Source of the DNA: Candidatus Hermodarchaeota archaeon
Lineage (GTDB): Archaea > Asgardarchaeota > Hermodarchaeia > Hermodarchaeales > Hermodarchaeaceae
Assembly (NCBI GenBank): GCA_016840065.1
Contig: JAEOTB010000047.1
Span: 1-24,659, forward strand
Length of the DNA stretch: 24,659 nucleotides
Direction of reading: 5' to 3'
Part shown: one piece after another, positions 1 to 24,659 of the stretch
How the letters are laid out: each line of letters opens with the position of its first letter
Numbering within the stretch: the first letter of the stretch is position 1
Notes under the pieces: model-generated
Database searches by the model: none
What the model was told of the DNA's origin: nothing
The model's input: only the letters and a program-made list of their open reading frames with translations
Translations under genes and position numbers: made by a program

Positions 1-1
1 C

Positions 2-88
2 TTAAGAGAGACGGCTACTCGCAGACGAAAGCCGTCTGAACTACTGAGTTGGATTGACCGCTACGAAGCAGGAACAATTCAGATTTAG
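2..88 (+). CDS. 3' end of a gene entering from the left edge (partial, unknown product)
   Basis: Frame 2 is open from the edge to TAG at 86-88 (LRETATRRRKPSELLSWIDRYEAGTIQI*) and converges on the terminator at 152-192. Too short to assign. Confidence 0.4.
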   Translation, partial: LRETATRRRKPSELLSWIDRYEAGTIQI

Positions 89-151
89 CCATCAGTAGGT
101 ACTCGGTACCATTTGTACATTAACCCTCGGATGGCATACCCACTCTAATAC

Positions 152-192
152 AAGAAAAAAGAAAAGGGGGTGGCTAGACTCCTGTCTAACCA
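152..192 (-). terminator. hairpin + U-tract terminator of the first membrane-protein gene
   Basis: Minus strand TGGTTAGAC-AGGA-GTCTAGCCA forms 9 bp including one G.U pair that exists only on this strand. It is followed by CCCCCTTTTCTTTTTTCTT and starts 13 nt after the stop. Confidence 0.75.
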
Positions 193-205
193 TACTAGAG
201 TATAT

Positions 206-565
206 CTAGACATCTCCGCCAGCGACGAAGTGGGCAACCAAGACTAGGATGCCAAGTCCGAAGCAGAGAAAGATTCCGATAATACCCCAGAGAAGGAGGG
301 TGTTTCCTCCAGGAAGATTATTCTTCCATCGTAAGCAGAGAATCCCTAAGATTAGACTGAAGATACCAAAGACGATGAAGACCACCATCATTATCAAAGC
401 TGAACCCGCAAACGCCATGAAAAATGGACCAAAGAATGGATCCAATATGAGGGGGAGCAATGAAAGTAGTGACCAAGCACCATAAGCAATACCAGCAATG
501 AATGTAATGATTCCGAGGATTCCTGTTACTAGGAGAATAGTCTTAGCAGCATCAGGATTTGCCAT
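206..565 (-). CDS. small multi-pass membrane protein, paralog 1 (DUF4064-like appearance)
   Basis: 3-4 Gly-rich hydrophobic helices. Start moved from 583 to ATG 565 (MANPDAAK) because GGAGG lies upstream of it. Similar to 797..1189 (GILCLRWKNN vs GILCLKWRSN; LPLILDP vs LPLMLLDP). Confidence 0.8.
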   Translation of the reverse strand: MANPDAAKTILLVTGILGIITFIAGIAYGAWSLLSLLPLILDPFFGPFFMAFAGSALIMMVVFIVFGIFSLILGILCLRWKNNLPGGNTLLLWGIIGIFLCFGLGILVLVAHFVAGGDV

Positions 566-577
566 TTCGTTATTTTC

Positions 578-646
578 CTCCATAAGTTGTATAGATTTCT
601 CCCATATTTAGGAGATAACGATGGATTCTTTTTTGGACTCTTTAAC
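578..646 (-). promoter_or_regulatory. TATA-like box and conserved 5' leader, copy 1
   Basis: GTTAAAG at 646-640, then TATCTCCTAAATATGGGAGAAATCTATACAACTTATGGAG, which is similar to 1201-1266. Confidence 0.6.
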
Positions 647-755
647 TCTTTTCCCCTTACACAACAGGGTATTTCGACAGAAATCAAACAGCTATAACTC
701 ACTCTGTATTCACCAAATATTGCCTGTTTTAATCGGGTGAAGTCACCTAGCACTC

Positions 756-797
756 AAAAAAAGGAGAGGGACCCAACTATGTTGATAGTGTTGGGTC
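756..797 (-). terminator. hairpin + U-tract terminator of the second membrane-protein gene
   Basis: Minus strand GACCCAAC-AC-TAT-CAAC-ATA-GTTGGGTC followed by CCTCTCC and a T run, directly at the stop codon. Confidence 0.75.
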
Positions 798-1189
798 TAG
801 TCAGCGATGATGCCAGCAAGTAGGGCCATAAGACCTGGGAAGAGGCCTACAGCCGCTGCAACTAAGGCATATGAGCCACCAAACATATAGGACATACCGC
901 CGAAGATAATACCAAGTATTCCAACGACAATGAGCCCAGTCTTGTGGTCACTTGGGTTGCTTCTCCACTTAAGGCATAGAATACCGAACACCACATTGAA
1001 AATCATGCTTAACGCGAGAACTGCGATTGACATTAGCATGATCATACCACCGATTAACAACCACAATGGGTCGAGTAACATCAGTGGCAGCATCAGAAGA
1101 TACAACAGTACGATGAATGCAACATTAGCAAAGAACGCAAGAAGGAAGAAGATACCGGCAATTAGTGACAGAGTTTCTTCAGTTGACAT
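797..1189 (-). CDS. small multi-pass membrane protein, paralog 2
   Basis: 130 aa with about 4 hydrophobic helices and a GGAG SD upstream. Paralogous to 206..565. Confidence 0.85.
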   Translation of the reverse strand: MSTEETLSLIAGIFFLLAFFANVAFIVLLYLLMLPLMLLDPLWLLIGGMIMLMSIAVLALSMIFNVVFGILCLKWRSNPSDHKTGLIVVGILGIIFGGMSYMFGGSYALVAAAVGLFPGLMALLAGIIAD

Positions 1190-1200
1190 AACTCAAAATT

Positions 1201-1266
1201 CTCCATAGTTTGTATAATGTTCTCCGTTTAGGAGATATAGCATCAACAATGTTTTCGTCTTTAAAC
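1201..1266 (-). promoter_or_regulatory. TATA-like box and conserved 5' leader, copy 2
   Basis: GTTTAAAG at 1266-1259, then TATCTCCTAAACGGAGAACATTATACAAACTATGGAG. TATA-to-leader spacing matches copy 1 (22 vs 23 nt). Confidence 0.6.
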
Positions 1267-1471
1267 CCTCGTTATTTAGCACGAAAAGAAATCGACAAAA
1301 GCCAACGTTATTAGTGGAAAATCGGCATACGACTTTCGAACATGACCAGAAACAGCGTAGCATGTATGATATGATTAGAATCTAGCCAAAATCATGAAAC
1401 GCAATGTTTATGGGAATAGGTGAAATGATGTTGTTTGTTGTACCACTAACATCTAATGGTAGGCGTCTTGA

Positions 1472-2497
1472 TTGGGTGTAAAACTTGGACAACTCGTACC
1501 ACGACAAACTCTCAAACTAGAAGATTTGCAAAGCCGCTCGTTTGCTGTTGACGCAGCGAATATTCTCCACCAATTTCTAGCCCTTATCCGAACTCCAGAC
1601 GGAGTGCCCCTCAAGGACAGTAAAGGCCGGGTCACCTCTCATCTAGTAGGTTTATTGTACCGAACTACACGCCTTGTCACCGAATACGATATGAAGTTGA
1701 TATTTGTTTTTGACGGGAAACCACCTGACCTAAAAGCTGATGAAATCGAGAAAAGGCAAAAACAGCGAAGCAAAGCCGAGAAGGACTATCAAGAAGCCCT
1801 TGCAAGAGGTGACCTAAAGACAGCCTGGTCTAAGGCAGTGTCCACCGGTCGTCTTACACGCGAAATGGCCCAAGAAGCCCAAGAACTACTGGGTTATCTT
1901 GGTATCCCCTTCATCCACGCACCCTGCGAAGGAGAAGCCCAAGCAGCATTCATGGCAACAAAGGGGGAGGTTTGGGCTTCAGCTAGTCGTGACTTTGATT
2001 CACTTCTATTCGGTGCACCTCGTCTGCTTCGCTATCTCACTCTGACTGGGCGGAAACGATTACCTAAACGTGGTACCTCAGTTCCTCTCCAACCAGAACT
2101 CATCGAGCTGAGTAGAGTTCTCGCAGAGCACAAGCTTACTAGGGAACAGCTTGTGGACATGGCTCTCCTTATTGGGACTGACTTTAATTCTGGGGTTCGT
2201 GGGATTGGCCCAAAGACGGCTTTGAAACTCATCACGGAACACAAGAGCTTAGAAAATTTGCCTTCTGACATTCTCGAGAAACTTTCCCCCAACTATCCAA
2301 AGGTTCGTGAATTATTCCTTCATCATCCAGTGACAGAGGAATACAGCATATCGCCTACACCGATGGATAAGGAAGGGCTTGTTCGCTTCCTATGCGATGA
2401 AAGAGGGTTCTCACGTGAAAGGGTTCTTAGTGTCGTGGATCGACTCGCTAAGGCCAAAGAACCAAAGCGTCAACGAAGCCTTGATTCGTGGACATGA
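1472..2497 (+). CDS. fen: flap endonuclease 1 (archaeal FEN-1)
   Basis: MGV start, AVDAxNxLHQFLxxIRxPDGxPLKDSKGRVTSHL, VFDGKPP, EGEAQAA, SxDFDSLLFG, H2TH GTDFNxGVRGIGPKTA, and C-terminal PIP box QRSLDSW. Confidence 0.97.
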   Translation: MGVKLGQLVPRQTLKLEDLQSRSFAVDAANILHQFLALIRTPDGVPLKDSKGRVTSHLVGLLYRTTRLVTEYDMKLIFVFDGKPPDLKADEIEKRQKQRSKAEKDYQEALARGDLKTAWSKAVSTGRLTREMAQEAQELLGYLGIPFIHAPCEGEAQAAFMATKGEVWASASRDFDSLLFGAPRLLRYLTLTGRKRLPKRGTSVPLQPELIELSRVLAEHKLTREQLVDMALLIGTDFNSGVRGIGPKTALKLITEHKSLENLPSDILEKLSPNYPKVRELFLHHPVTEEYSISPTPMDKEGLVRFLCDERGFSRERVLSVVDRLAKAKEPKRQRSLDSWT

Positions 2498-2503
2498 TTG
2501 ATT

Positions 2504-4159
2504 CTAGTATCCATGGATTGGTTTTCCGCAACCGCAGTATCTTTGGCTTAGTGGTGTTTGTGCACCACAGAAAGGACATCTTCCAGCAATGCTGCTCCAA
2601 AACATGTTAAGATTGTTTATTGCTTCTGTATCGAGTAATCCAGCTCTGACAAATTGTTTAATACCATGTTCGATGTGGGCCTTTGAGTCCACGTGAGTTA
2701 GGGCGTTGAGTGCAAGCGCCTGTTGGTCAATGTTGATACTGAAATGGGGATCACTGATTTCGGAGCGTACAAGTTGTTGTAGACTTGTATTGAGAGTAGT
2801 ATCAAAGACCTCAACAACAGGATTATTCGGTGAAATTGGATTTATCTTAAGGGGAGATACCACACCGTAGCGGATGGATCCTTCAAGGAGTTTAACCAGA
2901 AATATTGGAACTAGAACCCGCGTTATTGGTGCAGGTCCTTGAAGCTCTACGGCTGGCGTGCTTAGCGCTGAGAATTGTTGGTGCTGCTGAATAATGGTGG
3001 TCTCTATTGACTTTACAGCTTGTTTTAACTCCCAATAGCACTTAATAATCCGTTCTCGAAGGGAATCTAATTCAATTAATTCAGGGGATGTCTCAACAGC
3101 ATCTGTTGTTTCCTTCAATAAATCAGCTGGTGTAGTGACGGGAGCTTCTGGAGGTGTTGGGGCTGTCCCTGAAGTTTGGCTTCGGCTCCAAAGCCAGCGT
3201 TGCTCTGCCGCCTGTAATTGTGAGAAACTCGCATTTAATTCAGTTAGTCCTTGTTGTAGAAGGTTAGAGAATTCATTGGAGGTTGTCTGCAATCTAACAA
3301 GCTGATTCTTTACTTCCACAAGGACACGTTCTAGCTCTGAGGGTTTGGCTCGTATATCACCAATTAAGCGGCGACATTGTTCGGCTGAAAACTTGAGTGT
3401 CTCCTCTATGCTTCCTAGAATCTGAGACACCTTCTGAGAAATTTGCTGCTTCTCTCCTTCTAATTGTTGTGTCGCCTCATCTACAACAGTGTCAGTTGAA
3501 GCTGTTGCTTTAGACGTCGGAGTAGCTTGTCCAAGTGTAGAGCTGTGCAGAGCTTGGCGCGTCTCATCAAGGAGACGTAGTTGCTTCTCTGAATACCCAT
3601 CGATACGAATCAGAGTTTCCTTTATTTCTTTCATTGATTTTTCTATTCGAGTGAGTTCGACTCGAAAGGTGCTACCCATATCATGAATCTCTGCTGTAGA
3701 AAGAATGGAATCAGCTATCTCTTCATTTCCAGGTTCTGCAAGAGAGGGGTTGACGAGTTGTTGTATACGCCCAACAATACCCGGATGAATAACATTACGG
3801 AGAATTATCGACTCTTCCGGTTTTGTTTGAATTCTCTCTAAAATTCCTCTAAGGATATCGGGCACATTTTCTAATTTGTGTACAATACGGAGTCTTGTTT
3901 GAATCTCAGAATGAGTGGGTGGTGCTGCATGCCTGATCTCCTTGTCTGATGAACTAATTCCACTAATTAACAAGCTTTGACCTGGTGTGGCGTGAACCAA
4001 GAAGAAAGGAAGATACATGTGAGAGATATACGAGAAGCGTGTATTCTTTGGGACTTGCCTGTGTAGCAATCTCAGGGCTGCTACTAATTCTGTTCCCATC
4101 GAATGCTCTAAACCTAGTGTATTAGTTTGAAGAAACGAAGCTACCTTTGTTACGAACAT
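2504..4159 (-). CDS. hypothetical coiled-coil protein with C-terminal zinc ribbon
   Basis: 551-aa ORF with a long heptad-like central region, globular-looking ends (YLPFFLV; LVPIFLV..RYGVVSP) and terminal CPFCG-x8-CGCG. Confidence 0.8.
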   Translation of the reverse strand: MFVTKVASFLQTNTLGLEHSMGTELVAALRLLHRQVPKNTRFSYISHMYLPFFLVHATPGQSLLISGISSSDKEIRHAAPPTHSEIQTRLRIVHKLENVPDILRGILERIQTKPEESIILRNVIHPGIVGRIQQLVNPSLAEPGNEEIADSILSTAEIHDMGSTFRVELTRIEKSMKEIKETLIRIDGYSEKQLRLLDETRQALHSSTLGQATPTSKATASTDTVVDEATQQLEGEKQQISQKVSQILGSIEETLKFSAEQCRRLIGDIRAKPSELERVLVEVKNQLVRLQTTSNEFSNLLQQGLTELNASFSQLQAAEQRWLWSRSQTSGTAPTPPEAPVTTPADLLKETTDAVETSPELIELDSLRERIIKCYWELKQAVKSIETTIIQQHQQFSALSTPAVELQGPAPITRVLVPIFLVKLLEGSIRYGVVSPLKINPISPNNPVVEVFDTTLNTSLQQLVRSEISDPHFSINIDQQALALNALTHVDSKAHIEHGIKQFVRAGLLDTEAINNLNMFWSSIAGRCPFCGAQTPLSQRYCGCGKPIHGY

Positions 4160-4280
4160 GAGATATACCCCTGTTTGTCAACGTATTCACTATTCACTAG
4201 AATAAGCTCAATGGTATCGGATAAACTTTTTTGCCAGTACTATCCTTTGGGTATTCACTATCTATTTTGATGTGTTGTAG

Positions 4281-5657
4281 ATGACGAAGCGTATCATAGT
4301 TATCGGATGTGGAACAGCTGGTGCAGCAGCTACACTACAAGCACGTAAAACTAACCGCGAGGCCACTATCACCTTATTACAAGATGAAGCAAGCCCTGAA
4401 TATAGTCGCTGTGGACTTCCTTATGCAGTAAATAAGACAATACCAAATATCGAGGACCTTGTCATTCACCCACCAGATTTCTACGAAGGTAGGCTTGTTG
4501 GTGCAGACCTACAATTGAATACAACCGCTACAAAGATTGATTTGAAATCAAAAACAGTACATATCAAGGGGCCTAGTGACAAGGCTGATTCTCTGCTCTT
4601 TGATTCACTCGTTATTGCTACAGGTTCCCGTCCTAGTGCGCCTCCTATGGATGGGCTCGATTCACCCCAAGTGTATCGTATGCATACCTTAGATGATGCA
4701 CGAGCAGTCCAAGCGGCTGCAAAAAAGGGTATGAGTGTAGCAATCATTGGAGCAGGTCTGGTGGGGATGGAAACTGCCGAGTCCCTGCACTCTCTTGGGC
4801 TCAATGTGACTGTTATTGAATTCCTTGATTCAGTACTCCCTGCCATGATAGACGCAGATTTTTCTGGGGATATTGTGGAACGAATGGAGGAAGAGGGAAT
4901 TACCGTTAAACTGGGCACTGCAGCCAAGGCAGTAGTTCCTGGAAAGGTTCGAGTTGAAAAGCGTGCATTAGGAGAGATAGAGGAGGTGTCAGCGGATTTG
5001 GTTGTTGTTGCGACAGGTGTCCGATCAAACACGACTCTTGCTTCAGAGGCAGGTATCAAAGTTAACCGCGGCATTGTTGTGGATGAGCGAATGGCTACGA
5101 GTGAGCCTGGTGTTTTTGCAGCTGGTGACTGTGCAGAGCATCTCGACCTTGTGACTGGACAAACAGTTGTATCTGGTTTAGGTAGTGTGGCTCTACGTCA
5201 GGGCGAAGTCGCGGGTATAAACGCTGCCGGTGGAACGGCCAAGTTAGCTGGTGTGATTTTGGCACGAACCACTCATCTATTCGGTTTAGAAATCGCAGCG
5301 GTTGGTCCTACTCGACACACTGCTGAACGTGCTGAACTCCCAGTTCTGGCAGGAAAGTTCAGGGGCAGTAAAACCGCAGAATACTATCCCAGCGAGGGTG
5401 AAGTTTCGGTTAAACTTCTTGCAAACAAGGAAACAGGAGTTCTTCTAGGTGGCCAGGTTATTGGTCCCTGTGCCCATCAACGTGCTAACGTGCTTGGCGC
5501 AGCTCTTATGGCTAAAATGTCAATCAGTCAAGTCGCTAGCTTGGAAACTTGCTATGCTCCACCAGTGGCACCCATACGTGAACCTGTAGCTCTTGCTGCT
5601 AAGATTCTAGCCCTACGCTACGCTAAACTCAAGGAACGCCGCAGTAAATCAAGCTAG
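4281..5657 (+). CDS. FAD-dependent pyridine nucleotide-disulfide oxidoreductase, CoA-disulfide reductase/NADH oxidase family
   Basis: GxGxAG FAD motif, single redox Cys SRCGLPY, ATG motifs, IIGAGLVGMETAE, FAAGD and C-terminal YAPP. Confidence 0.92.
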   Translation: MTKRIIVIGCGTAGAAATLQARKTNREATITLLQDEASPEYSRCGLPYAVNKTIPNIEDLVIHPPDFYEGRLVGADLQLNTTATKIDLKSKTVHIKGPSDKADSLLFDSLVIATGSRPSAPPMDGLDSPQVYRMHTLDDARAVQAAAKKGMSVAIIGAGLVGMETAESLHSLGLNVTVIEFLDSVLPAMIDADFSGDIVERMEEEGITVKLGTAAKAVVPGKVRVEKRALGEIEEVSADLVVVATGVRSNTTLASEAGIKVNRGIVVDERMATSEPGVFAAGDCAEHLDLVTGQTVVSGLGSVALRQGEVAGINAAGGTAKLAGVILARTTHLFGLEIAAVGPTRHTAERAELPVLAGKFRGSKTAEYYPSEGEVSVKLLANKETGVLLGGQVIGPCAHQRANVLGAALMAKMSISQVASLETCYAPPVAPIREPVALAAKILALRYAKLKERRSKSS

Positions 5658-5665
5658 ACCGTAGC

Positions 5666-6478
5666 CTAGCATACTTTCTCCCCACGAACAAGTAGGTGAC
5701 GTTTTGGTAGTGGCGAATCCGCCTTGACTTTCACCTTAAATCGCTTCAGATGCAGCTCAATTGGGGTAAAGTCAGCATCGTATGTAATACGGAAACCAGT
5801 TTTTTCTAGCAGTTGCACAAACTCTGTTCTCAGAAAAGGTGTGTGCTCTTCGTTCATCTCTTCATCTTCCAAGGGGGTTCCCAATGCGAAAATCTTCGTA
5901 ATGAAGTCATAGAAGTCACGCATACTCATTCCTTGCCATCCCCCACTGAGTTCTTCAAAGGTGATTGTGCGTGGTTGAAAGTGTTCAGCGAAGTATTGTA
6001 ACTTTGGTTGTAACTTCTCGGGAAGCTTCACCTTTATCTGAGCTGAGCCAGGGTTTTGGTGATCAAGCACAACTATACTACCGTTGTCACTTAGTAAACT
6101 GAAGATTCTTTCAAATGTACTGGACAGAGCATCTGGTCCTAGAAAGCAGAAGATTTCGTGCAGGAACTGAATTGCTACGACGACATCAAAGGACTCAGGT
6201 CTAAAGGGTAGTTCGGGTATATGTGAAAGAACGAGAGTACTCCTTGTAGTTACTCGCTGGTTTTTCTGTTTACTAATCAGATATGCGGACTGGTCAACAG
6301 CTACAATTTCAGCATTAGGTACACGCTGAGCTAGGAAAGGCACGACAGCCCCGATCCCACTACCAAGGTCAAGAATCGTTGAAGCGCCTGGTTTAACGAG
6401 CTGGGCTACTGCTTCTAGTCTTGCACGCCGTCCCTTAGGGCTTAGGACACGGGCCATCGTCCGCTCGGATTCTGACAT
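5666..6478 (-). CDS. class I SAM-dependent methyltransferase
   Basis: Motif I ILDLGSGIG, VAVDQS, LPFRPESFDVV, FLHE and LSDNGSIVVLD. Confidence 0.88.
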   Translation of the reverse strand: MSESERTMARVLSPKGRRARLEAVAQLVKPGASTILDLGSGIGAVVPFLAQRVPNAEIVAVDQSAYLISKQKNQRVTTRSTLVLSHIPELPFRPESFDVVVAIQFLHEIFCFLGPDALSSTFERIFSLLSDNGSIVVLDHQNPGSAQIKVKLPEKLQPKLQYFAEHFQPRTITFEELSGGWQGMSMRDFYDFITKIFALGTPLEDEEMNEEHTPFLRTEFVQLLEKTGFRITYDADFTPIELHLKRFKVKVKADSPLPKRHLLVRGEKVC

Positions 6479-6524
6479 TATGCAACACTTTGTGAAACAC
6501 TTCTACAAAAATAGATGTAAGGAG

Positions 6525-6572
6525 AAAAAACACCTCCTCCAGTGAGAGGATATGAAATCTACTAGAGGAGGT
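6525..6572 (-). terminator. hairpin + U-tract terminator downstream of the Zn-ribbon gene
   Basis: Minus strand ACCTCCTCTAGT...ACTGGAGGAGGT forms 12 bp with one strand-specific G.U pair, followed by GTTTTTT. Confidence 0.75.
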
Positions 6573-6655
6573 CGCTAACTTACCGACTGGAGATTGGGGC
6601 CTTCCCCGCTAATCTGTAAAGATTGATGCCGTCTTGAAATCTGTAGTTATCGCTT

Positions 6656-6985
6656 TTACTCAGCGGAGATAACAAGGCGCCAAGCGGTGTTCTTTCTACA
6701 CTTACCACACGGAGGCGTCCGGTTTCCTCTAGCTACAGGGATTACTTGTGCATGGCAACCTACACAAAGATACAGACCGGATTTTGGAGTCTGTTTGCTT
6801 ATTCCGATTGTTTCCTTGTCAGCCACTCCTGCCACTCCAACGTTTACCCAAGTCGCGGCACCACCATGACATGGTGGGAATCGCTCGTCCTTGGACAAGG
6901 GGATGATGTTACCACACTCTTTACAGTAATAGATAGCGGATTCAGGGTTTGTCTTCCCAGTATTGTATGTATCTTTAACAGGCAT
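6656..6985 (-). CDS. small tandem zinc-ribbon protein (YjzC-like repeats)
   Basis: Two copies of PxS[AG]xYxCxxC-x-IP-x5-RxPPC...W, with a GAGGT SD upstream. Confidence 0.8.
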   Translation of the reverse strand: MPVKDTYNTGKTNPESAIYYCKECGNIIPLSKDERFPPCHGGAATWVNVGVAGVADKETIGISKQTPKSGLYLCVGCHAQVIPVARGNRTPPCGKCRKNTAWRLVISAE

Positions 6986-7104
6986 TCTAGTTTACCTCAA
7001 TGATGATTTTATTCGGTAGTTCCTTAAAAGTCTTATAAGTCTTCTACTTTTCCAAGTTGGCAGTTCACTCCACAGTTTATTATCTAATGTAGAAGGATAA
7101 GCCA

Positions 7105-8241
7105 CTACGAAACCTCAGGCCTTTCTTGTATCCTCTTTAGCACCACACGCCATTCTTCAGTACCATGTAGGAGTTTGAATTCCTGACGACTCATAGTGTA
7201 TTCAAGGTGGGTCCAACCTTGATCAACTGCCTTGTGAAGGTACCTTATTGCAGCATCCCTATCCCCTAGTGACGCTGCTGAAAGAGCGGCGAGATGGTAG
7301 AACCAATAGGCTACATCATCTAGGGCAAAAGCCCTTTCAAAGCTCTCCAAAGCCTCTCGGTATTGCGTGGCATGGAATTGACGCATCCCTGTCTCAGCGA
7401 GGTGTTCAGCTTCGTCGAACATACAGTAGTACCAGATGTATTCGTGAGTCAGGGAGAATCCCACTTTCTCGGCAGTTCCGATGGACCCTAGATTTTCTTC
7501 ATTCGAATGCCATCCGATCTTGGTGAAGCCTTTCGATAAACAGTAGTCGACTGTCGCGGCAGTGTTAAGTGTTGCCAAACCTCGACGACGATAATCTTCG
7601 TGAGTGCGGATTCCTATTTCACATTCTTCTCCACTAACACAGTCTGCAATGCACCACGAAACAACGTTGTTATTGTGAATCATCGCAAATCCGAAGCCCC
7701 GTCCCAAGAAGTCTTCTATAGAACCCCAGTTTGCTTTCATCCAATTGGTGAGGTGGTCAGGGATATCTAGATCTGTTCTCTTTAGAAACTCCTGATTAAC
7801 TCGATGGATGGAAAAGCCTTCAGGAAGTTTCTCCTTCCAATCGATTTTCAGTGAGGTGTATGTATAGTATTTTCTCGGTATCTTTTGCGGGGGTCGAGTT
7901 TCAAAGATTACATCAAACTTCGTTGTCCACGACTCAGGGTGAATACAGACTACCATGTAATCAGCACTTACCCAAAGAGAGTCTCCAGCAAATATTCTGT
8001 TTAGAATCAAATCCCTTAGAGCCGCATTGAAGGAGTCATTGTTTACATTGCCTGCTAGGTAGTTTCCCTCGACAGAACACATGAAGGCGCTGCGAGGATT
8101 GTCGATATTGTCAACATAGACCTTGCCAGGACATGTACCTTCAATGACCGCCCGGATGGTCAGCTGATAATCAATTGGCGCAAATATCCGCCGAACCTTT
8201 TCGTAATCTACTTTATCTAATTCGTAAATGAAAGTAATCAC
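7105..8241 (-). CDS. GNAT N-acetyltransferase with C-terminal TPR region
   Basis: EIGIRTHEDYRRRGLA acetyl-CoA motif, NLGSIGTAEKVGF, and TPR-like C-terminus (ALESFERAFALD...AIRYLHKAVDQGW). Exact start uncertain. Confidence 0.88.
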   Translation of the reverse strand: MITFIYELDKVDYEKVRRIFAPIDYQLTIRAVIEGTCPGKVYVDNIDNPRSAFMCSVEGNYLAGNVNNDSFNAALRDLILNRIFAGDSLWVSADYMVVCIHPESWTTKFDVIFETRPPQKIPRKYYTYTSLKIDWKEKLPEGFSIHRVNQEFLKRTDLDIPDHLTNWMKANWGSIEDFLGRGFGFAMIHNNNVVSWCIADCVSGEECEIGIRTHEDYRRRGLATLNTAATVDYCLSKGFTKIGWHSNEENLGSIGTAEKVGFSLTHEYIWYYCMFDEAEHLAETGMRQFHATQYREALESFERAFALDDVAYWFYHLAALSAASLGDRDAAIRYLHKAVDQGWTHLEYTMSRQEFKLLHGTEEWRVVLKRIQERPEVS

Positions 8242-8363
8242 TCCAAAGAGTGGATAATAAGTGAGCCGTACCTCTTAGACACTAGCTTTTAGGTTTATCG
8301 ACTAAGGAAAACGATGTAACCCCACGACCATTGCCCATTAGAGCGCTTATTCTCAAGCGTTCT

Positions 8364-9554
8364 TCACTCAACTTGGATTCTTTTTCCGTTGATAAAGACT
8401 TGTGTCACTTCACTGTAGAAGTCGAAGGGGTGTCCCGACCAAATGACGATATCGGCATCCTTTCCAGGTTCTAGAGATCCTACCTTATCTTGAATGCCAA
8501 GAATCCTTGCAGGGTTAATCGTTACGCATCGCAGCGCATCCTCTCGACTCATACCATGTTTAATGGTATACATGGGGAGAAGAGGGAAGTAGTTCATTGG
8601 CGTTATTGAATCAGTTTGGAGCGCCACTAGCACTCCCGCTTTATTTAGTATAACTGCTGTCTCGAAGCCGCGTTCTCTAGTTTCAGGCTTTGATGTCCAC
8701 AACATAGTTGGTCCAAGGACTGCAGGAATTTTCTTCTTTGCTAGGTGTTTTGAAATCTTATGTCCTTCAGTACAGTGGATGATGACCAATCGGAGGTCAA
8801 ACTCTTCTGCTATTCGTATTGCTGTAGCGATGTCATCAGCCCGGTGAGCGTGGGCATGAAGAGGGATCTCTTGTTTTAACACCTTGGCTATTGTTTCCAT
8901 TCCCAAGTCTCGTTTAGGAGGTTTTGGTGGAGCTTCATCCTTCTCACGCGCCTCACGGGATTTAATCCCAAAAGCCCTCCATTCCTCCAAGTAGTTTATA
9001 CCATCGGTGAGAGTCTTCCTTAGTAGTGCTGCCACACCCATCCGAGTCATGGGCATTCGCTTGTTTTCTGCTCCGTGAACTCGTTTTGGATTTTCTCCAA
9101 AAGCTACCTTAAGCCCTGAAGGTGAGAGTATAATCATTTCATCAACAACACCACTTCCAATCGGCTTGATCACGAAGCTTTCCCCAGAGATAACGTTTCC
9201 AGACCCAGGACCAGTGTTGATTGTCGTGACCCCACCTCTCAGCACTTCTTTAAGAGATGGTTCAAAGGGATTGAATCCGTCTATTCCACGCATCTCTGGC
9301 GTTGTTGGAGTAGTCATCTCGTTGCCATCTCTTCCAGCCCATCCAATTGTTCCATCGAACATACCCTGGTGACAATGTGCGTCGATAAAGCCAGGGAGAA
9401 CGTATTGTCCGTCAACATCGATTACCTTGGCAGCCTTTGGAACATTAACAGATTTTCCAACGTCAACGATTTTGCCCTTATCAAACAGAATAGTTCCTTT
9501 CTCGATGAGTCCCTGAACGGGACAAAGAACCGTTGCATTCACTATTGCCTTCAA
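8364..9554 (-). CDS. metal-dependent amidohydrolase (imidazolonepropionase-like family)
   Basis: PGFIDAHCH, LKVAFGENPK, HAHRADDI, IHCTEG, TD, TINPARILG and GSLEPGKDADIVIW. Confidence 0.93.
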   Translation of the reverse strand: MKAIVNATVLCPVQGLIEKGTILFDKGKIVDVGKSVNVPKAAKVIDVDGQYVLPGFIDAHCHQGMFDGTIGWAGRDGNEMTTPTTPEMRGIDGFNPFEPSLKEVLRGGVTTINTGPGSGNVISGESFVIKPIGSGVVDEMIILSPSGLKVAFGENPKRVHGAENKRMPMTRMGVAALLRKTLTDGINYLEEWRAFGIKSREAREKDEAPPKPPKRDLGMETIAKVLKQEIPLHAHAHRADDIATAIRIAEEFDLRLVIIHCTEGHKISKHLAKKKIPAVLGPTMLWTSKPETRERGFETAVILNKAGVLVALQTDSITPMNYFPLLPMYTIKHGMSREDALRCVTINPARILGIQDKVGSLEPGKDADIVIWSGHPFDFYSEVTQVFINGKRIQVE

Positions 9555-9613
9555 AATAAATCAACCACAGTCGCCTATGTTGTCTAACAAGAAAAGGTTT
9601 ACACCCTGATAGA

Positions 9614-10804
9614 TTAATCGCTTGACGCTAAGTCAACAGCTGATGCGATTGTTGCTTTACACACTTTCAACATGAAGTCGAAGTCCAGTGTGATGATTTT
9701 GTCTGCAGGTGTGTGATAGTAGGGATTCCTGAAGTTAGCGGTATCTGTTAAGAATAACGCGGGGATTCCTGCTCTCCAGAAGGGAGCATGATCTGACCTT
9801 AGAATGTCTTGCATGAGATGCGCAATCTGTTCATAGCTGAACTCCCCCTGCAAACAGGAATAGGGAAGGTTAATCGCGTCCAGCTGACATTGACGACAAA
9901 ACGCATCAGCAAGCTGCGCTGAATTTTTATCCCCAATAACTGCCAGAAAATCTCCAATTGTCAGACTCTTATCAGTCCCATAGGTTTTAGCAAGGTCTGC
10001 AGGTATCCCCTTTGGGAAACGTTGGGAATGCTCAGCTTTTGATATATAGCCAACCATCTCTAGGTTGAGAACCCCTAAAACCTGCTTTCCAAGGCGAACG
10101 GCTTCATCGACCCAGAAGCTACTCCCAACAAGGCCTGTCTGACCAGGCCAAGATGTCACTGTCACATCCTCGGATAATCGTTCGAGTCCCTTCAGATATT
10201 CAAGTTCTTTAGAAGATATATTGCCTTGGAGTTTGGACCTAGCCTTCTCCATAGCTTCAGAGGGCTTGACTCCCGGCATTTGGTTCCAGATTCTCTTGTG
10301 CTCTTCTATCAGTTGAGCAGTATGCCAGGATGTGTAGCGTCCCTTTTCATCCTTAAGCCCAAGCTTGATGGCAAGTTCTTTCATTTTAGCTGCTCGTGCG
10401 GGATTCCCCTCCTCCAAGGAAAAGCTAACAAACCGGGCATTCCCTGACCATCCAGCTTCAGCTAAGACGCGTGCTGATTCCAGCATAACAGCAATAGCAG
10501 AACCATTATCATCCGCACCAGGAGAACGGTCTACTGTGTCATAATGTGATGTAATAAGCAGCTCAGGTTTCGTGCATTCACCGATGATTCCCTCAATATT
10601 GTGGAAGACTCCATCAAAGCCATCCACTCTAAACTCTTGTTTTTTCGTGCTCAGCCCGTAACGCTCGAACTCGGAAAGGATGTAATCACCTGCTCGTTCT
10701 AGATTTTCAGGTGACACGAGAGGATGCTTGATGTACTCAACAGCTAGTACATGATTATAGAGGCGCTCAACACTTGCCTTAGCCATAATACTATCAATTC
10801 GCAT
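9614..10804 (-). CDS. M28-family zinc peptidase with internal insertion
   Basis: SHYDT, PGADDNGS, FSLEE, GLVGS, NLEMVG, RSDHAPF and NPYYHTPAD. Confidence 0.9.
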   Translation of the reverse strand: MRIDSIMAKASVERLYNHVLAVEYIKHPLVSPENLERAGDYILSEFERYGLSTKKQEFRVDGFDGVFHNIEGIIGECTKPELLITSHYDTVDRSPGADDNGSAIAVMLESARVLAEAGWSGNARFVSFSLEEGNPARAAKMKELAIKLGLKDEKGRYTSWHTAQLIEEHKRIWNQMPGVKPSEAMEKARSKLQGNISSKELEYLKGLERLSEDVTVTSWPGQTGLVGSSFWVDEAVRLGKQVLGVLNLEMVGYISKAEHSQRFPKGIPADLAKTYGTDKSLTIGDFLAVIGDKNSAQLADAFCRQCQLDAINLPYSCLQGEFSYEQIAHLMQDILRSDHAPFWRAGIPALFLTDTANFRNPYYHTPADKIITLDFDFMLKVCKATIASAVDLASSD

Positions 10805-10883
10805 AGTAATCCCACAATTAGAGTAGGTGGATTACTTCTTTTGGGCAGAAAAAGGTTAATGTTTCAGTCAAAGAGAACCCGCT

Positions 10884-11636
10884 TCAGTTTATCTTTGCCA
10901 TTGCTTTGGCCCTCATTTCTTGTGGCATCTTCTCCAACGCATATCTGAGTGAAACCCGTGGCATCTCAGTCTTTCGACTTATTACATAGTCGAAGACCGC
11001 GTCTCTGAAGTGTTTGGTGGCTTCTTTCAGCATCCAGCCATAACCTTTCAAGACATAGATATCCTGGTCTGTGAGCAGGGCATCTGCTACCTCAAATATA
11101 TGTTCGAACGCTTGACCCCGTCGCAATGAATAGATGAGCGCTACGGCTGCCGCTCGACGGACTGGAGGTTTGGAATGGTCTACCCACAACTTGACCTTAG
11201 GAATGACCTGCGGGTATTGGTAAACAAAGTAACCCAGTGAATGTGTGCAGAAATCATCGCAAGATCCCCAGCCCGTCAGATACGTTTTCGCCCATCGCTC
11301 AAAAATGGTGAAGTGCCTTAGCTCAAAATGCCGCTTCATTCGAAAACTCCATTGAAAGGCAATGGTCCGATAGTCTGAAACCTTACGTGTAAGTAAATCA
11401 TCGCATAGTGTCAAGACATCATCAATATCTTTCGCTCCCCGTGCCTTGATTTCACCGAACATATCTCTGGCAAGTTTTCTAATTATGGGAATATCTATCC
11501 ATCGGAGGTTACCAGCGCGTTTTACAAGCCACCGATACCCTGAAACCTCATCTTGATGCCATATTGCCTCCTTACCAGCACGTCGGAACAATTCTTCATT
11601 GATTTTTGCAACAAGCTCTTCCGAGTCTATGACCAT
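10884..11636 (-). CDS. DNA alkylation repair protein (AlkD-like HEAT glycosylase family)
   Basis: WGSCDDFC, RRAAAV, D-x-YVLKGYGWMLKE and MPRVSLRYALEK. Start reassigned from 11732 to ATG 11636, which removes the overlap with the divergent gene and has GGTG upstream. Confidence 0.88.
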   Translation of the reverse strand: MVIDSEELVAKINEELFRRAGKEAIWHQDEVSGYRWLVKRAGNLRWIDIPIIRKLARDMFGEIKARGAKDIDDVLTLCDDLLTRKVSDYRTIAFQWSFRMKRHFELRHFTIFERWAKTYLTGWGSCDDFCTHSLGYFVYQYPQVIPKVKLWVDHSKPPVRRAAAVALIYSLRRGQAFEHIFEVADALLTDQDIYVLKGYGWMLKEATKHFRDAVFDYVISRKTEMPRVSLRYALEKMPQEMRAKAMAKIN

Positions 11637-11658
11637 GTAAACACCGCATTGAATGTGA

Positions 11659-11693
11659 TTATAAGCACTCTTTACAATGACTACCTTGTCATT
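11659..11693. promoter_or_regulatory. bidirectional TATA-like box and palindromic operator candidate
   Basis: TTATAA at 11659-11664 between divergent genes, and AATGAC-N6-GTCATT at 11676-11693. Confidence 0.45.
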
Positions 11694-11716
11694 AATCCAG
11701 AAAAGGTGTTTGGAAA

Positions 11717-12052
11717 GTGGCGAAAGTAGCAATTACAGTGTTTAAGAAGTTTGATCCAGAAGATGTATTTGGGTGTCAGGTGAAATCACAATCTGGTGAA
11801 GTAGTACCGCCTTGCTCGACTTTCAAAGTCGGGGATAGATTCATTGTTGAAAATATTGCGCTAATGCCTGAGGGCTTCTGCGGGTGGGCCTGGCGAGACC
11901 TTTACAAGAACATATCAATTCTGTTCTTTGGCGGAGACTTCATGGAGCCCTATTATATTGGTGACGAATTAATCGAGCCAACTATCACCTACACCTCTTG
12001 TTCGGATGGGATACGACCAGTTATCTTCAAATTAGAGAGAATTGACTCCTAG
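11717..12052 (+). CDS. TIGR04076 family protein
   Basis: C-x2-FKVGDRF, MPEGFCGWAWRDL and SCSDGIRPVIFKLER. Confidence 0.88.
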   Translation: MAKVAITVFKKFDPEDVFGCQVKSQSGEVVPPCSTFKVGDRFIVENIALMPEGFCGWAWRDLYKNISILFFGGDFMEPYYIGDELIEPTITYTSCSDGIRPVIFKLERIDS

Positions 12053-12104
12053 TTCTGAACCAGAAAAATTCTGTAGCACAACAAAAACGACTTGGGTTGT
12101 CTCT

Positions 12105-13337
12105 ATGCGTTACGAATGTATTCAAGCGAAAACTCTTCTTTCCAAGACTCGCTGGGCTGAGTCGTGGTTTCACGCGAATCGTTCTCTGAACGCATACAAG
12201 GGCTGTGAACATGCCTGTGCTTATTGCGATGGCATGTCTGAGCGCTACTACGTGGATGACTTCACATCGCACATCCGTATCAAGGAGAACGCCCCTCAGG
12301 TGCTCCGTCGGGAACTGTTACGTGCTGGTTTCTCGGCTCGTAGTGGGAGCCTCGTTTCCTTTCTCAAAGAAGAGGATGCGGATCGTTTAAGTCGAGAAGG
12401 TCCACGGAAACAAGTCATCGGTGTCTGTGGTGGTGTTTCGGATGGCTACCAGCCAGCGGAAAAGGAACACGAGATAACCAGACAAGTGCTAGAGACTTTG
12501 CTTGATTTTCGGCTACCTGTCTTTGTATTAACCAAGTCAGATTTGGTGCTCAGAGATCTTGACTTACTAAAAGAGATTCACAAGCAGGCTTTCGTGAACA
12601 TCTGTTTTAGCATTACTTTGCATGACGAGGAGACAAGGGAAATTTTAGAACCCAAGTCTTCTTCGACAGGGGAGCGCTTCGAAGCCATCAAGGAAATCAG
12701 GAAGGCAGGAATCCATACGGGGGTTATGGGGATGCCGATGATTCCAGGAATCGGAGATACTTCTGAGAATTTGCTGGGTATCGCAGAGGAGGCGAAACGT
12801 GTTGGGGCAGACTTTGTTCAATTTAGTGGTATGACTCTAAAGCCAGGGAGACAGAAAGACCATTTCCTCAATATTGTTAAGAAACACCTTCCTGATAAAC
12901 ACGATTTTCTGAAACAAATCTTTGCTAACGACCATCCCTACGGTCACCCAATTTGGGATTTACTACCATTCAACATCATGGTGCGTGGTCGAGAAGTCTG
13001 CCAGAAAGTTGGTATTAGGGACCGCAGTGTTCGGTATATGATGCCTGGTGAGCCTGAGCCGAATGTTCGTGTTCTCCGTGTCTTGCTTGACATCGAATTC
13101 TATCAATCTTGGACGTTGGGGTATCCTTGTGTGGATTGGCAACCCTACCAAGAGTTAGCGATTACTATCGAACAGGGCGTAGAGGACCTAGAAGAACTCA
13201 GACAGCAGGGGCTACTCGGAGAACAGTTAGATATAGGCCCCCATATGGTTGCAGTTGTGGAGGAGATTCTAGATCGAGGATCTTGTGAAATTCTTGATGG
13301 AATTCTAGCAAAAATCGATAGTTACTCCGGAAAATGA
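12105..13337 (+). CDS. radical SAM protein, spore photoproduct lyase-like family, with C-terminal HhH-like domain
   Basis: NAYKGCEHACAYCD (CxxxCxxC), IKENAP, SDGYQPAE, LTKSDLVLRDLD, EP-x-S-x3-RF and PMIPGIGD. Likely start ATG 12105 (MRYECIQAKTLL). Confidence 0.9.
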   Translation: MRYECIQAKTLLSKTRWAESWFHANRSLNAYKGCEHACAYCDGMSERYYVDDFTSHIRIKENAPQVLRRELLRAGFSARSGSLVSFLKEEDADRLSREGPRKQVIGVCGGVSDGYQPAEKEHEITRQVLETLLDFRLPVFVLTKSDLVLRDLDLLKEIHKQAFVNICFSITLHDEETREILEPKSSSTGERFEAIKEIRKAGIHTGVMGMPMIPGIGDTSENLLGIAEEAKRVGADFVQFSGMTLKPGRQKDHFLNIVKKHLPDKHDFLKQIFANDHPYGHPIWDLLPFNIMVRGREVCQKVGIRDRSVRYMMPGEPEPNVRVLRVLLDIEFYQSWTLGYPCVDWQPYQELAITIEQGVEDLEELRQQGLLGEQLDIGPHMVAVVEEILDRGSCEILDGILAKIDSYSGK

Positions 13338-13675
13338 GGATGTTCTGGAGGAAGTGTCTGTCCTCCTCCTCGCTCGAATTCTGCATAGGCCCTTTGTGCG
13401 GCTTCCTCGATCACCCTTCTCATCTGCTCGAAGATGGTTTTGAACTTGTCTTCAAAGCATGCAGCGTATCCGTTAGGGTGGAATGTCGCTACTTTCGTCT
13501 TTCGTTTAAAGATGTGGAAGGTTGGGCGGGGAATTGGACCAGCAATAGGCTCAGAGGGCCTAAATGGCTCCTCCACCTCTAGACGGTATTTACCCGCACA
13601 GAATTGTTCAAAGGCCCTTGGAATCATGTCTTGTCGTGCGTTGTCCATCGCCTGGTATTTCGGATGTTTAACCAA
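13322..13675 (-). CDS. hypothetical protein
   Basis: Fills the gap between convergent genes and has a protein-like composition. GAGGTTGA SD favours TTG at 13675 over 13690. Confidence 0.7.
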   Translation of the reverse strand: MVKHPKYQAMDNARQDMIPRAFEQFCAGKYRLEVEEPFRPSEPIAGPIPRPTFHIFKRKTKVATFHPNGYAACFEDKFKTIFEQMRRVIEEAAQRAYAEFERGGGQTLPPEHPHFPE

Positions 13676-13756
13676 AATAGTCAACCTCAAAATTAATCTG
13701 TATACTTTAGAATCTGGGTCTCACAAATTTATACTTCTCGTTCACAAAGAGCTTCG

Positions 13757-16700
13757 TTACTTTGACGTAGTTCCTCCTGGTTTCTTGTCTCCTTTAAGCA
13801 ACCCTAGCTGACTCTTACATTTTGGACACTGATTTTCTTTGAATATACATAGGTTGAAGCACTTTGTGTGAAAGTGTCCGCCGCAATGACGACACTTGAT
13901 AATTGATTCAAGAGGGTAGGTAATCGCGAATACCATTCCGCAGCCAAGGCAGGGAGAACGTTTCTCCCTTTCCCGTAGTTGTTCCTTGTGATGCTCCATT
14001 ATTTGTTCATAGCATTTAATGGCTTTTTGTCGGGCCCCTGCTTTCATGTAAGCGAATCCTAAATTCACCAGGTAGTTTATATCTCCTGGATTGACTTCGA
14101 CTAGTTGACTGTAACACTTGGCTGCTTCTTCCCAATTACCAGCATTACAATGACATTCTGCCTCCAGTTCTAATAACAAGACAGAATCTCTTGAGCTTTT
14201 TTCACGAACTTGGTGTATTACTTCTGAAGCGCGTACCCACTCTTCCTGAGGGTAGGTTTCACCAGAGACTTGGTCCTCGGGTAGTGATTGTCCAGTAATG
14301 GGTAGCTTTGTTTTCATTTTTTCCTTCACCCATTGCTCAAACATTGCACCTCGGACTAAACTTGGACCAGATTGAATAATTTCTTGGAGTACACCTCTGA
14401 TTCTTCCCCTGTGAACTGAAGAACTCTGTAACGCTGAAACTAGAGGCTTGATTATTCTTGGTCCCAGTTTTGTAATGGTAGTTCTATCCATCATGATTAA
14501 AATTCCAAATACCTTATTTACAATCGGAGGTTTGGGTATATCCTCACTGGTGATGGTTTTGAGAAGTTCTTCGGCTGCGAGTTGCCCCATTGAAGTAATT
14601 GTACTTGTCAAGGAATCCCTAACTCTAGCAACATAATAACTTTGAAATTGGGTTTCAAACCCCCTGACCAGATAAGAGACGAGTGCCTTTGCAGCTCCTC
14701 TGGTCTTGATCCTTCCAAGAATCTGAATAGCAGAAATGACTGGAGAGTAATTTCTTTCATTGTTAATGTATTCTCTAAGAGGCTCGACTGCTCCATCGCC
14801 AAGCCTTTCCAGCTCTGACCACTTTCTCATCGCGATAAACAGTGAGGCTAGTTTAGCAGGGTCTGAAGGCGTCCAACCACGCCGAATAAGGAGATTGTAT
14901 GCAGCGATTCGAACTTGATTGTGTTTTGTTTCTTCGAAAAGTTTCTCAAGCGGCTTAATTATCTGCTGATTTCCTATTCTATGAAATGTTTCTATGTACA
15001 TTAACTGAACTTGATGATGTGTTTCCCGCTGAAATTCTTGTAATAGAACTTTGAATACCTTGGTACTGCCGAATGACTCAAGGGATTTTATAGCAGCAAT
15101 CCTTACTTGGTGATATTCTGTTTCTTTCAGAATCTTGATGAGTGGTTGGACAGCTTTGCGATTCCCAAGTCCCGATAAAAGCTGAATAATCGATATTTGA
15201 ATCGAGCTGTTTGATATTGTCTGGAGTCCTTGCAGAAGACCATTGAATGCCTTTGGTCCACCAATTTCTCTAAGAGCCTTAGCCGCTGCTATTCTAGATT
15301 GCGGATGAGCTCCATTCAAAAGAATATCTATTAGCTGCGGAACTGCTTGTTTATTTCTAATCCTTTGCAATGCAGATATCACTGCTATCTGAACTTGTTG
15401 GTTCGATTCAACTTGGAGACTTTTGATAAGTCCTCTAAAAGCAGATATTCCTCCAAAGGTTCCAATCGCGACGGCAGCTGCTTTACGCACATTTACACTG
15501 TTGTGCTGGTGATTGTCTGGTTCTTTTACTAGAATCTCGATGAGTGGCTTAATAGCCCGGCGGTCTCCCGAGGATTGGAGCAGCCGAATAATCTCTAGTT
15601 GAACTTGATGGTTCTTTGAATTTTTTAGAACACGACTAAGGGGAGTGATTCCTAGGCTAATTCTGTGTTTTCTAAGGGTCTGCAAAATATGCTGTTGATG
15701 TAGATTCTTCTCTAGTTGTAGGCATTTGAGAAGAATCTTAAACGCTTCATCGCCTCCAATGTTACTGATTCCAGTAATGGCTGCCCTACATGCGTTTATG
15801 CTACCCTGATTATTGGCTTCTTTGATAAAGAAGTCAGCGAGAGGGCGTAAAAATTGTTTATCACTAGTTCTTGCTAGAACAGTCACTACTGAAGTTTGAA
15901 CCTGTGCATTTTTCTCAAGTTTTAGACTCTGAACCAAAGCATTGTATGCTTCAACCCCTCCTATTGCTCCAAGAGCAGCGGCTGCTGCATTACGAACATT
16001 GAATTCCTGGTCACGAATTAGGGCTTCAACTAGTGAGGTTAATGCTTGGCTTTCAGTATTCTGACTCATATAATTGATTGCTAGGATTCGGATAGCAGGA
16101 GCAGGGTCTTGTATTGCCTTAATTAGAATCTTGGTTGTCTGAGGTGCCTTCAGACGTACCAGATGTTGAGCGGCGTTCTGGCGTAACTGCTGGATATCGC
16201 TGTGCATAAGAATGTGGGCGAAGGCTTCTAAGGCTGCTAAGAGGAGTGTTTCACTCTGTGATTCTGCTTTAACTGGAGTGATCATCTGAGCTACGGAAAA
16301 CCTGAATTGCTGATCAGGTTCGTTTTTTAGAACATGAGCTATTGCACTTTCTACACGTGGATTATCTGTAGGTAATAGAAGCCGAAGCGCTGCATTCCTA
16401 GTTGTTGTATCATTATCAAACAAGAATTGTTGAATCAGAAGGTCTGTTGCGCGCCCTCCCATCGATTGCAGCCCTACACCAGCTAGCCGCTGGACCTCTC
16501 CCGAATCATCTCGAAGCGCTTCAAATAGAGCATCGATACTTCGGGGATCCTGGATTTCCTGGAGCATTTTCGCTGCCTTTGTTCTAATTGACAAGTCAGC
16601 ATCTTTAAGCAGGAATATCAGAGCATCAACCACACGAGGATAGACCACCCCCTCTTCACCTGCTTGATGCTCATACCAATGCTCGAAAACCTCAACCGCC

Positions 16701-17305
16701 TTCCTCCTAACTTTTGGGTGTTGATCCGTTAGCCATGGAACAAGCAACTCTACAATCCTTTCATCCCTGATTTTCCCTAGGGATGAAATGGCAATCCATC
16801 GAACACGGAAATCCTCGTCTCGTCTCAGGCGAAAAAGCGAGTTTGCTACTAGGGCTTCACGGAGTTCTCCCAAGCTTTGGGCTGCTGCTCCCCTGACTCG
16901 CCACTGCTCATCAAGGAGGGCCTTTGTGAGAGGAGTTATAGAATTCTTCCCAAACTTCCTCAAGGCGATAGCAATTCTAGATCGTAAAATACTAGAAGGG
17001 TCCCTTATTACTAGCTGTGCTAGAGCTTCGAAAATCCTCTTCTCCTGGAATCCTCCAAGGGCTAGAGCTGCTTCCATACGCACCTCATAATTCCCATCGC
17101 TCAGGGCCTTAAGCAACGGCTCTATAACCGATTTATCGTGTCTTACCCCTAGCACATAAGCTGCAGCCCTTCTGTGATCAAGTTCAGAATGAGTGGCTAA
17201 CACTTTGACAAGAGCCTGGATTGTGCTGTTCTCATAGATTCTGAAACCGAAGTTGTCGACTTCTTCGGCAGGGGTTCCACCTAGCCAGACACGCCGCATA
17301 CTCAA
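13757..17305 (-). CDS. large PBS-lyase HEAT-repeat protein with TPR pair and C-terminal C4HC3 RING-like zinc finger
   Basis: More than 20 repeats of L..AL.D....VR..AA..LG. TPRs (GNWEEAAKCYSQLVEVNPGD; YLVNLGFAYMKAG...AIKCYE). C-x2-C-x15-C-x2-C-x4-H-x2-C-x10-C-x2-C at 13817-13951. GGAGGT SD 7 nt before the TTG. Confidence 0.9.
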   Translation of the reverse strand: MSMRRVWLGGTPAEEVDNFGFRIYENSTIQALVKVLATHSELDHRRAAAYVLGVRHDKSVIEPLLKALSDGNYEVRMEAALALGGFQEKRIFEALAQLVIRDPSSILRSRIAIALRKFGKNSITPLTKALLDEQWRVRGAAAQSLGELREALVANSLFRLRRDEDFRVRWIAISSLGKIRDERIVELLVPWLTDQHPKVRRKAVEVFEHWYEHQAGEEGVVYPRVVDALIFLLKDADLSIRTKAAKMLQEIQDPRSIDALFEALRDDSGEVQRLAGVGLQSMGGRATDLLIQQFLFDNDTTTRNAALRLLLPTDNPRVESAIAHVLKNEPDQQFRFSVAQMITPVKAESQSETLLLAALEAFAHILMHSDIQQLRQNAAQHLVRLKAPQTTKILIKAIQDPAPAIRILAINYMSQNTESQALTSLVEALIRDQEFNVRNAAAAALGAIGGVEAYNALVQSLKLEKNAQVQTSVVTVLARTSDKQFLRPLADFFIKEANNQGSINACRAAITGISNIGGDEAFKILLKCLQLEKNLHQQHILQTLRKHRISLGITPLSRVLKNSKNHQVQLEIIRLLQSSGDRRAIKPLIEILVKEPDNHQHNSVNVRKAAAVAIGTFGGISAFRGLIKSLQVESNQQVQIAVISALQRIRNKQAVPQLIDILLNGAHPQSRIAAAKALREIGGPKAFNGLLQGLQTISNSSIQISIIQLLSGLGNRKAVQPLIKILKETEYHQVRIAAIKSLESFGSTKVFKVLLQEFQRETHHQVQLMYIETFHRIGNQQIIKPLEKLFEETKHNQVRIAAYNLLIRRGWTPSDPAKLASLFIAMRKWSELERLGDGAVEPLREYINNERNYSPVISAIQILGRIKTRGAAKALVSYLVRGFETQFQSYYVARVRDSLTSTITSMGQLAAEELLKTITSEDIPKPPIVNKVFGILIMMDRTTITKLGPRIIKPLVSALQSSSVHRGRIRGVLQEIIQSGPSLVRGAMFEQWVKEKMKTKLPITGQSLPEDQVSGETYPQEEWVRASEVIHQVREKSSRDSVLLLELEAECHCNAGNWEEAAKCYSQLVEVNPGDINYLVNLGFAYMKAGARQKAIKCYEQIMEHHKEQLREREKRSPCLGCGMVFAITYPLESIIKCRHCGGHFHTKCFNLCIFKENQCPKCKSQLGLLKGDKKPGGTTSK

Positions 17306-17690
17306 TATTCAGACCTCCCATAGACCACAAGCACATTCGTAGCAAAAGAGTTGCGGTTTCGAAGCATGAGAAGACAGGCAGTGATTCTTGACCAAAGTTT
17401 TAGCAGCTTGACCATTCTTACTTCCCACTATGACATTCACATAAATGAAGACAGAATAGAATATAAAAGATTAGATTTAGCTGAAGACCAGCCTGCCTAT
17501 TATTCACTTGGATGCTGGGGTGCCCCCGTTTTTATAGAACCTGATAGATAATATTATTATTACGCGGAACCGTTTCCTTGAAACGCGGGATGTAACTGGA
17601 TGAATACCACTCATCGGAAATCTAGGGTCCGAGAAATATTCATCACTCAATAGGCGAAAATCCTCTCAAGGAAAATGAGGGAAACTGGTA

Positions 17691-18491
17691 ATGCTTCAAA
17701 CAGGTGTGTACTATCTTTGGTTGCCTAAAGCCTACCCCAGCAGAAGTTTTGGTCAGTCAATCACACAGCACGTTTTTGTAGGCTCTTATCAAAGGTTTGA
17801 TAACTCGGATCAGAAAGCCTTGGCAAAAATGCTAGTAAATATCCAACGCGTACCTTGGGGTTTTGCTTGCAGGTTTCAACCAAATTTTCCGCAGCTTCCA
17901 TCAAAGAGTATAACTATTGATAATCAACTGGAGACCGTTAAAGAGTGTGTAAAGAGGCACGCTCAATACCACGAATTTTCACTCGCTCTTCGCCCCCTAG
18001 AGCTGCTCCAATTCTGGTCAGAAGAACTTCGTAATCTTATCGATCAATACCTCGAAGTTGAAGAGCTGGTCTATCATGGAGGATTGAAACGGAAATGTAA
18101 ATGGCTAGTGAAATTCGTTGAGGAAAGGAACATTGACCTTGTAAATGAAGGGGTTCAATTTAGAGCCAATAAGACTGGTCTGAGCCAGTACCGTCGATAT
18201 GGGTCTCCTCAACTCTACCCCTTTGGAGGCCCACAAATCGAGTTAATATTATCAAAGGAATTCCAAAACCCAGAAATTGAATATGTGCTCCAGCGCCTTT
18301 CTGTAACTCCAATACCAGTTGTACGTCACCACAGGAGAAGGTCAGAAGAGGAAGGCCGTTTGCGAGTACAAGCACCGGATATCGTCTTATTCTATCCTGT
18401 CTTTCAAGCGCTAATTCCGGGTTTAGAAGAATATGTCAACGAGTTAGGGCTCAGAAAAATGATAGATGAAAGGTGGAGGATGTATCATTGA
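17691..18491 (+). CDS. hypothetical protein, gene 1 of the MoxR-vWA operon
   Basis: 266-aa ORF with GAGG SD. Its stop overlaps the next start (TTGA). No family recognised. Confidence 0.78.
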   Translation: MLQTGVYYLWLPKAYPSRSFGQSITQHVFVGSYQRFDNSDQKALAKMLVNIQRVPWGFACRFQPNFPQLPSKSITIDNQLETVKECVKRHAQYHEFSLALRPLELLQFWSEELRNLIDQYLEVEELVYHGGLKRKCKWLVKFVEERNIDLVNEGVQFRANKTGLSQYRRYGSPQLYPFGGPQIELILSKEFQNPEIEYVLQRLSVTPIPVVRHHRRRSEEEGRLRVQAPDIVLFYPVFQALIPGLEEYVNELGLRKMIDERWRMYH

Positions 18492-19681
18492 CAATCGATC
18501 TAAAACCTGCGCTCCTAACTTCAAAGGATTTTGTAAAAGACCAGCAACTCCTTATTGAGGCCGATTTAAGCATTCATCCCTTTCAAGGAAACATCGTTTG
18601 CTGGCAGGAATCTTGGTCAAAGGAACTGAAGCCTCTACGAATATTCTCATTCTCTAGAGAATCTCATCTCCTCTCCTCTGTTTTACCTGGCGATTTAATA
18701 CTGTGCAACTTCCAGAGCCTCTATAACTCTCTGGGGGGCAAAGTAGTCAAGATAACTGAAAAAATTGAGACACTCGACCAGCTCACTAAGCTTCTTGAGG
18801 AAAATTCATCCCTCAGAATCCTTGCCTGGGATAATGGACTAGAACCTGATTCGCCACTTTTTCTTGCCCGCGACTTCATGAATGCTAGAAAGGAAATCGA
18901 ATCAGGTAAAGCCCTTTCGTCTACGTTCTTGTTTAATTTCCTGAACCTATTCAGCCGAATAACTCAGCTGGACCGCTCTCAGATTCTCTTCCATGGATTG
19001 AAAATTAAATTAATCGATAAAATTGTCTCTTCCTTGAATTCTGAGTTTATTGAAAAGCTGGTTAACCTCCTAGACGAGTATGACCTCTCTACGAAAACCC
19101 CTCTCCTCTATCTATTAGACATCGTTGCTGGACCTTTAAGGAAAACAGCACCCACATATCGACCTAGCCTTGACATTGGCAGTCGCCTGGAAAAGGCTTT
19201 CACCACTCGTAAAGGGGAAAAGCGGGTCAAACGGCTTCGAAGTATATTCATCAGTGATTTCAAATCCTGGCTAGTGAAACATAGTACACGGGATTTGGAT
19301 TTGAAACACCTCACTGAGGAGTATAATGCCCTCAAGGAAACAATTCTCGAAATGAAAACAGGCGAAGTCGAACAGGCAGTGATTTTCGTTCGAGGAAAAA
19401 TCAAGAGAGAGTATCACATCACCTCTCTTCGTGAAAGTTCCCTAGGAAGGAGGCTCTTAATGATAACCAAAGTGTCTGACCGGAAGATTTGGGTCGACCA
19501 AGAAACATTCAACCTAATCAAGGCTGCTGTGAAGCGGCTAAAAATGACTCTAGTAGTCAAACCATACCCCAAACCGAAAAGAAAACGAGGTAGTAAACAA
19601 TGCCAGAAGGAGAACCAGGCTCAACCCGAGCAAAAGGATCAAAGAGAAGGAAATCAAGAAGGTCCGAACCGGATTTCTTAG
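18488..19681 (+). CDS. hypothetical protein, gene 2 of the MoxR-vWA operon
   Basis: About 397 aa. GGAGG at 18475-18479 favours TTG 18488, which overlaps the upstream TGA. Basic C-terminal tail. No family recognised. Confidence 0.8.
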   Translation: MTIDLKPALLTSKDFVKDQQLLIEADLSIHPFQGNIVCWQESWSKELKPLRIFSFSRESHLLSSVLPGDLILCNFQSLYNSLGGKVVKITEKIETLDQLTKLLEENSSLRILAWDNGLEPDSPLFLARDFMNARKEIESGKALSSTFLFNFLNLFSRITQLDRSQILFHGLKIKLIDKIVSSLNSEFIEKLVNLLDEYDLSTKTPLLYLLDIVAGPLRKTAPTYRPSLDIGSRLEKAFTTRKGEKRVKRLRSIFISDFKSWLVKHSTRDLDLKHLTEEYNALKETILEMKTGEVEQAVIFVRGKIKREYHITSLRESSLGRRLLMITKVSDRKIWVDQETFNLIKAAVKRLKMTLVVKPYPKPKRKRGSKQCQKENQAQPEQKDQREGNQEGPNRIS

Positions 19682-20568
19682 AACTATTCGAAAGCGCTAC
19701 AATTACAAGAGAAAAAGCGCATAGTGATAACCTAGTCCTAGAAGGGCAGTACGAGGTGGCTTACGAGGCGATAATGGATGCATACAATGCTGAACTCTAC
19801 GCGGGTCTTATTGGCCCCGTAGGTGTGGGAAAAACAATCCTCTGTAGACGGATAGCTGAGGATCTTAAGCGAGGTTTCTATTGGGTCACTTTCAGTGATC
19901 TCATCCGTCCCTCTACTCTCATTGGGTCCTTTGACCCTACTCTAGTGTTCAAGATTGGTTACTCACCTGAATCTTTCGTCCCAGGACCCTTCACTCTTGC
20001 CTGCTTGGGGGGTAGCGTTTTTCTAGCAAACGAGTTGAACCGAGGGGATGAATATGTACTGAACTCTCTGCTTGACGCTCTTGAGGAAAGACGTTTGTAC
20101 ATACCTCAGCTACGAACCTGGGTGAAGGTCCATAAAGACTTCTTCTTCATCGCTGCTATGAACCCGCTAGAATTCAAAGGAACGCGAGATCTACCACAAG
20201 CTGTTAAAGACCGAATCAAGGTCTGGTGCCGTCTAGTGTATCCCTCCCGTAAGATTGAAGAAAAAATCGTCCGGTCCCATTGCCCTGAGGCGGAGCTATC
20301 TTCAACCGCTTTGGACCTTATCCTTACCCTTATTGAGAAATGTCGTTCCTCCCATCAAATCGAGAAACCACCAAGTATACGCACAAGTATAGGAATCGCT
20401 AAAATGCTTGCAGCAAGAAAGAAGCGCTTCAAACTAGAGGATGCACCAAATGAGCTGATAGCAGAAGTTGCATCCTTGGTACTCCCTGAGTCAATCGAGG
20501 TCCTGCCTGGTCAAGACCCGAATAACATCGTGAGAAACCTGTGCGTTGAGGTGCTCGGGTTTGGGTAG
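19600..20568 (+). CDS. MoxR-type (CoxD-like) AAA+ ATPase
   Basis: Walker A GPVGVGKT, LIGSFDP..FVPGP, Walker B variant VFLANELNR, NSLLDALEER, FIAAMNP, Arg finger LPQAVKDR and sensor-2 PPSIR. Confidence 0.93.
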   Translation: MPEGEPGSTRAKGSKRRKSRRSEPDFLELFESATITREKAHSDNLVLEGQYEVAYEAIMDAYNAELYAGLIGPVGVGKTILCRRIAEDLKRGFYWVTFSDLIRPSTLIGSFDPTLVFKIGYSPESFVPGPFTLACLGGSVFLANELNRGDEYVLNSLLDALEERRLYIPQLRTWVKVHKDFFFIAAMNPLEFKGTRDLPQAVKDRIKVWCRLVYPSRKIEEKIVRSHCPEAELSSTALDLILTLIEKCRSSHQIEKPPSIRTSIGIAKMLAARKKRFKLEDAPNELIAEVASLVLPESIEVLPGQDPNNIVRNLCVEVLGFG

Positions 20569-23143
20569 CATCGACCTGGAAAACCTCTTCGAATCCCTCC
20601 CGCCCCCAATCTTTGCAGCGCAGTTCTGTGACTTGATGCGTAACCAACCTGATATTGAGAGTGCTGTGAGTACCAGACAGGCCATAGCTATCACTAAGCT
20701 CTTAATGGCAACTTGCTTCCGTAAAGGAAACCTTAACCTGCTTCCCGAAGACTACATTCGTGCAGCAATTATCTCAACAGTACCCGAGCTACAAGAAGTC
20801 GCCGAACAAGTCGTTCTCAACATCTTGTTCCCTCGCCTTAGAGAAATCGAGGAAGATACCATCACCCAATTTGGAGGTAAAGGTAAAGGAAGCCATCCAG
20901 GACAGATATCCGCAGATGCGACTGTTCCAGAGAAGATGGAGAAGGATCTGTCAACAGATGTCCTGGAGGGTCTCTCTGATTTTCTTAGTGAGGTAGCACC
21001 CGATTTTGACTCAAGAGGAGTACAACCCTCAGGAGGACAATCTCAAGATGAACAGACTGATGAGCTAGACTTCTTTTTTCTCGCTAATGGAGAGTGGAAG
21101 GCTGGCCGACAACCCTTCAAAAGTTTGCTAGATACCCTAGATAGCCAAACTGATATTCTTTACAGACAAATTCAGAACCTTCCCCAGTTAACCCAGTACG
21201 TGAAGCAACGGATGATGCCCTCGATAAACCAGCTCTCAAGGACAGACCTTGCCGCAATTCCCCACGCAGATGTATCCAACGAAATAATGCAGAAAACGAA
21301 AAACCCTGTTGAACAAGCTCTAGCCCAGCACGCGGTAAAACAAACTAGTGGATTCAAGGAAACCTCTCAACAGATACTTTCTGATAGTCCTGTAGATTAT
21401 ACTAGGATGGCTCGCGCCCTTTCCGAATCAGGAAGCATAACCAAGGAAACATTCCAGGAAATGGTAGAAACTGCGGCTCAACAGGCTAAAACCAGCTCAG
21501 AAATCTACAACATCATTAAGACGGCAGAGACCCTAACCCCAAAAATGAAAGAGAAACTGTTTGACATGATTGGGAAAGAGCCTTCCCTTACCAAGGCACT
21601 AGAGATAGCTTCTTCCCTAGAGAAACTTCCCTCAATTACTGACCCCATTCTTATGGACTTCCTCAAACAAACTCTCTCCAAACCTGAAACTGCTTCGAAA
21701 ATCTCCTTCAGAACCTTACCCTATATACCCTTTTACAGCAAAGATATCGAGAATGCTGTGGAAAGGGCCTTCCAAAAGGAAATGAGTAAATTACAGGAAG
21801 CTAAGCGCCCTGGAGATTTCAGCGAACTTTACGATGAAATAATGGACACACGAGACCGAACACAGAATGCTTATTATCAAAAAGTCCTCAAAGATCTTCA
21901 AAACCAAACTGGTAATGAGTGGCTCCAGTCAATCACCTCCCCAAAGAGTTTCTTAAACGTGGGACACCAACTGGCCCGACAGAAGCTAGAGTTCGATGAA
22001 GAGAAAGTGATGTCTCATGGATTAGAGATTGGCTGCAACAAGGAAGAGATTAACGAGTTCCTGTATTCCAGTTTTGAGAAATTCCTCAAGGCAATCAAAG
22101 AGGGCACCAGAGATGCTCGGGGGTACACAACCGCCCTTAAGCGATTAAAGCTCAAGCCTGACCAGATGCAACAAGCAATGGATACAGCTTTTCAAAGTGA
22201 GAACAGGGAGGCACTTGCTGCTTTTGCTAGCCAAGACCTCGCTACCATGACACAACAAGCTGCAAAGAGCGGGAATTCGCAAAAACTAGATTTACTCCTT
22301 TCTTCCCTCTCTGCGGGATCTGGAGAGGACCTCCTCAGGCAATGGTTCATACACAGGGACAGGATTCCAAGTCAAGCTCGGGAAAAACTTAGGCGCGTTC
22401 TAAGAAAGATTGTTATTGCTACAGCAATGGATATGGCCCGCATGAGGCTTGGCTCTGCAGAAGACGGGCTCATGGTAGCGAACACGATTCGACCCTACCG
22501 AGACGGAGACGAGTTTGACCAAATCGACATTGAAGGAACCCTTGATGGGATAATTTCAATGGGTAAGGATCTCACTCAGATTGTGCCAGAAGATTTGATG
22601 ATGCATGAACGAAAGAGGGGAAGAGTAGCTCTACTCGTTCTCCTCGATGTGTCAGGTTCTATGAGCGCTGTAGAGCGACTCTCCTACTGTGCCCTTTTGG
22701 TCACCCTGCTTATTTCCCGTCTAAAAGAACAGGAAATTGCCATCGCTCTATTCGAATCAAATACACACGTGATTATGGAGTTTGAGGAAGAAAAACCGGA
22801 AATAGAAAAAATTATCGATCAACTCCTTGAAATTAGAGCTAGGGGTGGTACCGTTGTTAACCGAGCACTTGCTTGGGCATTAAAACAATTCCAGAAGGTC
22901 GAAGCGGAAAAAACCTACTTTGTGGCCTTGAGTGATTTCATACTTTCTAGAGAAGTTGGTACTGATGCGTCATTTCATGGAATCTTGAAATTCAAACCAA
23001 AGACATACCTTATCGCACCTGCTAAGAATATTCAAGGAGCAGAAATCAAGATGTGGCAGAAAGCTCTGAACGCTTCTGCTGTAACTCTCAAATCAGAAAG
23101 GGACATCATCGATATTGTGTGCAAGATAATATCCAGTCGCTAG
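20561..23143 (+). CDS. large vWA (MIDAS) domain protein, MoxR partner
   Basis: C-terminal vWA: IRPYRDGD..IDIEGTL, LLDVSGSM, GGT and LSDF. GAGGTG SD at 20548-20553 favours TTG 20561, which overlaps the MoxR 3' end. Confidence 0.9.
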   Translation: MGSIDLENLFESLPPPIFAAQFCDLMRNQPDIESAVSTRQAIAITKLLMATCFRKGNLNLLPEDYIRAAIISTVPELQEVAEQVVLNILFPRLREIEEDTITQFGGKGKGSHPGQISADATVPEKMEKDLSTDVLEGLSDFLSEVAPDFDSRGVQPSGGQSQDEQTDELDFFFLANGEWKAGRQPFKSLLDTLDSQTDILYRQIQNLPQLTQYVKQRMMPSINQLSRTDLAAIPHADVSNEIMQKTKNPVEQALAQHAVKQTSGFKETSQQILSDSPVDYTRMARALSESGSITKETFQEMVETAAQQAKTSSEIYNIIKTAETLTPKMKEKLFDMIGKEPSLTKALEIASSLEKLPSITDPILMDFLKQTLSKPETASKISFRTLPYIPFYSKDIENAVERAFQKEMSKLQEAKRPGDFSELYDEIMDTRDRTQNAYYQKVLKDLQNQTGNEWLQSITSPKSFLNVGHQLARQKLEFDEEKVMSHGLEIGCNKEEINEFLYSSFEKFLKAIKEGTRDARGYTTALKRLKLKPDQMQQAMDTAFQSENREALAAFASQDLATMTQQAAKSGNSQKLDLLLSSLSAGSGEDLLRQWFIHRDRIPSQAREKLRRVLRKIVIATAMDMARMRLGSAEDGLMVANTIRPYRDGDEFDQIDIEGTLDGIISMGKDLTQIVPEDLMMHERKRGRVALLVLLDVSGSMSAVERLSYCALLVTLLISRLKEQEIAIALFESNTHVIMEFEEEKPEIEKIIDQLLEIRARGGTVVNRALAWALKQFQKVEAEKTYFVALSDFILSREVGTDASFHGILKFKPKTYLIAPAKNIQGAEIKMWQKALNASAVTLKSERDIIDIVCKIISSR

Positions 23144-23220
23144 CTGATATTTGCATATGAACCAGGAATTAGTGATGTTGGGGGTCCTTGAAAGTGTGTA
23201 AGAGGGAAAGAATCATATAC

Positions 23221-23238
23221 TATTCTATCAATAGAATA
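23221..23238. promoter_or_regulatory. perfect palindrome, likely PadR autoregulatory operator
   Basis: TATTCTAT-CA-ATAGAATA between a TATA-like CATATA and the PadR ATG 7 nt downstream. Confidence 0.7.
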
Positions 23239-23245
23239 TTCTTGT

Positions 23246-23800
23246 ATGAGAATAGCTCAAGAGCCCACACCAGCCGAAGTAGCAATTCTTGGACTAGTAA
23301 ACGAAGGCGAAACACATGGCTACGGCATCAACCAAACCATCGAGGAAAGAGGCATGCACATCTGGACCGCGATAGGCTTCTCATCAATTTATGCAATCCT
23401 CCAACGACTAGAGAAAGCTAGGCTCATCAGAGGCCGTCGTGACAAAACGGAGAGACTGCCCGCGCGAAAACTCTACCGAATCACCAGCGAAGGAAGAAAA
23501 GCACTACAAAGGGCACTCAAGCTGTATCTATCAGAACCTGACCGCCCTCGCTTCCGTGTTGACCTAGGGGTTGCGAACCTCTATCTACTCCCAAAAGAGG
23601 AAGCTATCAAATGTTTAGAGGCTTACTGTGCTAATCTTCGTGATAAAATCAACGCCCTCGACAGACGGGTAGAGGAATTGAAACCACTGGATTTCATAAC
23701 TGAGGCAGTCTTTGACCACGCGCTAGGCCATCGTCATGCTGAACTCGGCTGGGCGGAGACCCTACTTAAGAAATACCGAAAACAACCAACTGGGGTTTGA
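23246..23800 (+). CDS. PadR-family transcriptional regulator (long subfamily)
   Basis: ILGLV-x3-THGYGI, SSIYAILQRLEKARLI, RKLYRITSEGR and a helical C-terminus ending AELGWAE. Confidence 0.93.
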   Translation: MRIAQEPTPAEVAILGLVNEGETHGYGINQTIEERGMHIWTAIGFSSIYAILQRLEKARLIRGRRDKTERLPARKLYRITSEGRKALQRALKLYLSEPDRPRFRVDLGVANLYLLPKEEAIKCLEAYCANLRDKINALDRRVEELKPLDFITEAVFDHALGHRHAELGWAETLLKKYRKQPTGV

Positions 23801-23802
23801 GA

Positions 23803-24659
23803 ATGAGTAATCGATACATGATTGAGGATTTCAACTTCTTCGGAGGAATACATTGTGAAACCTGTGCAGTACGCAAAGTATTCCAATACAATGACCTCCC
23901 TGTATCTGAAGAGATGCTCTTTGGTCTAGCTGGAGGAATCGGGTTCATCTATTGGTATATGAAGATGATGCCTGCCCCTCTGGTTGGTGGAAGGGGCGGA
24001 GGCCGATACTTCATCGAAAACATCGGAAAGCGAACAGGAGCAGTAATTCAGCCTCAAAGGACTACAAGCGCGAAACGGGGTCATACACGACTCGTAGAAA
24101 GATTAAGCGCTGGGCAACCGACTGTGATCTATGCGGATATGGCTTACCTGCCTTACATGGGAGTCCCAGAGGATGCACACTTTGGGCAACATGTCATTGT
24201 TATCTATGGTATCGATGAAGCTGACAATAAGGTGTATATCTCTGACCGGGGAAATCGAGGTGTTACAATCACAGTGGAGGAGTTGAAGCAAGCTAGGGGT
24301 TCCAAGTTTCCTCCATGGCCGCCTCAGCATGCCTTATTTGATATCCAGCTGCCAAAGAAATTACATATAACACCAACTGTGTTGAAGCAGGCGCTTAGAC
24401 AATGTGTGGATGGGATGATAAATCCGCCAATAAGCAACATCGGGTTGAAGGGGATGCAGAAGTGGGCAAAGCTCCTCCTCAAATGGCCTGAGATGTTCCC
24501 GGGGCGTAGGCTTTGGGACTGTCTTATGCAAGGCTTCATCTACATCGAGACTGGAGGTACTGGAGGAAGCTCTATGCGCCCAATGTTTACGAGATTTCTT
24601 GCAGAAGCAAGGGATATCCTTAGAGAGCCAGAGATTGATTCCGTGATTGAGAAGTATAA
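23803..24659 (+). CDS. BtrH N-terminal / DUF4872-like papain-fold protein (partial, runs off the window; absent from the ORF track)
   Basis: ATG 23803 is open to the edge: MSNRYMIEDFNFFGGIHCETCA...SEEMLFGLAGGIGFIYW...DMAYLPY...HFGQHVIVIYGIDE...ISDR...IETGGTGG. Cys/His/Asp triad candidates are present. Confidence 0.88.
   Translation, partial: MSNRYMIEDFNFFGGIHCETCAVRKVFQYNDLPVSEEMLFGLAGGIGFIYWYMKMMPAPLVGGRGGGRYFIENIGKRTGAVIQPQRTTSAKRGHTRLVERLSAGQPTVIYADMAYLPYMGVPEDAHFGQHVIVIYGIDEADNKVYISDRGNRGVTITVEELKQARGSKFPPWPPQHALFDIQLPKKLHITPTVLKQALRQCVDGMINPPISNIGLKGMQKWAKLLLKWPEMFPGRRLWDCLMQGFIYIETGGTGGSSMRPMFTRFLAEARDILREPEIDSVIEKY

Follow-up and report, generated by a model that had tools for sequence, protein, structure and literature searches.

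A conserved but rare MoxR-vWA gene cassette of Asgard archaea with a predicted two-part partner protein

Gene content of the locus

The window, by which is meant the whole 24,659-nt stretch of Asgard-archaeal DNA analysed here, carries between positions 13757 and 23143 five genes arranged head-to-head about an AT-rich spacer of 385 bp (17306–17690). The minus strand encodes a HEAT/TPR protein of 1182 aa (13757–17305, starting at TTG 17305 or ATG 17299). The plus strand encodes O1 (17691–18491, 266 aa, ATG 17691) and O2 (18488–19681, 397 aa, TTG 18488), which are taken here as the putative first and second subunits of a partner protein, followed by a MoxR-class AAA+ ATPase of the AAA_5 type (19600–20568, 322 aa, ATG 19600) and a giant vWA adaptor of approximately 860 aa (20561–23143, TTG 20561). 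The product predicted from the TTG start of O2 is identical in length to the protein-database entry. The spacer, presumed to be the promoter region of the cassette, contains the TATA-like runs that had been described in an earlier note on this DNA, as had the divergent 1182-aa gene. A promoter scan of the spacer used a bacterial-type model and is uninformative for an archaeal host, and no Rfam family was found in the window, spacer included.

Successive plus-strand genes overlap by 4 nt (O1/O2), 82 nt (O2/MoxR) and 8 nt (MoxR/vWA), and each has its own ribosome-binding motif upstream of the start codon, namely GAGGG at 9 nt for O1, GGTGGAGG at 7 nt for O2, GAGGT at 10 nt for MoxR and GAGGTG at 7 nt for vWA. 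These coordinates and motifs agree with the earlier note, and its reading of the four genes as a coupled operon is borne out by the overlaps, the Shine-Dalgarno-like motifs and the gene order kept at other loci. A copy from the same genus retains the 82-nt overlap, including the extended tail of O2, and comparison with this copy gave dN/dS values of 0.037 for MoxR and 0.056 for vWA. Together, the overlaps, the motifs and the MoxR/vWA dN/dS of 0.04–0.06 show the four genes to be a unit that is, judged from its sequence, translationally coupled and under purifying selection.

The ATPase belongs to the MoxR class of AAA+ proteins, scoring 73.6 bits against AAA_5 of Pfam (cut-off 22; 2e-20) and 55 bits against AAA_3. 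Its Walker A motif reads GPVGVGKT, and the sensor-1 Asn, R205 and the sensor-2 R261 are retained in the alignment. Walker B has Asn-Glu, not Asp-Glu, in all seven aligned members, a substitution that could make the ATPase slow, or a switch instead of a motor. A basic N-terminal extension of the protein is encoded inside the 82-nt overlap with O2. The best PDB match (E 1.9e-26) is to midasin/Rea1 and sums over six midasin AAA domains, for which reason a midasin reading was rejected; the best single midasin domain scored 29.2 bits, below the 39.3 bits of the ordinary MoxR 2r44, and the vWA profile gave no match to the midasin MIDAS. In PADLOC, both MoxR and vWA gave weak, partial matches to unrelated models only.

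The vWA protein consists of an AAA-lid-like N-terminal bundle, an acidic Gly/Gln linker, approximately 450 aa of helices and a C-terminal CoxE-type vWA domain. Its N-terminus matches the lid of MoxR (hhalign 75%, E 2.5e-5), and its residues 658–799 match VWA_2 (39.5 bits) and VWA_CoxE (35.4 bits), both exceeding the cut-off. The MIDAS residues D701, S703, S705 and D797 are invariant across 23 homologs, with T769 nearly so; the protein is a CoxE-type vWA adaptor with the metal site DxSxS...T...D. There are at least 168 relatives of this protein, nearly all in Asgard MAGs. The vWA tree splits into three deep clades, one for each of the gene layouts described below, with a support of 1.0 for that of the window's layout.

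The minus-strand protein had been named HEAT-TPR-RING in the earlier note. The HEAT and TPR parts of this name stand, with HEAT_2 matched at 3e-96 and TPR matches also present in Pfam. The RING part is not confirmed, the C-terminal finger being a Cys/His pattern (C-x2-C-x15-C-x2-C-x4-H-x2-C-x10-C-x2-C) whose spacing fits C4HC3 and whose scores lie below the cut-offs (zf-RING_2 14.3, PHD 12.3 and Prok-RING_1 12.3 bits; 10–15 bits for RING, PHD, FYVE and Prok-RING overall, the cut-offs being 24–29).

O1, O2 and the three layouts of the family

Neither O1 nor O2 matched a family in Pfam, NCBIfam, PADLOC or PHROG, and neither has a P-loop. The O1 family is small, with 8 representative clusters in a set of 1.84 billion proteins, and that of O2 has 8 proteins in a set of 5.8 billion. 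In the AF2 model of O1 (pLDDT 80.8), a small beta-barrel (residues 5–63) is followed by helices (74–145) and an alpha/beta part (155–263), while that of O2 (pLDDT 80.6) has an OB-like barrel (20–112), a helical bundle (120–295) and a conserved alpha/beta C-domain (297–362), after which comes a disordered basic tail. Fold searches of both models (Foldseek against PDB, a wide VIA-align search and the BFVD viral library) gave no match exceeding Z 6.6 or better than E 0.01. The best PDB match of O1 reached only Z 4.6, which leaves its fold without assignment, and that of O2 reached Z 6.6. The small N-terminal barrels of the two models gave weak OB matches (IF1/eIF1A, RPA, POT1 and Stn1), and the C-domain of O2 bears a weak resemblance to DUF61 and to the N-domain of UvsW. 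A permissive Pfam scan of this C-domain returned ENCP4 alone (E 0.05), and the ESM Atlas held no usable match for O2 or for X784, a Lokiarchaeial relative described below. O1 was also compared with the N-terminal half of X784, a Rad50-like protein and a Heimdall WD40 protein as possible counterparts, and these comparisons gave no signal.

The order O1-O2-MoxR-vWA is the same in every related locus that retains its upstream DNA, as seen in Jordarchaeum (L016), in Heimdall (L017/L106/L107) and in a metagenome (L108); a further copy (G001) is partial and cut by the contig end. The MoxR proteins of the Jord and Heimdall copies are 70–74% identical to that of the window and the MoxR of G001 is 94% identical. 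O2 evolves fast, having 30% identity where MoxR retains 70%. In all loci O1 lies directly upstream of O2 where the two are not fused, and they are joined as one protein in P0050, in P0051 (matched at 98.2 and 99.1%) and in a 923-aa protein of G294 that sits upstream of a MoxR gene. Because of these fusions, O1 and O2 are shown to constitute the two halves of a single predicted partner protein. Using the O2 profile, full-length O2 was found in 3 of 400 sampled Asgard genomes, besides the contig-cut copy of G001 and the fusion of G294, and the layout is known from only approximately six independent loci, mostly on short contigs.

The earlier note had suggested that the two proteins are dedicated to this MoxR-vWA pair, and had named gene neighbourhood as a check. 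O1 and O2 do co-occur with the pair at other loci, and the conserved order together with the fusions sustains the suggestion. O1 and O2 match none of the described models of defence or ternary systems, and no paper describing the cassette was found. On this comparative evidence, the four genes form a genuine cassette that is conserved, though rare, in Asgard archaea.

The genes around the cassette vary by genome, being a histidine kinase and a hydantoinase, a DUF998 protein and a corrinoid protein, or the HEAT and a PadR gene. No HEAT/finger homolog was found at any of 86 related loci and no ortholog of the HEAT gene in 40 relatives, three genomes of the same genus among them. The link between the HEAT gene and the cassette proposed in the earlier note is therefore not maintained, and, going by its distribution, the HEAT/TPR/finger gene is an unrelated neighbour outside the cassette.

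We define an Asgard MoxR-vWA family by a giant vWA protein of the A1 alignment, its cognate MoxR and an adjacent protein with the O2 C-domain; the window cassette has all of these, with the O2 module in its third component. The whole of O2 aligns with X784, a Lokiarchaeial SWIM-like protein of which it covers the C-terminal ~310 aa (residues 478–791, 291 columns; hhalign 96.6%, E 6e-10), and the last ~95 aa of O2, in the region of the C-domain, match X180, a 172–250-aa protein of a Rad50-like layout, at 83–96%. These profile alignments show that O2 shares homology with the module at the C-terminus of the former protein (layout A) and, by its C-domain, with the latter (layout C). In view of this homology, the label of orphan used in the earlier note is too strong for O2. 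From the kinship of O2 to both proteins, it follows that the window carries the rarest of three layouts.

Layout A, the Lokiarchaeial MoxR-vWA-SWIM operon, has a homologous MoxR (43% identity in the copy aligned), including the Asn-Glu Walker B, and a homologous giant vWA protein (25–28% identity) that likewise has the lid-like N-terminus and the MIDAS site. It differs in that its third component lies downstream of MoxR-vWA, whereas that of the window lies upstream and is split into O1 and O2, and in that its N-terminal half, bearing a SWIM-like finger (HxC...CxH), has no detectable counterpart of O1. It also differs in distribution, being confined to one GTDB family, where 117 of 135 genomes have it, in synteny and with housekeeping genes around it, whereas the layout of the window is rare and scattered; the names Thor-, Hod-, Odin- and Hermodarchaeota in the NCBI titles of some layout A MAGs are submitters' labels. 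We found no paper describing this operon. Layout A and that of the window were mutually exclusive in all five genomes tested, which was set aside as a sign of equivalent function, being confounded by phylogeny. Layout C has the gene order small ORF/Rad50-like/X180/MoxR/vWA in four of five sampled loci. Its MoxR proteins are the closest relatives outside the layout of the window (54–62% identity), its partner genes likewise lie 5' of MoxR and its small X180 protein has the O2 C-domain; unlike in the window, a Rad50/SMC-like ATPase (AAA_23) occupies the place of O1 and the N-terminal part of O2.

Relation to described MoxR-vWA systems

The cassette shares with CbbQ-CbbO, NorQ-NorD and CoxD-CoxE a tight operon coupling and a gene pair in which an AAA_5 MoxR precedes a long helical protein that ends in a CoxE-type vWA/MIDAS domain. 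It differs from them by its additional two-part partner and by the lid-like module with which its vWA protein begins. In agreement with the earlier note, none of the usual MoxR client genes (CO dehydrogenase, NO reductase, Rubisco or chelatase H) was found adjoining it.

A second comparison is with the E. coli yehL-yehM-yehP-yehQ cluster, whose YehL represents a MoxR ATPase subfamily and whose YehQ is a SWIM protein. There, too, a single coupled operon combines MoxR and vWA with large accessory proteins. By hhalign, YehL aligns with MoxR (96.7%) and YehP with the pre-vWA-plus-vWA part of the adaptor (79%). YehM and YehQ gave probabilities of less than 1% against the N-terminal part of the vWA protein, X784, O1 and O2, in a comparison of limited sensitivity with a single E. 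coli sequence. The resemblance to the Yeh cluster is one of analogy, not of membership. The cassette represents a known kind of machine, an AAA+ motor with a metal-site adaptor, here in a variant with a two-part partner of unassigned fold.

A model of the cassette and its alternatives

The best explanation, to which we give a probability of about 0.6, is that 17691–23143 is a self-contained cassette, the rarest layout of the O2-module MoxR-vWA family, which would remodel O1-O2 and to which the HEAT gene is unrelated. By analogy with CbbQ-CbbO, NorQ-NorD and CoxD-CoxE, the MoxR ring with its MIDAS adaptor most likely remodels or loads the O1-O2 complex. A MoxR hexamer would carry one vWA adaptor, whose lid-like N-terminus and long helical arm would dock on it, and the MIDAS site would grip an acidic residue, either in O1-O2 itself or in a target that the two OB-like barrels hold. 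The C-domain of O2 may serve for docking in each of the three layouts, and ATP hydrolysis would lead to the O1-O2 complex being remodelled, assembled or released.

The alternative that we consider least unlikely is a DNA or chromatin machine corresponding to the Rad50-like layout, in which the OB-like barrels and basic tails of O1-O2 would bind nucleic acid and MoxR-vWA would load or unload the complex. The occurrence of the nearest MoxR relatives in Rad50-like operons, the SWIM-like finger of layout A, the OB matches of the N-terminal barrels and the resemblance of the O2 C-domain to UvsW and DUF61 all point this way, although the structural matches it draws on lie at Z 3.5–5.8, under the level of fold assignment, OB barrels also bind proteins and the Rad50-like protein is not similar to O1. 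Lys/Arg-rich tails occur at the end of O2 and the beginning of MoxR, but are not kept outside the genus, and the FEN1, AlkD-like and radical SAM genes present in the window are not conserved as neighbours of the cassette.

A conflict (defence) system, with MoxR-vWA as switch and O1-O2 as the sensing third component, would also suit a patchy distribution and a fast-evolving O2, and is judged somewhat less probable again. In the ternary conflict systems (VMAP, iSTAND, FtsH and beta-propeller), a MoxR-vWA core is joined by a system-specific third component, and the pairing of a constant C-terminal domain with variable N-terminal parts seen here parallels their VMAP-C/VMAP-M logic (Kaur, Burroughs, Iyer, and Aravind, 2020; PMC7159879). 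The spread of the cassette across classes, with 70–74% MoxR identity among Hermod, Jord and Heimdall genomes, a gene for a 1009-aa WD40 protein after vWA in a Heimdall locus, and a score of 29.8 bits for the MoxR of the G294 locus against bpMoxR (cut-off 27 bits) are consistent with such a role. The MoxR of the window itself scored 17.8 bits (E 0.002) against bpMoxR. In the described ternary systems the vWA domain is N-terminal and effectors follow it (PMC7159879), whereas in the window it is C-terminal with nothing beyond, and the cassette has no effector domain; no VMAP-C, iSTAND or effector model of Pfam or PADLOC matched O1, O2 or vWA, and a PADLOC run suggested in the earlier note gave no defence model for O1 or O2. 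The syntenic position of sister layout A amid housekeeping genes also argues against conflict, and the window holds no mobile-element or defence genes. Among IMG/VR viral contigs there was no relative of the O2 or vWA families, barring three weak generic vWA-domain matches.

It is improbable that the pair is a chaperone for metal-centre or complex maturation like CbbQO, NorQD and CoxDE, with its client encoded elsewhere and O1-O2 as an accessory. The nearest named families of the ATPase are indeed GvpN, CbbQ and NorQ, and a CoxE-type vWA domain likewise ends a long helical protein in CbbO and NorD (PMC9976466). All of these families were matched far under their cut-offs (72.5 bits against 266.8 for GvpN), which places the protein outside the CbbQ/GvpN/NorQ subfamilies, and the PDB matches to CbbQ and NorQ scored 33.6 and 23.4 bits; moreover, no client gene lies close to any locus, where the sole invariant neighbours are O2-module proteins.

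Most improbable by far is the five-gene system of the earlier note, with recognition and tagging of targets by the HEAT/TPR/RING protein ahead of their remodelling by MoxR-vWA: the shared 385-bp spacer, a C4HC3 spacing compatible with a cross-brace finger and the ubiquitin-system parts encoded by Asgard archaea speak for it, but the idea falls with the lack of co-occurrence of the HEAT gene with the cassette elsewhere, on which the earlier note had itself made it depend, as well as with the sub-threshold finger and the changing flanks, so that the tempting story of an unfoldase coupled with a HEAT-RING E3 ligase in a prokaryote has no support here.

To our knowledge, MoxR-vWA pairs are widespread and their clients are known in just a handful of cases. 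In the remodelling cassette preferred here, the operon itself would encode the client or partner, with the fusions and the conserved order binding O1-O2 to the motor, and since partner and motor are encoded together, O1-O2/MoxR-vWA is a tractable test case. The structure predictions for O1 and O2 are confident and yield no assignable fold, each family has fewer than ten known members, and the link of O2 to the SWIM-like and Rad50-like layouts unites three loci as one family, nearly all of whose occurrences are in Asgard archaea. Asgard archaea are the lineage from which eukaryotes arose. It is a tentative proposal, and one we think unlikely, that the O2-module MoxR-vWA systems are Asgard-specific ATP-driven loaders or unloaders of nucleic-acid-binding assemblies, with SWIM-like, Rad50-like or O1-O2 proteins as partners. 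If this were true, a two-OB-barrel complex of new fold would stand in for the Rad50-like ATPase in the cassette of the window, which would then be a hitherto unrecognised machine for handling chromosomes or RNA in the archaea most closely related to eukaryotes.

A translationally coupled four-gene unit

The window comprises one entire contig of 24.7 kb from a MAG that is 84% complete. On its + strand lie genes for two family-less proteins, O1 (17691–18491) and O2 (18488–19681; 397 aa, with a start agreeing with the public protein collection), followed by a MoxR ATPase (19600–20568) and a giant vWA adaptor (20561–23143; 858 aa in that collection, with a start near the one read here). These genes overlap by 4, 82 and 8 nt, a GGAGG-like motif precedes each start codon and an AT-rich spacer of 385 bp separates O1 from a divergent HEAT/TPR gene (13757–17305, − strand; 1182 aa). 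Re-reading of the sequence found the coordinates, overlaps and spacer of the earlier note to be correct. The window is archaeal and carries a FEN1 gene, with a 551-aa ORF lacking a Pfam family (2504–4159, − strand) between it and a pyridine nucleotide-disulphide oxidoreductase gene. Beyond the vWA gene, 23246–24657 carries a PadR-family regulator gene and, overlapping it by 4 nt, the gene of a BtrH_N/DUF4872 (peptidase C39-like) protein that extends past the contig end; the neighbourhood of this pair with the cassette is not conserved.

Comparison with a same-genus copy (G001, contig C235) gave 94% identity and a dN/dS of 0.037 for MoxR, and 90% and 0.056 for the vWA protein. The 82-nt O2/MoxR overlap (19600–19681) is purine-rich, and each of its two reading frames encodes a low-complexity tail, basic or acidic. 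It is retained together with the extended tail of O2 in G001, where this tail is preserved at a contig edge. The tail has a dN/dS of 0.42 and a dS of 0.28. An overlap of this type is absent from the Jordarchaeum and Heimdall loci. The four genes are shown to be a coupled, selected and conserved unit.

The HEAT gene does not share in this conservation, and the link to the cassette drawn in the earlier note was not borne out. No HEAT/finger homolog was present among 80 loci around vWA relatives or in additional loci taken from genomes and metagenomes. A search of 40 relatives, including three same-genus genomes, with the C-terminal 303 aa of the protein, its less repetitive part, returned TPR-level matches only and no ortholog. 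The flanks of the cassette differ from genome to genome, being HEAT and PadR genes in the window, DUF998, corrinoid protein and URO-D-like genes in Jordarchaeum, and histidine kinase and hydantoinase genes in the Heimdall MAG. As for the C-terminal "RING" once proposed, a C4HC3 Cys/His pattern is indeed present, but RING, PHD and FYVE scores are all sub-threshold.

The MoxR ATPase and its vWA adaptor

The ATPase is an AAA_5 protein of the MoxR class. Its nearest named families are GvpN, CbbQ and NorQ, yet all scores fall far under their cut-offs. Its Walker B motif reads Asn-Glu rather than Asp-Glu (N144-E145; 20029–20034), as in 7/7 aligned MoxRs, which cover the three gene layouts described below and a small-pair type; the ATPase site is atypical throughout the family, the other ATPase motifs being intact in the alignment. 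The first ~60 aa of the vWA protein (residues ~24–63; 20561–20760) resemble the sensor-2 lid of the MoxR encoded alongside (hhalign 75%, E 2.5e-5), and are followed by an acidic Gly/Gln linker, a long helical stretch and a C-terminal CoxE-type vWA domain with an invariant MIDAS site. This recalls the AAA-linker-vWA layout of ChlD/BchD, although the cassette's protein is without the AAA core.

O1, O2 and three gene layouts

O1 and O2 have no match in Pfam, NCBIfam, PADLOC or PHROGs. Homologs of both occur in the same order immediately upstream of a MoxR-vWA pair in Jordarchaeum (L016), in the Heimdall MAG (L017/L106, with its metagenome copy L107) and on a metagenome contig (L108), and the tie between the two orphans and the MoxR-vWA pair proposed in the earlier note therefore holds. 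Identity to the window falls from MoxR (70–71%) through vWA (47–51%) and O1 (38–41%) to O2 (30–31%). Both families are small, with 8 O2 proteins among 5.8 billion and 8 representative O1 clusters among 1.84 billion. Three natural O1-O2 fusions were identified, namely P0051 (588 aa; residues 6–242 align with O1 at 98.2% and 268–560 with O2 at 99.1%), P0050 (911 aa) and a 923-aa protein in genome G294 directly upstream of a MoxR. Together with the translational coupling, these fusions argue that O1 and O2 function as a single complex. In the Heimdall MAG (MAG_147) the vWA gene is followed, with slight overlap, by that of a 1009-aa multi-WD40 beta-propeller protein (L017:12510–15539) absent from the window and Jordarchaeum.

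Confident AF2 models were obtained for O2 (pLDDT 80.6, pTM 0.72) and O1 (pLDDT 80.8, pTM 0.70). O2 is predicted to consist of an OB-like barrel (20–112), a helical bundle (120–295), an alpha/beta C-domain (297–362) and a disordered basic tail, and O1 of a small barrel together with helices and an alpha/beta region. None of the PDB or viral matches was strong enough to assign a fold (best Z 6.6 for O2, 4.6 for O1); the barrels weakly match IF1/eIF1A, RPA, Stn1 and POT1, and the O2 C-domain DUF61 and UvsW-N.

In the genome collection, at least 168 proteins are related to the giant vWA protein. Nearly all of them are from Asgard MAGs, as is every close homolog of the cassette. The neighbourhoods of these relatives sort into three layouts: A, MoxR(313)-vWA(829)-X784, where X784 bears a SWIM-like finger (HxC...CxH); B, the O1-O2-MoxR-vWA order of the window; and C, a small ORF, a Rad50-like ATPase (~850), the small protein X180, MoxR and vWA. 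Layout A lies among housekeeping genes (class I tRNA synthetase, PFL-like enzyme, DNA methylase, CoaBC). With a deeper O2 alignment, the whole of O2 aligns with X784 residues 478–791 (hhalign 96.6%, E 6e-10, 291 columns), and its last ~95–120 aa match X180 (83–96%). By these alignments O2 is shown to be homologous to the third component of each sister layout, and its module, chiefly the C-domain, is therefore the constant third element in A, B and C. No counterpart of O1 was detectable.

The vWA tree contains three deep clades corresponding to the layouts (support 1.0 for B), and layout B MoxRs are nearer to C (54–62% identity) than to A (43%). Among 400 sampled Asgard genomes, all genomes compared being MAGs and most layout B contigs short, X784 occurs in 117/135 genomes of one GTDB family and 0/265 elsewhere, and full-length O2 in three; in addition, G001 has an incomplete copy and G294 the fused version. 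B/C-type MoxRs occur in 28 genomes, five of them with layout B; of five other such loci inspected, from four genomes, four have layout C. Layouts A and C were found together in the same genomes and neither was seen in the five layout B genomes, which we do not read as functional replacement because the groups are phylogenetically separate.

Related arrangements were also observed. Many genomes of GTDB family f9 with the layout A operon carry a second, divergent X784 paralog (~780–800 aa) matching only X784 residues ~346–780 (E 1e-35 to 1e-47), which suggests two paralogous systems per genome. Same-genus genomes hold a separate small trio of a ~320-aa protein, a 282–334-aa MoxR (30–34% identity) and a 304-aa vWA protein (L134, G001:C43, 5355–8401; L135, G003:C62, 30–3090), not detected in the genome to which the window belongs; in G001 the N-terminal, SWIM-bearing part of X784 is matched by a 199-aa ORF at 3094–3693 (E 1.8e-8). 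Besides layout C, a closed Asgard genome of 6.0 Mb has a second MoxR (54% identity) and a 734-aa vWA protein (L137, G150:C1:4377335–4380500), with no O2-module gene nearby. A complete layout A locus in a MAG titled "Candidatus Nanopelagicaceae bacterium" (L075, DATKTW010000114.1) is probably a mis-binned Asgard contig.

Relation to known systems and possible role

The cassette is a MoxR-vWA system, and in that respect of a known kind. It does not, however, belong to the CGN-type chaperones (CbbQ/GvpN/NorQ), the Yeh-type clusters, the published ternary conflict systems or midasin. The O1/O2 partners and gene layout have no match among described operons, as the earlier note had supposed, and no paper describing the cassette was found.

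Several features weakly hint at a role linked to nucleic acids: the sister layouts have Rad50-like and SWIM-like partners, the O1 and O2 models contain OB-like barrels, and basic tails are present. It is also possible that the cassette is a conflict system, given its patchy distribution, the fast evolution of its third component and the adjoining WD40 protein in the Heimdall MAG, but it contains no effector domain, matched no defence model, including those of PADLOC for O1 and O2, and has no viral link, while layout A behaves as core-like.

For the cassette as a MoxR-vWA system, the MIDAS site and ATPase motifs are shown to be intact at the level of sequence, and a mechanism may be inferred from the CbbQO, NorQD and CoxDE paradigm (PMC9976466; PMC7159879). 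A MoxR hexamer would carry one vWA adaptor, whose MIDAS site would capture an acidic residue, either in the O1-O2 complex itself or in its cargo. The docking piece common to the layouts may be the C-domain of O2, and ATP hydrolysis would then remodel, load or release the O1-O2 complex.
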